Shown piece by piece: positions 1-64,000 of a DNA stretch of 64,000 nt. Position 1 is the stretch's first letter. Each line of letters begins with the position of its first letter. The stretch is from contig PWGV01000183.1 in NCBI GenBank assembly GCA_003554585.1, forward strand, positions 8,574-72,573. Direction: 5' to 3'. Made by a program: the position numbers and the translations under genes. The notes below the pieces were generated by a model, which saw only the letters and a list, made by a program, of their open reading frames with translations, was not told the DNA's origin and ran no database searches. This stretch comes from Halobacteroidaceae bacterium. Lineage in GTDB: Bacteria > Bacillota > Halanaerobiia > B1SED10-174.

Positions 1-137
1 AGAGAAGTTTTTCCGATTGGAGAAAAGGGATTTTGGTTTGCAGGTTATAAGGGTGTGTAAATGCCCGAGAATTTTAAGAAAAATTCTCAGGTTGGTTGAA
101 GGTTTCGGAAAACCAAAACTATTCAGGAGGATTAACC

Positions 138-1400
138 TTGCTTCCCAAAAGTTTCAATGCTGCGATTCTTTTTTCTGCGGGTGTCATGTTGTTGGTTGTT
201 TTTGCCGGAAGCCAGGTCGGATTGGCTGAAAAAAATGTTTTAATTGTGGACAAAAACACTGAAGCGGAGGTTTTGTTCCCCATACTGTTCTTTCCGCTTT
301 TTCAATCCAGATTTACAGCCAGATCTATGAAGGTCTTGTAGGACCCTCGAGTGAGGGGGAGATAATTTCCGAAATCGCTGAATCCTGTGAGATTATTGAC
401 GATACAACCTATCGTTTTGACCTCAGGCAGGGGGTTAAATTTCATAATGACCGGGAAATGACTTCCAAGGATGTGAAATACAGTTTTGAAAGAATGACCG
501 ATCCAGAAGTGGGTTCGCTTGCTGAAACCTATTTTGAAATGGTAGAGGAAATTGAAATCCCCGATGATTAAACTGTTTTTTTCCACCTTGAGGAACCGTT
601 CGCGGATTTCATGATTAATGTGACCCACACCTATGCAAATATAGTTCCCCGGGAGGTAGTTGAAGAACCCGAGGACTTAATGAATGTTGCTGTTGGGACC
701 GGACCTTTCAAAATGGAAAAATGGGTTCCTGATAATTACACTCTGCTTGCGACATATGAAGATTATTATGAAGGAGGGGTTCCCTATGTGGATGTAGGTT
801 GTTATGTAATAATGGAAGACGAATCTGCTCAGATGGCTGCCATAAAAACTGGAGAAGTTCATGTTAATGATATTTCTCCAGAAGGAGCCCAGATTTTAAG
901 GGGGAGGCCGGGTCTTAATGTAATAGAATAACCGAGTTTTGATTACAACTACTGGGCTTTTAATGCAACCGGACCGCCTTTTGATGATCCCAAAGTCCGG
1001 CTAGCAATGAGCTATGCAATTGACCGGGAATTAATTTGGGGAAATTGCCTATGATCGGTTTGTCCAGGTGACCAGGCCGGTCCCCCTCGCAGGAATTATG
1101 GGCTGTTGATGTTGATTAATTTCCCTCTTATGAATATGTTCCCCAGAAAGCTCAGGAATTGCTTGTTGAAGCAGGGTACGGATACGGACTTGAAATAAAC
1201 ATTACTACTTCCAGCGCCCACCCCTACATTGTGGAAACAGCAGTTGTAATCCAGGAACTTTTAATGGGAGTTGGGGTAGATGTGAAAATAGAAATGCTGG
1301 AATGGGGAGCCTATATTGATGCCTGGGTTAATCGGGATTATCAAAGTATGGTAGGGTTAAATGGAGCTGGAACCACCCCCGAAAGAGCCCTGTATTTCTT
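138..1400 (+). pseudogene. Family-5 (Dpp/Opp-type) ABC substrate-binding protein, decayed
   Basis: AGGAGG then TTG at 138 and a signal peptide. SBP5-like segments (IYSQIYEGLV, GTGPFKMEKWVP, FDDPKVRLAMSYAIDRE, LLVEAGYGYGLEI) are spread over three frames. In-frame TAA at 569-571 and 929-931. Family similarity ends near 1390, so the C-terminal part is missing. Confidence 0.8.
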
Positions 1401-1968
1401 TTTCCATTTGCTTCACCTTACCTGGCTGGGGACTGTCCTGGTTGCTTTTGCGGGGTTGGGGGATTTCATTTACCTGGGTTTTGACCTGCCTCCTTCTTTT
1501 TACCTGGCCCGGGCGATATTTTTGGGGCTGATTTTCTTAATGTTCTCTGTTGTATTGCAATGGTTAACCTCTGGGGTAGGAAAAAGGGAAGTTTTCTGCA
1601 GAGGTTATTCTTTGCTACGGTTACAGGAGCATCCCTTATCTTATTTTTGGGTTTTTGGTACTACCGTTTTCCCTTTTTTGATTAATCCGGGAAAATTCTA
1701 ATTTAAGTCTAATGAATTTTAAGCTTCCTGGTGTTCCAGGATGCCCTCTGGGACCACGCCCCAAAGCAAAAAAATGGGGCCATAAAGGGATACTAATAGG
1801 CCTGGAAGGCCTATTCCTGGCTGGGATCTGGTTAATGCCACCCGGAGGGCTGCCCGGGGCAGCTGTAACCGGGAAATGGGCAGTGCAGAGGATTTGCAAA
1901 AAGGAAGGAAAAGAGTTTAGGTTTTGATTAGTTTCTGGGAAAAATAATAAATTTGGTGGGGGCTATAA

Positions 1969-2595
1969 ATGGATGGAATGAAAATTGAACTTGCTGATCA
2001 AAACACTATTGAAAAAGGAACTGAAGTATTACTTGGAGCCTTTTTAAATGAGGGCTTTACAAGTTTTATCTTTGATTTTTCTAAAAAAAACACGAAAAAA
2101 TACCTTTTCCGGGCTTTTTTATTGAAGTCCAGATTAAACCTGGAAGCCGGGGAAAAGATTTTCCTGGCAAAAAAGAATGGGGAAATTGCAGGGATCGTGT
2201 TATTAAAAAGAAACCGTAAAGTTCCCAGGAGAAAGTTATTAAAAATTATTTTTCCCGACATATTTAAGATTCTTCCCCTACTGGGGAAATTTCGTTTCGG
2301 CAATGTAATTCCAGGGCTGAAAAGCCTCAAATTCACTGAAAAAATAGAGGAACCTTTCCTTACCCTGGAAGCGGTTAGTGTTGGTAGAGAATTTCAGGGT
2401 ATGGGAATGGGAAAAAGGCTTTTAAATAAAATCCATGAAATTGCGGAGAAAGATCCCGAAATAAAAGGGGTTTACCTTTTTACTGCGGATAAGAAGAACA
2501 AAGAAATATATGAAAATTTTGGCTATGAATTAATTGAAGAAGCAACACAGAAAGGTATAACAGCATATCACATGTTCAGGAAAAACTGGAAATAA
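1969..2595 (+). CDS. GNAT family N-acetyltransferase
   Basis: 208-aa ORF. Acetyl-CoA motif A, REFQGMGMGKRLL. GGTGGGGG SD upstream of the ATG. Confidence 0.8.
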   Translation: MDGMKIELADQNTIEKGTEVLLGAFLNEGFTSFIFDFSKKNTKKYLFRAFLLKSRLNLEAGEKIFLAKKNGEIAGIVLLKRNRKVPRRKLLKIIFPDIFKILPLLGKFRFGNVIPGLKSLKFTEKIEEPFLTLEAVSVGREFQGMGMGKRLLNKIHEIAEKDPEIKGVYLFTADKKNKEIYENFGYELIEEATQKGITAYHMFRKNWK

Positions 2596-2640
2596 AAACC
2601 CCGATAAAATTTTTCCAATAGCCTGCGGGAGGGGATACAG

Positions 2641-3558
2641 ATTACTGAGGATTTAGAAAGAAAAGTTTACGGTTATTTTGGAAAAGAAGGCTTAAAGTGG
2701 CTTGAGGAAATTCCAAAAATAAAAGAGGAATGTATTAAACTATGGCAGTTAGAAAACCTTTCAGAATCTGAAATTATGTTCGCAAATTACATTTCTTTCT
2801 GCAGGTCCAATCTGTACGGAGAAGTAGTTTTGAAAATAGGTTTTCCCCATCCAGATCTCTTCTCGGAAATGGAAGCTTTGCAAATTTTTGGTGGTAGGAA
2901 GATAGTCAGGCTTCTAGATTTTAACCGGGAGTTTGGAGCTCTTTTGCTGGAAAGAATTAGGCCAGGTGATAACCTGACTACAATAAAGGAGAGGGGCGAG
3001 CGGCTCAAAATTGCTGCGGAAATTTGTGCGGATTTGCCAATCCCATGGGAAAGAAAAGGGAAAATTCCCCTGCTCCGAGAACTGGCAGAAAAAGCGTTTG
3101 CCGACCTACCCAAAGCGGGTAGTGCCGGGGAAAAAGTTCAGGAATTGGTTATTTCTGCCCGGGAACGGCTGAGGGAATTTGCCGAGGAGATGCCTGATTT
3201 TCTTCTTCACGGTGATCTTAACCACTGGAATATCCTGAAAAATGAGAGAGAATGGAAGGCTATTGACCCCAAAGGATATCGGGGCCCAGCCTGCATGGAG
3301 GTAGGTCGCTTTATGATCAATGAATTAAGCATGACTCCTCTCTTGGAAAAAACGGAGTGCCTGGAGGAAATGGTAAATGTTCTCAGTGAAAAAATTGACC
3401 AGACCAAAACAAATATATCCCGAGCCGCTTTTATTGATAAGGCTTTGAGTTTGACCTGGAAATTTGAAGAATATAACCGTGGAGATCTTTCCCCGGATAT
3501 ATCTGATCTGGAACTCCTGGCAAAATTTTCGCAAATCCAGGAGGAAAAAGAAGGGTGA
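2641..3558 (+). CDS. Aminoglycoside/hydroxyurea-resistance-type kinase (APH(6)-like phosphotransferase)
   Basis: Catalytic loop LLHGDLNHWNIL and IDPKGY. The first ATG is at 2776, but the frame is open from 2623 and the upstream 45 codons look like part of the family N-terminus. GGGAGGGG SD lies 6 nt before ATT at 2641. Confidence 0.7.
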   Translation: MTEDLERKVYGYFGKEGLKWLEEIPKIKEECIKLWQLENLSESEIMFANYISFCRSNLYGEVVLKIGFPHPDLFSEMEALQIFGGRKIVRLLDFNREFGALLLERIRPGDNLTTIKERGERLKIAAEICADLPIPWERKGKIPLLRELAEKAFADLPKAGSAGEKVQELVISARERLREFAEEMPDFLLHGDLNHWNILKNEREWKAIDPKGYRGPACMEVGRFMINELSMTPLLEKTECLEEMVNVLSEKIDQTKTNISRAAFIDKALSLTWKFEEYNRGDLSPDISDLELLAKFSQIQEEKEG

Positions 3559-4057
3559 AAAAAATTCTTGTAATTGGGCCAGGGGGACCAGGGAAAAACT
3601 TTGTTTTCCCGGAAACCGGGAGAAAAGCTGGGAATTCCCGTTGTTCATTTGGATAGTCTATACTGGAAACCGGATTGGGAACCAAGTTTACAGGAGGAAT
3701 GGGATGAAATTATTAAAACCCTTGTAAATAGCCCTACCTGGATCATTGATGGAAATTTCAGCCGAACTTCTGTACCCCGCTGAAAAAAGCCGATACCGTT
3801 TTCTTTTTTGATTTTTCACGTAGAATTAATCTTTACAGGGCAGCAAAAAGAAGAGTAAGGTATTGGGGAAATAATAGACCTGATTTAAATCCCAAATACC
3901 CCGAAAAATTGGACCTGCCTTTATTTTGGGTAACTGGAACTTTAAAAAGAGAAAACGAGGGGATTTATTGAAAAAACTGAAAGAATGCGGGAAGAATAAA
4001 AGGATTATTTTTTTCCAAGCCTCCAAAATGGTTGAAAAATACCTGGAGAAATTGTAA
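3555..4057 (+). pseudogene. DNA topology modulation / adenylate-kinase-like P-loop protein (FlaR-like), frameshifted
   Basis: GTG overlaps the upstream stop. P-loop VIGPGGPGK, then the reading frame must switch three times (A5 run near 3593, C run near 3778, G run near 3955) to give GKTLFSRK..VVHLDSLYW..ADTVFFFDFSRRINLYR..RPDLNPKYPEKLD..MVEKYLEKL. Confidence 0.65.
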
Positions 4058-4059
4058 AA

Positions 4060-4092
4060 AAAAGACCTGCTTTTAAAGGCGGGTCTTTTTTC
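4060..4092. terminator. Bidirectional rho-independent terminator
   Basis: Hairpin AGACCTGC-TTTTAAA-GGCGGGTCT flanked by an A-run and a T-run, between convergent genes. Confidence 0.6.
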
Positions 4093-4094
4093 TC

Positions 4095-4739
4095 CTAGAC
4101 CATACTTAGGGCCGTGAAAAGAGCAATGTTGGCAAGAATGTGGGAGTAAACCGTATAGCGAATGGAACCTGTTTTCATTGCAATATAGTTCCAGCATAAG
4201 CCAAATATTGCACCTCCACCGAGTAAAATGAAAACCTGTTCAATGTTCCAGGGTTCAGTGGCAAGAAATGGTCCCAGGTGCCAGGCTCCAAACCCAATTG
4301 CAGGGTAGATAACCCCGCAGAACAATTTTTTTGGGAAAAGCCTGATAAAAGCTCCCCGCCAGAGGATTTCCTCCAGCAACCCGTTCCATAAAGACATTGG
4401 GATAGCGATTAACATCATCAGAAGAGTGGATTCTGGCCAGAGAGCACGTTCTCCTTCAAAAGGGCCGGTAAAAACAACGGAGAGGATTACGGGTATTGCA
4501 AGGATTATTACACCTAAAAAGGCTTGTTTTCTCAAAGGTTGTTGGACCTTTAATAGGACTTGTTTCAATTGTCCCCAGCCCATTAACCAGACTGGAAAGG
4601 CAAGGCACCAGAAAAGCCAGTAGAGGCCGTAACCCAGTGAAAAGGAAACCATGTGTTGGAGTTCACTGGTCCAATGCATTACCAAGTAAACACTCAGGGG
4701 AACAAAAATTGGAGCAAGAATTAAAGCTGCTTTTTTCAT
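4095..4739 (-). CDS. CPBP family intramembrane glutamic endopeptidase (CAAX protease-like)
   Basis: EEILWRGAF, FGAWHL and HILANI motifs. Multi-TM. AAGGAGG SD before MKKAALIL at 4739 (the ORF extends to 4817). Confidence 0.75.
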   Translation of the reverse strand: MKKAALILAPIFVPLSVYLVMHWTSELQHMVSFSLGYGLYWLFWCLAFPVWLMGWGQLKQVLLKVQQPLRKQAFLGVIILAIPVILSVVFTGPFEGERALWPESTLLMMLIAIPMSLWNGLLEEILWRGAFIRLFPKKLFCGVIYPAIGFGAWHLGPFLATEPWNIEQVFILLGGGAIFGLCWNYIAMKTGSIRYTVYSHILANIALFTALSMV

Positions 4740-4753
4740 GCTAGGGTACCTCC

Positions 4754-5806
4754 TTAAAAAATTATTCCGATAATAATAGCCAGGGTTACTCCCAGAGGAA
4801 TTAGGATGCCGCCCCATTTAATGGAAAGCGTGCTTTTTCCATCGGGATAAAGGGGAGTTTCAGGATCATAGTACTTTTGCAGGCTATCAATTACAGGTGT
4901 TTCAGCTCCTGCCCCTTTCAGGATGATCATAAGTTCGTCAGTTAAAACTTTGAGTTCATCCCGAGCCGCCCGGGGATGGCCTTCAATACTTGATTTAGCC
5001 ATTTCTTTACGCATAACGATCTCAACTAATTTAACAAAAACAGGCTCGGGGATTAATTCAACGATGCGCAGGAAAGAAGGGCTGGGAGGGATCCCGACAT
5101 TTTTCCGGAGTCCCCGCATTGCTTCTTTTATTCCCCTGACCCCTAAAATCTGGAGGTCCCGGGTCCGGGCAAGACGCTTCATGCTGATTCCTGCAGCATA
5201 CAACGCCGGGGCAAAAGCAGGCATTAAAAGGGCCACGTGGTACTTTAACCAGGCTTCCATATCTCTTCGAACCTGAACCTTATAACCCCGCATGGATCCT
5301 AATACCGAAGCTATCTCCCGTGTTCTTTCCCTGACTTCACCATCAACCTCTCCGATGGGAATGGTCCAGATCTTTTTCTCATTAACCGGGGCAATTTTCA
5401 TAATGTGTCCTTCTCTTTCCCCGCCGGGGTAAGGGAAACCCAGGAGAACTCTCTTTTGGCCCAGGGCTTTAATCCGCTTTTCTGGCCCTTCAGCGTTATT
5501 TAGCATGAACAGAAAAGTTTTTACTTCTTTGTTTCCGGCCAGGGTAGGGATAATTTCATCTGCCTGGTTTTTGCGCATGACTACCATTACAAGGTCATAA
5601 TCATCTTCAGGTTTTAAGGATTTAACAGGAGTAACTCTGGCAATTTCTTTCTTTTCCGATCCCTCTTCTTGAACTACAATTCCGTGCTTTTTAATATCTT
5701 CGAGGCGCTGGTTTCGAGCAAGAATTGAAACATTGTGTCCTGCTTCATGTAGTCTTGCTGCCATTAAACTCCCCAAGGGTCCAGCACCAAATACTAGAAT
5801 TTTCAT
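4754..5806 (-). CDS. Ketopantoate reductase (ApbA/PanE)-family NAD(P)-dependent oxidoreductase with C-terminal TM helix
   Basis: N-terminal Rossmann motif MKILVFGAGPLGS. Family-like length plus a hydrophobic C-terminus, GILIPLGVTLAIIIGIIF. Confidence 0.6.
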   Translation of the reverse strand: MKILVFGAGPLGSLMAARLHEAGHNVSILARNQRLEDIKKHGIVVQEEGSEKKEIARVTPVKSLKPEDDYDLVMVVMRKNQADEIIPTLAGNKEVKTFLFMLNNAEGPEKRIKALGQKRVLLGFPYPGGEREGHIMKIAPVNEKKIWTIPIGEVDGEVRERTREIASVLGSMRGYKVQVRRDMEAWLKYHVALLMPAFAPALYAAGISMKRLARTRDLQILGVRGIKEAMRGLRKNVGIPPSPSFLRIVELIPEPVFVKLVEIVMRKEMAKSSIEGHPRAARDELKVLTDELMIILKGAGAETPVIDSLQKYYDPETPLYPDGKSTLSIKWGGILIPLGVTLAIIIGIIF

Positions 5807-6043
5807 TTAACACCAACCCCCTTTGAAATTTGCTTCGATTTTTATTAAACTAACTCCCAGATCCCGAATACGATTAATGCAACCGAAGAAAGCTGCCTGA
5901 TCCTGGATCAGCCCGAAAAGGAGGGAGTTTCCTTCTGGTGTGTGTTGGGCTTTTAGTCCGGCGAACCATTCTGACCAGTCGGGATCTATATGCCCCCTGA
6001 TCCAAATTTTTAGTTTCACCTGATTTTTTGCCAAAGAATTCAT
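5807..6043 (-). CDS. Small conserved hypothetical protein (RGHxDxxWSxWF...DQAAxxGxxNRIRDLG type)
   Basis: GGAGGTG SD before MNSLAK at 6043. Abuts the downstream oxidoreductase gene. The sequence pattern is recognised from memory as a widespread uncharacterised family. Confidence 0.55.
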   Translation of the reverse strand: MNSLAKNQVKLKIWIRGHIDPDWSEWFAGLKAQHTPEGNSLLFGLIQDQAAFFGCINRIRDLGVSLIKIEANFKGGWC

Positions 6044-6144
6044 GTCGCACCTCCTGGAATGTTTCTTGCAGATCCATAATAATATTTTGGGGGCCAAAAG
6101 AGAACTGACGAAAGTTAGGTTAGGGTTAGGGAATGGGTTGGTAA

Positions 6145-6180
6145 ATAAAAAAACCGGGAAGCATCCCGGTTTTCAAAAAA
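6145..6180 (-). terminator. Rho-independent terminator downstream of the MalT-like gene
   Basis: On the minus strand: AACCGGGATGCTTCCCGGTT followed by a U-rich run. Confidence 0.65.
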
Positions 6181-6201
6181 AGGTTATTCAATTATATTTT
6201 T

Positions 6202-8889
6202 TTATTCTTCCCTGATCAGGTTCAATTCCCTTGCCCTGGCAATTGCTTCAGCCCTTCTTTCAACCAGGAGTTTGGTATAGATGTTACTAATGTGCCACTT
6301 AACTGTACCCACGGAAAGGAAAAGCTTATCAGCAATCTTCTGGTTGGATAATCCCCGGGCCAAAAGCTGTAGAATCTCCATTTCCCGTGGGCTCAGCCTG
6401 GTGACTTCCGAGGGAGTTAAAAGTTTCTGCTGGCCGTTGGTCCATTTTTCCCCAAGTCTATGGAGAATCCTGGCTGCAAATCTGGAAACCTTTCTTTTGG
6501 CAGGTATTCTGGAAAGAAGTCTTATAATTTCCTCTCCCTCGTCAAGGAAAGGTTGGATAAAGTTTTCGCTGCTTCCCAGGTTCAAGGCTTCGGTAAGATA
6601 GGAAATTGCTGAATTCTTATTATCTTTTCTACAGGCAAGTTGGGCCTTTAAAAGCAGGATTTCAATCTTAATTCCCCTTGCCTCGATTTGGGAGAGATTA
6701 TTTTCCAGGGTATCCAGAATTCTTTCAGCGGTTTGCAGGTTCCCTTCACTTATTTCCAGACGGGCCAGGACCAGGTGGATTGTTTCCTGCCCAAAGGAAG
6801 GTTTGTTTTCAGCAGAGGGTTTTAACCGGGATAGATAGTCCCGGGCCAGGGAGAAATCCCCTTCTTCGAGATAAATCCGGGCTCTCCAGGTAGAAACCAA
6901 CTGGCCAATGACCGCAGGCAGGCCGTCCTCACGCTGGATTTTTGCCATTTCTCCCAGGAGTTCCTGGGCTTTTGCCAGCTCTCCCGAGGAGAAACAAACC
7001 AGGACCAGGCAATACTGGCACCAGGCCAAAATTTGTTTTTCGGGTTGGCATATTTTTATAGCTTTCTTAATTTTATCTCGGGCCTTCTCCAGTTCATTTT
7101 GATCTTTATAAATTAAACCCTCAAGTGCAAGAAGGGGCCCGGTTCGGGGCATATTTGTGAGGTGGTTTTCTTCAGCATATTTAAGAATTTCGGTGCAAAT
7201 CTGGTGGGCTTCTCCCAGACGGCCCCGGTACCAGTGAATATTGCCGAGTTTCCAGCCCGCGAGTAACGTGGAAAAGTGCTGTCCGCTTTTTTTGGCCAGG
7301 GCAATAGCCCTTTCAAACTCTTCCGCAGCTTTATTCAAATCACCTTCCAGGGCCAGGGCGTCTCCAGCAGCCAGGGCTGCAAAACTATGCCATAGGGTTT
7401 TTTCCGGGGGCAGTTTTTCTTGGACTTCCCTGCTCCGGGTAACAATGGCCCTGGTATCGTTCTGGAAAATGGAGAGATAAGTCCTGATTAGGGCCAGCAT
7501 TCCCTCGAATTCCTTCCGTTCACTTTCATCGGTAATCTGGATCTCAGGGGCTTCTTCCATAAAGGAATCCAGCCCTTTTAAATTACCCCTAATGATTAAA
7601 AACAGGGCTTTATAGGCAAAAAGGCGAGGAAAAATTTTCAATAGATCGGAAGGGATTTTTTCAAGCCACCCGGAAAACCTCCTGTTGCCCTCCTGCTGCC
7701 AAATAAAGTCAGGATCCTCGTTAATTATTTCCAGGGCCCACTCCATGTTATCAAAGGCCAGGGCGTGTTCTACAGCCTGTCCTGGCTCCCCTCTTTCCAG
7801 GAAGTGGCGGGCGGCCCTTTCGTGCAGGGCTGGGAGCAGATCTTCATCCCGAATGGAAAGCTGAAAATTTAAAAGCTCAGCAAAAAGTGGATGGTAGCGG
7901 TATTTGAAAACATCTGGATCGACAGGGGTTAAAAAAAGGTTTTGATTTTCCAGCTTAATTAGGATCTCCCCGCTGTCCCCTCTACCCGTAATAGCCTGGC
8001 AGATGGAAGGATCCAGGGTTTTCAATATCGAGGTCTGTAAAAGGAAATCCTGGATTTCCGGGGGTTGCTGGGATAGGACCTCTTCTGTTAAAAAGTTGAG
8101 GATATGGCGGTGGCTCCCGGTAAAGTTCCGGATGAAAGACCGGAGGTCCTTCTGGTTTTGCATCGAATGGGCAGCCATCTGCAGGCTCGTAACCCAACCC
8201 TCTGTTTTCCGGGTTAAATCACTTAAGTCCTCCTCGGTAAGGTTTTCCAGGCCGAATAAATCCAGGAACTCTTTTATTTCATAAGGAGAAAACCGCAGGC
8301 GGTCACCGCGGATTTCCGTCAGCTGTCCCCGGGCTCGCCAGCGGGCCAGAGGCCAGGGTGGATCAGCCCGAGAGGTAACAAACAGTTGAATATGGGGAGG
8401 CAGGTTCTCAATGAAAAAGGAAAGGTTTTCCTGGATTGTTTTTTCTTCGATAAGATGGTAATCATCCAGGATCAGGAATAAGGGTTCGTCAATTTCAACA
8501 AGTTCGTTTAAAAAGGAGACGAGCAAACTTTGTTCAGGAGAAAATTCAGGGTTGGGGGCCCCGGCCTGAATATTCTCCAGGGCAAAATCACCCAGACCTG
8601 GTTCGACTCTCTGCAGAGCAGAAATAAAATAGGTCCAGAAAAGGCGGGGATCATTATCACTCTCATCCAGGCTGTACCAGGCTGTTCTCCCTTCCCATTT
8701 TGCCGCCCACTGCAGGGCAAGAGTCGTTTTTCCAAACCCGGCTGGAGCCGAAATTAAAATCAGTTTGCGGGGATATCCCCGGGCAGGAGTAGGGCCTTTT
8801 TCAATCTGTTCTAAAAGGCGGGTCCTTTTTACCAGCCCTACCGGTTGAGGTGGTGGAGTTATTTTAACTTTCAGTAACCTTCCAGCCAT
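6202..8889 (-). CDS. MalT-like STAND ATPase / LuxR-family transcriptional regulator
   Basis: 895 aa. Walker A APAGFGKTT and Walker B LFLILDDYH. Long TPR-like helical middle region. C-terminal LuxR HTH (LSPREMEILQLLARGLSNQKIADKLFLSVGTVKWHISNIY). Confidence 0.85.
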   Translation of the reverse strand: MAGRLLKVKITPPPQPVGLVKRTRLLEQIEKGPTPARGYPRKLILISAPAGFGKTTLALQWAAKWEGRTAWYSLDESDNDPRLFWTYFISALQRVEPGLGDFALENIQAGAPNPEFSPEQSLLVSFLNELVEIDEPLFLILDDYHLIEEKTIQENLSFFIENLPPHIQLFVTSRADPPWPLARWRARGQLTEIRGDRLRFSPYEIKEFLDLFGLENLTEEDLSDLTRKTEGWVTSLQMAAHSMQNQKDLRSFIRNFTGSHRHILNFLTEEVLSQQPPEIQDFLLQTSILKTLDPSICQAITGRGDSGEILIKLENQNLFLTPVDPDVFKYRYHPLFAELLNFQLSIRDEDLLPALHERAARHFLERGEPGQAVEHALAFDNMEWALEIINEDPDFIWQQEGNRRFSGWLEKIPSDLLKIFPRLFAYKALFLIIRGNLKGLDSFMEEAPEIQITDESERKEFEGMLALIRTYLSIFQNDTRAIVTRSREVQEKLPPEKTLWHSFAALAAGDALALEGDLNKAAEEFERAIALAKKSGQHFSTLLAGWKLGNIHWYRGRLGEAHQICTEILKYAEENHLTNMPRTGPLLALEGLIYKDQNELEKARDKIKKAIKICQPEKQILAWCQYCLVLVCFSSGELAKAQELLGEMAKIQREDGLPAVIGQLVSTWRARIYLEEGDFSLARDYLSRLKPSAENKPSFGQETIHLVLARLEISEGNLQTAERILDTLENNLSQIEARGIKIEILLLKAQLACRKDNKNSAISYLTEALNLGSSENFIQPFLDEGEEIIRLLSRIPAKRKVSRFAARILHRLGEKWTNGQQKLLTPSEVTRLSPREMEILQLLARGLSNQKIADKLFLSVGTVKWHISNIYTKLLVERRAEAIARARELNLIREE

Positions 8890-8915
8890 TTTGCTTGCCC
8901 CCTAACGGGTAATAT

Positions 8916-10064
8916 TTAGTCGTTGTTTCTATAATCCAGGGTTTTAAGGAAATTTTCCAGGGGTATTTCCCCGGAGATGTTTTCCTTGAGTTCCTGGTAT
9001 TTTCCTCTTGCTCCGGGCTGGTTGTAACCCTTAATGGCGCGGAGCATAATGTTTTTCGGTGTTTCGAGTGGAGAAACATATTCCACCACAGAAACCCTGT
9101 AGTTGTAGGCTTCCAGGGCTGCAGCTCTAAGGCCATCGGTGAAGATATCAGCCAGGCGGTTATGAAAAATATTATGCTTGCTGATTGGTTTCCACTGGTT
9201 AAAATCAATTTTTTGGTGCAGAGCGGCCTGGCAGCAGGGAACGGCAATAATGTACTTGCTTTCCAGGTGTAAACCGAGGGCCAGGGCTTCGTCTGTGGCC
9301 GTATCACAGGCATGCAAACTTAATACCATGTCGATATCCGAAGAAGAATGGAAATCCATTATTTTCCCCTGCCGGAATTCCATGTTGTGATAACCGAGCT
9401 GTTTTTGAATTTTCCGGGAGGAAGCAATAACATCGGCGTTATCATCGATCCCAATCACTTTACAGGGCATCCGTTTTTTTTCTGTTAACCAGTAATTAAG
9501 GACGAAGGAAAGATAGGACTTTCCGCAGCCGCAGTCGAGAATGGTGATTTTTCCCTTGTCGGGTTGTTCCTCAATTATTTCATCGATAAGTTCAATAAAC
9601 CGGTCAACCTGGTAGAACTTGCGGCGTTTATCGGCCTTGATTTGACCCTCGGGGGACATTATTCCCACTGCCTTTAGTAGTTCTTCGGCTTCACCCGCCC
9701 GGATGAAGTCCTGGCGGGTGCCGTATTCCGGGGTTTTTTGGTGCTGGGCAGGTTCATCCTGGGTATTAATTTCCATTTTCACGTCTCCGGGGAGTATCTT
9801 TAACTGGACAACACTTCCCCTTTCAATTATTTTTACCGTTGCCTTTTCAATACCGGCCAGTTGCTGTTCAAGATATTCCCGGAGCTCTTCGCGGCTGATC
9901 CGGTCCTTTTCTGCAAGTAAATAGCGAGGATTTTCCGGGTCAACCTGGAGAGTGCTTTTTTCCCTGGCAGAGGTGATTTCTATCCGCTTTAAGTTATCCG
10001 TATCTTTCAGCCGGTAAAAGGTCATCTGCAGTAGGTTTCTCAGCTTCTGGTTCCTTTTTTTCAT
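8916..10064 (-). CDS. Class I SAM-dependent methyltransferase with N-terminal extension
   Basis: Motif I ILDCGCGKSYLS. HACDTATD motif. 382 aa. Confidence 0.65.
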   Translation of the reverse strand: MKKRNQKLRNLLQMTFYRLKDTDNLKRIEITSAREKSTLQVDPENPRYLLAEKDRISREELREYLEQQLAGIEKATVKIIERGSVVQLKILPGDVKMEINTQDEPAQHQKTPEYGTRQDFIRAGEAEELLKAVGIMSPEGQIKADKRRKFYQVDRFIELIDEIIEEQPDKGKITILDCGCGKSYLSFVLNYWLTEKKRMPCKVIGIDDNADVIASSRKIQKQLGYHNMEFRQGKIMDFHSSSDIDMVLSLHACDTATDEALALGLHLESKYIIAVPCCQAALHQKIDFNQWKPISKHNIFHNRLADIFTDGLRAAALEAYNYRVSVVEYVSPLETPKNIMLRAIKGYNQPGARGKYQELKENISGEIPLENFLKTLDYRNND

Positions 10065-10278
10065 ATTGTTCTCTCCTTGAACTCGGTTTAAGATTTTTTT
10101 TGCTCCTAGGTTTTTATTAGATTTTAGCAGAGGGAAGTCCTTTTTTAAAGGGAAAAAACCTTGAAAGATTAGGTTTGAAAGGGGTAAGGAAAGCAGAAGT
10201 ACGGTGAAGGAAAGGGTTTTTTTGGAAACCGTCGAAGGGAAAATAGAGCAAACAAAATTCTAGGAGGGGGAAAACACC

Positions 10279-12051
10279 TTGCTTAAAAACCTGGAAAAAA
10301 CCTGGGACCTGGAAGATATTTTCCCCGGGGGCAGCGAATCAGAAGAATTAAAAGAATATATAGCAGAGCTGGAAAAAGAAATTAAAGAATTGAACGAAGG
10401 AGTAAGAGGAGAAATTGAGAACTGGCCAGCTTTAATAGACCGGGTGCAGAAGGCAGGGGGGAGGCTCCGGGAGGCAAGTTCTTTTATCGGCTGCCTTAAC
10501 GCCCAAAATACTAAGGACGAGCAGGCCAAGCTTTTAGGGCGGAAAATGCAGCAGTTGGGCGCTGCCCTGCAGTCAGTTTTTACAACCCTGGATAAAAAAA
10601 TGCTGCAAATCCCCGAAGCAGTATGGGAAAAGCTTCTCGAGGAAATGAGTGAACTTGCTTATAACCTGGAAGAAAGGCGGCAGCGGGCAGCAGAATTAAT
10701 GTCCGAAGAACAAGAAAAACTGGCTACGGACCTTTCTGTAGATGGGTACCACGGCTGGAGTGACCTTTATAATGTTATTACCGGTCGAATGGCTATTCCG
10801 TTTACTGTTAAGGGGAAGAAAAAAAAGCTGTCTATTGGCCAGGCCGCCAATATTTTTGCCGATCCGGATCCAAAGGTCCGGAAGGAAATGGGGGAAAAGT
10901 GGGAAGAAGCTTGGTCGGAGGAAGCCGAACTCTGTGCCAATGCTTTAAACCACCTGGGAGGGTTCCGCCTGAATCTCTACCGGCACCGGGGCTGGGATTC
11001 GGTATTAAAAGAACCCCTGGAAATTAACCGGATGGCTCCCCAGACCCTTGACGTGCTGTGGGAAGTAATTGAGCAAAATAAAGATGTGTTTGTTAGTTTC
11101 CTGAACCGCAAGGCCGAGATGCTGGGCCTGGAAAAACTTCGCTGGTGTGATCTGCGGGCACCAGTGGCCGAGACCTCGAAGGAATATTCTTTTGAGGAAG
11201 GGGCCAATTTTATTGTTAACCAGTTTGAGCAGGTCAGTCCCCGCATGGCTGAATTTGTCCGGCAGGCTTTTGCAAAAAGGTGGGTTGAAGCTGAAGACCG
11301 TGGTGGGAAAAGGCAGGGAGCTTTTTGCACCAGCTTCCCCATGAGCGAACAAACCAGGGTTTTTATGACCTATTCCGGGACCGCTGGCAACGTTTCCACC
11401 CTGGCCCATGAACTGGGTCATGCTTTCCATCAGCATGCGATGAAAGGCTTACCCCTACTTTCCCAGCGTTACGCCATGAATGTAGCCGAAACAGCTTCTA
11501 CTTTTGCGGAAATGGTAGCAGCTGATGCTGCTCTGCGCAATGCCAAAGATGAGCAAGAAAAAATTGCTCTGCTGGGAGATAAAGTCGGCAAGAGTATCTC
11601 TTTTTTCATGGATATCCACTGCCGGTTCCTGTTTGAAAAGGACTTTTACGCTGCCCGGAAGAAAGGGCCAGTTGGTACGGATCAATTAAATGAGATAATG
11701 GAAAACGCTCAGAAAAAAGCTTTCAGGGAGAGTCTTGCCGATTATCACCCTCACTTCTGGGCTTCCAAGCTGCATTTCTATATTACTGCAGTTCCATTCT
11801 ACAATTTCCCCTATACCTTCGGTTATCTTTTCAGTGCGGGAGTTTACGCCATGGCCAGTCAGGAAGGGGAAAACTTTGAACAGAAATATATAGACCTGCT
11901 CAGGGATACGGGTAGAATGCAGGTAGAAGACCTCGCCCGCAAGCACCTGGGTGTAGACCTGACTCAGCCAGATTTCTGGCAGAAAGCTGTGAGCCTGGCC
12001 GCTGAAGATGCAGAGGAATTTTTAAGGTTAACCGAACAAAAGAAAAGGTAG
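10279..12051 (+). CDS. pepF: M3B oligoendopeptidase F
   Basis: 590 aa. Zinc motif HELGHAFH. AGGAGGGGG SD before the TTG start. Confidence 0.85.
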   Translation: MLKNLEKTWDLEDIFPGGSESEELKEYIAELEKEIKELNEGVRGEIENWPALIDRVQKAGGRLREASSFIGCLNAQNTKDEQAKLLGRKMQQLGAALQSVFTTLDKKMLQIPEAVWEKLLEEMSELAYNLEERRQRAAELMSEEQEKLATDLSVDGYHGWSDLYNVITGRMAIPFTVKGKKKKLSIGQAANIFADPDPKVRKEMGEKWEEAWSEEAELCANALNHLGGFRLNLYRHRGWDSVLKEPLEINRMAPQTLDVLWEVIEQNKDVFVSFLNRKAEMLGLEKLRWCDLRAPVAETSKEYSFEEGANFIVNQFEQVSPRMAEFVRQAFAKRWVEAEDRGGKRQGAFCTSFPMSEQTRVFMTYSGTAGNVSTLAHELGHAFHQHAMKGLPLLSQRYAMNVAETASTFAEMVAADAALRNAKDEQEKIALLGDKVGKSISFFMDIHCRFLFEKDFYAARKKGPVGTDQLNEIMENAQKKAFRESLADYHPHFWASKLHFYITAVPFYNFPYTFGYLFSAGVYAMASQEGENFEQKYIDLLRDTGRMQVEDLARKHLGVDLTQPDFWQKAVSLAAEDAEEFLRLTEQKKR

Positions 12052-12079
12052 TTCATTGCTGGAAAGGGCTGGAGTAAGC

Positions 12080-12674
12080 TATGGACCTGGCAAAGAAAAC
12101 GTTTTTTTGTTCGTGGAGGGGGGCAAGGCTCCCTGCCTTGCCCTCTATTATGCCCTGAAAGGGAAAGGAGATCCCCGGTTTCTTTTAACTATGATGGTTG
12201 GGGAAGGCAAGCTGGTTTCCCAGGCCTACTTCCTGGGAAGACTACGAAAGAAGTTTTTTGGATATGGGCCGGGAGTTTAAACGGCGGGGAGTAGAAGCAG
12301 GAGTTTTTGGAGACATTGACCAGGAAGATCACAGGGCGTGGATGGGGAAGGTTTCCAAAAAAGCTGGGCTCGAAGCCATTCATCCCCTCTGGAATATGGG
12401 GTGGGAAGAAGTTATTGAGAAATTTATTTCCCTGGGTTTTAAAGCGGTAGTAATTGCTGTTGATAGTAATAAACTCGGGCCGGAATATCTGGGCAGGGAA
12501 TTAAACAGCCTGCTGCTCGTTGAGTTAAAAAAGAAAAATGTAGACCCGGCTGGAGAGAATGGAGAATATCATACCTTTGTAAAGGGTGGCCCGATTTTCC
12601 AGGAGGAAATCCATTGCGAACCGGGAGAAGTTATCGGAAGGGACGGGTTTTATTTCCAGGATTTAATAATTTGA
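12080..12674 (+). pseudogene. Dph6-related (MJ0570-type) PP-loop ATP pyrophosphatase, frameshifted
   Basis: MDLAKKTFFCSWRGG, then a frame change in a G6 run near 12116, then GKAPCLALYY (the PP-loop SGGKDS is degenerate). A second shift or short deletion occurs near 12200. The C-terminal part is intact (GVFGDIDQEDHRAW, ENGEYHTFV). Confidence 0.6.
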
Positions 12675-12796
12675 CCTGTTTTAAAAGCTTCCCCGGACCT
12701 TTTTTTGCAATAAATTGGGAGGAAATTGTTAAAGGGAAGACGGAGAGATAAAGGCAGCCTGGATTACCGGTTATTACTAAAAAAAGGAGTGGTTTT

Positions 12797-13333
12797 TTGT
12801 TCAAACTGGCTATTTTTTTAGTTGGGATTTTGCTTTTTTCCTGGAGTTTAAATCCAGGGATGGTCCTGGCCGGGGGCGAGCAGGAACTGCTGGAAATCGA
12901 ATTCGAGGAAATTGTAATTTACCACACCATGGACTGGTTGGGCCACGGGCATCTGGATGAATTATTTTACCTTTTCCCGGTTGATAGCACAAATGAGGAC
13001 TTCATGGCCAATATAAATTTCCTAATCGAAGAAAAGAAAGAAGAGGACAGGGAAAGATTCTGGGAAAAACAAATTAAAAACCTGGAAGAATCTATTGAGG
13101 ATTTCAAACTGGGAAAACGGGAAGAAGTCGAAATTGACGGGAAACCAGGATATAAGTTGATTTTTACAGGTTACCTTCCCGACATTTTCCCCGATAAAAT
13201 TAAATGGCTACAGGTTTTTTCTTTTCTTCCGGAAGAAAAGTACCTTGTTAGTACTTATACGGCAAGTGATGATACCTTTCCAGAATACCAGGAGGAGGCA
13301 ATGGAAATAATTTTAAGGACAGAAATCAGGTGA
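12797..13333 (+). CDS. Hypothetical secreted protein
   Basis: 178-aa ORF. AAGGAG SD before the TTG. N-terminal signal peptide FKLAIFLVGILLFSWSLNPGMVLA. Confidence 0.55.
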   Translation: MFKLAIFLVGILLFSWSLNPGMVLAGGEQELLEIEFEEIVIYHTMDWLGHGHLDELFYLFPVDSTNEDFMANINFLIEEKKEEDRERFWEKQIKNLEESIEDFKLGKREEVEIDGKPGYKLIFTGYLPDIFPDKIKWLQVFSFLPEEKYLVSTYTASDDTFPEYQEEAMEIILRTEIR

Positions 13334-13426
13334 AAATTATTCCAGGGGAAAGTAAATGTTGTTAGGAGAGTTAGAAGAAAAATCTGATTGAATTCCCGGC
13401 ATCCAACCAACACGAGGAGGAGCAAA

Positions 13427-13684
13427 ATGGACCCAACAGTACTGAGAATGGCCATCTTGAGGATTTTATTTGGTTCGGTCAGTATTATCGGAGCGCTTTT
13501 TATGTTTTATTTTAACCGGGTGGAACATGCCCTGAAAGTAAATGCGGTAATAGGGAGTATTGGACCATTTGTTTTTTTAACAATAAGCGGAATTGGCCTG
13601 GTAGGAATATCCGGGCAGGTTGAGGTATATAAAATTATTATGATTATCAGTGGAATCGGCCTGATTTTATTTGGCACTCGATGA
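13427..13684 (+). CDS. YqhV-like small membrane protein (DUF2619-like)
   Basis: GAGGAGGAG SD before the ATG at 13427. Three predicted TM segments. Resembles B. subtilis YqhV from memory (LRMAILRIL..SIIGALFM..). Confidence 0.5.
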   Translation: MDPTVLRMAILRILFGSVSIIGALFMFYFNRVEHALKVNAVIGSIGPFVFLTISGIGLVGISGQVEVYKIIMIISGIGLILFGTR

Positions 13685-13699
13685 AAGGAAAAGAGAATT

Positions 13700-13748
13700 A
13701 AAAAACAGCAGGAGAGTGGTTTTTGTTCTCCTGCTGTTTATTTTTTTG
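13700..13748. terminator. Bidirectional rho-independent terminator
   Basis: AACAGCAGGAGA-loop-TCTCCTGCTGTT followed by a T-run, with an A-run upstream. Lies between convergent genes. Confidence 0.7.
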
Positions 13749-15504
13749 GAAGGCTGAAAGAGAAAACTGCTCCCCGTTCCTTTTGGTTTTGAGCACTTAT
13801 GGATTCTCCGTGAGCTAAAAGTATTTCTCGGGCAAGAGCAAGTCCCAGTCCCCAGCCCCTTCCGGATTCCGGACTGTTTCTTTTGCCCCGGAAAAAACGC
13901 TCCCAGATGAAAGGCATTTCTTCAACTGGTATTCCCGGTCCCGAATCAATTATTGAAATCCAGATTTTTTCTTCTTCGTTTATTTCTATTTCAATTGTTT
14001 CCTTCGGTGGAGTAAAGGTAATTGCATTGTCTATTAGGTTAGCAATAACAATTCGAATCAGAGCGGGATCTCCCCGGGCGGGAATTTCTGTAGAAGGGAA
14101 GTTTCTTTTAACAGAAATTTTTTTATCCAGTAGGGCTAGTTTCCGGCTAGCAAGAACTTCGTTTATCAACTCTCCCAACTGAAATTCCTGCCACCGGGGT
14201 TTAATTTTCCCGGCCTTAAGGCGGGAATAGTCCAGGATTTCATTAATTAAAAGGCCGAGGTTTTCTGCTTCCTCGCAGATTATTTTAATAAAACGTTCCC
14301 TGGTTTCAGTGTCTCCTGCTGTTCCATCCAGGAGAGCCTGGGCGTAACTGCGGATTGCAGTAAGCGGAGTTTTCAATTCATGGGAAACGCCCGCAAAAAA
14401 TTTCCGCTGGACTTCCTCCAGTCCATCCAGATTGCGCAGGTTATGCAGCAGCGCAACTATACCGATGATTTCTCCAGAATTGTCCCTGATGGGAAAGCTC
14501 TGGAAAAAGAGAGTGAGGTTTCCTTCAAGTTCAATCAATTCGCTGTACTTATCCCTGCCCGCCAGGGCTTTATTGAATAGCTCCAGGACTTCAGGAGATG
14601 TGATAAGCTCATCGATTTTTGTCCCACTGAATTCTGCGGGCGTTTTATCAGGACGGAAGAAATTAATTGCCGGCTGATTGGCCAGGATAATTTTCCTTTC
14701 CCGGTTGAGGGCCAGTACTCCCTCCTCGATACTGGAAACGGTGTGGGCCAGCTTGTCCCTTTCCTGGGAAAGCTGGTTCAGTGTGCTTTGCAATTGGGAA
14801 GCCATGTGGTTAAAGGATTTGCCTAGAGTTCCCAGCTCATCTTTACGGGACAACCTGATTTTTCTTGAAAAGTCACCTTGAGCAAGGGCCTGGGCAGAAT
14901 GGTCCATTTCCAGAATTGGACGGGAGATACTTTGGGAAAACCAGAAGCTAAAAAATCCGGTTAGCACGACAGCAAAAATTGCTGCGTTCAGGAGGTTGGT
15001 CTGGATCTGGCGGATAGTACCCTGGATTCCTGAAATGGGGTAATGGAGAAAAACACCCCCTATGACCCGTCCTCCTTTGGTTACAGGGATACCTGTGGAA
15101 AGCATCAGGGTATTGTAATAATTTTTGTTGGGAGGGTGAGAAATTATCTCGCCCTGCAGGAGAATATCCATTTCTCTGGATGAAATTCTGGCTATGCCCC
15201 TTTCCACCTGGGCTTCGGGACGGGAACTCTTAATAATGTTACCTGTTTCGTCAATTATCCAGACCCTTGTTTCCAGGGCCCTGTCCAGGAAGAAAAGCAG
15301 TTCAGAATGGTTCTGGCCCACCTCGGTAAGGATAGTCCGGGCCAGGGTAGCCAGTTCTTTACCCGTGGAAACCTGGTCATTGGAGCGGGTGGAAATAATA
15401 TGATCTTCCAGGAGAAAAGAAAAAGAAACCCCGACTAAAATTAATACTAAAAAGATCAGGGTGAGGTAAGAGAAGAATATTTTCCTGTAAATGGTGTTCA
15501 GCAC
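13738..15504 (-). CDS. Sensor histidine kinase (TM-sensor-HAMP-PAS-HisKA-HATPase, WalK/ResE-like)
   Basis: H-box SHELKTPLTAI, N-box NLIDNAITF, G-boxes DSGPGI and GWGLGLA. N-terminal TM helix plus a second TM helix before the HAMP domain. Confidence 0.9.
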   Translation of the reverse strand: MLNTIYRKIFFSYLTLIFLVLILVGVSFSFLLEDHIISTRSNDQVSTGKELATLARTILTEVGQNHSELLFFLDRALETRVWIIDETGNIIKSSRPEAQVERGIARISSREMDILLQGEIISHPPNKNYYNTLMLSTGIPVTKGGRVIGGVFLHYPISGIQGTIRQIQTNLLNAAIFAVVLTGFFSFWFSQSISRPILEMDHSAQALAQGDFSRKIRLSRKDELGTLGKSFNHMASQLQSTLNQLSQERDKLAHTVSSIEEGVLALNRERKIILANQPAINFFRPDKTPAEFSGTKIDELITSPEVLELFNKALAGRDKYSELIELEGNLTLFFQSFPIRDNSGEIIGIVALLHNLRNLDGLEEVQRKFFAGVSHELKTPLTAIRSYAQALLDGTAGDTETRERFIKIICEEAENLGLLINEILDYSRLKAGKIKPRWQEFQLGELINEVLASRKLALLDKKISVKRNFPSTEIPARGDPALIRIVIANLIDNAITFTPPKETIEIEINEEEKIWISIIDSGPGIPVEEMPFIWERFFRGKRNSPESGRGWGLGLALAREILLAHGESISAQNQKERGAVFSFSLPKK

Positions 15505-16214
15505 TTTTCTCGCTCCCTGCCTGGTTCATATACAAAACGGTAACCGACACCCCAGACTGTTTCCAAACCCCAGGGCTGGTTTTCCCGTGATCTGAGCTTA
15601 TCTCGAATATGTTTTATGTGAACGTCAATATTGCGGTTGGCCCCCGTATATTCATAACCCCAGATATCCTTAATAAGCTGTTCCCGGGAAAAAACAAGTC
15701 CGGGGCGGCGGGCCAGGTAGGAGAGAATTTCAACTTCCCTGGGAGTCATTTCAACAGGTTTTCCCTCAAGAATAACCTGGTACTGCTCGGTGTTGATTTC
15801 CAAACCCGGAAAAGAGATTAAATTTTCATTTTTTTGAGGGGGAGCTGCCCGCCTTAAAATCGCTTTTACCCGGGAGACAATTTCTACCGGGTTAAAGGGT
15901 TTTTCTACATAGTCATCTGCTCCCAAGTCCAGTCCGATAATTTTATCATAATCCTCGGTTTTGGCTGTGAGCATCAGGACAGGAATCTGGCTTTTCTTAT
16001 TGCGGAGAACACGACAAACTTCCCAACCGTCCATCTGGGGAAGCATAATATCAAGGATTATTAAGTCAATGGGTTCTTGGTCAATTACCACTAACGCTTT
16101 TTCCCCACTCTGGGAAGTGAGCACCTGGAAACCTTCCTTCTGCAAATAGAGAGAGAGGATTTCGCAAACCCGTGGATCATCGTCAACAATTAAAATTTTA
16201 ATTCTATTGCCCAT
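15498..16214 (-). CDS. OmpR/PhoB-family response regulator
   Basis: ILIVDDD, DLIILDIMLP, LMLTAK. C-terminal winged helix (WGVGYRF). Overlaps the kinase start. Probable start is MGNRIKIL at 16214. Confidence 0.9.
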   Translation of the reverse strand: MGNRIKILIVDDDPRVCEILSLYLQKEGFQVLTSQSGEKALVVIDQEPIDLIILDIMLPQMDGWEVCRVLRNKKSQIPVLMLTAKTEDYDKIIGLDLGADDYVEKPFNPVEIVSRVKAILRRAAPPQKNENLISFPGLEINTEQYQVILEGKPVEMTPREVEILSYLARRPGLVFSREQLIKDIWGYEYTGANRNIDVHIKHIRDKLRSRENQPWGLETVWGVGYRFVYEPGREREKC

Positions 16215-16281
16215 GGTGAAAACTCTCCCATTTCCCAAAATATTAAACTAATTATACCACAGTTTTCAAGGGAAAACAGGA

Positions 16282-17082
16282 CTAGAAAAAATCAACGAAA
16301 TCAGCGAACTCAATGGTGTCTACCAGAAAACGGGGAATTGCCTGAAGACTATCTTCAGGAGTAAAGGGAACATTGCCCAGTTCAAATAATAGTTTGAATC
16401 CTGTTTCTTGGGCCAGGTCTTTTGTTTTGTCCGTGGTAACTCCGTAAGGCCAGGCCAGGGCAATGATTTTCTGGTCGGTCTGCAGGGCTAAGAGGTTCCT
16501 GCTGGTCACCAGATCCTGTTTGATGCGGCACTCGTATTTTTCTTTGCTTTCGCCGGGTTGCTGCAAAATAGCTGGAGTCTGGTTTTCGGTATAATGATGA
16601 AGGTTATAGGTGTGGGAGCCAACATCAATTAACCCACTCATATTATTCATGTAGCGAATATTATTAAAAGACATTTTCTCCGAGAAAAGGATAGTCCGCT
16701 GCAGACCGGGCATGTGGGAAACAATGGGGAAAACAACTGCAGGGAATTCAAATTCCAACAAAACCGGGTAAGCTTTTGAAAAGAAAGATAAATAACCGTC
16801 ATCAAAGGTAAGGAGAACTGATTTTTCGGGGAAGCTCCCTTCCTGGTGGTGTTTTAAAAATTCGCCGAGGGAAAGGACTGAAAAATCGTTTTCCTGCAAA
16901 AATTCCATTTGCTTTTTAAAATTTGCCAGGCTTGTTTCCGAGTTGCCCTCTGGGTCACCTTCAACAATGTGGTGATAACAGAGGATAAATACTTCATAGG
17001 CTTTTACTTCCCCGGAGAAAACCGGGCAAACTAAAAGTGTAATCAGGAGAAAAAAAGCGATAATGGTGATATTTTTTTTCAT
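16282..17082 (-). CDS. Secreted polysaccharide deacetylase (NodB homology domain)
   Basis: Signal peptide. LLTFDDGY motif. 266 aa. Confidence 0.75.
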   Translation of the reverse strand: MKKNITIIAFFLLITLLVCPVFSGEVKAYEVFILCYHHIVEGDPEGNSETSLANFKKQMEFLQENDFSVLSLGEFLKHHQEGSFPEKSVLLTFDDGYLSFFSKAYPVLLEFEFPAVVFPIVSHMPGLQRTILFSEKMSFNNIRYMNNMSGLIDVGSHTYNLHHYTENQTPAILQQPGESKEKYECRIKQDLVTSRNLLALQTDQKIIALAWPYGVTTDKTKDLAQETGFKLLFELGNVPFTPEDSLQAIPRFLVDTIEFADFVDFF

Positions 17083-17145
17083 TTAAAGTCCTCCCGGAAT
17101 TGAAAAAAATAAAAGGGGCAGTTGCTGGGCTGCCCCCTGAAACAA

Positions 17146-17394
17146 CTAGCTGCCAAAACTCTGCCGCATCTGCCGACGGAAAAAACCATTTTCCCCAAGG
17201 AGAAGTTCTCGTTGGGTCATGGCCCGGAATTGTTTTTGTAAGGGTTCTCCGTTGCAATCCTCGCAGCCCGTATTCTGGGAGAAATCTGTCACAGTATTTA
17301 CAGGGCTGTTCTGTCTGTTGGCTGCAAAAACGAAGACACTCAAGGAGAAAAGCAGAACCAGGCAGAGCAAGATGCTTAAAACTTTTTTATCCAT
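17146..17394 (-). CDS. Small secreted hypothetical protein
   Basis: 82 aa. Signal peptide MDKKVLSILLCLVLLFSLSVFVFA. CEDC pair. GGGAGGGG SD. Confidence 0.5.
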   Translation of the reverse strand: MDKKVLSILLCLVLLFSLSVFVFAANRQNSPVNTVTDFSQNTGCEDCNGEPLQKQFRAMTQRELLLGENGFFRRQMRQSFGS

Positions 17395-17566
17395 TTAATC
17401 CCCTCCCTGTTGGTTAATCTCAGTTGAGTATAACAGGGAGCTGTTAATAGATTATTTATTATTTATTAATTTTTTATTAAGGTTTTTGCATATAAGAACT
17501 ATCTAAAAGCAGGTGCTCGTGGTAAAATAAGAAGAATTGTAAAAATAACAGGATGGGGGTAGTTCT

Positions 17567-18463
17567 GTGAAAAAGGTTTTTCTGGTTATTTTTTTAGCAA
17601 TTGCCCTTTTAATCATTATTACCGGGGGAGTAATTTCCTGGCATGCCAATTCCCTGATTGGAGAAATGGTTAATTTACGGGTAGAGAGAAGCGGGGAATT
17701 GATTGAATATTACAGCGATTTTTTAGAACAGGTGGAGCTGCAGGCTGAAGATGGTGTTTTCCTCAGCACCTGGAATTTTCCCCGCGAAGACCCGCAGGCA
17801 GTAATAATAATGCTGCATGGAATGCACGGGATGGATGCATCTTCTCTCCTGGAAATAGGGTTTGATTTTTATCAAGAAGGCTTCGAGGTTTTCAGTCTTG
17901 ATATGCGGGCCCACGGGATGAGCAGTGGGGAGGAAATAGGGCTGGGTTATACCGTAGTCAGGGATGTTGGTGCGCTGCTGGACTGGATAAAAGAAAGTGA
18001 AAAACTTCAGAATAAAGAGGTTTACCTTTTTGGTTTTTCCATGGGAGGAGCGGCTGCCATCAATACTGCTGCTAGGAGGGAAGATGTTAGCAGGGTAATC
18101 AGCATAGCTTCTTTTACTTCCTATGAAGATAATTTCCTCTATTATATGCGGCGGGAAAATTTGCCGGAAATAATAGTTGCAATGTACCGGCCGGCAATCC
18201 GTTTGAGTTTGCGCCTGAAATATGGAGTTGATCCAGTGGATAATTCTCCTATTAATAATATTTCCCGGATATCCCCACGGCCGGTTTTGCTAATTCACGG
18301 TGACGGGGACGACCAGATTCCCATAGAACAGGGTAAACGTTTATTTGCAGAGGGAGGCGAAAGCGTTGACCTTCATGTAGCAAAGGGGAAAGGGCATTTT
18401 TTAATTATGGATCTTCTCCAGGAAAAAGAGACGAGGGATTTGATCCTGGAATTTTATAATTAA
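17567..18463 (+). CDS. Membrane-anchored alpha/beta hydrolase
   Basis: N-terminal TM helix. Nucleophile elbow GFSMGG. IHGDGDD. 298 aa. Confidence 0.75.
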   Translation: MKKVFLVIFLAIALLIIITGGVISWHANSLIGEMVNLRVERSGELIEYYSDFLEQVELQAEDGVFLSTWNFPREDPQAVIIMLHGMHGMDASSLLEIGFDFYQEGFEVFSLDMRAHGMSSGEEIGLGYTVVRDVGALLDWIKESEKLQNKEVYLFGFSMGGAAAINTAARREDVSRVISIASFTSYEDNFLYYMRRENLPEIIVAMYRPAIRLSLRLKYGVDPVDNSPINNISRISPRPVLLIHGDGDDQIPIEQGKRLFAEGGESVDLHVAKGKGHFLIMDLLQEKETRDLILEFYN

Positions 18464-18518
18464 AAACGAGAGAAACAAGACTTGGAAATTTCAGGTTTCA
18501 AAAATTACAGGGAGGGGA

Positions 18519-19724
18519 TTATCGGGTTGTTTCAATCCGGTCCCTTCCTTTGTTTTTTGCCTTGTATAAACCCTTGTCGGCCGCTTTAATAACCTCGCCG
18601 GGAGCTGGGAAATTCTCGTTATCAGCAAGCCCAAAACTCGCAGTTACTTTAATTTTGTTACCCAAACGCCGGGAACTGTTTTTCCCCGGTTTTTTGCGCC
18701 GTCGGTTTTTACCCCTGACGTAAAAAGGCCTCTGGATCATTTTTTCCCGAAGATCTTTTAGGTAGGGCAGGGCTTCATCTTTGTTCTTCCCGGGGAAAAT
18801 TATTGCAAATTCTTCTCCTCCAAAACGGTAGGGCTTACCTGGCCGGGAGTGCTTTTGCAAAATAGCCCCAACAAATTTCAACACCTGGTCTCCAGTAGCA
18901 TGGCCGTAACGGTCATTGACCCGCTTGAAATGATCAATATCGACCATGGCTATACTGAAGGGACTGGAAAGTTTTAAAATGTCCTGTTGTAATGATCTGC
19001 GGGAAGGCAGTCTGGTTAACTCATCGAGATAGGCTAAAATATAAAGATCTATCACCAATCGGAAAATAACAAAGGCAATTAAGGCCAGGTAAAATACAAT
19101 CCAGACCTGGTTTGAAGCGGGATAAAGGAACGGGGAGAAGGAGGCACCCCAGATTGCGCCCAGGGTAACCGGCGTAGGATCCCTTCGAATATAACCCACA
19201 GCACAAAAAAAGAAAAAACCAAGTCCCATTATTGCCAGTAACAGGCTCGCAGGAGAAATGTTACCAGGAGCATCAAAAAACTCGAAATAAATTTTATCCA
19301 GCCAGTCCTGGTTGGGGAAAATAAGCAGAGGAAAGGCAACAAGCTGGATGAGTATAATAAATATCCTGGTTTTCCCCGGGGAAGAGAGAATGCCTTTTTC
19401 CCTGGATAAAGCCAGGTAAAAAAGGTTGCCCCAGAAAATTAAAAGCAAAACAAAAAGGAGCGGGGAGTTTTGAAAATCAGGAGGAAAACCTCCGGAAAAA
19501 TTTATGCCAAAAAGGGAGAGAGCAAACAGGAGGCCCAGGAAAAACCTGGATTTATCAAAAACAACTGTCAGGATTAAAATAACTAAAAAAAGAACAATAA
19601 TTAAAAGCGAGGTATTAAAAACTGGAAAAGATGGTAAAAGCCGGGTAATTAAAAGATAATGAGCTGCAGCAATAAAAAAGAGAGGAGGGATTATGGTTTT
19701 TAAAAATTCTTTTTTGTTAGCCAT
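18519..19724 (-). CDS. Membrane-bound diguanylate cyclase (GGDEF)
   Basis: About 230-aa polytopic N-terminus. Active-site RFGGEEFAIIF. No RxxD five residues upstream. Confidence 0.85.
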   Translation of the reverse strand: MANKKEFLKTIIPPLFFIAAAHYLLITRLLPSFPVFNTSLLIIVLFLVILILTVVFDKSRFFLGLLFALSLFGINFSGGFPPDFQNSPLLFVLLLIFWGNLFYLALSREKGILSSPGKTRIFIILIQLVAFPLLIFPNQDWLDKIYFEFFDAPGNISPASLLLAIMGLGFFFFCAVGYIRRDPTPVTLGAIWGASFSPFLYPASNQVWIVFYLALIAFVIFRLVIDLYILAYLDELTRLPSRRSLQQDILKLSSPFSIAMVDIDHFKRVNDRYGHATGDQVLKFVGAILQKHSRPGKPYRFGGEEFAIIFPGKNKDEALPYLKDLREKMIQRPFYVRGKNRRRKKPGKNSSRRLGNKIKVTASFGLADNENFPAPGEVIKAADKGLYKAKNKGRDRIETTR

Positions 19725-20129
19725 AGACTTCCCCTTTCTTCAGGAAAAAATATGTCAGATTTTATACTATCATAGTTTTCCCTGGAAAAAAAGCGGAACA
19801 AAATTTGACCTGTTAATTTTTGGGATGGTAAAAGAAAAAATGCAATTAAGACAGTCTCTTTTTGTGCACTTTTCCCCCTATCCTGGATTTCCCCTTGCAT
19901 TATTTTTAACATAAATGGATTTTATTGTAGTATAATAAAGGATTTATAGGGTGTTTTGGGGAATATTAAAAAGATAATAATTCAAAATATTAAAACAATA
20001 ATATGCACAAAATTTTTTATCCTTAATTTACTGAATATACTGAAAAAAGAGGGGAGGGAGGCCTGGGAATAAATATGTTAAAAAAGAGATAGAAACTGGT
20101 TTAGGAAAAACAAAAAAGGAGGATGAGGG

Positions 20130-21659
20130 ATGAATCGATTAGAAGGGAAGGGTCCCTGGTTATTAAGTTGCGCTTTAGTGTTGTGCCTCTTTCTGGTTTT
20201 AGGTTCGACAGCAGTTCTTGCTGATGATGTTTTAAAGGTCAGGAATAGATTGGGTATGGATATAACGACAATGGATCCCGCTCACTATACTGGTCCGGAA
20301 TATGCAATTGATATGTCCGTTTTTGCCAAGTTGATGAGGTTTAAGCCGGGTTCATCAGAACTGGAACTGGACGCGGCAGAGTATGTCGAAATCAGCGATG
20401 ATAACCTGGTCATTGAATTCCGGTTGCGGGAGGGAATTCAATTCCACCACGGTTTCGGCGAAATGACTGCAGAAGATGTGAAATTTTCCTTTGAGAGGAT
20501 TATCGATCCCGATGTCAACTCTGAATATGCGGCTGACTGGGCCGTTCTGGAGGAGGTTGAAGTTACCGGCAGATATACCGGGAGAATTATTTTAAATGAT
20601 ACCTATGCGCCGCTTTTTGTTAGCACTATTCCCTACACTCCCGGTAGTATAATCAGCAAAAAAGCCTTCGAGGAGCTGGGCGATCAGTTCGCCTCCAGAC
20701 CCGTTGGTGCCGGGCCCTATCAATGGAAAGAATGGGTGCCGGGCCAGAGAATTGTCCTGGAAAGATTTGAAGATTACTTCGGAGAAACGCCCCAGTTCAG
20801 CCAGATTGAGCTGTATCCAATGGTTGAATACGAGGTCGCGGAAATGGCTTTTGACCGGGGTGACCTTCACGCTACTGAGATTTCCCTGGATTCCTACGAA
20901 CGCTATAAGGCCGATCCCAATACTGAAATTCACCTTCTTTCCACCCTGCGCTACCACTGGCTCGGTTTTAATCACCAGAAAGAACCCTTTAATGATATCA
21001 GGGTGAGGGAAGCAATCCGCTACGCAGTTGATGTTGATGCAGTTATTGCTGGCGCCTATGCGGGTATACCCCCCCGGAATAATACCATGCTTGCTCCGGG
21101 AATTCTGGGTCACTGGGAAGATGCTCCCCACTATGAGCGGGACCTGGATAGAGCCCGACAACTGCTGGCAGAAGCGGGTTTCCCGGATGGTTTTGATACC
21201 CAGATCACGGTCGACTCGACTTCTGTTCATGTTGACTCGGTTCAGATAATCCAGGATCAGCTCCGCCAGATAGGAGTTAACGCCAGGATTAACGTCGTAG
21301 AGGCGGGCGCGGGTTATGAAACCATGGGTCGGGGGGATCCGGAGGGAATGCACTACCAGAGCTTCTCTGCAATCCTTGATCCCGGTTACTGGTTTGAATG
21401 GTTTACCACCGAACAGATTGGAGCCTGGAACTACTGGAAATGGTCTAATGAGGAATATGATGAACTCAAAGCCAGGGGAGATATGACCATTGATCCCGAA
21501 GAAAGAGAGCAGATCTATATCCGAATGCAGGAGATAATTGATGAAGAAGTAACCTGCATTTGGGTAACCAATGGTGCCAGCATATATGTAACCAAACCTG
21601 GAATTGATCCTTCTTTCCTTGCTCACTATCCCCAGTACCATTACTGGACCGGGGAATAA
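20130..21659 (+). CDS. ABC transporter substrate-binding protein, family 5 (peptide/nickel type)
   Basis: 509 aa. Signal peptide. SBP5-like motifs (GAGPYQWKEWVPGQRIVLERF, VREAIRYAVD). Confidence 0.85.
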   Translation: MNRLEGKGPWLLSCALVLCLFLVLGSTAVLADDVLKVRNRLGMDITTMDPAHYTGPEYAIDMSVFAKLMRFKPGSSELELDAAEYVEISDDNLVIEFRLREGIQFHHGFGEMTAEDVKFSFERIIDPDVNSEYAADWAVLEEVEVTGRYTGRIILNDTYAPLFVSTIPYTPGSIISKKAFEELGDQFASRPVGAGPYQWKEWVPGQRIVLERFEDYFGETPQFSQIELYPMVEYEVAEMAFDRGDLHATEISLDSYERYKADPNTEIHLLSTLRYHWLGFNHQKEPFNDIRVREAIRYAVDVDAVIAGAYAGIPPRNNTMLAPGILGHWEDAPHYERDLDRARQLLAEAGFPDGFDTQITVDSTSVHVDSVQIIQDQLRQIGVNARINVVEAGAGYETMGRGDPEGMHYQSFSAILDPGYWFEWFTTEQIGAWNYWKWSNEEYDELKARGDMTIDPEEREQIYIRMQEIIDEEVTCIWVTNGASIYVTKPGIDPSFLAHYPQYHYWTGE

Positions 21660-21733
21660 TTAATTGCAAAAAGGGGTGGGGGATTTTCCCCTGCCCCTAA
21701 TCTTTAATTTAAAAACCGGGAAGGAGATTAACC

Positions 21734-22780
21734 TTGAGCGTAGATATTTTAACTGTTAGCGGAACTCCTTATGAAAGAGGTTTGGCTCACGGCAAGTCCA
21801 AGAGAGAGGAAATTGATAATTATCTCCAGCATTTTTACTCCCTGGTTGAAAAAGATAAAACTGCCCGAGAGACTATTCAGCACGTTAGAAAATTTGTTCC
21901 CTTTGTTGAGGATTATTCACCCTCGATACAGGAAGAACTGCTGGGAATTTCAGAAGGTGCTCAGCGGGGTTATGAAGAGATAATCATGCTCCACCTGCAC
22001 GAAGAAATTGGTTGTTTTGTCCCCCGCTGCACCAGCTTTGCAGTTACGGCTCCCGGGACTGTTGATAACCAGGTTTACACCGGACAGACCTGGGATATTC
22101 CAGTGGACCTCTGTATTAATGCCCATCCTTTTTTACTGAGGTCAATTAACGAGGAGGGGGAAGCTTCAATTGCCTTCACCTATGCCGGGGTAATTGCCGG
22201 AGCAGGTTTGAATTCACACGGCATTTCTCTCAATTGGAATTCCCTGCCCCGTTTGCAGTTTGAAATAGGGGTCCCGACCTATGTAATAATTGCCGAAGTA
22301 TTGAGGCAGAAAACCATAGGAAAAGCCCTGGAAGCCATATTTAGGGCCCAGCGGGCGGGGTGTTTTAAGTTTATGGTCTCCGATACAGACGAAATATATG
22401 CAGTTGAAGCAACCCCGGCTGATGCAGAGATTTTTTACTCCCACAGGTTTTTGGGTCATGCCAACCATTATGAAGGACGCCATAAAGACAGGCAGGATTT
22501 AAATAAGGTCTGCAGTGAGAGGGCTGCTTCTACGATTGTCCGACAAAACCGAATGATCCGGTTTTTAAATGAAAACTGGGGTTCAATAAATGTGGAAAAA
22601 TGCCAGGGCATCCTCAGGGATCATGTCAATTATCCTTTTTCCATTTGCCGCCATCCCGAAGAAGAGGCCAACCATATAACCTGTGGAGCCTGGATTGTCC
22701 TACCGGGGAAAGGGGAGTTCTATTATTCTCCCGGGCCTCCCTGTGAGAACAGTTTTACCCGGGTAAATGTTATTGATTAA
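21734..22780 (+). CDS. C45-family Ntn-hydrolase (acyl-CoA:6-APA acyltransferase-like peptidase)
   Basis: 348 aa. Putative nucleophile in PRCTSFAV. GKSKREEI at the N-terminus is typical of the family. Embedded between the SBP and the permeases. Confidence 0.65.
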   Translation: MSVDILTVSGTPYERGLAHGKSKREEIDNYLQHFYSLVEKDKTARETIQHVRKFVPFVEDYSPSIQEELLGISEGAQRGYEEIIMLHLHEEIGCFVPRCTSFAVTAPGTVDNQVYTGQTWDIPVDLCINAHPFLLRSINEEGEASIAFTYAGVIAGAGLNSHGISLNWNSLPRLQFEIGVPTYVIIAEVLRQKTIGKALEAIFRAQRAGCFKFMVSDTDEIYAVEATPADAEIFYSHRFLGHANHYEGRHKDRQDLNKVCSERAASTIVRQNRMIRFLNENWGSINVEKCQGILRDHVNYPFSICRHPEEEANHITCGAWIVLPGKGEFYYSPGPPCENSFTRVNVID

Positions 22781-22801
22781 TCGCAAAGGAGGATCAAGCA
22801 A

Positions 22802-23743
22802 ATGACTGGTTTTATTATTCGGCGCCTCCTGGTTACCGTAATAACTGTTTTGGGAGCAATGGTTTTGTTGTTCGCCATTCTTCAACTGATCCCGGGTGAT
22901 TTTGCCTCGGTGGTTTTAGGACCCAGGGCGACCCCGGATATTATCGAGAGTTTCAGGGTTAAAATGGGCCTGGATCAGCCCATCTATGTCCAGCTTTTCA
23001 ATTTTATTTTTAATGCCATCCAGGGTGATTTTGGGCAGGATGTTTTAAGTCACCTGCCGGTGAGAACCCTGGTTTTGCAGGTCCTTCCCCATACAATAGT
23101 TCTGGCCTTAACCAGTATTGTAATCGCTTCTTTACTGGGGATCCCCCTTGGAGCCTATGCAGCCGCTTTCAAGGGCTCATGGATTGACAGAATCCTCGGG
23201 GTGATTTCGATTTCGGCAATCACCATCCCCAGTTTTCTGGCAGGGCTTTTAGGGCTATTAATTTTTTCTGTTTACCTGCAGTGGTTTCCGGCAATGGGAG
23301 CAGGTCAATCCGGGAATATAGTCGACCAGATCTACCATTTGATCCTTCCCGCAGCAGCCCTTGCTCTGGGCTGGGTGGGGTATCTCGCCCGGATTATGCG
23401 GGCTTCCATGCTGGATGAATTAACCGAGGATTATGTGCGGACTGCAAGGTCAAAGGGATTAAAAGAATCGGTTGTTGTTTTCAAGCATGCCCTGCGGGGG
23501 GCCCTGATTCCAGTAATTGCAGTAATCGGGGTTGGATTTGGCAACCTACTCGGCGGGGCAGTTTTAATTGAAATTATATTTCACCGGCCCGGACTGGGTT
23601 ATTTGATCTATACCGCAATAAGGACCAGGAATTATCCGATTGTCCAGGGGGGATTGATTATTGCGGTTATCCTTTATTCCCTGGCCAACCTTTTGGCTGA
23701 TCTTTCCTACGGGCCCATAGATCCCAGGGTAAGGAGTGAATAA
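22802..23743 (+). CDS. ABC peptide transporter permease (DppB/OppB-like)
   Basis: 313 aa, 6 TM. EAA-type loop YVRTARSKGLKESVVVFKHALRGAL. Confidence 0.9.
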   Translation: MTGFIIRRLLVTVITVLGAMVLLFAILQLIPGDFASVVLGPRATPDIIESFRVKMGLDQPIYVQLFNFIFNAIQGDFGQDVLSHLPVRTLVLQVLPHTIVLALTSIVIASLLGIPLGAYAAAFKGSWIDRILGVISISAITIPSFLAGLLGLLIFSVYLQWFPAMGAGQSGNIVDQIYHLILPAAALALGWVGYLARIMRASMLDELTEDYVRTARSKGLKESVVVFKHALRGALIPVIAVIGVGFGNLLGGAVLIEIIFHRPGLGYLIYTAIRTRNYPIVQGGLIIAVILYSLANLLADLSYGPIDPRVRSE

Positions 23744-23746
23744 ACC

Positions 23747-24583
23747 ATGCGGAGAATAATTAAAAAACTCCTGGCCGAGCCGCTGGCAGTAGCGGGTGTT
23801 GTAATCATTTTATTTATCCTCCTGGTGGCAGTTTTTGCTCCTTTTATTGCCACCCACGATCCCCAGAGTACCTATCCGGCAAATCGACTCCAACCTCCTT
23901 CCAGAGATAACTGGATGGGGACGGACAACCTGGGCCGAGACACATACAGTCGGGTGGTTTTTGGAACCAGAATTGCCCTTTTAGTCTCTCTTCTTGCAAT
24001 TTCTTTTGCCACTATCCTGGGGATTACCTTCGGTATTATTTCAGGTTTTGCCGGGGGGAGAATTGACAGTGCCTTTTTAATCTTTTTTGATATAATTAAG
24101 TCTTTTCCGGCCTTACTTTTAGCGATTACCATTATTGCCATTACGGGACCCAGCCTGCCGATGTTGATTATAATCATCGGTATTACCCGTTTTCCTGCAT
24201 ATTCCCGCCTGGTTAGAGCTCAAACTCTCAGAGTTAAAGGCCATGATTATATCCTGGCAGCAAAAGCTCTGGGTGTTTCTGTGCCCAGGATCATGTTAAA
24301 ACACCTCCTGCCCAACGTTTTGGGGCCGGTTTTTATCCAGGCTGCAATGGATATCCCAATTGTCATAACCTTTGAAGCAGGCTTGAGCTTTTTGGGGTTG
24401 GGGGTTCCTCCACCAACCCCAAGCTGGGGCTCAATTTTGCGGACGGGGTATTCTTTCCTCCGAATTGCGCCGTACATGGTAATTTTCGGAGGAGCGGTTT
24501 TGATGCTGACAACTCTAGGTTTTACTTTGATGGGAGAAACTCTAAGGGATTTCCTGGACCCCAAGTTGCGAAAGGTGGTTTGA
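23747..24583 (+). CDS. ABC peptide transporter permease (DppC/OppC-like)
   Basis: 278 aa. YILAAKALGVSVPRIMLKHLLPNVLGP. Confidence 0.9.
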   Translation: MRRIIKKLLAEPLAVAGVVIILFILLVAVFAPFIATHDPQSTYPANRLQPPSRDNWMGTDNLGRDTYSRVVFGTRIALLVSLLAISFATILGITFGIISGFAGGRIDSAFLIFFDIIKSFPALLLAITIIAITGPSLPMLIIIIGITRFPAYSRLVRAQTLRVKGHDYILAAKALGVSVPRIMLKHLLPNVLGPVFIQAAMDIPIVITFEAGLSFLGLGVPPPTPSWGSILRTGYSFLRIAPYMVIFGGAVLMLTTLGFTLMGETLRDFLDPKLRKVV

Positions 24584-24593
24584 AAATAGTGGA

Positions 24594-24623
24594 AAAACCC
24601 CGGTTTTTTACCGGGGTTTTTTG
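24594..24623 (+). terminator. Rho-independent terminator
   Basis: AAAAACCCCGG-TTTTTTA-CCGGGGTTTTTT. Confidence 0.75.
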
Positions 24624-24776
24624 GTTGCAAAGGCAAAAGAACTGGATTTGCAGGGGAATAAGGATTCTATTGGATAAAGGAAGGTTTTTCGTTTCCGGGG
24701 AGGAAATGAAAAGATATGGATATGAAAAGATTTTTCCTTTTTTAGCTCACCATTAAAGAAAAGCGGGGGTGGTTTT

Positions 24777-25358
24777 TTGGGCCAGGAGATTGATGCAAAA
24801 AGAATAAATTTTTTACCTGCAGGAAAGGTTAAGCTGGATCGATTTAATTGTGGAGAAAGAATTTTGGATATTGGTGGAGGTGGAGAGGGCATTATTGCTC
24901 GCCTTTTCGGAGAAAAGGTGGTTGCAATTGATTTAAGCAGAGAAGAATTACAGGAAGCTACTGCAAATGGAGCTTTACGAATTGAGATGGATGCAACTGA
25001 ATTAAAATTCCTTGATGAAGAATTCCCAACTGTTACTTCCTTTTTTTCTTTAATGTATATGACTCCCGAAGATCAAAAAAAGGTTTTTACAGAAGCATCC
25101 AGGGTTTTGCAAAAGGGAGGAAACTTATTAATTTGGGATACGGAGATTACCCCCCATGCTGGAGGAGAAAAGGATGTAATTGCCCTGGAGCTATCCATTG
25201 AACTGGAAGGTGAAGAAATTAAAACCGGATATGGAGTTTACTGGCCAGGTAAGGAGCAGTCGGCAGAAACCCTGGCCAAATTAGGAGAAGAAATCGGTTT
25301 TAGTGTAAGAAAACAGGAGAAGGATGGAAGCATTTTTTTTATAAAACTGGAGAAATAA
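24777..25358 (+). CDS. Class I SAM-dependent methyltransferase
   Basis: 193 aa. Motif I ILDIGGGGEG. TTG start after GGGGGTGG. Confidence 0.7.
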   Translation: MGQEIDAKRINFLPAGKVKLDRFNCGERILDIGGGGEGIIARLFGEKVVAIDLSREELQEATANGALRIEMDATELKFLDEEFPTVTSFFSLMYMTPEDQKKVFTEASRVLQKGGNLLIWDTEITPHAGGEKDVIALELSIELEGEEIKTGYGVYWPGKEQSAETLAKLGEEIGFSVRKQEKDGSIFFIKLEK

Positions 25359-25419
25359 CCGGAAAAAATGGTCAACATGTCCATATGTAGATAAAAAAAT
25401 AAAAAAAGGGGAATAAAAA

Positions 25420-26619
25420 ATGAGCTATTTTTCACACCTTTATTGTCCCAAGTGTTCAGAAACCTATGAAAAAAACCGGCCTGTAAACCTTTGTAAATGC
25501 GGGGGCCCCCTTTTAGCCTCCTACAATCTTAAAAGTGCAGGAGAATTTAAAAAGGAAGATTTAAAAGGGCGCCCGGAAAATATGTGGCGCTACCGGGAAA
25601 TGTTACCTGTAGAAGATCCAAAAAATATTGTCTCCCTGGGAGAAGGGTATACCCCAATTTTTTCTTTAAAACGCCTGGGGGAAAAACTGGGCCTGGAGAA
25701 CCTCTGTTGCAAGGACGAAGGACTGAATCCAACCGGTTCTTTTAAAGCCCGGGGAGCTGCAGCCGGGATTTCTCGAATCCGGGAACTGGGTATTAAAGAA
25801 ATTGCCATGCCTACTGCGGGAAATGCTGGAGGGGCCTGGGCTTCCTTTGGAGCCAGGGCGGGAATTAAAGCGCATATTGCCATGCCCGCGGATGCTCCGG
25901 AGATAACCAAGACCGAATGTGCTGTTGCTGGAGCTTCTGTTTACCTGGTTAACGGTAATATTGCTGATGCGGGGAAGATAATCGGCGAAGGGGCTAAAAA
26001 GTATGGGTGGTTTGAAGTATCGACTCTCAAAGAACCTTATCGGATTGAAGGGAAAAAAACCATGGGTTATGAGATTCTGGAGCAAATGAACTGGGACCCA
26101 CCAGACTATATTTTTTACCCCACAGGCGGGGGAGTAGGAATAATTGGGATCTGGAAAGCAATCAAGGAGATGGAAGAACTGGGCTGGATTGATGGGAAAA
26201 AGAAACCCAAAATGGTATCAGTCCAGGCTGAGGGTTGCGCCCCAATAGTAAGAGCTTATGAGCGGGGAGAAAGCTTTGCCACAGAATGGACCGAACCGGA
26301 AACAATCGCAGCGGGTATCCGGGTTCCCAAAGCCCTGGGAGATTTCCTCGTCCTCGAAGCGATAAGAGATTCAGGTGGAACAGCCATTGCGGTTAGTGAT
26401 GGGGAAATAAAAAAAGCAATGGAGGAAACAGCCCGACTGGAAGGAATGTTTATCTGCCCTGAGGGTGCTGCTAATGTTGTAGCCCTGGAAAAACTGGTAG
26501 AGCGAGGGTGGATAAACACCCAGGAAAAAGTTCTTCTCCTAAACACGGGAGCGGGAATAAAATACTCGCAAACTTTAAATTATGATTTCCCCCTTCTGGA
26601 AAAAACTGATAGACTTTAA
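25420..26619 (+). CDS. thrC: Threonine synthase
   Basis: 399 aa. N-terminal Cys4 ribbon (CPKC..CKCG). PLP-lysine motif GSFKARG. Confidence 0.85.
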   Translation: MSYFSHLYCPKCSETYEKNRPVNLCKCGGPLLASYNLKSAGEFKKEDLKGRPENMWRYREMLPVEDPKNIVSLGEGYTPIFSLKRLGEKLGLENLCCKDEGLNPTGSFKARGAAAGISRIRELGIKEIAMPTAGNAGGAWASFGARAGIKAHIAMPADAPEITKTECAVAGASVYLVNGNIADAGKIIGEGAKKYGWFEVSTLKEPYRIEGKKTMGYEILEQMNWDPPDYIFYPTGGGVGIIGIWKAIKEMEELGWIDGKKKPKMVSVQAEGCAPIVRAYERGESFATEWTEPETIAAGIRVPKALGDFLVLEAIRDSGGTAIAVSDGEIKKAMEETARLEGMFICPEGAANVVALEKLVERGWINTQEKVLLLNTGAGIKYSQTLNYDFPLLEKTDRL

Positions 26620-26636
26620 TAGAAAAGTGTAATTCA

Positions 26637-26668
26637 TCCGGAGGGAATTATTTCCTCCGGGTTTATTT
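26637..26668 (+). terminator. Rho-independent terminator
   Basis: CCGGAGGGAA-TTAT-TTCCTCCGG followed by a T-rich tail. Confidence 0.65.
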
Positions 26669-26912
26669 GTTTCGATAGGAATTTGCAAAGAATACCAAAT
26701 GTTTTTCTTAATTAATCCAGTCCAACAATTTTTTAGGAAATTGAATTTAAAAAAACAAAATTAAGCAAAAACACTGGCAAAACAAAAAGGGTACAGGAAA
26801 CTGAGAGCGAATAGGTAAAGATCAAACACACCAAACCAGTCGCAGCAATAACTTTCCGAAACCTGGAAACGGGTTTCCCCAAATTAAATCCAGCTTAGGA
26901 GGAGCAAAAGAT

Positions 26913-28742
26913 ATGCCAACCAAATTGTCCTTTGGAAGAAGGACTCTGTTTCTGTTATTGAGTCTTGTTTTGTTTTTGTTTATTCAGGGTTGCGATTCCA
27001 TAACAGGTGATAGTTACAAGCTTTTTGTGGAAGTTGAAGGGAAAGGGTTAGTTGAAATTTCACCGAAAACCTCTACTTATCAACCGGGAACTGAGGTTAG
27101 TTTAAAAGCAGTTACTCCCCCTGATGGGGAATGGGAGTTTTCCCACTGGAGTGGAGATGTTTCGAGTAACGAGGAAGAAATAAGCATAATCATTGAAGAG
27201 GATGTCCTGGTAGTAGCGTATTTTGATTTAATCAACGGAGCTTCTTTAGAAGGAAGTATTACTATCCAGCATTCCTGGCCCAACTCCCCCAATTTTTCTG
27301 GAAAGCAAAACACTGCCTCCAGTTCTGAAAAAATATCGGTATCGGAAGGGGAGTATAAAAGGGACGAACTAATTATCCAGTTGATGCCTTTCTCTGCAGC
27401 AGCAGAAAAGATTAATGTTGCTAACGCTCTTGGGGGAGAAATAATAGGGGAAATTAAAGAACTGCAAAAGTTACTGATAAGTGTCTCCGGAGATGCAGTG
27501 GGGATAGTGGCCAGGGCCGAAAAATTACCCGAAGTAATAAGTGTCCAACCCAACTATATTTATCAAACCCAGGATAAAATTCCCAACGATCCCTTCTTTT
27601 CTCATCAATGGCACTACCCCCTGATCAGACTCCCCCAGGCCTGGGAAAAAACTGCAGGGAGCGGAAGTATTAATATTGCTGTTTTGGATACAGGGGTTGA
27701 TGGTAACCATCCTGACCTGGATAAGGTTGTTCAGGGTTATAATTTTATAGATGATAATGAAGATCCCATGGATTATAACGGGCACGGAACTCATGTTGCC
27801 GGTACCATAAGGGCAGCAACAGATAATAAAAGCGGAGTTTCCGGAGTCATGTGGCAGGGCAATATTGTTCCCGTGAAAGTTTTGGGTGATAACGGTTATG
27901 GTACTACCTATAGTGTTGCCCGGGGAATTTTATATGCTTCCGATCTTCTGGAAACCCTTAAAAACCCCAATCCCGCCCAGGTAATCAATATGTCTTTAGG
28001 AGGAGATCCTCCTAAAGACGACACGCTGGAGAAAGCTGTTAAAAAGGCCAGAGAAAATGGAACAATTCTTGTGGCCTCGGCTGGTAACACCGATGAAAGC
28101 CAGCTTGGCTACCCCGCAGCTCTGGAAGATGTTATTTCCGTTGGTTCTGTTGCTTACAGTTCTTCAGGTCCCCCGCCCCGAGCAAGCTATTCCAATTACG
28201 GCGAAGATCTGGATATTGTTGCTCCCGGCGGTGGTCATGGTAGCGGAGTGCTGAGCACATATTTTTCCGGCAATGGAGATAATAAAACATATCAATACGG
28301 ATATATGATGGGGACCTCCATGGCTGCTCCCCATGTTTCTGGAGTGATTGGCCTGATGCTTGGTGTGGGGATTCCCGAGAGAGAAATCCGGGAAATTCTC
28401 CATAAAACAGCAATGGATTTGGGAGAGGAAGGATTTGACCCTGAATTTGGCCACGGTCTTGTTAACGCTAACTGGGCGGTCAACGGGGTTGATAGTATAA
28501 GAATTATTATTGGAAAGAAGGAGGGAAATACATTCAAATCCCTTGCTGAAAAAACAATTTCCCTTGAAGATAAATTTTTTGCAATACCTGAAGTTGTTCC
28601 TGGAGAATATCGGGTTTATGCCTGGATCGACATTGGAAATAACGGTATTCTCGAACCGGGAGATTATTTTGCAGAATCAGAGTTAATTTATTTTGGCCCC
28701 GGGCTGGAGGTTACTGTGGACCTGATTTTGCAGGAATTTTAG
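26913..28742 (+). CDS. Secreted S8 subtilisin-family serine protease with N-terminal InlB-B-like repeat
   Basis: Signal or lipoprotein-like leader (..FIQGCDS). Catalytic D (AVLDTGVD), H (HGTHVAGT), S (GTSMAAPHVSG). 609 aa. Confidence 0.9.
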   Translation: MPTKLSFGRRTLFLLLSLVLFLFIQGCDSITGDSYKLFVEVEGKGLVEISPKTSTYQPGTEVSLKAVTPPDGEWEFSHWSGDVSSNEEEISIIIEEDVLVVAYFDLINGASLEGSITIQHSWPNSPNFSGKQNTASSSEKISVSEGEYKRDELIIQLMPFSAAAEKINVANALGGEIIGEIKELQKLLISVSGDAVGIVARAEKLPEVISVQPNYIYQTQDKIPNDPFFSHQWHYPLIRLPQAWEKTAGSGSINIAVLDTGVDGNHPDLDKVVQGYNFIDDNEDPMDYNGHGTHVAGTIRAATDNKSGVSGVMWQGNIVPVKVLGDNGYGTTYSVARGILYASDLLETLKNPNPAQVINMSLGGDPPKDDTLEKAVKKARENGTILVASAGNTDESQLGYPAALEDVISVGSVAYSSSGPPPRASYSNYGEDLDIVAPGGGHGSGVLSTYFSGNGDNKTYQYGYMMGTSMAAPHVSGVIGLMLGVGIPEREIREILHKTAMDLGEEGFDPEFGHGLVNANWAVNGVDSIRIIIGKKEGNTFKSLAEKTISLEDKFFAIPEVVPGEYRVYAWIDIGNNGILEPGDYFAESELIYFGPGLEVTVDLILQEF

Positions 28743-28758
28743 AAAAAAACCTTTCCAA

Positions 28759-28791
28759 GCACCCGTCAATTTTGCGACGGGTGCTTTTTTA
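28759..28791 (+). terminator. Rho-independent terminator
   Basis: GCACCCGTC-AATTTTGC-GACGGGTGC followed by TTTTTT. Confidence 0.8.
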
Positions 28792-28993
28792 ATGTTCAAA
28801 AATTGCGATTTTTCGCATCAATCTAAGAAAACCTGTAGGAAAGAAGGAAAAACTGATTAAAATTCTTAAGTATTGAAGGTTTTTGTGGAAAAATGCAGAA
28901 GATTAAATTTGCTTAAAAAATAAAAAAATTAAATTATTATGCATAAGATGTTGTTTCGCGAAAGGAAAACTTTTCTGAAAGCGGTGGTAGGAA

Positions 28994-30176
28994 GTGGATG
29001 CTATTGATAAAAATACTCTTCAGGTTTTCAGCCTGGGCCGCTTCGAAGTCAGGAGAGGCGGACAGCCTATCTCCCAGGAAGAACAACGTTTGAATAAAAG
29101 ATGGCGACTTTTCCAAATATTAATTACTTATAAAGGGCAGGCCTTATCATCGGAGCAAATGTATAAATATTTTTCCCTGGAAGAGAGTGTTAACCCCTCT
29201 GAGGCTTTGAAGAGTCTTGTTTTTTATCTTCGACGCTCTCTGGAAAAGGACAAAGGTAAAATAAAAAATGGGGAACAGTATATTATTTGTTCCCAAGGGC
29301 GTTATTTATTCAATGAAAAATCACACTACTGGCTTGATGCTGAAGTATTTGAAAACCTGTGTAAAAAGGGTAGGCAGGTTGCGGAGGAATCAGCTGCAGT
29401 AGCCATTGATATGCATCTTGAAGCCCTTTCACTTTACCGGGAAATTACCTTAGGGAAGTTCCACATGCTTACTGGGCTATTTCTGCCCGCAATCATTACC
29501 GGGAACTCTATCTACGGGCTATGCTGGAGGCGAATGAACTATTTAGAAAGGAAGCAAGGTATGAGAAGCCTGGGAACTTTGCGAAGCAGGACTGCGTATT
29601 GTTCCCCTGGAAGAAAAACTCCATACTAGTTCCCTGAAAGCCTTGATTGATGGGGGGAAAGCTGGGCTGGCTTTAGTCCAGTATCAAGAAGCAGCTTCTT
29701 TATTCAGGGAAAATGGGTTGGATGTTCCTGCAGCTTTAAAGGGCCTGGGAGAATCTCTGAAAAAAGAAAGCAAAAAACAAGAAAAACCAGAAGAAATTTT
29801 GCGAAAGTTGCAGGCGAGAAGTCGGGAAGAAGGGGCTTTTGAAAGCGGTCTGGAGAGTTTTTCATTGATCTATGAACTGGAAAAAAGTAGAAGTGAACGG
29901 AGGCAAAAACCCGGCTACCTTGTTTACTTGAATTTAAATGGGGAATGCCCGGATTCTGAAGTTTCGCGGGTTGGCAAAAGCTTAAAAGAATCTTTAAAGA
30001 AAAATTTGCGCAAAGGAGATGTTTTTTGTAATTGGAGCCCAAGGAATTATCTGGCTATTCTTATAAATGTTCCTTCGGGGGAGATAGGTAAAATTATGGA
30101 GAGAATTAAAAATAATGTAACCCGGGAATGTGCTGGTACTGAAATGGAATTTGAGCACAGGCGGAAGGAAATATAA
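28994..30176 (+). pseudogene. SARP-like (wHTH+BTAD) regulator with degenerate GGDEF C-terminal domain, two frameshifts (paralog copy 1)
   Basis: Paralog of 60159-61370 and 63858-end. The reading goes frame 2 to frame 1 (G-run near 29438) to frame 0 (near 29567), which restores ..SLYRGNYLREVPHAYW..RYEKAWELCEAGL... The C-terminus has RKGD-VFCNW-SPRNY in place of RxxD-x5-GGDEF. Confidence 0.75.
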
Positions 30177-30424
30177 GGGAGACCTGCGAGGGGCTCCTTT
30201 TTATTTTGGTTAGATATTCTTTTACCAGCACTGCAAAAACAGGGAGAAAAAAGTTTGTGTTAGGGAGCCCCCCCTAAAGAAGGTTCTTTTTCTTATAACC
30301 TTAATCTAACCTGATTTTAACCCTTGAATAACTGACAGGGTTAAAAAGGGGTGTTATACTTCAAGTAAAGAGGGTGTATTAGCATAGGCGGATAGTTGCT
30401 TCTGGGGAATAGGGGGACTTAAAA

Positions 30425-30709
30425 GTGGCAGAGGAACGCTTGGTTGTTGAAAAAAAACTAGTTTTTTCAATAAAAATTTATTCCCGGAATGGGCTTGATA
30501 TTCAGGGAGAAATTAAGAATATAGGATCCGGTGCCCAGGAGAAATTTAATGATTTTTTTGAACTTGCTTATATTTTAGAAAAATATCTTGAACGAATTAA
30601 CCCCGATTTTTCCATTGAAAATGCGAGATCCTGGGACAATGATGAAGGTTCAGTTGATAAACAGGGGGAGCGCTTGTTTAAATTTATGCGGAGTTTAAAG
30701 CCCTTTTAA
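30425..30709 (+). CDS. Small conserved cytoplasmic protein, divergent member of the WQGEI/FRSxLEM family
   Basis: 94 aa. GTG after AGGGGGA. Shares the pattern F.I.I....QGEI...F..F.EL..IL...LE...RSWD with 30711 and 61580. Confidence 0.6.
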   Translation: MAEERLVVEKKLVFSIKIYSRNGLDIQGEIKNIGSGAQEKFNDFFELAYILEKYLERINPDFSIENARSWDNDEGSVDKQGERLFKFMRSLKPF

Positions 30710-30710
30710 A

Positions 30711-31001
30711 ATGAATGAGGGAGTGAAAACGTTGTCCCCAAAGACAGGTGATAAGAAAAAGAAAATTGGTTCCACAGATTTCCTGATTCGCGTCCAGTTC
30801 CGGCAGCATTCAACCTGGCAGGGAGAAATTCAGTGGCTGGGTGTTAAACACGAGCGGAGACGTTTTTTCCGGAGTTTTTTGGAAATGGTAATGCTAATCC
30901 AGGAAGCCTTAGAAAAAGAAGGTAAAATAGAGCCGAGTATTACTTTGCAAAACTGGGATGAAATCCAGGAGAAACTTTTAAAAACAAGACCCGCGGAGTA
31001 A
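30711..31001 (+). CDS. Small conserved cytoplasmic protein (WQGEIQW...FRSFLEMVMLIQEALEK)
   Basis: 96 aa. An alternative TTG start at 30732 follows GAGGGAGTG. Close paralog of 61580-61843. No signal peptide. Confidence 0.7.
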   Translation: MNEGVKTLSPKTGDKKKKIGSTDFLIRVQFRQHSTWQGEIQWLGVKHERRRFFRSFLEMVMLIQEALEKEGKIEPSITLQNWDEIQEKLLKTRPAE

Positions 31002-31015
31002 CCTAAAAAGGTAGG

Positions 31016-32382
31016 GTGAAAATCATGGAAAAGAAAAACACCTTGCTGATTTTAATAACAATTTTCTTGTTAGCAACGTCGGCAGGAGCGGCTGACCGAC
31101 CAGCAGTTGATTTCGGCACGTATACCGCCCCACAAGAAATTAGTAAGACGGTGGCGGTTCTTGTGCCCCTGGCCGATGAGGGGTGGAGTACCTGGAAGTG
31201 TGGCTGGAAAGTTTACCCGCAACAGAAGATAGGTTGCTCACCCTGGAAGGACAGCGGTTGAAGTTAGAAACCCGTGGATGGATATACTGGGTGGATATAG
31301 ACCCGGTCGCTATTCCCACGGAACATCAAATGCTGACCGATGATAATACAACCGCCCTGCCGTTAATGGTAACCTATACAATTAAACCGCAGGATAGGCC
31401 GGGGCAATATAGAACAGTTCTGGTTATGCGGGAGATGGGCAGTGAAGGTCTGATTAAAGAAAGATCTCTTCCCATTCGTTTGCAAATTAATCCCTGGGTG
31501 AAAATTGAAACAGTTTCTGGAGACGTCCCTGTAGGGAGCTGGGGAGAAGAACCGGGGATTTTAATTAACCGAATTCCCGGTGAAGTTAGAGTGGGTTCCA
31601 ACTCCAACTGGCAACTTTTCCTCGAATGTTTCCCGATAGAAGAATTAAAATCGGGAGATTTGGAACTGGTCCTGATGACCGGGGAGGATAGTGGATTTGA
31701 GGGTCTTACCCAGCTTTCAGTTCGGCTCAAAGAGGAGCAAATTCTCCTCGGTGGGGGGAGGGCCGACATATGTTATGATTGGAATGTTAATGAAAAAAAT
31801 GAACTAGTTGAATATGAAATGGGAACTTTAAAAGAAACCCTGGATGGGTTAATCCGTTTCAATCCCCGGCGATCTTCTCTGGAACCTTGGGAATCGCAGA
31901 TAGTAAGAATTACAATAAATTTCCCCGAAGGTGAGGGGGAGCCTTTTGAGCGAAGGGGGATTATTTTTTTCGAGCACGAGGAAGAGGCCGAAATGGAGGA
32001 ATGGTTAGGGGCTGTTATTAAAACAATGATTGGCGCTATCATTTATGCAAGGCCCAGCGAATTCAGTTTTAATTTCCTGCTGATAGAAGGTTTAGTATTA
32101 AGCGGTCCCAGTGGCCAACAGGTGGCAGCTCTTCTATTGGGAAATCCTTCATTTGTTCATGCTCGCTTTACTATTGATTACAGGGTAGTAACTGCGGAAG
32201 GGGAAATTTTCGAGGAAGGAGAGGTAACGGAAAAGGTTTTTTTACCGGAAACAGCAAGAACAATTTATATTCCTTTTCAAAAACCATATCCGCCCGGAGA
32301 ATACAGATTAATTCTTGAATTGAAATTTACCGACATAGATTTTAGGTTGAATGAAGTTGTTTCTTTTCGAGTTGAAGATTAG
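31016..32382 (+). pseudogene. Secreted hypothetical protein (~455 aa) with one apparent frameshift
   Basis: A signal peptide ORF (31016-31261; probable ATG at 31025) overlaps a 399-aa ORF (31183-32382) in another frame. The junction is a G4 run at about 31179-31182. I recognise no family. Confidence 0.55.
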
Positions 32383-32503
32383 GAGAGGGGCTTGGGCATC
32401 CAGAAAAATCATACTCTTCACAAATTAATAATCATCCTCATAGTTTTGTTTTTTTGCATGGCTCTTTTATAAAAGCTGCCAATGAGGAAACCAGTATTGT
32501 ACT

Positions 32504-33989
32504 TGTTGAGGGTCAAGACATAGGTAACACTTTAGGGCCAGGACATAGGTTACACTTATAACCAATAATTAGGAAAATTTCAGTTTTTAACAACCATTTT
32601 AGGTCAGGACATAGGTAACAGTTTAATGTTTAAATAGGGGCAACACATAGGTTACAATTTGCCCAGTGTCTAAATCATCCTTGAGGTGATTTAGATGCCA
32701 TATCAAGAACAACAGCGTCAAGAAGCCATGCAGCGTTATCTTTCCGGTGAGAGCATTTCCAGTATCTGCAGGGATTTTAAGCGGAGCCGAAAATGGTTTT
32801 ACAAGTGGCAAAAGCGGTATGAATCAGGGAACCCGTATTGGTATAAGGTTGAAAGCCGGGAACCTCGTGAAAAGCCCCGGAAAATTGCTCCTGAAGTTGA
32901 AGAAACTATTATTCAGGTTCGTCGCAAACTAAAACAGGATAAGTATGCCCGGATTGGCCCCCAAATGATTGACTGGGAATTGAGAAGGTTAGGTTATGAT
33001 CCTCCTCCTTGCCTTTCAACTATCAAAAGGGTTATTCGTCGAAATAAGCTTGTTACAAGGCTTGAGCGGTATGAGAAGAAGGGGACTACATACCCCCAGA
33101 TTCCACCTCTTTTCCCAAATACAATACATCAAATAGATTTTTGGGGTCCTCGTTATATTAAAGGAGATGGAAGGTTCCACAGTCTTAATGTCATGGATAT
33201 TTATACTCGCAGGGTTAGTACTTACCCTGCCAGGCGCAAAAGAACCCAAGAAGCTTTAGAAGGCATCAATACTGTCTGGAAATTGATGGGAGCCCCGGAG
33301 TTTATGCAATTTGACAATACCCTGGCATTTAGGGGTAGTAATAGATACCCCCGTTCTTTTGGGCCTGTTATTAAATGGTGCCTGAGACATAGAATACAAC
33401 CGGTCTTTATACCCTTTGGTGAGCCCTGGAGAAATAGTCATTTAGAAAAGTTTCACCACACCCTTGAAAAGCAGTTTTTTCGGCGGATCAATTTTAATAG
33501 TTTTACTAATTTGGTCCAGGAAATAGAGGGGTTCAAAACCTATCATAATCAGCATTACCGTTACAGTCCACTTAACGGATATACCCTTGAAGAAGTATAT
33601 GAGCGTGATCGAATTTGTCCAGATGCTTCCCTGGGAACAGATTTTTCCATGGATGAGGATATTCCTTTAGAAGACGGCTACATTCACCTTATACGGTTTA
33701 TCCGCAGTGATCGTAAACTTAATATTTTCGGCGAAACTTTCCCGGTACCTAAAGAATTAGAATATGAGTATGTGGTAGCAACAATATGCACAGATAACCA
33801 CTTTATCAGGGTCCATGATAACCAGTGGAAATCCCTTTTCACCATACCGAATTCCCATCGACAGTTTGTAACCTATGTCCTGGCCCTAAAAGGGTTTTAG
33901 GAAAATCCACGGCCCCTAGGGGCCGTGTAACCCATGTGGTGATCCCCTAAAGCCATTAGGAAGTGTAACCTATTTGATGGACTTCAACA
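32504..33989 (+). mobile_element. IS481-family insertion sequence
   Basis: Imperfect terminal IRs, TGTTGAGGGTCAAGACATAGGTAACAC / GTGTAACCTATTTGATGGACTTCAACA. Flanking 6-bp near-repeat TGTACT / TGTAAT. Subterminal repeats ACATAGGT(A/T)ACA, 4 left and 3 right. Single rve transposase gene. Confidence 0.75.
32695..33900 (+). CDS. IS481-family DDE (rve) transposase
   Basis: 401 aa. N-terminal HTH. Catalytic residues in IHQIDFWGP, MQFDNTLAF and WRNSHLEKFHHTLEK. Confidence 0.85.
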   Translation: MPYQEQQRQEAMQRYLSGESISSICRDFKRSRKWFYKWQKRYESGNPYWYKVESREPREKPRKIAPEVEETIIQVRRKLKQDKYARIGPQMIDWELRRLGYDPPPCLSTIKRVIRRNKLVTRLERYEKKGTTYPQIPPLFPNTIHQIDFWGPRYIKGDGRFHSLNVMDIYTRRVSTYPARRKRTQEALEGINTVWKLMGAPEFMQFDNTLAFRGSNRYPRSFGPVIKWCLRHRIQPVFIPFGEPWRNSHLEKFHHTLEKQFFRRINFNSFTNLVQEIEGFKTYHNQHYRYSPLNGYTLEEVYERDRICPDASLGTDFSMDEDIPLEDGYIHLIRFIRSDRKLNIFGETFPVPKELEYEYVVATICTDNHFIRVHDNQWKSLFTIPNSHRQFVTYVLALKGF

Positions 33990-36276
33990 TGTAATTCTTA
34001 AAATCAAGACCGAAATTCAAGACCTTTGGTGGGATGATTTTTTGAGATTCTTGATAAGCAGGACTACATCCTTTTGCCTGTTGCTGAAATTTCTAGGTAT
34101 CTGGACCTGCAACCCCGTTATTTTCGCGAAGAAAATCCCCTTTATATTGAACATGTTCCCAGTAGCAGGAGTGCCAGGATTGACTTAAAATTGGGTATTT
34201 ATGAAGGGTACCCTGAACTATCAGCCCAACCTCCAGTTCAGCACGAGGGGGACTTTTTTGTTTCCTCTTCTTTAATCGAAAGCCTTACCGGGGGCAAATT
34301 AGCTGGAACCCAAGGCGACAGGAGGTAACAATTTTCCCGAGTGGAGAATTAGTTCCGTCCGGGCCTTTACTTCGATTTCTGGAGAGGCCAGCCCGGGAGA
34401 TACAGTTACTCTTTATGTTAATGAACGCCGGGTTGACGAAGTATATGTTTTCAGAGGAGAACAGTCCTATAAATTCGAGGAAGTTTCTTTGATTTCCAAC
34501 CGCATTAACACTATCAGGATTGAAATCAGGAGGTTTGACGGGGAAATTGTGGAGATAGAAAAGCAAATACCAGGAAGCCCCAATATCCTGGAAGAAGGAG
34601 TTTGGGAATACCTTGTTTTCCTTGGAAGGTATGGAGGAAAAGGTGGAAGAGATTATAAAGGTGATATTGTTGGACAGGAAATGAAATTTGCAATTACCGA
34701 TCGGGTTACGGGAACCTGGGAATTGCTGGGTTAAGGGATTTTGATTCGAGCGGTGAGCCCAAGGATTTTGTTGAGGTTGGTAATGTACTAGGACTTGCTT
34801 TATGGCCCTTTGATGCTCCCCTGCTTTTTTCAGTTGATTGGCTTACTGGTGGAATATTCGGGGAACTGGCCCATGGATTCAGGTCAGCAATGCTTATTAC
34901 ACTGGAAAAAGGCTATTTTGAACTGGGTTTCTCTTATGTCCCTCCCCCAGTAACGGTGGGAGTTAGAGAAGATTCCGGGGTTAATGTTTGGACAACCCTG
35001 GATTATGAATTATCTCCTGATTATGGTTTATCCTTAACTGGTGAACTATATCGACCCCTTTGGGATTTGGAATATAAAACCGGCCAGAAGGTAGAGACAA
35101 CGGTCAGTTATCGAGACGGCAGAAGATTATCCCTGGCAGTTACGGGAGCTCTGGGGCATCGTTTTTATATTGATAAAGATACAAGCGGAAAGGATCGTTA
35201 CAACGATATTATCGACCTGGATTTAATTTTTGAACACAGGTCCTTTACACCAGGAGGTTCGACCCGGAGCAAAATAGGTTTTCTGGGGGGATACCTTTAT
35301 CCCGGCGACCATCACCCGTATTTATTATCCAATGTTATTTTCGACCTGGGTTTCACCAGGAACCTTACTGATGATTTTCTGGTAGGAGGCAATGCCAGTA
35401 CTTCTGCTTTTTGGTTGGGAACGAAATTTGAGGAACTGAAAGTAAGAGCTGATGCCAGAGCGAGAATTACGGCAAGCGATAATTTAATAATTACGGGGAC
35501 GGGGTTACTCGAGGGAGAGGGAGAGCAGGAAAATGATGATCTGGTGGAAGCGGGAAAAATAGAACTGGGGATTTCAGCTACCTATTATTTTTCCCGTCAG
35601 TTTTATACCACGGGGGAGTTAAAATGTACCCGTTTACCCCAAACCGAGGATGCTTTTTACACCAGCAAGGGTACAGTTTTTTATAATAACCCGGATTTGA
35701 ATCTTAGATTGTCCCTGCGAGGGGAATACCTGACTCCAACAAATTTCAGGGAAGTGCCTCAAATAAAAGCAGGGATAACCGCAACAAAAACTTTTTCATC
35801 CGGCTTGGGTATTTCTCTGAATGCTGCTCGAACTTACCGTTCCGCAACAGCCGTAGCACCTGAATATACTGTTGGATTTTCAATAAACCAGACAATTGGC
35901 TTTGCCGGCGGGAATATTTTCGGTCAGAGATACCCTTCAGGCACAGACCACGTTTCTTTTATCGCAGGTGTTGTTTACCTTGATGAAAATGGGAATGGCA
36001 TTCGGGATAAAGGAGAGCCATTACTTTCCGATATACCCATTCTTCTTGATCGAAGAAGGATCAGGACGGATGAGGAGGGAGGGTTCTTTTTTGAAAGGAT
36101 CAGACCTGGATTATATGAAGTGGGTATTGATCCTGCCCAGCTATCTGGAGAATACCAGATAATTACTCCGAAGAAGGTTGTTCAGATCCGAGAAAATGAG
36201 AATATTTTCCTTGAGTTCGGTGTAACTAAGTCGGAGTAAAAAGGAAAAAGTACTAACAAAAAATAGAGGATGAAAT

Positions 36277-36305
36277 AAAAACACCGGATATTTCCGGTGT
36301 TTTTA
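36277..36305 (+). terminator. Rho-independent terminator
   Basis: AAAAACACCGGA-TATT-TCCGGTGTTTTT. Confidence 0.8.
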
Positions 36306-36430
36306 TTGGGAAAAAAGTTTTTTCAACCTTTCGAGGAAATTGAGCAGAAAATAATTTGCAGGGTTTTTAATTTTTCTGGCAAAATAAAAGATAGAGTCCA
36401 GGCAGGTTTTGGTTTGAGGGGGTGTGGTTT

Positions 36431-37333
36431 TTGATTATAAGCGCGAGCCGGAGGACAGATATTCCGGCCTTTTATTCTTCCTGGTTCATGGATAAAATTA
36501 ATCGCTCTTACTGTGTTGTAAGTAATCCTTTCAATCCCCGGCAGGTTAAGCGGGTAAGCTTAAAAAAGGAAGATGTAGACCTGTTTGTCTTTTGGACAAA
36601 AAATCCCGATCCCTTGATTCCTCACCTGGAAAAACTGGATAGAATAGGCTTTAATTACTATTTCCTGTTCACTTTGAATCCCTACTCCGAAGAGATAGAA
36701 CCGGGGCTGGAGAGTGTTGAAAAAAGAATAGAGGTTTTCCAGGAGTTATCCAGGCTTATCGGGCCGGGAAAAGTAATCTGGCGTTATGACCCGATAATAT
36801 TAACTCGAGGGATGGATCTGTTTTACCACAGGGAGCAGTTTGATTTTTTATCATCTGCCTTAAAAGGAGCAACCAGGCGGGTTATAATTAGTTTTTATTC
36901 TTCCTACCGTTCCGGAGATAAGCGCCTGAAAAAGGCAGGGATGGATATTTTTTTTCCGGAAAACTGGGAGAAGAAGCGGAAGGAGTTTCTCCATGATCTG
37001 GCCAAAATTGCCCGGCAAAAGGGAATGGTTGTCCAGGGATGTGCACAAAAAGATCTCGAAGGAACTGGAATTGGGCGGGGTAAGTGCATCGATAACGATT
37101 TTATCGAGGAAACTTTTGGGCTAAGTTTCCAGGCTAAAAAAGATACTGGGCAAAGGCCTGGGTGTGGTTGTATTCCCAGCCAGGATATAGGTTCCTATGA
37201 TACCTGTTTGCATGGCTGTCTGTACTGTTACGGCTGGGGTAGCAAAAAAAGGGTTGAAGGTAATTTTTCACATTATAATTATGAATTTCCCTCCCTGGCT
37301 GGAACAGTAAATGAAAATAAGGAATTCAAGTAA
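36431..37333 (+). CDS. DUF1848 domain-containing protein
   Basis: N-terminus (M)IISASRRTDIPAFY is typical of DUF1848. C-terminal Cys cluster CGCIPSQDIGSYDTCLHGCLYCYG. TTG at 36431 follows GAGGGGGG (the ORF opens at GTG 36422). Confidence 0.7.
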   Translation: MIISASRRTDIPAFYSSWFMDKINRSYCVVSNPFNPRQVKRVSLKKEDVDLFVFWTKNPDPLIPHLEKLDRIGFNYYFLFTLNPYSEEIEPGLESVEKRIEVFQELSRLIGPGKVIWRYDPIILTRGMDLFYHREQFDFLSSALKGATRRVIISFYSSYRSGDKRLKKAGMDIFFPENWEKKRKEFLHDLAKIARQKGMVVQGCAQKDLEGTGIGRGKCIDNDFIEETFGLSFQAKKDTGQRPGCGCIPSQDIGSYDTCLHGCLYCYGWGSKKRVEGNFSHYNYEFPSLAGTVNENKEFK

Positions 37334-37548
37334 AAAAAGTTTTTGAACTGGGCAAATTAATTTTTTCTCCCCTGCAGGACAAGCGGAGAATTTATTTCAG
37401 GGTTTTGTGGCCAGGAATTTTTTCTTAATTTTCCCGGCAATTTTCTGCTGGGGGAGGCAGATTTTCTTTTCATTTTCCTTTCTATAATGAACAAGTTTTG
37501 GAGCAGTTCGGGCAAAAGTTTGAAGTTAATGAAACGAGGTGAAAAATT

Positions 37549-38169
37549 GTGGATTTCTGGAAAGTTATTCGTAAGAGGAGAAGTTCGAGAGATTTTTTGC
37601 CGGATTCCATCCCGGACAATATTTTGGAAAAAATTCTTGAAGCAGGTCGACAATCTCCAACCGGAGGAAATGGCCAGAACCATTTTTTTGGAGTTATCAG
37701 GGAAAGAAACCAGAAAATTAAACTGTCCCGGGCGGCGGGGGGGCAGGACTGGATTGCAAAAGCACCGGTAATTATCGCCCTGTGTACCTGGGTAGGAGGC
37801 GATCTCCGGGATCTTCCGGAAGGAAACTTTGGCCTGGAAGTAAACCGGACCCGCTTTGGCAGAGATTTAATTACTCACCTGAATGCTTATCCTGACCGCA
37901 GAGCAGTAGCTTTACTGTGGGAAAATGGAAATTGCCTGATCCCGGGAGAACATATTTTTCTTGCTGCGATCAGCTTTGGTTTGAATGCCTGCTGGATAGG
38001 GTACCTTGATATTGAAAAAGTTGGGGAAATTCTGGATTTGCCCCGGAAAATGGCCTGCCATTTTCTAATGCCCATTGGGTATTCCCGGGAACAACCAGAA
38101 AAAACCGAAAAAAAGCGGCTTGAAGAAATAGTTTTTTTTGATTCCTGGCCAAAGGAAAAGGAGACCTGA
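37549..38169 (+). CDS. Nitroreductase family protein
   Basis: 206 aa. RRSSRDF and SPTGGNGQ motifs. GTG after GAGGTG. Confidence 0.8.
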   Translation: MDFWKVIRKRRSSRDFLPDSIPDNILEKILEAGRQSPTGGNGQNHFFGVIRERNQKIKLSRAAGGQDWIAKAPVIIALCTWVGGDLRDLPEGNFGLEVNRTRFGRDLITHLNAYPDRRAVALLWENGNCLIPGEHIFLAAISFGLNACWIGYLDIEKVGEILDLPRKMACHFLMPIGYSREQPEKTEKKRLEEIVFFDSWPKEKET

Positions 38170-39193
38170 AAAATTGCTTAAAACAGCAAAGAATCTGCTG
38201 GTTTATTATGATCTAGCCCGGGAAGGGTTAAAAGTAAGCCCCATTAAAGCGGGCCATATTGGCAATAATTTTAAGGTTTCTTCCGGAAGGGGAAATTTTG
38301 TTTTAAAAATCCGCCATCCTCAGTTTTCGCAGGAGATGGTTTTAGCGGATCATTCTTTTCTAGGTTTTTTAAAGAAAAATGAATTTCCCGTCCCCCAAAT
38401 AATTACCAAAAGAAACGGGGAAACCTGTGGGATAACAGACGATAAAAGGGTTTTTGAACTGCAGGAGTATATTCAGCATAATGCCAGTGCAGAAGACAAA
38501 TCTTATGGGGAGATTTCCGGAGACCTGGCCAATTTTCTCGGGGGATATCATGCTCTGGCCCGGAAATTTCCCGGGGAGATATTAAAAATGGATTATCTTG
38601 GGGATATACCCCTGGGTTTCTGGGAAAAGTACTTTTCCGGTCCTCTGGAAAGGGGACGAGAAAGGTACCTGCGGACCGCCCGGAATGCGGGAGGAGCTAT
38701 CGGGGAAGAATTAAAGGACCGAACTTTTTTCCTGGCCGCGAGGCTGGAAGGGATTAAAAAAAAGATGGAAGGAAGCTACAAGCAAATCTCCAGTTTAATA
38801 AACCACAACGATTTTTACGGTAACAATATTCTCTTCCAGGGAGATAAAATTGCCGGTCTTGTTGACTTTGATTTCTGCTCAACGGGAATTTTCTATATTG
38901 ACCTAATCGAACTGCTGCATGGTTCGGTGATCTGGCAGGATGGCGAGGAAAAATACTGGGGGCTGCATCCCGAAGGCAGGGTTCGCCTTGAACAGGGAAA
39001 GAGGGACCTGGGGTATTATCTGGAAAGCGGGCCAGAACTGGAAGTTGACATGGAAATTTTACGGGAATTGTTGAAAACTAAAATTATCAGCCTGGCCTGG
39101 TATCCTGCATTTGATATGGTTCAAGGTGCTGGTGACCGCCTGGAGGTTTTAAAAAGATTGGAAAAGACCATAAAAGAGATTGATAAACTTTAG
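38138..39193 (+). CDS. Aminoglycoside phosphotransferase (APH)-fold kinase, substrate unknown
   Basis: INHNDFYGNNILF and LVDFDF motifs. The ATG at 38138 overlaps the nitroreductase by 32 nt. An alternative TTG at 38174 follows GGAG. Confidence 0.7.
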   Translation: MIPGQRKRRPEKLLKTAKNLLVYYDLAREGLKVSPIKAGHIGNNFKVSSGRGNFVLKIRHPQFSQEMVLADHSFLGFLKKNEFPVPQIITKRNGETCGITDDKRVFELQEYIQHNASAEDKSYGEISGDLANFLGGYHALARKFPGEILKMDYLGDIPLGFWEKYFSGPLERGRERYLRTARNAGGAIGEELKDRTFFLAARLEGIKKKMEGSYKQISSLINHNDFYGNNILFQGDKIAGLVDFDFCSTGIFYIDLIELLHGSVIWQDGEEKYWGLHPEGRVRLEQGKRDLGYYLESGPELEVDMEILRELLKTKIISLAWYPAFDMVQGAGDRLEVLKRLEKTIKEIDKL

Positions 39194-39393
39194 CCCGATG
39201 CAAAGGGTTTTTTCTTTGGGGAATCCAATTTTTTTATTCTAGTAAAGGAAGTTTTCCACCTTTAGTAGAAATTTAAATAAACAAAGAAGGTTTATTAGGT
39301 ATTTTCTCCTTAAAAAATTGCTAAGTTAAAGGGAAAAGCAAAATTCAAAGTTTTAAGAAGAATAATGTCATTAAAAAATCGGGGAGAATTGAC

Positions 39394-40332
39394 ATGAAAA
39401 AATGGCGTTATGTAATTAAGAGATTAATCAGGACCATTCCCATAGTAATTGGTGTTACCCTTGTTACTTTTTTGATCTTGCACCTGACGCCGGGGGATCC
39501 GGTCCGGATTATGCTTGGACCGTATGCCACAGCAGAGAACATGGCTGCCCTGCGGGCCCAGTATGGCCTTGACCAGCCTCTTCCCATGCAGTATATGACC
39601 TGGATTGCCAATATTACCCGGGGAGACCTGGGAACTTCTATCCGTTATAATCGGCCAGTGACCGAGCTTGTTAAAGACCGGATTGGGATTACTCTGACGT
39701 TAACCCTTTCCGGTCTTTTTATTTCGGTGACCCTGGGAAGCCTGCTGGGGATTCTTGCTGCCTTAAAGCAGAATTCCTGGGTGGACTATTTATGTACCTT
39801 TCAGGCCATGTTCTGGATTTCTATACCCGGTTTCTGGCTCGCCATTATTTTCCTTTATATTTTCGGTCTCCAGCTCCGCTGGGTTCCTATTGCTGGTTTA
39901 ACGGGTTTTGTTTCTATTATTCTGCCTGCTCTAACTATTGGTTTGCAGGAGGAAGCCTGGTTTGCCAGGCCAATGCGGGCGGAAATGCTTGGGGTTTTAA
40001 ATGAGGGTTACATTAAAGCTGCCCGGGCCAAGGGTGTGCGTTACTACAAGGTAGTGGGCAAGCACGCCCTGCGAAATGTCATGGTTCCGATGATAACCAT
40101 GCTCGCTTTACGCCTGCCCTGGGTTATTGCCGGTTCAGTCGTGGTAGAGGTGGTTTTTGCCTGGGGTGGAATGGGATCCCTCCTGGTTAACAGCGTCCTG
40201 GCCCGGGATTACCCTGTGGTGCAGGGGGCTTTGCTGATTATTGCCCTCAGCGTTGTAGCGGCTAACCTTTTAGCCGACCTGGTTTACAGTTTAATAGATC
40301 CCCGAATAAGGGTAGAGGGGGGCAAAAAATGA
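39394..40332 (+). CDS. ABC peptide transporter permease (DppB/OppB-like)
   Basis: 312 aa. YIKAARAKGVRYYKVVGKHALRNV. Confidence 0.9.
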   Translation: MKKWRYVIKRLIRTIPIVIGVTLVTFLILHLTPGDPVRIMLGPYATAENMAALRAQYGLDQPLPMQYMTWIANITRGDLGTSIRYNRPVTELVKDRIGITLTLTLSGLFISVTLGSLLGILAALKQNSWVDYLCTFQAMFWISIPGFWLAIIFLYIFGLQLRWVPIAGLTGFVSIILPALTIGLQEEAWFARPMRAEMLGVLNEGYIKAARAKGVRYYKVVGKHALRNVMVPMITMLALRLPWVIAGSVVVEVVFAWGGMGSLLVNSVLARDYPVVQGALLIIALSVVAANLLADLVYSLIDPRIRVEGGKK

Positions 40333-41219
40333 GCGAAGAACTGCGGAAAGAAATAGCCAATCTCAAGCAGAAAAAAACCGGCCAGATGTATTTAACCTGG
40401 TTAAGGTTTAAGAGGAACCGCCTATCGGTAATTGGGCTTTCCTTCGTGGTGGTAGTTATCTTTATCGCAATTTTCGCCCCATTCCTTACCCCCTACGAAC
40501 CTTTTGATACCAATCCCTTCCGCAGGTTAGAAGGACCCTCCCGGGAACATCTTCTTGGAACTGACGAACTGGGCCGGGACCTGCTTACAAGGCTCCTTTA
40601 CGGGTCCAGAATAGCTCTCCAGGTGGGGATTTTAATTGTCCTTTTTGAAGGTTTCATTGGTATTTCTTTTGGGCTCCTGGCCGGGTATTTCGGGGGCTGG
40701 GTAGACGAGATAATTATGCGGTTGGTGGACATTCTCCGGTCATTTCCAGTTATTATCCTGGCCATGGCCATTGCAGGGATAATGGGGCAGGGACTTTTCA
40801 ATGTTGTTCTGGCCATTGGGCTTGTGGGGTGGACGACCTATGCCCGGATGGTGCGGGGTAAAATTCTTTCCATCAAGGAATCAGATTATGTGGAAGCAGC
40901 TTTTGCTACGGGTGAATCGACGGTTTCCGTTATCCTCAGGTATATTTTGCCCAATGTCCTTCCCACCGCTATTATTATGGTGTGCATTATGATGCCAACT
41001 GCCTTAATTGCCAGCGCAACTTTGAGTTTCCTGGGGGTTGGAGTGCAGCCACCCCTTCCCTGCTGGGGATCAATAGCTGCAGCGGGAAGAGATTATATTA
41101 CAAGGGCGCCCTGGATATCGACTACGGCCGGAATTTTTATTATGTTTACCGTTCTGGGTTTCAATTTTATTGGAGATGGTCTGCGGGATGCCTTTGACCC
41201 AACCAGTAAAAGAAATTAG
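40329..41219 (+). CDS. ABC peptide transporter permease (DppC/OppC-like)
   Basis: 296 aa. YVEAAFATGESTVSVILRYILPNVLP. The start overlaps the upstream stop. Confidence 0.9.
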   Translation: MSEELRKEIANLKQKKTGQMYLTWLRFKRNRLSVIGLSFVVVVIFIAIFAPFLTPYEPFDTNPFRRLEGPSREHLLGTDELGRDLLTRLLYGSRIALQVGILIVLFEGFIGISFGLLAGYFGGWVDEIIMRLVDILRSFPVIILAMAIAGIMGQGLFNVVLAIGLVGWTTYARMVRGKILSIKESDYVEAAFATGESTVSVILRYILPNVLPTAIIMVCIMMPTALIASATLSFLGVGVQPPLPCWGSIAAAGRDYITRAPWISTTAGIFIMFTVLGFNFIGDGLRDAFDPTSKRN

Positions 41220-41237
41220 GTATAAGGAGAAAAAACA

Positions 41238-42200
41238 ATGGAAGAACTATTGAAAATAGAAAACCTCCAGGTTTCTTTTTCAACTGAAGAAGGGCCGGTT
41301 GAAGCCCTGGATGGGGTTGAACTTACCATCCGCCAGGGAACCTTCCACGGCCTGATTGGGGAAACCGGCTGTGGAAAGAGCGTAACCGGCCAGGCCATTC
41401 TGGGTCTTTTAGATAATAACGCCCGGATAAGGGGAGGGCGAATTTTGTACCGGGAAAAAGACCTTTTAAAACTTTCCTCGCGCCAGATGGGGAGAACTAT
41501 CCGGGGCAAAGAAATTGCCATGATTTTTCAGGATCCTGGCTCTTCATTGAATCCGCTGTTTACAATCAAAAATCAGATTGAAGAGGCAATATGTATGTTC
41601 AGAAAAGTTCCCCGGGAAAAGAGGGAGGGGTTGATTCTTGAGGCTCTAAAACAGGTCAAACTTCCCGACGCTGAAAATCTTATGTACAGGTATCCTCATC
41701 AGCTTTCGGGGGGGATGAAGCAGCGGGTAATGATTGCCATGATGCTGGCCTGCAGGCCGCAGCTCCTGATTGCGGATGAGCCAACTACAGCCCTTGACGT
41801 ATCTATCCAGGCCCAGTTTATTAAAGTCCTCAAGGAATTAAAGGATAACCTAAACCTGACCATCCTTTATATTACCCACGACCTGGCTGTTATAAGCGAA
41901 TTATGTGACTACGTTTCCGTAATGTATGCAGGGCGAATTGTGGAAGACCTTTCCATGCGGGATTTATTCAAAAATCCCCGCCATCCCTATACCACGAAAC
42001 TGGTTAATTCTGTCCTGGGAGCAAATACCACCCTGGATCAACTCGAAGAAATACCGGGGTCTGTACCCCGTTTAATTAATCCGCCCAAGGGGTGCCGTTT
42101 CCACCCCCGCTGTGAGGAAGCTATAGCCGTCTGCAACCGGGAGGTTCCACTATTAAAAGAAGTTAAGGCCGATCATTCCGTGGCCTGCCACAGGAGGTAG
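41238..42200 (+). CDS. ABC peptide transporter ATP-binding protein (DppD/OppD-like)
   Basis: Walker A GETGCGKS, signature LSGGMKQR, Walker [14 protein letters not shown]-terminal oligopeptide-type CRFHPRC. Confidence 0.9.
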
Positions 42201-42204
42201 GGTA

Positions 42205-43152
42205 ATGAGTTCAACTTTAATGGAGGTTCGCAATCTAAAAAAGCATTTTCCTTCCCCCGCAGGTCCGGTTAAAGCTGTGGACGGAATTAACCTGAAGATT
42301 GAACAGGGAAAATCTTTTGGCCTGGTCGGGGAATCAGGGTGCGGCAAGTCAACTCTGATAAGGGTTATGCTTAAACTGCTTGAACCGACTGAAGGGGAGA
42401 TTATTTTCCAGGGGCAGGATATTACCAAATATGGTTTTCGAGAAATGCGTTCTCTCAGGAAAGAAATGGGCATGGTTTTTCAGGATCCCCACCTGGCTTT
42501 AAATCCGAAGATGACCGTCTTTGATATAATCTCCCGGCCCTTGAAAATTCACGGCCTGGCCCGGAAAAAGGGAGAGTTGATGGTCCAGGTTGTAGAGCTC
42601 ATGCAGGCCATGGGCCTGCAGACAGAGCATATGATCCGTTTTCCCCACGAACTGAGCGGGGGCCAGAAGCAGAGAATAGGGGTTGCCCGGGCTATGGCTG
42701 TCGAACCGAAAATCATATTCCTTGATGAGCCCACTTCAGCCCTGGATGTTTCTGTCCAGACCAAGATTTTAAAACTTCTGGAACAAGCCCGCAGGGAGCG
42801 GGACCTGACCTTTTTTTATATTTCCCATGATATTAACCTGATCCGGGTGGTTGCAGATATTATGGGAGTTATGTACCTTGGGAAAATTGTTGAAATGGGG
42901 CCCAAGGCTCTTCTCCTTAAAGATCCCCACCATCCCTATACCCGCGGTCTCTTTGCCGCAGTTCCTGAACCAGATCCAGATATAATTATTTCTGAAATTC
43001 AACTGACCGGGGAGGTTCCCAGCCCCGTGAACCCGCCTCCAGGGTGTAATTTTAATCCGCGCTGTCCTCATGTTATGGATCGATGCAGGAAAGAAGAACC
43101 CGAATTCAAGGAACTTTCAGATGGAAGGAGTGTTGCCTGCCACCTTTATTAA
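42205..43152 (+). CDS. ABC peptide transporter ATP-binding protein (DppF/OppF-like)
   Basis: Walker A GESGCGKST, signature LSGGQKQR, Walker B IIFLDEPTSALD. CNFNPRC. Confidence 0.9.
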   Translation: MSSTLMEVRNLKKHFPSPAGPVKAVDGINLKIEQGKSFGLVGESGCGKSTLIRVMLKLLEPTEGEIIFQGQDITKYGFREMRSLRKEMGMVFQDPHLALNPKMTVFDIISRPLKIHGLARKKGELMVQVVELMQAMGLQTEHMIRFPHELSGGQKQRIGVARAMAVEPKIIFLDEPTSALDVSVQTKILKLLEQARRERDLTFFYISHDINLIRVVADIMGVMYLGKIVEMGPKALLLKDPHHPYTRGLFAAVPEPDPDIIISEIQLTGEVPSPVNPPPGCNFNPRCPHVMDRCRKEEPEFKELSDGRSVACHLY

Positions 43153-43197
43153 CGCTGGCCAGTTAGGGGAGGAAAAAAATAAGGAAAGGTGGTTTTT

Positions 43198-44730
43198 ATG
43201 AAAAAGATCCTTTGTATGCTTTTGGTGCTGGGTCTTGTTCTTGGTCTGTCCGGGCTTGCCCTGGCACAGACGTCGGTAGGAATTGCTTTCCAGGTTGAGC
43301 CTTCCAAACTCAATCCCATAACCTACCAGGATACTGAAACCGGTTTTGTTCTTGGTTCAATCTGCAGTCCCCTGGTTACTCTGACTGAAGAAGGTGATTT
43401 CACAGCAGATGACGCAGTAATTGAAAGTTTTTCTGTTGAGGAAGGAGGAAGAATTTATACCTTTGTGATTCGGGAAGGAATAACCTTCCACAACGGAGAT
43501 CCCCTCACAGCCCACGATGTCAAATTTACCTTCGAAGCTTTTATGGACGAATCTTTAGGTTCTCCCCACCACCGCTATTATACCGGGATTGAAGAACTGG
43601 AATTGGAGGGAGATTACACTCTCCGCGTAATTTTAAGTGAACCCAATGTAACATTTTTGACCATGTCCCGTCTTCGCAACCATGTTCTGCCCAAGGATTA
43701 TATTGAGGAAGTGGGCTGGGAAGGTTTTGAAAGACAACCCATTGGCTCCGGTCCTTTCAAATTCGTAGAGCATGTTCCGGGGAACCGTATTGTCCTGGAA
43801 AAATTCGAGGATTTCTGGGGTGAGGAAGCCAAGCTTGACCAAGTGCAGTTCCGCTTCTACCCGGAGCTTTCTACAGCTCTCATGGCCCTGGAAACTGGCG
43901 CTGTAGATTTTATGCCCGAAATGCCGGCGGAAGAATTCATGGATCTTCAGGATAGGGGAGTCGCAGGTTTGAACTTTGGAACATACCAGAAATTTGAAGA
44001 CCACCGGATCTGCTTTAATAAGAGGGAAGGTTCGGAATTCAGTGACATCCGGGTGAGACAGGCTGTAGCCTATGCTATCGACATTAATGAGCTGATTGTC
44101 CTTACCAGGGGCGAGATGGCTACTGCTGCCCGGGGCCGGATACCTTCTTTCCACCCGGGTTATGCCGAAAATGCAAATGCCTATGAAGTTGATCTGGATA
44201 AAGCCAGGGAACTCCTTGCTGAAGCAGGATATCCCGATGGATTTGAAACTGCAATTTATGCGCCTGCAGGTTACCGGGAGCGGGTTCAGGAGGTTCAGCA
44301 GATCCAGCAGCAGCTGGCCCAGATCGGTATCCAGGCAGAGGTAGTAACCCTGGAGTGGGGAACCTATCTGGACGTAACCGCTGAAGGAGAGGCACCTATG
44401 TTCCGTGAGCGCTGGAGCGCTGGAGTTCCCGAGCCCATCGGTTTCATTGAATCCTGGCATTCAGAATCAAGCTGGAACCCCATTTTCGGGACCTATGAAA
44501 ATCCCGAGGTGGATGCCCTGATAGATCAAATAATGCAGACAGTTGATACCCAGGAGCGCTGGGAGCTGTACAAACAGGTCCAGGAAATTGCCATGGAAGA
44601 TGTTGCAGACTACCCACTTTACTGGCCTTTAATTGGAGAGGCCTTCAATGATCAGCTTGATATTCCGGACCATCTCTGGAACGCTTTCAAACGCCCCATT
44701 TACTTCATCAACTACTGGAGCTACAAGTAA
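43198..44730 (+). CDS. ABC transporter substrate-binding protein, family 5
   Basis: Signal peptide MKKILCMLLVLGLVLGLSGLALA. GSGPFKFVEHVPGNRIVLEKF. The ORF opens at GTG 43189. Confidence 0.85.
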   Translation: MKKILCMLLVLGLVLGLSGLALAQTSVGIAFQVEPSKLNPITYQDTETGFVLGSICSPLVTLTEEGDFTADDAVIESFSVEEGGRIYTFVIREGITFHNGDPLTAHDVKFTFEAFMDESLGSPHHRYYTGIEELELEGDYTLRVILSEPNVTFLTMSRLRNHVLPKDYIEEVGWEGFERQPIGSGPFKFVEHVPGNRIVLEKFEDFWGEEAKLDQVQFRFYPELSTALMALETGAVDFMPEMPAEEFMDLQDRGVAGLNFGTYQKFEDHRICFNKREGSEFSDIRVRQAVAYAIDINELIVLTRGEMATAARGRIPSFHPGYAENANAYEVDLDKARELLAEAGYPDGFETAIYAPAGYRERVQEVQQIQQQLAQIGIQAEVVTLEWGTYLDVTAEGEAPMFRERWSAGVPEPIGFIESWHSESSWNPIFGTYENPEVDALIDQIMQTVDTQERWELYKQVQEIAMEDVADYPLYWPLIGEAFNDQLDIPDHLWNAFKRPIYFINYWSYK

Positions 44731-44752
44731 GTATAAAATAAATTAAGAAAGG

Positions 44753-44790
44753 AAAGGCCGCGTTTACCAGTTAAGGTAAATGCGGCCTTT
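44753..44790. terminator. Bidirectional terminator
   Basis: AAAGGCCGCGTTTACC-AGTTAA-GGTAAATGCGGCCTTT between convergent genes. Confidence 0.7.
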
Positions 44791-44807
44791 AATTTTCTCG
44801 GGACTAT

Positions 44808-45512
44808 TTAAAATTTATCCTTGAAAAATTCAATCATTACTTCGAATATCTTTTTCTCCTGTTCTTCTCGCGTAATTTCGGGTTCCCCGTCACCCCTCTG
44901 CAGACCGTATCTGCCAAAAAATGAGTGAATTCCACCCTGGATTAGATGCACCCGGGTCTGGACCGGAAGTTGGGTAATTCCCTTTTCTACATCTTTGGTA
45001 GTTGCCAGGCCGTCGTTTTCTGCCATTAAAACCAGAACGGGAAAAACTGCTTCGGTAAGGTCGGTCCAGAAGGGTGGATAGGCGGCCCAGAGGAATAAAC
45101 CACCTACGGGATTGTTGTCTGCAAAACGAGCTGCCATTGCTCCCCCCAGGGAATGGCCGCCGATTATGGGCTGGCCTTCCCAGGACCAGCCCTCATTTAA
45201 TAGAAACCTGTGTACGGCCCGGGCCCTGTTGGGAGCTAATACTCCCAGGTTGAAGGGAAAATCAACGACTGCGACTAGAAAATCGTGTTCAGCCATTTTT
45301 TCTCCAAACCAGAAGTATGCCTCGGGATCAACTCTTCCTCCGGGATAAAAAATAAGCAGGCCCCGGAAATGCTCTGTTTCCTGCTGGAAGATCAGGGTAA
45401 AGGGAGGTCTGGAAAAAGGTTCCCTCGCTAAATTATCCTGGGCCAGGGTCGAAAGGGAGAAGAAGAGGACAACCAGTAAAACCAGGTGGGCGATAAGGGT
45501 TTTTTTTAACAA
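44808..45512 (-). CDS. Secreted alpha/beta hydrolase (dienelactone-hydrolase-like)
   Basis: Signal peptide. GGHSLGG nucleophile elbow. TTG start after AAGGTGA. Confidence 0.7.
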   Translation of the reverse strand: MLKKTLIAHLVLLVVLFFSLSTLAQDNLAREPFSRPPFTLIFQQETEHFRGLLIFYPGGRVDPEAYFWFGEKMAEHDFLVAVVDFPFNLGVLAPNRARAVHRFLLNEGWSWEGQPIIGGHSLGGAMAARFADNNPVGGLFLWAAYPPFWTDLTEAVFPVLVLMAENDGLATTKDVEKGITQLPVQTRVHLIQGGIHSFFGRYGLQRGDGEPEITREEQEKKIFEVMIEFFKDKF

Positions 45513-45529
45513 CTAAATCACCTTCTTTT

Positions 45530-46234
45530 TTAACTTGCTTTTTCCATGTCCAGAAGGTTTTGGGGGCACTTCTCAGTGCAGATTGCACATTTTATACATC
45601 TTGTCTCCTGGAAACCTTCTTTTTCGAGGGCGTTTTGGGGGGTGAGTTCAAGGGGGCAGGAACGATTGCACAGCCCGCAGTCGACGCATTTACCAGGAGA
45701 AGAACCGCTAACAACCAGGTCCGTCTTCCGGGTTAACCCCAGTTTCCTGCCCAGCCTGTAACTTAATTCAGCGACAGTTCCCATGGGGCAGAACCTGCAC
45801 CAGGCCCGCGGTTTAATAACAAGACCCAGGGTAATCCCAATTATGGTTGGCATCATGTAATTAAAAACCATGACAAACCCCAGCTGGTCCCAGAAATCGA
45901 GACTGCCCCAGTAACCGAGGACACGGACCACCCGGACAACAAACATCCCCATGAAAAAGATGAAAAATCCCCATTTTAAAAACGGGCTTTTTATTAATTC
46001 GGGAAATTTCCTTCCCGCTGAAAAGGGGGAAATAAGTCGGTCAAAGAGGCTGCCGTGGGGGCATAGATTACCGCACCAGTATTTTCCCCGGAAAAGTCCA
46101 ATACCTATCAGGGCCAACATGATGGCGAAGAGTAAAAGACCCAGTTTGGGCCAGAAAAGGCCACCGATTGCGATAACAGGAACTAAAAACCAGCTCCAGT
46201 TCTTGATCTGTTTTTGCGCAGTTTTAAAAGCCAT
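45530..46234 (-). CDS. Membrane 4Fe-4S ferredoxin-type protein (NapH/MauN-like)
   Basis: TM helices. CGNLCPHG. Two CxxCxxCxxxCP motifs (CVDCGLCNRSCP, CIKCAICTEKCP). Confidence 0.75.
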   Translation of the reverse strand: MAFKTAQKQIKNWSWFLVPVIAIGGLFWPKLGLLLFAIMLALIGIGLFRGKYWCGNLCPHGSLFDRLISPFSAGRKFPELIKSPFLKWGFFIFFMGMFVVRVVRVLGYWGSLDFWDQLGFVMVFNYMMPTIIGITLGLVIKPRAWCRFCPMGTVAELSYRLGRKLGLTRKTDLVVSGSSPGKCVDCGLCNRSCPLELTPQNALEKEGFQETRCIKCAICTEKCPQNLLDMEKAS

Positions 46235-46261
46235 CCAATAACCTCCCCATAATCAGTAAAA

Positions 46262-46273
46262 TATAATATTATA
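46262..46273. promoter_or_regulatory. Candidate ArsR-type operator (perfect 12-bp palindrome TATAATATTATA)
   Basis: Perfect palindrome in the divergent intergenic region between the 4Fe-4S gene and the ArsR gene. AT-rich, so a chance occurrence is plausible. Confidence 0.3.
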
Positions 46274-46354
46274 ATAATATGATTATTGCTAAAGGTCAAC
46301 CCCAATTGACAAAATCCTCATAATTTCTTAATATATAGATATACGAATAAAGGG

Positions 46355-46651
46355 GTGGTTGGTTTGGAAATGTTTAGCTGGAAAGACGAGGAAATGGGTG
46401 AAGCCGCGGAAAAACTTAAAGCCCTGGGTCATCCCCTGCGGTTGTGCATGGTTCGGGGATTGATTGATTGTGGTGGCTGCAACGTGAAAAAAATCCAGGA
46501 ATGCACTGAAGTACCTCAATCCACTATTTCCCAGCACCTGGACAGGCTGAAAAACGCAGGCTTAATCGCTGGTGAAAGGAAAGGAAATGAAATTGTTTAC
46601 CGGGTAGTTGATCCCCGGGTAAAAAGACTATTAGAATGCATGTTTTCCTGA
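46355..46651 (+). CDS. ArsR/SmtB family transcriptional regulator
   Basis: ALGHPLRLCMVRGL and HTH QSTISQHLDRLKNAGLI. The start could instead be the ATG at 46370. Confidence 0.8.
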   Translation: MVGLEMFSWKDEEMGEAAEKLKALGHPLRLCMVRGLIDCGGCNVKKIQECTEVPQSTISQHLDRLKNAGLIAGERKGNEIVYRVVDPRVKRLLECMFS

Positions 46652-46674
46652 GGAATTTTAATTAATTTCCAAAT

Positions 46675-46707
46675 AAAAAACCGGGAGCAATGCTCCCGGA
46701 TATTTTT
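46675..46707. terminator. Rho-independent terminator (bidirectional context)
   Basis: AAAAAACCGGGAGC-AATG-CTCCCGG followed by a T-rich tail. Confidence 0.7.
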
Positions 46708-47371
46708 ATGTCTGCATAATTTTGACTCCCGAACTGGTTCCGATTCTTGTTGCTCCTGCTTGAAGCATTGCCTTGCAGTCCTCCAGGGTTCTGATCCCAC
46801 CGGAGGCTTTAATTCCTAATCTTCCTCCTGCCAGTTTTCTAAACAGCCTGATATCTTCTAATGTTGCTCCCGCAGGTCCAAAACCCGTGGAGGTTTTAAG
46901 AAAATCTACTCCTTTGATTTCCAGACAGAGCTGGATCAGTTCCTTTTTTTCCTTTTCTTCGAGATAACAGGTTTCCAGGATTACCTTTAAAATCGATTCT
47001 CCGCAGACTTCAGAAACAGCCCGGATATCCTTTTCCACTTCAGTCCAAATCCCGCTTTTTACAGCTGTAATATTGGAAACCATGTCAATTTCAGTTGCCC
47101 CATTTTCCAGGGCTTCTCTGGCTTCGAATGCTTTTGTTTTAGGCGTTGTATAGCCCAGGGGAAATCCGATAGCAGCACTGAGTTCAATTCCGGAGCCTTC
47201 CAGTTCCCGGGCTGCAAGGGGAACGTAGTAAGGGCCAATGGCGACTGCGGCAAAGCCAAATTCTTTGGCTTCATTACAGATTTTTGTAATGGCCTCCGCT
47301 TTCCCTTCGGGGCGAAGGTAGGTGTGGTCAATTGTTTTTGCAATTTCTTTTTTAGTGAAGTCCATTATCAA
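46706..47371 (-). CDS. deoC: Deoxyribose-phosphate aldolase family (DeoC)
   Basis: 221 aa. Schiff-base lysine context FLKTSTGF. EIDMV. Last gene of the PTS operon. Confidence 0.8.
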   Translation of the reverse strand: MIMDFTKKEIAKTIDHTYLRPEGKAEAITKICNEAKEFGFAAVAIGPYYVPLAARELEGSGIELSAAIGFPLGYTTPKTKAFEAREALENGATEIDMVSNITAVKSGIWTEVEKDIRAVSEVCGESILKVILETCYLEEKEKKELIQLCLEIKGVDFLKTSTGFGPAGATLEDIRLFRKLAGGRLGIKASGGIRTLEDCKAMLQAGATRIGTSSGVKIMQT

Positions 47372-48129
47372 CTTCTCCTAACTCCCTGGTAACGCTGCAA
47401 CCAGGGCAGAAGGTTCTGGTATTTTCTTATCAGTTTCTCATTGTGCTCGGGACCCCAGTCCAGGTTACCGCTGGCGATAACAGGTGGTTCAATTCCCCGG
47501 GAGGATAGTAGTTTAACGATTTCAGATGTTAATGCCTGGAGGATAAAGGGCCCGGTAATACCGGAGATGGCACCGTAAGGGACTGGAGCATTTTCAGTTT
47601 CCAGAATTGCATCTCCTGCAGGGGCACAGTTATCGATTACCACATCGGCCAGCTGGTAAAGGTTTTCCCCGCCAGGATGCCGGGAAGAAACACTTTTACT
47701 GTGCTGCAGGGAAGTGACAGCGACAATTTTCAACCCCATTTCCTTCCCCAGCAGGGCTGTTTCAATGGGAACTGCATTTCGCCCGGAGTTGGAGATAATT
47801 ATCAGTGTATCCCCGGAGGAAAGGGGGTGGTGAGGCAAGAATCTTTCCGCAAGTCCCGGCAGGCGTTCGAGTTCACCGCTTTTAAAGGGTTGTTCATGGA
47901 GCATCAGGCTCGGTTCCAGAATGGCCTGGACAGGCAAAAGGCCTCCTGCGCGCAGGTAAATATCTGCAGCGACAAGATGGGAGTGGCCGGTACCAAAGGT
48001 GTGCAGCAGGCCACCGTTTGCTATGCTATCTGCTCCCAGTTCTGCTGCTTTTTGAATGTTTTCCAGTTGGGTTTTTTTTACCTTTTCCAGTATTTCTTCG
48101 GCTTTTTCCATATAATCCAGAGCGCTCAT
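47368..48129 (-). CDS. SIS domain protein, UPF0309 family (paralog 3)
   Basis: 253 aa. GTGHSH and ISNSGRN motifs. Overlaps the deoC start by 4 nt. Confidence 0.75.
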   Translation of the reverse strand: MSALDYMEKAEEILEKVKKTQLENIQKAAELGADSIANGGLLHTFGTGHSHLVAADIYLRAGGLLPVQAILEPSLMLHEQPFKSGELERLPGLAERFLPHHPLSSGDTLIIISNSGRNAVPIETALLGKEMGLKIVAVTSLQHSKSVSSRHPGGENLYQLADVVIDNCAPAGDAILETENAPVPYGAISGITGPFILQALTSEIVKLLSSRGIEPPVIASGNLDWGPEHNEKLIRKYQNLLPWLQRYQGVRRS

Positions 48130-48137
48130 AGTAATAC

Positions 48138-48875
48138 CTACCAGTTTTTAATCCTGGAGCAGTACCGTTCCAGGAGTTCCTCGTTGTGTTCTCTACCTTC
48201 GTCAATATTCCCGCTCAGAAATACAGGTGGTTTCAAGCCCTGCTCCAGCATTTTTTCAATTGCCATGACCACCAGGGAGTGGACGATGAAAAAGGCAGAA
48301 ATATTGGAAGTCGGGCCGATTGGGGTTTTTAAACCGGATAACTTGAAGGTGGCATCGCCCCGGACCCCGCAGTTATCAATCAAAATATCAGCAACGTCGA
48401 GCAATTTTTTCCCGCTGGAATGGCGGGATGTTGTGTTCATGCTGTGGTCCCGGGAAATAATGGCAATAACCGGAATGCCCCGGTTTCGGGCTGAAGCGGC
48501 GACTTCAATGGGAGCAGCATTTCGCCCCGAATTAGAAATAACTAGCAAGGTATCCCGGGGTTCGGGTTTGTGGTAATCAAGCAGTATTTCTCCCCAGCCT
48601 TCCATCCTTTCGGTATACTCGCTTTTGGTAACCTGTTCCTGTCCGGTCAGGCTTGGTTCCAGCCAGGCATTGACAGGAGCCAGCCCTCCGGCCCGGTAAA
48701 AAATTTCTTCTGCCACCAGGTGGGAATGGCCGGTCCCAAAAGCGTGGATAAGGCCATCACTTCCCAGGGTTTTGGCAAGGGTTTCGGCCGCTTTTTCCAG
48801 GTTTTCACCCTGGGTGTTTTTAACCTTTTCCAGGATTTCAGTGACCTTTTCATAATATGTTTCAAAAGCTTTCAT
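48138..48875 (-). CDS. SIS domain protein, UPF0309 family (paralog 2)
   Basis: 245 aa. GTGHSH and ISNSGRN motifs. Confidence 0.75.
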   Translation of the reverse strand: MKAFETYYEKVTEILEKVKNTQGENLEKAAETLAKTLGSDGLIHAFGTGHSHLVAEEIFYRAGGLAPVNAWLEPSLTGQEQVTKSEYTERMEGWGEILLDYHKPEPRDTLLVISNSGRNAAPIEVAASARNRGIPVIAIISRDHSMNTTSRHSSGKKLLDVADILIDNCGVRGDATFKLSGLKTPIGPTSNISAFFIVHSLVVMAIEKMLEQGLKPPVFLSGNIDEGREHNEELLERYCSRIKNW

Positions 48876-48893
48876 CTGAATTGCCTCCTTATT

Positions 48894-49652
48894 CTACCAG
48901 TGGACCCGCCCTTCGTAACGGGTTTTAATTTTTTCGTTGTGTTCGTCAGCCCCGTCCACGTTGAGGCTGATAAATACCGGCGGGGTTTCTCCCTCGGCCA
49001 GGATTAATTTAATGGTTTCTGCCGTTAGAGCCTGGGCGATAAACATGTTGGAAACTGAGGAAACAGAACAAACTTTGGTGTCTATCGCTTCGAGGGAAAT
49101 TGCGGCATCACCATATGGCCCGCAGTTATCGATGACAATGTCGGCAATTTCGAAAAGCCTCTTCCCGGAAGGGTGCCGGGCTTCGGTTTTCTTAGAATGG
49201 CTGAGGGAGGTAACCCCAATCAGGGGGATCCCTCTTTTTTTCATTTCCAGGGCGAGTTCCACGGCAGAACCATTCCGGCCCGAATTGGAACAGATTATCA
49301 TGACGTCACCCGGTTGAATATCGTGAATATTAAGCAATTCATGTGCCGTTTGGGGATCGCGTTCAGTTTCAGGCTGGCGCAGTTCTTCGTAGGTTATCGG
49401 GTTTTCAGCTTTTGTTACCAGGTCGTCCAGGGCGATCCCACTACAGGGTGCCAGTCCTCCCGCCCGGTGAACAAGTTCCATGGCGAAACTCTTGGAATGG
49501 CCCGGCCCGAAAATATGGACTACACCGTTATTTAAAATCCTCTGGGCCATGACCCGAGCAGCTTTTTTAATGTTCTCCATCTGTTCTTTTTCCAGGCGGT
49601 CAATAATTTCTCTCCCCTTCTGGAAAAACAACTCGGCTGAAATTTTTTCCAT
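48894..49652 (-). CDS. SIS domain protein, UPF0309 family (paralog 1, divergent)
   Basis: 252 aa. GPGHSK and CSNSGRN variants of the motifs. Confidence 0.75.
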   Translation of the reverse strand: MEKISAELFFQKGREIIDRLEKEQMENIKKAARVMAQRILNNGVVHIFGPGHSKSFAMELVHRAGGLAPCSGIALDDLVTKAENPITYEELRQPETERDPQTAHELLNIHDIQPGDVMIICSNSGRNGSAVELALEMKKRGIPLIGVTSLSHSKKTEARHPSGKRLFEIADIVIDNCGPYGDAAISLEAIDTKVCSVSSVSNMFIAQALTAETIKLILAEGETPPVFISLNVDGADEHNEKIKTRYEGRVHW

Positions 49653-49654
49653 TT

Positions 49655-50821
49655 TTATGCCTCCTTCTGTATTTGGCCGCTGACAATTGTTGTCACTGCC
49701 TCGAAGTCATCATCGAGGACGGTAAAAGTTGCTTCTTTGCCGGGTTTAAGGTCTCCCAGGTTTGTTTCTTTTATAGCAAGGGCAGGATTCCGGGAAGCAA
49801 CAGAACTAATGGCTGGAAGCGAAAGGCCTACCTCGTTAAATAAAGTTTTTGCTCCCCTGGCCATCAAGGCGGTGCTGCCGGCAAGGGTTCCATCATCGAG
49901 AAAGCTTCTTCCTGCCTGGTCGATATTAATTTTTTTGCCCCCAAAATCATAAGATCCGGGAGGTAATCCAGCAGCCAGAATCGCGTCGGAAATAAGGACG
50001 AGTTTTTCACTGCCCTTGCAGCGGTAGGCCAGATTTAGAACTGCAGGGTGGATATGAATTCCATCGGCAATAACCTCGCAGAAGACCCGGTCATCAGTTA
50101 AATAGGCCCCTACAACACCTGGTTTTCTGTGGTGAAGAGGGCTCATGGCATTGAAAAGGTGGTTGGCAATTGAAATCCCGGCGTTGATGCCTTCTGTCAT
50201 CTGCTCATAGGTTGCATTTGTATGCCCGCCAGCAATTAAATAACCCCTTTGCCTGGCATACTTAATTAAATCAAGAGCTCCTTCTTTTTCCGGGGCCAGG
50301 GTTAAACGCAGCAGCATCCCCCGGGCAGCTTCCTCCAGTTCAGCGAAAAAATCAAGGGATGGTTCAAGCAAGTATTTTTCAACCATGGCTCCTTTCCTTT
50401 CCACATTCAAAAAGGGGCCTTCCAGATGAATTCCTAAAATTTTGGCTCCGCCGGCCCCGTTTTCCTGTTCTTCCCGGGCTTTTTTTACTGCTTTAATTTG
50501 TTTAATCAGATCCTCGAGGCCCAGGCTGGTAGTAGTGGGCATAAAAGCGGCGGTTCCTTTTTTGGCCAGGAAACGGGCTAACTTGAGAATATCTTCCGGT
50601 TTTTCGGTTAAAGGATAGCCCCCTGCGCCGTGGATATGCAGGTCAACAAAACCGGGAAAAACCATCTTACTGCCCAGATCTATTTTTTCTCCCGAAAAAG
50701 AAGGAGGTATTGGCCCCCTGGTTACTTCAGCTATTTCCCCATCGGAAATTATCATGTGTCCGGCAAGAATTTCTTCAGTTGAAATTAGTTTTTCGCTGTA
50801 AAGGGCAAAGGATTTGCCCAT
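49655..50821 (-). CDS. nagA: N-acetylglucosamine-6-phosphate deacetylase family amidohydrolase
   Basis: 388 aa. DLHIHGAGG and HLFNAMS motifs. Confidence 0.85.
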   Translation of the reverse strand: MGKSFALYSEKLISTEEILAGHMIISDGEIAEVTRGPIPPSFSGEKIDLGSKMVFPGFVDLHIHGAGGYPLTEKPEDILKLARFLAKKGTAAFMPTTTSLGLEDLIKQIKAVKKAREEQENGAGGAKILGIHLEGPFLNVERKGAMVEKYLLEPSLDFFAELEEAARGMLLRLTLAPEKEGALDLIKYARQRGYLIAGGHTNATYEQMTEGINAGISIANHLFNAMSPLHHRKPGVVGAYLTDDRVFCEVIADGIHIHPAVLNLAYRCKGSEKLVLISDAILAAGLPPGSYDFGGKKINIDQAGRSFLDDGTLAGSTALMARGAKTLFNEVGLSLPAISSVASRNPALAIKETNLGDLKPGKEATFTVLDDDFEAVTTIVSGQIQKEA

Positions 50822-50822
50822 T

Positions 50823-52100
50823 TCAGATCATCTCCTTTAAAATTTCTTCCAGGGTTTTGACCAGGTCCTGGCCAAAGGTTGGCGCGAGGGGGGAGGAAAG
50901 GGCTTCATAACCACCCTCATTAAAAGCATCGGGATCGGGAATATAACCGAGGTGCCCATTGGAATACCCGCAGAGAATAATTGCCGAGGAGGGAAGTTGA
51001 TAAAGTGGCTGGGCCAGACTTGAGAAAAGCTCGCCGGGAATTGACGCCAGCGCAGTCCCCCCAATGTAACCGCAGGTTATTTCTGCGTTCTGTTCCAGTT
51101 GATCCTGGAGTTCGGCCACGTATTCCTGGATTCTGGCTCCTTCCAAACCGGTCTGAGCCAGGCGAATATCCCCGGGTTCTGCACCCTGAGCCTCCAGTTC
51201 CTTTTTCTTTTTTTCCCACTTTTTGATTTCCTGTTTTCTCTCCTCCGGGGAGGGGAGTTTACGGAAAGGAACTTCGATAGCAAAATTTTTTACCTGCAGG
51301 CTATCCTTAGGAAATTTTTTAAACTTGAGATTGCAGTAAAGGGAAAGGGCTTCTCCAGCAAAAAGTTTGCCCAGTCTTTCAACTTCTTCTAAATTTTGGG
51401 CCCTGCGTTCAAAACGGGTGCTGATATCTCCAGCGGCCCCGTTTACAAATCCTATGGTTGTTTGGGGAAACAGCTTGCGCAGGTTTTTGATCATTGCCCC
51501 CGGAAAATCAGGGGAGAGGAGAAGGTTATCTGCACCGAGGACTGTGGGGTGACACCCGTAGTTTACTATAATCGCTTTGGGTTCTTTATTACCGGGAATT
51601 TTAGCGCTCAACAGGGAAAGGGGAAGAGAGGGTTTTTCTTCTTTACCCCGCCTGTTGCTTCCAATTCCGGTGATATATCTGCTGCCGGAAGCCATTTCGA
51701 TTTCTTCCAGGTTCTGTTCTGCCATAAGCAGAGAGCCGGCAAGGGCGCGTTGAACCCAGTCCACATAATCGGGATCAGGGTCGAATCTAAAATCCCCCCG
51801 GCTGAAAGTGGAAGGACCGGAATGGGTGTGACTGCAGGAAACAATAATATTGGAAGAGGGGATCCCGGTTAACCTTTCCGCTTCCTCCCTGATAAAGGAG
51901 GATTGATCAAAGTTGAGCATTAAGAGATCGGCAGTAATTAAACCCAGTTTCTCTTTCCCGTCCTGGAAAACAAACGAACGGGCATAGAGGGGAGAGGCAA
52001 TTCCCTTTGCAGGGCCTGCTCTTGCTCCATACCCCCCCATTGTAATTGGTATCTGGGGGGTGATTTCAATTTCTGCACAACCAAAAAGCATTTTTATCAC
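50823..52100 (-). CDS. Neutral/alkaline-ceramidase-N-terminal-like hydrolase (function unknown)
   Basis: 425 aa. The N-terminus FGCAEIEITPQIPITMGGYG..LYARSFVF..ITADLL resembles the ceramidase_alk family (from memory, not verified). Confidence 0.5.
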   Translation of the reverse strand: MIKMLFGCAEIEITPQIPITMGGYGARAGPAKGIASPLYARSFVFQDGKEKLGLITADLLMLNFDQSSFIREEAERLTGIPSSNIIVSCSHTHSGPSTFSRGDFRFDPDPDYVDWVQRALAGSLLMAEQNLEEIEMASGSRYITGIGSNRRGKEEKPSLPLSLLSAKIPGNKEPKAIIVNYGCHPTVLGADNLLLSPDFPGAMIKNLRKLFPQTTIGFVNGAAGDISTRFERRAQNLEEVERLGKLFAGEALSLYCNLKFKKFPKDSLQVKNFAIEVPFRKLPSPEERKQEIKKWEKKKKELEAQGAEPGDIRLAQTGLEGARIQEYVAELQDQLEQNAEITCGYIGGTALASIPGELFSSLAQPLYQLPSSAIILCGYSNGHLGYIPDPDAFNEGGYEALSSPLAPTFGQDLVKTLEEILKEMI

Positions 52101-52588
52101 AACCCATTTTTTTCTAGGGCCTTGATGAAGTCCATACCGCTGTCAGAAGGCATAACTTTGGAACGCAGGTTGTATCCTTTATCCGCGATTGCCCGATAGA
52201 TCGGGGCCTGGTCCTCGGTAACAGCTATGGAACGGGTGATGTGTTTGGGCTTGGTCTTGGGTAAAGTTGCCTGATTGCCAACAATTACTTCTTTGGGGTC
52301 TGCGCCCTTTTCAATTAAATCAAGAGCATCGGAAGGGAATTTTGCAACTACCATAATTTTTTCCTTCTGGGCCTTTTCTGAATCCAGGTATTCAATGGCT
52401 TTATCGATTCCCAAAACGGAGGTTTTGACCCCCCGGGCTGCGTTGGGAAGGAGCTGTTTCTGGATGGGATCCTGGGCAACTTTATCATTAACCACGATAA
52501 TATGGTCTGCCCCGAGGTAGCTCACCCAGGCCACGGTTACCTGGCCGTGGATTAATCGATTATCAATTCTCATGTGAATCAAAGGCAT
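52097..52588 (-). CDS. PTS mannose/fructose/sorbose family EIIB
   Basis: MPLIHMRIDNRLIHGQV (phospho-His context). AAGGGGGA SD. The ORF extends to 52660, but that part overlaps IIA. Confidence 0.85.
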   Translation of the reverse strand: MPLIHMRIDNRLIHGQVTVAWVSYLGADHIIVVNDKVAQDPIQKQLLPNAARGVKTSVLGIDKAIEYLDSEKAQKEKIMVVAKFPSDALDLIEKGADPKEVIVGNQATLPKTKPKHITRSIAVTEDQAPIYRAIADKGYNLRSKVMPSDSGMDFIKALEKNGL

Positions 52589-52601
52589 CTTTTGTCCCCC
52601 T

Positions 52602-53012
52602 TTATTGGTCTTTTTGCATGACTTCAGACATAATCTGGACGCTTTGAGTCGCCAGTTCACGGCAATTTTGGGCTAATTCTTTAAGTCCCGTGGAACTGCG
52701 CATGTTTGCAATTTCCAAAAGCATGGGTAAATTTACTCCTGTAACCACTTCGATAGGAGGGTTTTCCGAGTCCAGAAGGTAAGCGGAAGCGTTGGAGGGA
52801 GTTCCCCCGAAAAGATCGGCCATAATGAGTACCCCATCAGGAGTTTCCATTGCCTGGGCTGCTTTTTTTAATTTTTCCCTGTAATCTTCAGGGCCCATAT
52901 CGGGTTCCAGAGCCAGGGCAGTAATTTTCTCCTGGGGTCCCATGATCATTTCCAGGGCATCCATAAAACCTCCGGCCAGTTGCCCGTGTGATGCAACTAT
53001 AATTCCAACCAT
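52602..53012 (-). CDS. PTS mannose family EIIA
   Basis: MVGIIVASHGQLAGG. 136 aa. Confidence 0.85.
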   Translation of the reverse strand: MVGIIVASHGQLAGGFMDALEMIMGPQEKITALALEPDMGPEDYREKLKKAAQAMETPDGVLIMADLFGGTPSNASAYLLDSENPPIEVVTGVNLPMLLEIANMRSSTGLKELAQNCRELATQSVQIMSEVMQKDQ

Positions 53013-53072
53013 ATTTTTTCCTCCTAAAGCTAAAATTGGGGCAGGGGCACGGCCCCTACCCCTTGAGGTTTT

Positions 53073-53918
53073 TTACAGAATTCCAATAAGGCTTCCGCCG
53101 AAGGCGATAACAACCAGGGCCAGCAGGACCTTGATTGGTGACCACTTAAGCGGTCCCCTCAGCAACCAGTAGGCCAGGGCAACGAGCAGGACCGGAATTA
53201 AATAGGGGAGCAACTGGTCCAGGACGTCCTGAACTGCAACAACCTGTTCAGTTAGCTCACCTTCGACTTCCACGGTCTCGGTGTATTCCAGGGGAGTGGT
53301 TACTCCCGAGAGGATACTGGGAACAAACCCACCAATAACCGTTAAACCGAGTATCGTGGCACTTGTTGTTAGCTTATCCATTGTACCGCCAGCTGCGGTA
53401 TCCTGGACAATATCAGCACCACGCTGATAACCTTGCCAGAAGAGGTAAATTTTTACCCCGATACCCCAGAAGAGGCCGAAAAGGATCATCAGCCAGAAAC
53501 CGCCCATGCTGCCTCCCAGGGCCAGGGAAGCGGCAAAAACACCAATAATCGGGCGGGTTAGGATGGCAAAAAGGGTATCGCCAATTCCGGCGAGGGGTCC
53601 CATCAGACCTACCTTGAGACTGTCCACTGCCTCGCCTTCTGCGCCCTGTTCTTCAAGGGCAGCGGCTGCCCCAATAATACCCGCACCCATGGGAGGGGGA
53701 GTATTGAAAAAGTTCAAATGCCGCTGCAGGGCGAGCTTAAGGTCTTCCTTAGTTTCGTTTACCTTTTCCAGGATGGGCATAATGGCCCAGGCAAAACCCA
53801 GGGCCTGCATCCGTTCATAGTTCCAGGACCACTGGAAGGTGAACATGTACCGCAACAAAACACGCCACAGATCTCTTTTGGTTACCTTCTTTTCGTTTTT
53901 ATTAGGCACTTGCCTCAC
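53073..53918 (-). CDS. PTS mannose family EIID
   Basis: 281 aa. N-terminal KKVTKRDLWRVLLRYMFTFQWSWNYERMQALGF is typical of IID. Confidence 0.85.
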   Translation of the reverse strand: MRQVPNKNEKKVTKRDLWRVLLRYMFTFQWSWNYERMQALGFAWAIMPILEKVNETKEDLKLALQRHLNFFNTPPPMGAGIIGAAAALEEQGAEGEAVDSLKVGLMGPLAGIGDTLFAILTRPIIGVFAASLALGGSMGGFWLMILFGLFWGIGVKIYLFWQGYQRGADIVQDTAAGGTMDKLTTSATILGLTVIGGFVPSILSGVTTPLEYTETVEVEGELTEQVVAVQDVLDQLLPYLIPVLLVALAYWLLRGPLKWSPIKVLLALVVIAFGGSLIGIL

Positions 53919-54675
53919 CTTCTTTCATGTGAAAATAGAGGGCGGCCAGTGCTGCACCAGCGATGGCAAGGCCGATTACCGGTACTTCCAGATAGGCAAA
54001 AAGGATGAAACCGATAATGAGAAACGGCCAGTATTTCTTAACAGGCAGCATGCTTAAAAGCAGGGCAAAACCGAGTGCGGGAAGGACGGCCCCGGTAGTA
54101 GAAATTGCTTCCTGAAACCATTCCGGGATCCACTCCATAAACCGCTGGACAGGACCAGCACCGAGCCATATAGCCAGAAATACGGGGATGGCCCGGGTCA
54201 ACCCCCAGGGTAACTGCCCTAAAATGTGCATTAAAGTTACGCCCCGGAAGTTTTCGTCCTCGACATATTTGTCTGCTCCGTGAATAAATACCGTGGTTAT
54301 AGCCCGACCAAAAACGTCCAACTGGGTCATCAAGAGGGCGGCGGGAACTGCAATGGTTAACCCCGTGGCCATGGCCGATTCTACATTGCCGTCATAGGCC
54401 AGGGCACCGAATGCTGTTCCCAGGATCGCCCCTGTTAAGAAGTCGGGAATAGTAGCACCACCATAAGTATGCATTCCCAGTGAGATAATCATTAGTGTAC
54501 CACCAACTGCCAGACCAAGGGGAATGTTCCCGACAATAATTCCAGTTACAGCGCCGGCAACTATTGGTTCGTGGAAGCTGATGTTAGGGGCCAGCATGGA
54601 AACGATAGCAATATAGGCCCATAAACCCAGGACTAAGGCTGTCCCTATACCATAGGGAGAGACAACTTCTTCCAT
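53902..54675 (-). CDS. PTS mannose family EIIC
   Basis: 257 aa, polytopic. Sits directly upstream of IID. Confidence 0.8.
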   Translation of the reverse strand: MEEVVSPYGIGTALVLGLWAYIAIVSMLAPNISFHEPIVAGAVTGIIVGNIPLGLAVGGTLMIISLGMHTYGGATIPDFLTGAILGTAFGALAYDGNVESAMATGLTIAVPAALLMTQLDVFGRAITTVFIHGADKYVEDENFRGVTLMHILGQLPWGLTRAIPVFLAIWLGAGPVQRFMEWIPEWFQEAISTTGAVLPALGFALLLSMLPVKKYWPFLIIGFILFAYLEVPVIGLAIAGAALAALYFHMKEGEASA

Positions 54676-54758
54676 GTCACTACCTCCTTAATAAAGAATG
54701 ATAAATCCGTTTTACTACCCCAACAAGCATAGAATTTAAGGGAAAACCACCTCCTTAA

Positions 54759-55514
54759 TTATCGTTCAAGGTAAAAGAAAAATTTGTAGCGGTCCGCTCG
54801 GTAAAATGATCTGACAAATTCAAAAGGTTCACCCTGTTCGGTGTAGGTTAATCGTTCCCGCAAAAAAACCGGGGTTCCGGGAAGTATTCCCAGAAGATCT
54901 GCTTCTTTTTTTTCTGCTGCTAAAGCCTCCAGGGTTTCTTTAGCCCGGCCAAGGGTCAGGTTGAATTTATCCCGCAGGAGACTGTAAAGAGAACCGTGCT
55001 CCAAATCCCTTTTATTCATACCAGGAAAAAGAGAAAAGGGAAGAAAGGAAATTTCCCTGGCCATGGGTTCATTGTTAGCCAGACGTAATCTTTCAATCAG
55101 GTATATTTTTCCGCCGGGCCGAAGTTTTAGCTCCTCCTGGATCTGGTTCTCGGGAGTTTTTATGGAAAAAGAGAGCAGGAGGGTGGCCGGTTTAAGCCCC
55201 CGGCTGATCATATCCTCGGTAAAACTGGTTAAATGGAACAAACCCTGGTTGAGCTTGGCCTGGGCAACGAAGGTTCCCAGTCCCCGCTTGCGGACAAGAA
55301 CTCCTTTGTTAACAAGGGCATTGGTTGCCTGCCGAACTGTTAGACGGTTAATATTATAGGTTTTTGCCAGTTCCCGTTCCGAGGGGAGTTTTTCCCCCGG
55401 CTGGAGAAGTCCCTCATCTATTGCTTTTTGAATTATTTTCTGGAGCTGGTAATAAAGGGGTGCTGGTAATTTGGGATCTAACGGGTATTTTTTCTGTGGG
55501 CTGGAAAAAACCAT
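54759..55514 (-). CDS. GntR/HutC-family regulator with UTRA domain (NagR/DasR-like)
   Basis: LPSERELAKTYNINRLTVRQATNALV wHTH. UTRA-like C-terminus. A dre-like site lies 20 nt upstream. Confidence 0.85.
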   Translation of the reverse strand: MVFSSPQKKYPLDPKLPAPLYYQLQKIIQKAIDEGLLQPGEKLPSERELAKTYNINRLTVRQATNALVNKGVLVRKRGLGTFVAQAKLNQGLFHLTSFTEDMISRGLKPATLLLSFSIKTPENQIQEELKLRPGGKIYLIERLRLANNEPMAREISFLPFSLFPGMNKRDLEHGSLYSLLRDKFNLTLGRAKETLEALAAEKKEADLLGILPGTPVFLRERLTYTEQGEPFEFVRSFYRADRYKFFFYLER

Positions 55515-55534
55515 GGGATCGCCTCCCGTGGGTT

Positions 55535-55550
55535 AGTGGTATAGACCACC
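55535..55550. promoter_or_regulatory. dre-like operator AGTGGTATAGACCACC
   Basis: Matches the NagR/DasR consensus A(G/C)TGGTCTAGACCA(C/G)T at all but two positions. Lies just upstream of the GntR start. Confidence 0.6.
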
Positions 55551-55735
55551 AGCATTTATTATAATGATTCGTCAGCAGGAAAAAAAATCCTGCAACTGGA
55601 AACGAAATTTTTATAACACCCTTGTCCTTTATGTTATAATATATCTTGAGATTTCTCTTTTTGAACAGAGTGGCGAAGTTGTTTTGCAAAAAGAAAACCA
55701 TGCAAGAATTTTTTTAACAAGGGGAGCAGATAACC

Positions 55736-56593
55736 GTGAAGAAAAAAATAATAAAAGTAATTGCCATAGACCTGGATGGAACCCTGCTGGATTCCAGGCA
55801 GAGGATCAGTGCTTATACAAAGAAAATCCTCGATGAATGCCGCAACAGGGACATTAAACTGGTTATCGCCACAGGTAGAAATCAGCACTCTGCCCGGGAG
55901 CTGGTCCGGGGCATAGGGCCGGTTTCTTTTGTTAGCAATAACGGGAGCAATATTGTTGATGAGGAGGGAAAAGTCCTCCGAGAGCGGGAAATTTTCCGTT
56001 CGACCACGAGGGAGATTATCGCCCATAGCAGGGAGATCGGAAAACTATATTTCTTTTTGGTTTCCCCGGATACTCTGCTGATGCCACCGACCCGGAAAAG
56101 TCTATGTAGACCTTTAATTCGTCACCTTTTTTCCAGGCAGGGGCTGATGGAGTACCTGGACAACAGGAAGCTTGTCCCGAGAATAAGAACAAGGGATATT
56201 GAAGGTTATATCCAGAAAAATCCTTTTAAGGTTCAGAAGATAAATTTTATCGGTGAAGCTTTTCGGATTGAAGAACTGGAAAAGAGGATTGAGGCCTTTA
56301 ACCTGGCGATAACCAGGGGTCACGAGTGGAGTATAGATATCAATCCTTCTGGTGTTAACAAGGGGGAGGCCCTGCAATTTTTAACTGGACACTGGGGAAT
56401 ATCCCAGGACAGTTTTCTGGCTTTTGGAGACGGGCATAATGACCTGGATATGCTCCGCTTTGCGGGAACGGGAGTAGTTATGGATAACTCCAGCCTGGGT
56501 CAATTAAAAGACAACGCCGACCTGGTTGCTCCGAGTAATAACGAAGATGGGGTGGCCCGGATAATAGAAAAAATGGTGCTTAGAGAAACCTGA
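55736..56593 (+). CDS. Cof-type HAD-IIB phosphatase
   Basis: IAIDLDGTLL and FGDGHNDLDM. GTG start. Confidence 0.85.
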   Translation: MKKKIIKVIAIDLDGTLLDSRQRISAYTKKILDECRNRDIKLVIATGRNQHSARELVRGIGPVSFVSNNGSNIVDEEGKVLREREIFRSTTREIIAHSREIGKLYFFLVSPDTLLMPPTRKSLCRPLIRHLFSRQGLMEYLDNRKLVPRIRTRDIEGYIQKNPFKVQKINFIGEAFRIEELEKRIEAFNLAITRGHEWSIDINPSGVNKGEALQFLTGHWGISQDSFLAFGDGHNDLDMLRFAGTGVVMDNSSLGQLKDNADLVAPSNNEDGVARIIEKMVLRET

Positions 56594-56599
56594 TATTTA

Positions 56600-56628
56600 A
56601 AAAAGGCCCTTTGAGGGGCCTTTTTTAC
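56600..56628. terminator. Bidirectional terminator
   Basis: AAAAAAGGCCC-TTTGA-GGGGCCTTTTTT between convergent genes. Confidence 0.75.
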
Positions 56629-56649
56629 TGATTGAGTTAATAAAATTTT

Positions 56650-57858
56650 TTACCGATAGAGGCCTTCTTCATCGTACCTGGCCACTTGGGCTACATCCTT
56701 GTCACCTCGGCCTGAGAGGTTTACTATTATTGTTTTATCAGGTGGTAGGGTTTTTGCAAGATGCAGGGCATAGGCTACAGCATGGGCGCTTTCCAGGGCA
56801 GGAATAATTCCTTCTTCCCGGCTCAAAAGCCGGAAGGTTTCCAGTGCTTCGCGATCGGTTACGCTTTCGTAACTGATTCTTCTAGTATCTCTTAAGTAGG
56901 AGTGTTCCGGGCCTACTCCCGGGTAATCTAAACCGGGGGCAATGGAATGAACGGGAAGGGGTTCGCCTTTTTCATCCTGGAGGGTGTAGCATTTAAAACC
57001 ATGAATTATACCTGGAGAACCTCTGCTGATAGAAGCAGCGTGCTGATTTGTATCCAGGCCTCCACCGGCGGGTTCAACTCCAATTATCGCTACCTTCTCG
57101 TCCTTGAGGAAAGGATGGAATAGTCCGATGGCGTTGCTGCCTCCTCCCACACAGGCTACAAGGTAATCGGGGAGTTTCCCGGTAGCTTCCATAACTTGCT
57201 CCCGGGCTTCTCTTCCTATTATACTCTGGAAATCCCTGACCATCGTGGGATAGGGGTGAGGCCCTACTGCTGAACCCAGCAGATAGAAACTGTTTTCAAA
57301 GTCCCCGGCATACGTATCCAAAGCCTTATCAACGGCATCTTTTAGAGTTCTGGTTCCAGTTTCTACAGAGACCACTTCCGCGCCCAATAACTCCATTCGG
57401 AAAACGTTCATCTGCTGGCGAATTACATCTTCAGCCCCCATGAATATTGTGCATTCAAGGTCAAAAAAGCTTGCTACAGTTGCCGTGGCTACTCCATGCT
57501 GACCGGCCCCTGTTTCAGCTATCAATCTTTTTTTGCCCAGATCCCGGGCCAGGAGAGCCTGCCCCATGGCGTTATTAATTTTGTGTGAGCCGGTGTGGTT
57601 TAAATCTTCTCGTTTGAGGAAAATTTTTGCTCCTCCAGCATACTCCGATAGTCTTTCCGCGAAATAAAGGGGATTGGGGCGGCCCACAAAATGTTTTAAA
57701 TGAAAGGCCAGTTCCTCCTGGAAAGTTGGTTGCTCCCGCAATCTCTGGAAGGCATCGGTTAATTCCTGCAGGGGTTTTTCCAGGGGAGGGGGGACAAACC
57801 TGCCTCCGTAATCTCCAAAAAAACCTTCTCTTGTCAGTTCTTCCTTTTTAGTTGCCAT
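56650..57858 (-). CDS. trpB: Tryptophan synthase beta chain (TrpB1-type), stand-alone
   Basis: 402 aa. [13 protein letters not shown] lysine [17 protein letters not shown]. No trpA adjacent. Confidence 0.9.
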
Positions 57859-57881
57859 TATAATTCCTCCTTTTTGGGTTG

Positions 57882-57913
57882 AAAATAAAAAAACTCCGGC
57901 GAAAACCGGAGTT
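57882..57913 (-). terminator. Attenuator terminator in the trpB leader
   Basis: Minus strand AAACTCCGG-TTTTCG-CCGGAGTTT followed by TTTTTATTTT. It ends about 20 nt before the trpB SD AGGAGG. Confidence 0.75.
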
Positions 57914-57961
57914 TAAACCAATAAAAACAAATATAAAATTCCCGGATTCCTTCCTCTTTAT

Positions 57962-58042
57962 TTACCCAGATGAAATTAGACGTGGTGTTGCGCCACGCCA
58001 GGACCAGGTATTAAAAAGGATAAGACCGGAAACCTTAGCCAT
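57962..58042 (-). CDS. Candidate trp leader peptide MAKVSGLILFNTWSWRGATPRLISSG
   Basis: 26 codons plus TAA. GAGGG SD 9 nt upstream of the ATG. Two Trp codons (W13, W15). Lies between a consensus promoter and the terminator. Confidence 0.55.
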   Translation of the reverse strand: MAKVSGLILFNTWSWRGATPRLISSG

Positions 58043-58075
58043 TTTTCTGCCCTCACTTATTTTGTAATACAGATC

Positions 58076-58104
58076 ATTATATACTCTTGTTAAAGCGTTG
58101 TCAA
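58076..58104 (-). promoter_or_regulatory. Sigma-70/SigA-type promoter TTGACA-N17-TATAAT
   Basis: Perfect -35 and -10 hexamers with a 17-nt spacer on the minus strand, about 30 nt upstream of the leader ORF. Confidence 0.7.
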
Positions 58105-58175
58105 GGTAAAGAAGGTGGTTTTTTTGGAAAAACGCATTGAAAGGGGCAAATGTCGGTTTTAACTAAATTTCTAGC

Positions 58176-59084
58176 TTATTCAACCCTTTCTTCCATTATC
58201 CCCCTCAGTATTCCAGGGAAGTCAGTAATAATTCCGTGGACTCCTGCTTCCAAAAACCGCTCCATTCTGTCAGGCTCATTTATGGTCCAGAGGAAGATGG
58301 GGTAACCCCCGGCTCTTGATCCCGCCAAAAAGGGGGCGGTGAGAATAGGGAAGCGATTTAGCCGGGGAGGGACAAAAAGGCCTTCAAAATCCCAGTTCAT
58401 TAGCCAGGCAAGTCCCAAATGGGCAGAATAGAAAAAACGGCGGATTTCTTTCCAGGAAGCAGCCGTTGGAACCTCAGGCATAATGCGGCGAAAATGCTCA
58501 ATTGTATGGCTGTTCATGGTTCCAACAAAGACCCGGTTTTCTGCATTGGCTTCTTCAATAACCCGGGCGACAATTTCTGCGCTCGCAATCCCCGGCCGCT
58601 TTATTTCTATCATTACGGGGATGTCGGGGAAGGTTTCCAGTACTTCATCCAGCATGGGAACCTTTATCCCAATTCCCCGGAAAGGATAATATCCTTCCGG
58701 AGTTGAAAAATCGTAGCCGGCGTCCAGATCCTGGATTTCTTCCCGGGTAAAAGAAGAGACAAATCCTTCCCCGTCAGTGGTTCGATCAACAGTCCTGTCG
58801 TGAATTACTGCTGGATGAAAATCTTCGGTAAGCCAGATATCAAGTTCCAGGATATTCGCTCCTTTTTCTATAGCCCGGGAGAAGGCCTTCAGGGTATTCT
58901 CGGGATAGTTTCCAGAAGCTCCTCTGTGAGCTATGTTTAAGGGGGGATCGAAAAGGGAAAAAATCTCCAGATCAGTGTAGGGGTCTGGAAAGTAAACGCT
59001 TTTTGCCATCTGAAACGTGTTGATTAGAACCAAAATCCCAACTATGGTAATAATGGTTTTAAAGGTATTGCCGAACCTCCGCAA
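58176..59084 (-). CDS. Glycerophosphodiester phosphodiesterase (membrane-anchored)
   Basis: IAHRGASGNYPENT. N-terminal TM helix. TTG start after GAGGAGGG. Confidence 0.85.
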   Translation of the reverse strand: MRRFGNTFKTIITIVGILVLINTFQMAKSVYFPDPYTDLEIFSLFDPPLNIAHRGASGNYPENTLKAFSRAIEKGANILELDIWLTEDFHPAVIHDRTVDRTTDGEGFVSSFTREEIQDLDAGYDFSTPEGYYPFRGIGIKVPMLDEVLETFPDIPVMIEIKRPGIASAEIVARVIEEANAENRVFVGTMNSHTIEHFRRIMPEVPTAASWKEIRRFFYSAHLGLAWLMNWDFEGLFVPPRLNRFPILTAPFLAGSRAGGYPIFLWTINEPDRMERFLEAGVHGIITDFPGILRGIMEERVE

Positions 59085-59231
59085 AATTTTTCCCTCCTCA
59101 AAAAATCGCTGTAAATATTTTCTACAAAAGAAACTGGATTCCTATTTTGCAGGATATAATGTGATAAAAAAGAAGGACAATAATAGAATTAATTGAATAA
59201 AAAATTTATAGAAAAACAAGGAGGGGATACG

Positions 59232-59687
59232 TTGGAATATTTCCGTAATGTTGACGAAATCCTTGATTTTGCAATTAAGGAAGAAGAAAAGGCCCGAGAT
59301 TTTTACCTTTACCTCGCGAAAAGAGTTGAACGGCCAGCAATGCAAGAATCTCTTAAAGAATTTGCTGGAGAAGAAGAAAAACACAAGGAAAGATTGCTGG
59401 AGGTCAAGGAAGGAAAAAGATCAGCAAAAAAAGCTGAAGAAGTTCCTGATATGAAAATGAGCGATTACCTGGTTGATGTTACTCCGAAAAAAGACATGGA
59501 TTATGGCGATGCCCTGATTCTGGCAATGAAAAGGGAAAAAGCCGCCTACCGTCTCTATACCAGGCTTGCCGAAGTGGTTGATGATGAAAACCTGAGTCAG
59601 GTTTTCAAAAGCCTTGCTTCAGAGGAAGCGAAACATAAAATGGCTTTTGAAATTGAATACGATGAACAATATATGGCAGAAAATTAA
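59232..59687 (+). CDS. Ferritin-like / rubrerythrin-family diiron protein
   Basis: Two ExxH motifs (EEEKHKERL, EEAKHKMAF). AAGGAGGGG SD 5 nt before TTG at 59232 (the ORF opens at 59193). Confidence 0.7.
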   Translation: MEYFRNVDEILDFAIKEEEKARDFYLYLAKRVERPAMQESLKEFAGEEEKHKERLLEVKEGKRSAKKAEEVPDMKMSDYLVDVTPKKDMDYGDALILAMKREKAAYRLYTRLAEVVDDENLSQVFKSLASEEAKHKMAFEIEYDEQYMAEN

Positions 59688-59697
59688 AAGAAGTTTA

Positions 59698-59729
59698 CAA
59701 AGCCCCGATTTATCGGGGCTTTGTTTTTT
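59698..59729 (+). terminator. Rho-independent terminator
   Basis: CAAAGCCCCGAT-TTAT-CGGGGCTTTG followed by TTTTTT. Confidence 0.8.
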
Positions 59730-60158
59730 GAGTAAAACCTTTTTTGGTAAAATAACCCAATTGGGTAATGGAGAAAGTGAAATTTAAAAAAGGAATTAGG
59801 CGGCTTAAGATTAAATAATAATATAAACCTTCTTAATGAAGAATATTTTTGAGCAAAGAAATTTTACCCAGCCAGATTTTTAGCCATAGTTCCATTTTTA
59901 ACAGGTGAACTTTCTAATAAGCATTTTTGCTTTTTTGTTTAAATGGAAAGTATTTCCGTAAAAAAAAGTTTAAAAAGTGAATCCTAAAAATATAAACACA
60001 AAAATTATTTTTTGAGGTGCAAAAAGACCGATTACAAAATATTTAGTAGCCCAATTACTTGATTTTTATTGGCTGCGTGGGGGAGTTTTTGGTCATTAAT
60101 TGCATCTTTTTATATTGTCAGAGCTACGGATAATCTAAAGGATTGGGGTGGAAGAGCT

Positions 60159-61370
60159 TTGGGTGGGCAGGAACAAAAACAATTAAAAATCTTTACCCTT
60201 GGCAAGTTTCAGGTTTTTACAGGGGAAGAAAACCTGACAAAAAAATATCCCAAAAGCAGGAGACCCTGGCTTTTATTTCAGTTTCTATTAACCAATGCTG
60301 GGCAATCATTGTCTTCAGAAATTGTTGTTGGAACTCTCTGGCCGGCCACCAATTATGAAAATCCGCAGCATTCATTACGAAATCTTGTATACCGGTTACG
60401 TCAAATGTTGAAGGATGAAGGAAACGGAGATAGGTACATAATTCAAACCCAGGGTAATTATTCCTTTAATACCCGGTCTAATTACTGGTGTGATTTTGAA
60501 GAACTGGAGAAACTTTTAGAACGTGCTTTTTCTTTAAAGGATAAGGATCCCCAAAAAATAAAGTTACTCGAAAAAGCATATCAACTTTACGGTGGGGAGT
60601 TTCTTCCCTCCAGACCCTACGAGGAATGGACAGTGAACCTTCGGCTTTACTGCCAGAGGATTTTTCTTAAGGTAGTAGTTGAACTAAACCGCCTCTACGA
60701 GGAAAAGAACCAGTGGAAAAAAACAATAGCCCTGTGTGAAAAAGCCCTTGAATTTGAACCTTTTGAAGAAAATCTTCACTGGAGTTATGTGCAGTCTCTG
60801 ATAAAAACTGATCAGAAGGCCCGAGCAAAAAACCACTACCATCAGACCCACGCTCTTTTTCAAAAAGAGTTGGGTGTTAGTCTGGGGTTTGATATTGATG
60901 AGATGATTAATAAACATAATAACTTTGAGCCGAAAAATTCATCTTCAACATGGGGCGATTTCCAGGAAATTTTAGAGGAAAAAGAAGAGGATAAAGGGGC
61001 ATTCATTTGCGATGGCGAAAATTTCAGGATGATATACCAGCTTGAAGAAAGGCGAGCGGAGAGAAACATAAGAAAATCAAGCCTTGCTTCCTTACAACTA
61101 ATTGCCCCTAAGGGGAAGAAATTACCAGAAGCAGAATTGGATGAAAAAAGCCGGATATTGCAGGGGACTCTTTTGAATTGTCTGAGAAGGGGTGATGTTA
61201 TCTTTCCCAATAAGCCGGGCGAATTTCTCCTTTTACTGGTTGATGTTCCTCCGGATAAGGTTGATAAAGTTTTAAACAGGATAGCCTCCAAATATTACGA
61301 GAATAGTCCAGATGATGAAGTGAGAATTAATGTAAGGCATCGCCCGTTATTACAAGGAGGAACAATTTAA
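60159..61370 (+). CDS. SARP-like (wHTH+BTAD) regulator with degenerate GGDEF domain retaining RxxD (paralog copy 2, intact)
   Basis: LKIFTLGKFQV..LRNLVYRLRQML (wHTH). YQLYGGEFLP..W (BTAD). C-terminal RRGD-VIFPN-KPGEFLLLLV. The ORF opens at 60069, but by comparison with the paralogs the probable start is TTG 60159 after GGTGGAAG. Confidence 0.75.
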   Translation: MGGQEQKQLKIFTLGKFQVFTGEENLTKKYPKSRRPWLLFQFLLTNAGQSLSSEIVVGTLWPATNYENPQHSLRNLVYRLRQMLKDEGNGDRYIIQTQGNYSFNTRSNYWCDFEELEKLLERAFSLKDKDPQKIKLLEKAYQLYGGEFLPSRPYEEWTVNLRLYCQRIFLKVVVELNRLYEEKNQWKKTIALCEKALEFEPFEENLHWSYVQSLIKTDQKARAKNHYHQTHALFQKELGVSLGFDIDEMINKHNNFEPKNSSSTWGDFQEILEEKEEDKGAFICDGENFRMIYQLEERRAERNIRKSSLASLQLIAPKGKKLPEAELDEKSRILQGTLLNCLRRGDVIFPNKPGEFLLLLVDVPPDKVDKVLNRIASKYYENSPDDEVRINVRHRPLLQGGTI

Positions 61371-61380
61371 TTTAAAATTA

Positions 61381-61405
61381 GCACCCAAGTGGTGCTTTTT
61401 TTTTG
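61381..61405 (+). terminator. Rho-independent terminator
   Basis: AGCACC-CAAG-TGGTGCT followed by T9. Confidence 0.75.
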
Positions 61406-61495
61406 TTTTTTTTTAAAAAATTTAATTCCTATAAAACCTTTAATAATAAGTTTTTTGGGGTTTTCTGGGAAAATTTTAATTCTAATGAGATTTTC

Positions 61496-61540
61496 TTGTG
61501 ACCAAAACGGGATTGTTTTGTGACACTAAAGAGTTAGAAT
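61496..61540 (+). promoter_or_regulatory. Direct heptamer repeats TTGTGAC-N15-TTGTGAC followed 10 nt later by a -10-like TAGAAT
   Basis: Exact repeats at 61496-61502 and 61518-61524 (22-bp period). TAGAAT at 61535-61540. About 40 nt upstream of the small gene. Confidence 0.45.
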
Positions 61541-61579
61541 GAAGAAAACCGGTAAAAGCCGGGGCTGCGGGGGATTTAA

Positions 61580-61843
61580 ATGAGAAAGGAAGGAAAAATC
61601 TGCCACTTAATACCTCCAGGAGGAGCTTCCTTTATTGTGAGGATCCTGAATTGCCAGCAGAATAACTGGAAAGGGGAAATCAGATGGCTGGACGGAAAGG
61701 GTAATGTCTACTTCAGGAGTTTACTAGAGATGGTAATGCTTATCCAGGAAGCTCTTGAAAAACAGGACTTGCATTCTGAGGTGGATGATTTCCGTTCCTG
61801 GACTGAAATTGAAGAGATCACCGAGGGGAAAGAGAGAAATTAA
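61580..61843 (+). CDS. Small conserved cytoplasmic protein (WKGEIRW...FRSLLEMVMLIQEALEK)
   Basis: 87 aa. GCGGGGGA SD. Paralog of 30711-31001. Confidence 0.7.
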   Translation: MRKEGKICHLIPPGGASFIVRILNCQQNNWKGEIRWLDGKGNVYFRSLLEMVMLIQEALEKQDLHSEVDDFRSWTEIEEITEGKERN

Positions 61844-62130
61844 GGTCAGATTTTATCCCGATGTGATCGTTTTTAAAAGGTGGAAAAAACCGAAAAAATA
61901 CAGTTTTTTTAGGGGCTAATTCGTGAACTGCATATTTGGTGAATTATAAGCTGTCAAAGGTTTAAATCCCAAGTTAAATTGAGAGGGAGAGAAAAATGGC
62001 CAGTTTTTCCAGGGAACTAAAAAAATAAAACTATCAGCGGAGAAACCAAAAAAGATAATTGAGATTCTTTCCTCGCATAGTGGAAAGGACCCGCTTCCCA
62101 AGCGGGTCCTTGTGGTTGTAAATTGATTTT

Positions 62131-63420
62131 TTAGGAGTATTGTTCCCGGTATATGTGGTCAATTCCCAAGTTTTTTAAATATGAGCGGGGGACCATTGCA
62201 GTTACCTGCACCACTCCGGGAAGCCGGCTGATGGAAATTGAACCAGCAATGGTAACCCTGTTTTTAACTTCATCAAGGGGCATATTTAAAAGTGGTGCAA
62301 TTCTTTCCAGCCCATTTTCGACTGCTTCATTTAGGTTTGCACCACTACCAAAAGACTGAAAGGGGAAAACTTCTTCCTCTAGTGGTGTTTTGAATTTTTC
62401 GCCCAGACTTCGGGCTGCTTCTTTTAAGCCACTGTCGTGAGGTTGAGCTAGGAAGGGAAGGTCTTCTTTTTTAGGTAGAAGGATTGGCCCAGCAAGGTTC
62501 AGTCCTTTTATGACCTCAACTTCTAATTCAACTTCAGCGCTTACGTCAGTAGTATGACCAGCTATTTCTCCATCTCCCTGCATTGCGTGCACGTCTCCAA
62601 TATATATTCCTGCTCCAGGGACTTTAACAGGAACTAAAAGGATTGACCCTTCGCGGACTTCATCCGAATCCATATGCCCGTCAGTTCGCTGGGAGAGCTC
62701 TTCTTTTTTTAAGGTGTAATCATGGGGAGCATCAATAAGGAACTGGGCAAAATCTCCTGCATTGTGGGAAGAAGGGAAGGGAACGGAAGGACAGCTCCCA
62801 ATATTTCCAATCATAGGCCTTATTCTGGTAACTACTCCAGGAAGATCTGCCCTTGCCCAGAGGTTAATAGGGTATTGTTTAGATGCAGGGGGAAGGGAGG
62901 CCATCTCCCTGGCTTTTTTTGCGACTTCTTTACTTCCTTCAGTATTTAAAGTAATAGCAGTGTTTGTTTTCTGGTCAAATACCATTGTATAACCTGAGCC
63001 GAAGCCAAAGGGAGTTACGGGATTCCCACATTCCTTACACCTAATACTTTCCTCTCCTGTCCCAGTTACTTCGCATTCTGGATTGGTGATGTTACAAACC
63101 GGACAGCGGGCTGCAACAAATGGGTCACCGTTGAAATAACCTTCTTTGGGCTGGTCAGTTCCGGACACAGTTGCCTGGGAGAGGATTTTCACTTTTTTGA
63201 TTTTTAAAGCAACTGCATCACCGATTTCTGCACCTTCAACTTCCACGGGTTTTGTTACCTCATGTCCGCTTGGTCCCTCGGGTGTAATCATGGGACCCCA
63301 ACATCCCGGAGAGGTATGAGCAATAATTTTCCCTCCGTTTGCTACGGGTCCAAGCGTTTTTTCCTTTGGATCCAGCACCCAAACCATTTCTTCGGTCCTG
63401 ACAACTTTTTCGGCCATCAA
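62131..63420 (-). CDS. Acetamidase/formamidase family protein with inserted Cys4 ribbon
   Basis: 429 aa. GDVHAMQGDGEIAGHTTDVS is typical of FmdA/AmdA. CPVC..CKEC insertion. Confidence 0.75.
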   Translation of the reverse strand: MMAEKVVRTEEMVWVLDPKEKTLGPVANGGKIIAHTSPGCWGPMITPEGPSGHEVTKPVEVEGAEIGDAVALKIKKVKILSQATVSGTDQPKEGYFNGDPFVAARCPVCNITNPECEVTGTGEESIRCKECGNPVTPFGFGSGYTMVFDQKTNTAITLNTEGSKEVAKKAREMASLPPASKQYPINLWARADLPGVVTRIRPMIGNIGSCPSVPFPSSHNAGDFAQFLIDAPHDYTLKKEELSQRTDGHMDSDEVREGSILLVPVKVPGAGIYIGDVHAMQGDGEIAGHTTDVSAEVELEVEVIKGLNLAGPILLPKKEDLPFLAQPHDSGLKEAARSLGEKFKTPLEEEVFPFQSFGSGANLNEAVENGLERIAPLLNMPLDEVKNRVTIAGSISISRLPGVVQVTAMVPRSYLKNLGIDHIYREQYS

Positions 63421-63857
63421 AAGAACCCCCTTTCAAGAAATAAAATAAATCAAATCCTAAAGATTAATAAATAGTCGGTCTTTTTGTTTGCCTGTTAATT
63501 CTAATTACAATATTCTTGCTTATTAACTCGATACCTTCCAAAAATATTTGCTGGGATAGTTTGGCTGGGGATTAAGACTTTGGAAAAACGGAATTCATTG
63601 GGAAAAAACGCGAAATAAAATCTATTTACTTGTTTTTACCTGATTTTTTTAGTTTTTTAAAATTAAAAAGAAAAAGTGTGAGCCAAATTACAAAAAAATA
63701 ATTTAACATATCATATTATTAAAAAATGAAAATAATTTATGGGGAAATATACTGGGTCTGGGGTTGGTTGGATTAAAGTATATTTTTTGGTGACTCCAAA
63801 ATTTGTTTGGCAAGGTTGGGGCAGAATTTGAAATTATTCTGAAGGTGGTGTTTGGCT

Positions 63858-64000
63858 ATGGGTATAGATAAAAAAACGCTTCAGATATCAACCCTTGGCC
63901 GTTTTGAGGTAAAAAGAGGAGGACAAAAAATTTCCCCCAAAGACCAGCGACTTGGCAAACGCTGGCGTCTTTTCCAAGTACTTATTACCTTCAAGGGACA
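63858..64000 (+). CDS. SARP-like regulator paralog copy 3 (5' partial, runs off the window)
   Basis: MGIDKKTLQISTLGRFEVKRGGQKISPKDQRLGKRWRLFQVLITFKG closely matches the N-terminus of copy 1. GGTGGTG SD. Confidence 0.7.
   Translation, partial: MGIDKKTLQISTLGRFEVKRGGQKISPKDQRLGKRWRLFQVLITFKG

Follow-up and report, generated by a model that had tools for sequence, protein, structure and literature searches.

A SARP-like regulator with a degenerate GGDEF domain and a small WQG-domain protein: a probable switch for cell-surface structures in anaerobic Firmicutes

A gene pair encoding a SARP-like regulator and a small protein of the WQG domain family stands before pilus or adhesin genes in hundreds of anaerobic Firmicutes genomes, and it is therefore probably a switch for cell-surface structures that has not been described. 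The window (the whole 64-kb stretch of DNA analysed here) appears to hold one intact and one decaying copy of this conserved regulatory cassette of anaerobic Bacillota, plus a solo regulator; together with the mechanism proposed below, this is the reading towards which we lean, with modest confidence. No paper on BTAD+GGDEF regulators or on the WQG small protein was found in the literature searched, where the module is thus undescribed; the combination of a SARP, a degenerate GGDEF and a small partner had also been new to the author of an earlier note on this DNA.

Results

Regulators with a SARP-type N-terminus and a degenerate GGDEF domain

The window encodes three paralogous regulators with a winged helix-turn-helix (wHTH) and a BTAD domain, and small proteins lie behind two of them only. 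Comparison loci are numbered with the prefix L.

28994..30176, + strand: regulator 1 (wHTH + BTAD + degenerate GGDEF), a pseudogene (from Pfam, ORFs and comparison with L096)
60159..61370, + strand: regulator 2, intact, 403 aa, wHTH + BTAD + degenerate GGDEF (RRGD then KPGEF)
63858..64000, + strand: N-terminus of regulator 3, no small partner behind (394 aa in L001)

The window regulators have the order that marks the SARP family, an OmpR-type winged helix (Trans_reg_C) and then BTAD. Regulator 2 matches PF00486 (Trans_reg_C) above the cut-off at E=2.7e-6, the Pfam match of a window regulator to BTAD (PF03704) reaches E=1e-12, and regulator 1 matches Trans_reg_C, BTAD and, faintly, GGDEF. BTAD was detected in 39/39 members of the regulator family and Trans_reg_C in 34/39, and the family profile hits the AfsR SARP domain (2e-16) and EmbR (1e-9). 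A protein search with the regulator profile added little (at least 34 matches among those listed). The earlier note had all three paralogs sharing wHTH+BTAD, which holds for each of them, for the third by way of its full-length copy in L001 (6221-7405). A convergent Crp-family gene follows that copy, and the module, said to recur three times in the window, occurs twice.

The C-terminal domain is homologous to GGDEF: positions 305-393 of the family profile match solved GGDEF domains (2e-8), and 23 of the 39 family members match PF00990 at E<=0.01; taken singly, the window regulators fall below threshold (E=0.096). GG[DE]EF is absent from 39/39 members. Nearly all read [NS]xxQ[YF] at the former GGDEF position, where the window copies have KPGEF, GPHNF and SPRNY. 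R[KR]GD, the RxxD inhibitory site, is present in 39/39, exactly 5 residues before that position. Family profile, Pfam tally and motif loss bear out the degenerate GGDEF that had been proposed for the regulators' C-terminus. Because GG[DE]EF is missing from every member, the regulators are not cyclases; they have the RxxD of I-site c-di-GMP receptors and lack the catalytic motif of diguanylate cyclases. The regulator is probably a c-di-GMP-sensing, SARP-like activator, its ligand being suggested by RxxD, a motif of only four residues whose conservation could also stem from constraints on the fold or on an interface.

The degenerate domain might instead be a dimerisation or docking module, possibly for WQG, or a sensor of another nucleotide, e.g. 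GTP, and no sensor of c-di-GMP at all. We consider this the less probable reading, if one to be taken seriously: c-di-GMP binding is argued only from the RxxD motif and overall homology, the strongly conserved Q and Y/F at the former E-F and other conserved positions suggest a remodelled pocket, and some degenerate GGDEF domains are known to serve protein-protein contacts and not signalling. Yet RxxD has been kept by all members in the exact canonical I-site register despite the loss of every catalytic residue, and a gene for a PAS-GGDEF-HD-GYP enzyme adjoins the regulator/WQG cassette in L003, both of which speak for a c-di-GMP sensor.

Small proteins of the WQG family

Three small ORFs lie behind regulators 1 and 2.

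30425..30709, + strand: 94-aa small protein, divergent N-type WQG domain copy (profile match)
30711..31001, + strand: 96-aa small protein, canonical WQG domain (FRQHSTWQGEIQW...FRSFLEM)
61580..61843, + strand: 87-aa small protein, WQG domain (NNWKGEIRW...FRSLLEM)

Their coordinates had been given correctly, and hydrophobic N-termini are absent from all three, in line with the claim that they lack signal peptides. One domain is common to them, with the core motif FRQNASWQG...FRS.LE. The 30425 ORF belongs to this family too, as a divergent member (E=3e-5 with the 61580 ORF, plus a match to the family profile), a membership that had been missed. The motif shared by the 30711 and 61580 proteins is W[QK]GEI[QR]W (WQGEIQW vs WKGEIRW) and not WQGEIxW as first described, while the 17-residue stretch FRS[F/L]LEMVMLIQEALEK does differ at one residue, with exactly 6 synonymous and 1 non-synonymous codon differences over its 17 codons. 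Compared over the whole gene, the two have a dN of 0.55 and a saturated dS.

The WQG family is found almost wholly in Clostridia and comprises 1,891 cluster representatives at E<=1e-3 (family size is given as at least 1,891 clusters at 50% identity), with 1 to 4 domain copies per protein. WQG loci were confirmed in representative genomes in at least 557 cases; the search for related loci ran on an alignment of 11 closer WQG sequences. The AF2 model of the domain is a fold of three beta strands and a helix, with confident domain cores (pLDDT above 90 in the two-domain model). The number of representatives, the AF2 cores and the codon pattern sustain the earlier view that the small ORFs are real, selected proteins, and by conservation and modelling WQG is a real folded protein.

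The three window WQG proteins and 10 diverse homologs gave no match at or near threshold in Pfam-A, NCBIfam or PADLOC, and the WQG profile found nothing below E=0.05 among PDB sequences. For WQG models searched with Foldseek, the best E-value was 0.4 with one domain and 0.05 with two against PDB, and 0.02 against BFVD, all with low TM-scores. The small protein thus falls outside characterised families in these searches, as had been suspected. The weak Foldseek neighbours (chromodomain, Pur-alpha/PC4-like, MHC-like platform; E>=0.05, TM<=0.34) were not used, and an anti-phage defence or toxin-antitoxin module was set aside, PADLOC being empty.

The stop of the 30425 ORF abuts the start of the 30711 ORF (TTTTAAAATG), where a 1-nt change would fuse the two, and we considered that an assembly error had split a two-domain gene. 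This was rejected because (i) an independent contig, L095, is identical; (ii) the 87%-identical orthologs in L096-L098 keep the 94-aa and 96-aa genes; and (iii) tandem pairs of single-domain WQG genes occur in other taxa as well (L006, L011, L012, L013, L020, L025, L096). The top profile matches are two-domain homologs with their domains in the same order as in the 30425/30711 pair.

Decay of locus 1

Regulator 1, earlier read as a single ORF, is in fact split: in comparison with its intact, 87%-identical, 394-aa ortholog in L096, one nucleotide has been deleted near 29441 and another near 29565. It consists of two ORFs, 28994-29629 and 29643-30176, and read-through needs three frames; this pseudogenisation had passed unremarked. 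What follows the small genes has decayed too.

31016..32382, + strand: remnant of downstream secreted-protein genes, signal-peptide ORF (by comparison with L096)
32508..33989, + strand: IS insertion (HTH + rve transposase at 32695-33900, Pfam) interrupting the locus-1 operon
34890..36239, + strand: SdrD_B-domain surface protein

The remnant has a 1-nt deletion in a G-run at 31180-31183 and, relative to L096, lacks about 1.5 kb at 31768/31771; the IS segment is not present in L096. There the order is regulator, WQG, WQG, three genes and a 1010-aa SdrD_B protein that ends the operon, and the gene at 34890..36239 is a remnant or a relative of the latter. From 30404 to 31524 the window agrees at 100% with L095, an independent assembly (Logan DRR846338), and because the agreement takes in both the stop/start junction and the 31180-31183 frameshift, these are real and not assembly errors; a sequencing artefact as the source of the frameshift was discarded on the same ground. 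That check spans 30404-31524, and the regulator-1 deletions rest on the comparison with L096.

No surface gene lies behind WQG at window locus 2, where a formamidase gene converges on it. A search of the window for homologs of the downstream (fimbrial-operon) genes of L091, L093 and L003 found none.

Direct repeats at 11-nt spacing before the WQG genes

Both loci have direct repeats next to a promoter-like sequence, a feature that had escaped the first reading.

30296..30333, + strand: direct-repeat array TAACC, TAACC, TAACC, TAACT at exact 11-nt spacing, putative operator of locus 1
30332..30360, + strand: promoter-like CTGACA-17-TATACT with TG extension, locus 1 (10/12 matches)
61380..61405, + strand: intrinsic terminator behind regulator 2, 6-bp stem + T-run
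61486..61524, + strand: repeats TGAGA (61486), TGTGA (61497), degenerate CGGGA (61508) and TGTGA (61519), putative regulator-2 operator
61535..61540, + strand: candidate -10 TAGAAT, about 8-10 nt past the last repeat, locus 2

The locus-1 array was expected 0.00 times in 100 shuffles, and it is 100% identical in L096 though the ortholog is 87% identical overall. The first hexamer of the promoter overlaps the last repeat, and the site is conserved in L096. At locus 2 the repeats keep the 11-nt register, and the block has been conserved between the orthologous genes of L089, L091 and L093. The candidate -10, which reads TAAAAT in relatives, was read from the sequence and from conserved alignment columns; for want of a -35 hexamer, it was missed by the consensus scan. 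Over 42 regulator-to-WQG intergenic regions, identical 6-mers at 11 nt were observed 57 times against 3.9 expected (z=21), with further peaks at 22 and 33 nt; the 11-nt peak is missing upstream of the regulator genes and downstream of the WQG genes. In SARP targets, direct repeats with a spacing of 11 or 22 bp adjoin the -10 (PMC10936776), and repeats so spaced and lying by the -10 or -35 occur in both window loci. The regulator is thus the putative binder of the repeats.

Two other candidates were dropped. An inverted repeat round the locus-1 -35 (TTAACCCT...AGGGTTAA) has a right arm that is not conserved in L096, and for a riboswitch (c-di-GMP riboswitches included) or leader RNA before the small genes, Rfam at the gathering threshold gave zero matches in the window, L003, L006 and L008.

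Gene order in other genomes

Of 69 loci from other genomes that could be evaluated, 36 have a homolog of the window regulator as the immediate upstream neighbour of WQG, in the same orientation, and in 9 more a regulator lies elsewhere in the flank; 24 loci, e.g. Aminipila terrae L008 and L006, have a WQG gene without a regulator in the 7-kb flank. These counts are not independent, some loci being close relatives of one another, and genes of the comparison loci were called by a crude longest-ORF method. Regulators without WQG, directly before a surface gene or alone, also occur and include window regulator 3 and L014. The pairing is frequent and not obligatory. The earlier note would have been refuted by a lack of neighbourhood association with BTAD/GGDEF-like regulators; the association is instead strong across Clostridia, and the gene order is conserved across several of their families.

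The gene after WQG belongs in 33/69 loci to one large cluster of adhesins (LPXTG/VWA/pilin-type surface proteins), which carry LPXTG, VWA, FctA and DUF7601 domains and have sortases nearby. Signal-peptide-like N-termini were found in 65% of the same-strand genes at this +1 position vs 23% of other genes in the loci. Other systems follow elsewhere: in L091 the order is regulator, WQG, secreted proteins and a secretin, and in L003 it is regulator, WQG and TasA-like proteins. Neither this tie to surface-appendage operons nor the facultative pairing had been noticed before. WQG and the repeat promoter remain the same across loci, whereas the secretion and assembly systems encoded after them are unrelated to one another; the role of WQG is therefore most likely regulatory.

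That role could be an autonomous one, with WQG itself a nucleic-acid-binding regulator that binds the 11-nt repeats, or an antiterminator or RNA-binding factor for very long adhesin genes, and the SARP-like protein one input among several. We hold this to be possible and on the doubtful side. WQG is directly upstream of adhesin genes in 13 loci without a regulator in the flank, and where no regulator is nearby, 11-nt repeats still stand upstream of WQG (12 observed vs 1.1 expected; TGAGA x4 in L006), so that either WQG or a regulator elsewhere in the genome could bind them. A protein with 1 to 4 domains in a row might be suited to a row of DNA repeats, conservation falls on R, Q, N, W, S and F, the domain core is mildly basic (median pI 8.0), and the +1 genes frequently run to between 1,000 and more than 2,300 codons. 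However, WQG has no similarity to known DNA- or RNA-binding folds, whole WQG proteins are near neutral or acidic (median pI about 6.1-6.3), and the established readers of 11-bp direct repeats are OmpR/SARP winged helices, which favours the regulator as the reader of the repeats.

Its place as first gene of surface-protein operons, with the excess of signal-peptide-like N-termini behind it, would also suit a cytoplasmic chaperone or export/assembly factor for these proteins, without a regulatory role. This is improbable: the cargo families and export routes would be unrelated (sortase/LPXTG, TasA-like, secretin fimbriae, Tad ATPase contexts), and window locus 2 and the syntenic L089 pair WQG with the regulator, with no cargo gene behind it in the window. 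Trivial duplication of paralogs in one genome, without functional coupling and with small ORFs that are perhaps not genes, has in its favour the decay of locus 1 and the lack of a partner at locus 3, but is effectively refuted by the family size, the at least 557 confirmed loci, the conserved gene order, the z=21 repeat peak, the confident AF2 cores and the 6 synonymous vs 1 non-synonymous differences.

Discussion

Proposed mechanism

Starting from the domain architecture, the loss of GG[DE]EF with RxxD kept, the conserved repeat arrays and the gene-order statistics, we propose a cassette of four parts: (i) a SARP-domain activator (OmpR-type winged helix + BTAD) with a C-terminal GGDEF fold that keeps RxxD; (ii) a terminator and then a promoter, in which 3-4 direct repeats at 11 nt would replace or overlap the -35; (iii) one or two genes for a presumed cytoplasmic beta-beta-beta-alpha WQG-domain protein; and (iv) in most genomes, co-directional genes for what would be surface structures, namely LPXTG/VWA/isopeptide pilin-type adhesins with sortases, TasA/camelysin-like proteins, or fimbria-like operons with a secretin. 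Regulator protomers sitting side by side on the 11-nt repeats would recruit RNA polymerase in the manner of SARPs, which touch the polymerase and sigma region 4, and so turn on WQG together with the surface-protein genes downstream. Through the dead GGDEF domain, activation would depend on a nucleotide signal, most likely c-di-GMP at RxxD. WQG, as first product of the activated operon, would be a regulatory partner, and we favour feedback on, or cooperation with, the regulator. Activation rather than repression, and contact between WQG and the regulator, are both proposals.

A bolder version is rather unlikely, in our judgement: that the SARP/dead-GGDEF regulator and WQG form a partner switch, hitherto unrecognised and gated by c-di-GMP, by which the transcription of sortase pili, adhesins and matrix fibres is mainly controlled throughout Clostridia, among them the abundant Oscillospiraceae and Lachnospiraceae of the human gut. 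WQG would then have a new fold and bind the GGDEF-like domain, RNA polymerase or the messenger itself.

Relation to known systems

The window regulators share with the SARP activators AfsR, ActII-ORF4, DnrI and EmbR the N-terminal OmpR-type winged helix and BTAD; the promoters they would act on also have, like SARP targets, direct repeats with a spacing of 11 or 22 nt, adjoining the -35/-10 region or reaching into it. They differ in their C-terminus, a degenerate GGDEF where SARPs have NOD/TPR (AfsR), FHA (EmbR) or nothing; in their hosts, anaerobic Bacillota including a diderm soda-lake lineage instead of actinomycetes; and in their neighbours, surface-appendage genes instead of antibiotic biosynthesis. 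In Streptomyces, AfsR directly targets the gene next to it, which encodes the small regulatory protein AfsS and has a SARP box in its promoter (PMC10936776). The cassette has a like arrangement, in which a SARP-type activator is followed by a gene with its own SARP-box-like promoter that encodes a small cytoplasmic protein; the likeness is one of gene organisation only. AfsS is short and repeat-containing, and no fold is known to have been reported for it, whereas WQG is predicted to fold into three strands and a helix, also occurs as 2 to 4 domains in tandem and heads surface-protein operons.

PelD and PopA are degenerate-GGDEF c-di-GMP receptors that bind through the RxxD I-site. The window regulators resemble them in having lost GG[DE]EF and kept RxxD 5 residues upstream, with ligand binding a prediction here; receptors of the PelD/PopA type are not known to be fused to a DNA-binding SARP domain. 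MrkH, VpsT, FleQ and BldD are c-di-GMP-dependent transcription factors that control adhesion, and the proposed logic, from second messenger to transcription factor to fimbriae or matrix genes, would be theirs. Their sensing domains are unrelated (PilZ, REC-like, AAA+ and the BldD C-terminal domain), however, none is a SARP, and none is known to have a conserved small partner of the WQG family. In Clostridioides difficile, a c-di-GMP riboswitch reportedly controls sortase-anchored adhesins. The output there too is LPXTG/sortase substrates in Clostridia, linked to c-di-GMP, but that control is RNA-based, whereas a protein regulator would act here, the window and three related loci having no Rfam riboswitch.

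Significance

To our knowledge, few c-di-GMP protein receptors are known in Firmicutes, and we know of little that charts how strictly anaerobic Clostridia of the gut and the environment regulate their pili and adhesins. With a SARP domain joined to a GGDEF domain of which only the I-site is left, the regulators may represent a new class of transcription factors that respond to a messenger, and they would extend SARP-type activation well beyond actinomycete antibiotic clusters. WQG is a large, hitherto unannotated family of small-protein domains, and the putative operator signature of 11-nt direct repeats can be read straight from sequence. Regulator class, WQG family and operator signature together would make the regulon predictable, and open to testing, in hundreds of genomes.

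Regulator genes and the state of the three loci

The three paralogous regulators, wHTH+BTAD (SARP-type) proteins with a degenerate GGDEF domain, and the small ORFs of the WQG family, named after its core motif, sit where the earlier note placed them, as the ORF listing shows. The module of regulator and small protein that it counted three times occurs twice, with small proteins at locus 1 (30425 and 30711) and locus 2 (61580). At locus 3 the regulator is followed by a convergent Crp-family gene and no small ORF in L001, a contig from a soda-lake sediment metagenome that matches the window end exactly. Regulator 1, described as one gene at 28994-30176, is actually two ORFs, 28994-29629 and 29643-30176, and read-through takes three frames. 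An intact counterpart of locus 1, 87% identical, was found in contig L096, with the order regulator (394 aa), 94-aa and 96-aa genes, 289-, 306- and 270-aa genes, and a 1010-aa SdrD_B surface protein; relative to it, locus 1 of the window carries five lesions.

Intact regulators, and lesions of locus 1 relative to L096
60159-61370, (+): regulator 2, 403 aa; Pfam Trans_reg_C E=2.7e-6, BTAD E=1e-12
63858 to past the window end, (+): regulator 3; complete in L001, 394 aa
~29441: 1-nt deletion in regulator 1
~29565: 1-nt deletion in regulator 1
31180-31183: 1-nt deletion in secreted-protein gene
31768/31771: ~1.5 kb missing, beside the IS element
32508-33989: IS insertion inside the surface-protein operon; ORF 32695-33900 is a transposase by its HTH and rve domains

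The public gene call for regulator 2 on L001 is identical to ours. Window 30404-31524, which spans the stop/start junction TTTTAAAATG and the frameshift at 31180, is matched at 100% identity by L095, assembled independently from a different sequencing run, so both features genuinely belong to the genome. Of the three loci, locus 1 is decaying, with the two small genes alone still intact, locus 2 is intact, and locus 3 is a regulator without partner. The only intact pair in the window, at locus 2, lacks a target operon next to it.

A gene at 26913-28742, just ahead of regulator 1, encodes an S8 subtilisin-like peptidase whose signal sequence is of the lipoprotein type. A Halanaerobiales MAG (L020, 3946-6507) has a homolog with 42% identity between a regulator and tandem WQG genes, so the peptidase may share a regulon with the cassette. 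A DUF1848 protein (E=8e-98; 36422-37333) is encoded a few kb downstream of locus 1, with no tie to the cassette seen. Elsewhere the window resembles ordinary chromosomal DNA, encoding a MalT-like LuxR regulator, a histidine kinase, two peptide ABC binding proteins, PLP enzymes and amidohydrolases; no Rfam family, tRNA included, reached gathering score in the whole window (1-64000).

The WQG family

All three small ORFs are mutually homologous (30711 vs 61580, 46% identity, E=6e-18; 30425 vs 61580, 21%, E=3e-5). Their shared motif, given previously as WQGEIxW, should be read W[QK]GEI[QR]W, and the shared 17-residue stretch has exactly the six synonymous and one non-synonymous codon differences claimed for it. 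Whole-gene dN is 0.55 and dS is saturated; these are therefore old paralogs, and the 17-residue stretch is, as had been proposed, under selection.

The placement of the small protein outside characterised families held for the three window proteins and ten diverse homologs, which have no Pfam or NCBIfam match. PADLOC and a profile search of PDB sequences returned nothing for WQG proteins, Foldseek found no significant match for WQG models in PDB or BFVD, and source databases label every family member hypothetical. An exhaustive profile search gave 1,891 cluster representatives at E<=1e-3 and 316 at E<=1e-10. Proteins carry one WQG copy (~80-100 aa), two (~140-180 aa), or three to four (~260-300 aa), with the core consensus F.[IV]R[IV].FRQNASWQG.[IV].W...FRS.LE[LM], in which F, Q, G, W, F-R-S and E are near-invariant. 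The AF2 model has three strands, then a helix, with core pLDDT >84 for the window protein and >90 for each half of a homolog with two domains. Two-domain proteins pair a divergent N-terminal copy with a canonical C-terminal one, the same order as in the tandem genes 30425 and 30711; tandem separate genes are present in other taxa too.

By named sources and genome titles the family is almost wholly Clostridia, with hosts among Syntrophomonadaceae, Dethiobacter, Peptococcaceae, Oscillospiraceae and Ruminococcaceae, Lachnospiraceae, Christensenella, Anaerovoracaceae and Halanaerobiales. One record titled 'uncultured thaumarchaeote' (L071, CAKXAF010000019.1) bears a typical Clostridia-type two-domain WQG gene; the title is probably a binning or labelling error.

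Gene neighbourhoods in other genomes

Representative genomes were scanned with the pattern RQNA[ST]WQG, confirming at least 557 loci in a sample biased by this single motif toward canonical WQG domains; 80 were fetched, and their six-frame ORFs were searched with both halves of the window regulators. Regulator homologs with both halves (~400-450 aa) adjoin small WQG genes, and a first tally placed the regulator directly upstream, on the same strand, in 43 of the 79 small-gene clusters with enough upstream sequence. The neighbourhood association with BTAD/GGDEF-like regulators that the earlier note proposed to test for is thus seen in other genomes.

Neighbours of WQG genes in 69 evaluable loci (gene calls crude; some loci closely related, hence counts not independent)
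Regulator directly upstream, same strand: 36/69
Regulator elsewhere within the 7-kb flank: 9/69
Flank without regulator: 24/69
+1 gene from one large homologous cluster: 33/69

The pairing is frequent and obligatory in neither direction. Members of the large +1 cluster (median 879 aa, some >2,300 aa) bear LPXTG anchors, VWA domains, Spy0128-like isopeptide pilin domains and DUF7601. Of the +1 genes on the same strand, 65% score as secreted in a crude test for signal peptides, vs 23% of other genes in the loci. Sortases are recurrent neighbours, as is an upstream T2SSE ATPase in some regulator-less loci.

Closer relatives agree with this: (i) Dethiobacter L003 has a PAS-GGDEF-HD-GYP gene (1149-2912), regulator, two-domain WQG protein and TasA/camelysin-like proteins. 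(ii) L091 has regulator, WQG, four signal-peptide proteins, a 508-aa protein and a secretin. (iii) L093 has two regulators, WQG and an outer-membrane beta-barrel protein. The secretin and beta-barrel genes in these relatives suggest a diderm host, e.g. Halanaerobiales-like.

Some peculiarities of these loci are noted. The PAS-GGDEF-HD-GYP protein, encoded immediately upstream of the L003 regulator, is a possible local c-di-GMP source or sink. Three small secreted proteins of L091 (4812-6629; 169-215 aa), encoded ahead of the 508-aa protein and secretin, end in Y-[ST]-[DN]-T-I-T-x-T-[IV]; none has a Pfam match, and presumably they resemble spore-coat-U or archaic fimbrial subunits. The two L093 regulators are paralogous family members in tandem ahead of a single WQG gene (913-3588), suggesting possible heteromeric or hierarchical use.

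The regulator C-terminal domain

A 39-member regulator profile matched the AfsR SARP domain (2e-16), EmbR (1e-9) and, at profile positions 305-393, several solved GGDEF domains (2e-8); Pfam GGDEF is matched individually by 23 of the 39. All 39 aligned members have R[KR]GD five residues before the GGDEF position, which reads [NS]xxQ[YF] in nearly all and GG[DE]EF in none (window copies: RRGD...KPGEF, RKGD...GPHNF, RKGD...SPRNY). With GG[DE]EF lost in every member, the regulators cannot be cyclases. R[KR]GD is the inhibitory-site motif, which PelD, PopA and similar c-di-GMP receptor domains keep in register, and by this analogy we infer that the regulator C-terminal domain binds c-di-GMP.

Repeats ahead of the small genes

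Each of the two intact regulator genes ends in a hairpin of terminator type; hence promoters of their own serve the small genes, and short repeats were found there.

Repeats upstream of small genes
Locus 1, 30296, 30307 and 30318: TAACC
Locus 1, 30329: TAACT (spacing exactly 11 nt)
Locus 2, 61486: TGAGA
Locus 2, 61497 and 61519: TGTGA
Locus 2, 61508: degenerate CGGGA
Locus 2, 61535: TAGAAT, following the repeats

The locus-1 array (chance expectation 0.00) leads into a CTGACA-17-TGnTATACT promoter, and L096, 87% identical to locus 1, matches the array at 100%; the locus-2 block is the conserved part of an intergenic alignment with three relatives. Identical 6-mer pairs, counted by distance in 42 regulator-to-WQG intergenic regions, peak at 11 nt (57 observed vs 3.9 expected, z=21), with further peaks at 22 nt (z=7) and 33 nt (z=8). 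In the comparison loci neither the regions upstream of regulator genes nor those separating WQG from the following gene show the 11-nt peak. Direct repeats in SARP target promoters are spaced by 11 or 22 bp, the 3' repeat lying beside the -10, and SARP protomers bind next to one another across the -35 (PMC10936776). An inverted repeat over the locus-1 -35, TTAACCCT-N-AGGGTTAA (30317-30346), is probably non-functional, since its right arm is not kept in L096 (AGAATTAA).

A proposed portable cassette for surface-appendage operons

This wholly computational analysis best supports reading the module as a portable cassette that regulates surface-appendage operons. The SARP-like activator would bind the 11-nt repeats, c-di-GMP would probably gate it through the dead GGDEF domain, and the bound activator would switch on WQG together with the surface genes that follow. 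The weak point is the role of WQG, for which the evidence argues for something generic and regulatory. WQG may work through the regulator, as feedback or partner. Independent action on DNA, RNA or RNA polymerase is kept alive by the 11-nt peak, which is also found ahead of WQG genes where no regulator lies nearby (z=10). A cargo-specific chaperone is argued against, because WQG stays constant while its cargo varies among sortase adhesins, TasA-like fibres and secretin fimbriae.

The closest organisational analogue of the cassette is AfsR and AfsS, a pair in which the SARP AfsR directly targets its neighbour, the gene for the small regulator AfsS (PMC10936776). A full-text literature search found nothing on BTAD+GGDEF regulators or the WQG small protein, nor any described combination of SARP, degenerate GGDEF and small partner, in agreement with the earlier note. 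The SARP type itself is known; we rate as new the sensor module, the partner family and the class of targets that go with it here.

Follow-up and report, generated by a model that had tools for sequence, protein, structure and literature searches.

The window analysed here, a stretch of 64,000 nucleotides from a soda-lake bacterium, encodes a regulator (copy 2) whose C-terminal part resembles a diguanylate cyclase domain that has lost its catalytic signature. This raises the question of what such a domain contributes to a transcription factor. The earlier note had interpreted the protein and a second paralog in the window (copy 1) as SARP-type transcription factors with a degenerate GGDEF domain sensing c-di-GMP via the retained inhibitory site (I-site).

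Domain structure of the regulator

The following features were assigned to the copy 2 gene and its 3' flank. Residue numbers refer to the 433-aa ORF that results from the mechanical ORF start at 60069.

60159..61370 (+): copy 2, intact gene of a SARP regulator with a presumably dead GGDEF domain, 403 aa (ORF call; identity of 100% to the 403-aa P0001)
60255..60455 (+): DNA-binding domain of the OmpR winged-helix type, aa 63-129 (27.8 bits for PF00486, above the cutoff of 26.2; fold resembling AfsR and EmbR)
60489..60905 (+): BTAD domain (bacterial transcriptional activator), aa 141-279 (PF03704, E=1.1e-12; fold match to AfsR)
60927..60956 (+): low-confidence flexible linker between the SARP part and the C-terminal domain, aa 287-296 (pLDDT <50 in the full-length model)
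60981..61370 (+): truncated GGDEF-like domain, predicted to be catalytically dead, aa 305-433 (profile search against the PDB, AF2, Foldseek)
61380..61396 (+): hairpin and T-run resembling an intrinsic terminator, 3' of the regulator gene

Both features of the SARP proteins, the winged helix and the BTAD domain, were detected in copy 2 by Pfam matches as well as by fold comparison, in which its BTAD domain matched chains of the AfsR transcription complexes 8K60/8HVR with TMt values of 0.74-0.75. The agreement between the Pfam matches and the folds of AfsR and EmbR bears out the assignment to the SARP-type transcription factors, and copy 2 is a “large” SARP-type transcription activator consisting of winged helix, BTAD and C-terminal domain. 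Residues 1-34 were predicted with a pLDDT below 50 (AF2, 433-aa numbering), and the full-length model reached a pTM of 0.60 compared to 0.83 for the isolated C-terminal domain.

The AF2 model of the isolated C-terminal domain has a pLDDT of 89.9, and its best 50 Foldseek matches in the PDB were all GGDEF domains (TMq 0.53-0.77), so that the structure prediction suggested in the earlier note came out in favour of its GGDEF assignment. According to a search of the family profile against the PDB, 43 of the 45 matched sequences were GGDEF structures (best E=1.7e-11). The C-terminal domain of copy 2 alone gave no GGDEF match in Pfam and NCBIfam, and the family profile was required. Among the single sequences compared with the Pfam GGDEF profile (PF00990), copy 1 reached E=0.096 and copy 3, a third paralog, E=5.5e-4, and other family members scored 16-23 bits, below the gathering score of 23.8. 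The proposed comparison with PF00990 was therefore negative for copy 2 by itself, whereas the family profile matched GGDEF structures significantly.

The C-terminal domain is thus a GGDEF homologue, but one that is truncated after strand β4. Its elements follow the order α1-β1-α2-β2-β3-α3-β4 and comprise about 125 aa in the AF2 model. In comparison to GGDEF domains the C-terminal third with the α4-β5 part is missing and the fold is incomplete there; none of the solved I-site complexes contains a domain as truncated as that of copy 2.

Catalytic and inhibitory positions of the C-terminal domain

The positions discussed in this section are located in copy 2 as follows.

61062..61064 (+): R332, located where α1 ends and corresponding to R115 of the secondary I-site in tDGC (chain index 26; 147/148)
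61185..61196 (+): RRGD, which is the RxxD motif of the primary I-site (R373, D376; conserved in 148/148)
61212..61226 (+): KPGEF at the GG(D/E)EF position (degenerate A-site)
61278..61280 (+): R404 on α3, corresponding to PleD R390 and tDGC R189 and functionally to PelD R402 (alignments; 147/148 plus one Lys)

Conservation was assessed using 148 representatives of 50%-identity clusters with a mean identity of about 25% in an alignment of about 400 aa. The GG(D/E)EF position is occupied by KPGEF in copy 2 and by SPRNY in copy 1, and GG[DE]EF is absent from all family representatives (0/148); the loss of the catalytic signature described for the two paralogs hence extends to the family. KPGEF of copy 2 is itself atypical, since the family signature at this place is S-x-S-Q-[YF]. 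Furthermore, the metal-binding Asp (PleD D327, tDGC D126) corresponds to Q343 in copy 2 and to T/S in 138/148 representatives, and the positions of the guanine-binding Asn and Asp (N335/D344) are unconserved among the 148 representatives. With its substrate-binding positions replaced, the C-terminal domain is predicted to be catalytically dead.

The window positions 61185-61226 (+) translate into RRGDVIFPNKPGEF in copy 2 and the positions 30009-30050 (+) into RKGDVFCNWSPRNY in copy 1. Five residues lie between the Asp of RxxD and the first-G position of GG(D/E)EF, which is the canonical spacing. In the HMMER profile alignment to the Thermotoga maritima cyclase tDGC the family consensus LRkgDvvtryskkqf sits on VRRSDVVARYGGDEF; the tDGC numbering in the printed alignment was checked on N134, D143, R158 and G167. 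An ungapped stretch shared with PleD (9g85_A, 454 aa) pairs R373 with R359, D376 with D362 and R404 with R390, and places KPGEF of copy 2 on GGEEF368-372. Translations and both alignments thus agree with the previously claimed RxxD at canonical spacing in both copies. The mapping of R332 was based on the printed tDGC alignment and the tDGC paper, and a sub-profile of the first 46 residues of the C-terminal domain, used for aligning R332 with WspR/PleD, produced chance matches only (E about 0.7).

The tDGC paper names 158-RxxD-161 and the secondary-site R115 as the I-site, describes a dimer locked by c-di-GMP and a monomeric R158A mutant, and reports RxxD in only 57% of cyclases. In PelD the exchanges R367A, D370A and R402A each abolish c-di-GMP binding, and GTP is not bound. 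In the family of copy 2, R373 and D376 are kept in 36/36 close to distant homologues, and among the 148 representatives they are invariant as well, unlike any other column of the protein. RxxD, which according to the earlier note might have disappeared in a wider alignment of homologues, persisted there as the most conserved feature of the protein. C314 and F319 are likewise near-invariant in this alignment and unrelated to the I-site. The four I-site residues R373, D376, R404 and R332 are essentially invariant and, judged by alignment, the I-site is complete.

Two readings can be dismissed on the basis of this conservation. A diguanylate cyclase activity of the domain, even a weak one, could be suspected from the NCBI name of P0014 and from E385 and F386 of the signature, which copy 2 keeps. 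Taking into account the complete lack of GG[DE]EF in the family, the T/S/Q at the metal position, the unconserved guanine-binding Asn/Asp and the missing α4-β5 part, a residual activity is very improbable and was rejected. RxxD at canonical spacing could also be a coincidence or a neutral relic, as four residues of which two are fixed readily match by chance in one sequence, but its occurrence as the sole invariant columns in 148/148 representatives of such low mean identity reduces this probability to virtually nil and refutes a chance retention.

Paralogs, genomic context and candidate operators

Further features of the window concern the paralogs, a canonical cyclase and the regions downstream of copies 1 and 2.

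18519..19724 (-): membrane-anchored canonical GGDEF cyclase with RFGGEEF (I-site RxxD absent, SRPG there)
28994..30176 (+): copy 1, disrupted paralog with RKGD at 30009-30020 (two frameshifts at ~29440 and ~29560)
30296..30360 (+): 11-bp-phased array of four TAACC/TAACT units and a -10-like TATACT (30355-30360), upstream of the small ORFs of copy 1
30425-30709 and 30711-31001 (+): two tandem small ORFs of the WQG family, 3' of copy 1
61486..61540 (+): candidate SARP operator and promoter 3' of copy 2 (11-bp-phased units; published SARP geometry)
61580..61843 (+): conserved small “WQG” ORF, 87 aa
63858..64000 (+): beginning of the intact paralog copy 3 (392 aa, LRKGD...GRL), which crosses the window end (full gene on L001:6227-7405)

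Both paralogs mentioned in the earlier note are present, and a third, intact one begins at 63858. Copy 1 carries the expected RKGD motif but does not represent an intact gene: the ORFs 28994-29629 and 29643-30176 each hold a part of it, and its collinearity with an intact paralog extends across three frames. Its C-terminal domain matched the family HMM with E=5.8e-26. A metagenome scan for copy 1 yielded a match only on a contig from the same sample, which was 100% identical and had the same frameshifts; these may indicate either a pseudogene or a sequencing error. The previously noted cyclase at 18519-19724 does possess the GGEEF signature and is encoded on the minus strand. By itself it adds little to the question, because it is located about 40 kb away from copy 2. 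No convincing EAL, HD-GYP or PilZ genes were detected by a rough motif scan of the window, and an Rfam scan of the window revealed neither a c-di-GMP riboswitch nor any other Rfam family.

The family comprises about 10^3 to roughly 2,000 clusters at 50% identity. Its hosts are mostly Clostridia, including gut Blautia, and Halanaerobiales, and also Dethiobacteria and Tissierellia. In the databases its members are named SARP/BTAD, “hypothetical” or, wrongly, “diguanylate cyclase”, the latter being the NCBI label of P0014. The genome profile scan was built from the nine closest sequences. A GGDEF-HD-GYP gene was found directly downstream of the regulator in the loci L009, L011, L012, L013, L015 and L016, and in one clade such a gene always lies directly 3' of the regulator behind SARP direct repeats. 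These neighbours carry canonical GGDEF motifs. A PAS-GGDEF gene is located near the regulators of L007 and L018, and in one representative (P0170) a live GGDEF cyclase is fused to the SARP and dead-GGDEF module. The enzyme synteny stems from essentially two clades and not from many independent events; together with the live-cyclase fusion it supports a connection to c-di-GMP from a context that is independent of the RxxD motif. Genes encoding adhesins, pilins and sortases were detected downstream in L019, L021 and L023.

The candidate operator downstream of copy 2 contains the units TGAGA (61486), TGTGA (61497), CGGGA (61508) and TGTGA (61519) in 11-bp phase, and in the candidate promoter the repeats are followed by TGTGACAC, 8 nt and TAGAAT (-10 at 61535-61540). 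TGTGA-N17-TGTGAC is not significant alone, as 24/100 shuffles reach it, and the support for the TGTGA repeats of the window comes from their conservation in L002-L004 in a cross-locus comparison and not from the shuffle test. The TAACC/TAACT units downstream of copy 1 start at 30296, 30307, 30318 and 30329; 0/100 shuffles reach this array, which is the only such tile in the window, and phased repeats are rare elsewhere. In five loci three copies of TGTAATTAAAA followed by TGTAATTA, 8 nt and TATAAT are invariant. SARP promoters have been described to contain direct repeats spaced at 11 or 22 bp, with 8 bp between the 3' repeat and the -10 element, and in the same context SARPs are reported to be monomeric in solution and to dimerise in a DNA-dependent manner (PMC10936776). 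This promoter geometry is matched in silico at 61486-61540 and in the five TGTAATTAAAA/TGTAATTA loci.

The small WQG ORF accompanies the regulator in three distant clades; many family members have no WQG neighbour. The WQG protein has no relatives in Pfam, NCBIfam and the PDB, where only chance matches to designed helical repeats were obtained. The ORF at 61580-61843 is probably a direct target or a partner of the regulator.

Proposed c-di-GMP sensing and relation to known systems

The best explanation, which we regard as probable, is that copy 2 is a SARP activator with an I-site-only GGDEF domain as c-di-GMP sensor, acting as a cross-linked dimer on direct repeats. c-di-GMP is presumed to be the ligand of copy 2 by homology. 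An intercalated c-di-GMP pair would contact R332 of one protomer together with RxxD and R404 of its partner and would thereby cross-link two C-terminal domains similar to the inhibited dimers of tDGC, PleD and WspR. Because SARPs exist as monomers in solution and have to pair side by side on 11-bp direct repeats, the flexibly tethered, c-di-GMP-glued dimer of C-terminal domains would promote or stabilise binding to the TGTGA repeats, which lie 8 nt from the -10 element. The occupied repeats would switch on the small WQG gene next to them; the genes controlled in other clades would be that of the GGDEF-HD-GYP enzyme or operons for adhesins and pilins. As to the sign of the response, our best guess is activation at high c-di-GMP. 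I-site GGDEF dimers have two-fold symmetry, whereas the protomers of SARPs line up head-to-tail on direct repeats, so that the coupling hinges on the flexible linker and could equally inhibit. The near-invariance of C314 and F319 is not accounted for by this model.

Two alternatives concern the ligand. The domain might bind no nucleotide at all, the invariant residues forming a salt-bridge network or a protein interface, be it for constitutive dimerisation or for docking of the WQG protein or RNA polymerase, and its GGDEF ancestry being historical. This seems rather unlikely: although the WQG protein, which has no known function, co-occurs with the regulator in distant clades and C314 and F319 are conserved outside the I-site, GGDEF domains evidently fold without RxxD, since only 57% of the cyclases have it, the four conserved charged residues are exactly the c-di-GMP contacts in solved or mutated systems, and many members have no WQG neighbour while the link to c-di-GMP enzymes is present. 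It also appears quite unlikely that the conserved Arg-Asp-Arg(-Arg) site binds another nucleotide such as 3'3'-cGAMP, pGpG, c-di-AMP, (p)ppGpp or GTP. The identity of the ligand does derive from homology only, and GGDEF enzymes producing cGAMP exist: 6d9m, among the best profile matches, is the structure of a GGDEF domain from Geobacter, and PMC6456294 describes Hypr GGDEF enzymes of this genus. However, the same residue constellation binds c-di-GMP in every cited system examined, and the syntenic GGDEF-HD-GYP enzymes have canonical GGDEF motifs. GTP in particular is not bound by PelD, and the guanine and metal residues of the A-site are missing in the family.

In Firmicutes c-di-GMP is mostly read by riboswitches, besides a small number of membrane proteins with PilZ or degenerate GGDEF domains, and few protein transcription factors are known there to sense c-di-GMP. 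On balance, and with some reservation, we favour the view that the regulators constitute a large unannotated transcription factor family, with copy 2 as its founding example, in which c-di-GMP is sensed through a minimal I-site-only GGDEF domain by a SARP, the first DNA-binding protein reading c-di-GMP via the GGDEF inhibitory site, and which is wired to adhesin/pilus genes, to c-di-GMP enzymes (a feedback loop) and to a small protein. A published description of a SARP fused to a degenerate GGDEF domain was not found in our literature search, with subscription-only papers lying outside it. If c-di-GMP sensing applies, these widespread SARPs with their integrated I-site sensor would represent a new effector class, and the annotations “diguanylate cyclase”, “hypothetical” and plain “SARP/BTAD” would need correction. 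The domain would then be a compact c-di-GMP-binding, dimerising module of ~125 aa usable as a biosensor part, and for anaerobes, among them gut Lachnospiraceae, it would become possible to test how surface adhesins, pili and its own turnover are controlled by c-di-GMP. With predicted operators of exact SARP geometry beside the regulator gene, the hypothesis lends itself to direct tests in vitro.

Receptors with a degenerate GGDEF domain that bind c-di-GMP via the I-site include YdaK of Bacillus subtilis, PssE of Listeria and SgmT of Myxococcus. PelD of Pseudomonas aeruginosa and PopA of Caulobacter crescentus are likewise dead GGDEF-type I-site receptors; PelD keeps RxxD and the downstream Arg, and PopA uses RxxD for c-di-GMP. 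Receptors of the PelD/PopA type are fused to GAF and membrane segments, REC or kinase modules instead of a SARP DNA-binding module, and their outputs are polysaccharide machinery, proteolysis adaptors and localisation, not DNA binding. Compared to PelD and PopA the domain of copy 2 is shorter, ending after β4, and also keeps the secondary I-site Arg, and the SARP family is marked by a separate signature, which comprises GAFxC...F, T/S in place of the metal-binding Asp, and SxSQ[YF]. tDGC/TM1788, PleD and WspR have the fold in common with the domain of copy 2, and their four I-site residues are identical and identically placed. However, these enzymes are active and use the site for product inhibition, whereas a catalytic site is lacking in the SARP family and the cross-linking would provide the input of a transcription factor.

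BldD of Streptomyces is a repressor that binds tetrameric c-di-GMP via RXD-X8-RXXD motifs of an unrelated small helical domain without GGDEF ancestry. The concept of a transcription factor dimer glued by c-di-GMP is shared: according to PMC4151990, a c-di-GMP oligomer glues the otherwise non-interacting C-terminal domains of this DNA-binding protein. AfsR (SARP-NOD-TPR) and EmbR (SARP-FHA) have the same N-terminal winged helix and BTAD followed by a C-terminal regulatory domain, but their sensors are an ATPase/TPR part or a phospho-threonine-binding FHA domain in place of the dead GGDEF domain. They belong to actinomycete hosts, whereas the present family occurs in Clostridia and Halanaerobiales and its presumed targets are not antibiotic clusters. 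The target promoters of AfsR and EmbR contain direct repeats at 11 or 22 bp, of which the 3' repeat is placed 8 bp from the -10 element, as does the candidate promoter downstream of copy 2.

Regulator copies and their domain organisation

Both RxxD peptides reported in the earlier note were recovered by translation in copies 1 and 2 of the regulator (window:30009-30050, RKGDVFCNWSPRNY; window:61185-61226, RRGDVIFPNKPGEF), but copy 1 is not an intact gene, its ORF being broken with collinear tblastn matches over three frames.

Regulator genes
60069-61370, plus strand: long ORF of copy 2 (433 aa; used for residue numbering)
28994-30176, plus strand: copy 1, called as ORFs 28994-29629 and 29643-30176
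63858 to past the window end, continuing at L001:6227-7405: copy 3, a complete paralog (392 aa, LRKGD motif)

Copy 2 probably starts at 60159 (403 aa), since a recorded 403-aa protein is 100% identical to it and the AlphaFold model shows disorder over residues 1-34 of the long ORF. In copy 1 the collinear matches to the intact paralog occupy three successive reading frames, thus indicating two frameshifts, near 29440 and 29560. These may reflect a real pseudogene or a sequencing error, as the second contig that is identical in this region, frameshifts included, derives from the same sample and does not distinguish between the two. Copy 1 rather than copy 2 is the nearer relative of copy 3; copies 1 and 3 carry Ser at the near-invariant Cys314 position.

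An IS-type transposase (HTH and rve integrase core; 32695-33900) lies about 2.5 kb downstream of copy 1, and this paralogous cassette is perhaps in decay. An ORF of 81 aa whose beginning resembles a signal peptide (31016-31261) overlaps a 399-aa ORF without Pfam match (31183-32382); the two are possibly a single secreted protein broken by a frameshift. An SdrD_B-like protein (34890-36239) and a secreted S8 protease with InlB-type repeat (26913-28742) suggest a surface-protein neighbourhood for copy 1.

Copy 2 comprises an OmpR-type winged helix (aa 63-129) and a BTAD (aa 141-279; Pfam), and the nearest structures to its full-length AlphaFold model (pLDDT 84.6) are the AfsR SARP domain in transcription-initiation complexes (8K60/8HVR, TMt ~0.75) and EmbR; based on these domains and the modelled resemblance it is assigned to the SARPs. 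The C-terminal ~125 residues have no Pfam match, and those of relatives match below threshold only. Alignment to GGDEF had been named beforehand as a test of the C-domain (aa 305-433), and a profile of 36 homologues searched against all PDB sequences indeed matched essentially GGDEF domains alone, with the Thermotoga maritima cyclase tDGC as best hit (E = 1.7e-11). The C-domain is likewise predicted to fold as GGDEF (pLDDT 89.9, pTM 0.83), the best 50 PDB structural matches all being GGDEF (50/50). Its model has the order α1-β1-α2-β2-β3-α3-β4 and stops after β4; therefore it lacks the final third that a normal GGDEF domain has. In the full-length model a flexible link joins it to the SARP part.

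Among the PDB matches is 6khu ('DGC protein from Thermotoga maritima', 131 residues), which aligns with the truncated C-domain over almost its full length (TMt 0.69, rmsd 2.6); it is perhaps a short GGDEF of natural or engineered origin.

Conservation of the I-site

In the profile alignment LRkgDvvtryskkqf falls on tDGC VRRSDVVARYGGDEF. The tDGC numbering equals the chain index +89, an offset checked on N134, D143, R158 and G167 named in the tDGC paper.

Copy 2 residues and their tDGC counterparts
R373: R158, RxxD of the primary I-site (product-inhibition site)
D376: D161, RxxD of the primary I-site
R404: R189, α3 arginine
R332: R115, secondary I-site
Q343: D126, metal-binding Asp position
KPGEF 382-386: GGDEF 167-171, degenerate active site

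Aligned without gaps to PleD, R373, D376 and R404 correspond to R359, D362 and R390. In the receptor PelD (KD ~1 µM) c-di-GMP binding is abolished by R367A, by D370A and by R402A. Copy 2 proves to be a SARP with a flexibly tethered, catalytically dead, truncated GGDEF domain that has a complete I-site.

R332, R373, D376 and R404 are invariant in 36/36 homologues at identities down to ~23%. An exhaustive HMMER search with the C-domain profile against 1.84 billion cluster representatives returned 2,297 proteins at E ≤ 1e-10, the best 150 of which are mostly ~400 aa long with the C-domain at the C-terminus. When 148 of these representatives were aligned, R373 and D376 were the sole invariant columns of the whole protein; R332 and R404 were each kept in 147/148, the remaining representative having Lys for R404. 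The metal-Asp position is T or S in 138/148, and the GGDEF position reads S-x-S-Q-[YF] (Q in 144/148), GG[DE]EF occurring in none of the 148. RxxD is present in 57% of cyclases according to the tDGC paper. From these residue counts catalysis is lost family-wide, with the complete I-site as the most constrained part of the protein.

Residual cyclase catalysis was considered excluded given the missing GG[DE]EF and the substituted metal-Asp, as was a chance retention of RxxD given the invariance of R373 and D376. Rival readings are that the C-domain binds another nucleotide or that its role is purely structural or in protein-protein contacts. The I-site model leaves unexplained C314 (140/148; 61008-61010) and F319 (147/148; 61023-61025), which are near-invariant and sit in a GAFxCDxxxF motif that takes the place of the DxLTGLxNR with which normal GGDEF domains begin. 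The SARP fold, the GGDEF homology, the lost catalysis and the complete conserved I-site support, as far as computation reaches, the c-di-GMP-sensing SARP proposed in the earlier note.

Members are named in databases 'AfsR/SARP family transcriptional regulator', 'BTAD domain-containing putative transcriptional regulator', 'hypothetical protein' and, wrongly, 'diguanylate cyclase'. A SARP or other DNA-binding protein with a dead-GGDEF I-site domain was not found by full-text searches for this fusion in freely accessible literature, nor in a 2025 review of c-di-GMP effectors, which names PelD and PopA as GGDEF I-site receptors. Given this literature and these names, the family is placed between two known kinds which it combines, I-site receptors and large SARPs; in the latter, the additional C-terminal domains presumably modulate the SARP domain.

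Gene neighbourhood and candidate operators

The GGEEF cyclase claimed in the window is present and is its only canonical GGDEF.

Features near the cyclase and copies 1 and 2
18519-19724, minus strand: GGEEF cyclase, 401 aa, full GGDEF domain (PF00990 3e-28; RFGGEEF)
61380-61396: putative terminator 3' of copy 2
61486, 61497, 61508, 61519: candidate operator 3' of copy 2, four 11-bp-phased units (TGAGA, TGTGA, CGGGA, TGTGA)
61580-61843: small WQG ORF 3' of copy 2
30425-30709 and 30711-31001: small WQG ORFs 3' of copy 1

The cyclase retains all catalytic motifs and has ~225 hydrophobic N-terminal residues without Pfam family; because SRPG replaces RxxD, it is probably free of product inhibition. 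A c-di-GMP riboswitch was not found, no Rfam family reaching its gathering score in the whole 64 kb.

In six loci of a Clostridia and Tissierellia clade (L009, L011, L012, L013, L015, L016) the regulator is directly followed by the gene of a (PAS-)GGDEF-HD-GYP enzyme in which the motifs RDEDIISRVGGDEF and HDIGK...HHERWDGKGYP are intact; L009 has two such genes. The six regulators share 64-86% mutual identity (L015 equals L016 over the shared part), and two Halanaerobiales loci encode a PAS-GGDEF a few genes upstream; this synteny represents essentially two evolutionary events, not eight. In the homologue P0170 (637 aa), found in the representative search, SnoaL, PAS and a canonical, active GGDEF precede the C-domain; P0103 (500 aa) shows another architecture of the I-site-only module, REC-BTAD-module. 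Blautia-type, P0015 and P0010 loci encode VWA/SpaA, FctA, or CLIPPER and sortase surface proteins downstream, which are typical c-di-GMP outputs. Taken together, these neighbours and the P0170 fusion point to c-di-GMP as the signal.

SARPs are monomers in solution and form side-by-side dimers on direct repeats spaced by 11 or 22 bp, with 8 bp separating the 3' repeat from the -10 element. In front of the GGDEF-HD-GYP genes lies an intergenic region, not otherwise alignable, with an invariant block of TGTAATTAAAA three times in 11-bp phase, 22 bp, then TGTAATTA, 8 nt and TATAAT. This operator-like block is found at the loci of this group (e.g. L012:3072-3180) and, since it directly follows the regulator and precedes the enzyme gene, suggests a c-di-GMP feedback loop in this clade. 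Downstream of copy 2, TGTGACAC, 8 nt and TAGAAT repeat the geometry of the TGTAATTA block, the repeat boxes and -10 being kept in three orthologous loci. TAACC occurs four times in 11-bp phase downstream of copy 1; 0/100 shuffles reached this pattern, nor did any other 450-bp tile of the window.

Dimerisation of the C-domain would favour cooperative occupation of the phased repeats, which in turn would activate the adjacent promoter. Activation is a guess, because a symmetric C-domain dimer could also lock the DNA-binding domains into an unproductive geometry.

The three WQG ORFs form one uncharacterised family of ~80-95 aa (consensus F.V.V..Q..(S/T)WQGEI.W...F.S.LE(M/L)..LI..AL) without relatives in Pfam, NCBIfam or PDB. 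It also trails regulators of only 27-35% identity (P0010 locus, Blautia). Members follow the regulator in three distant clades, including L023:8416-8921 and L019:8300-9194, and there is one internal tandem duplication (149 aa).
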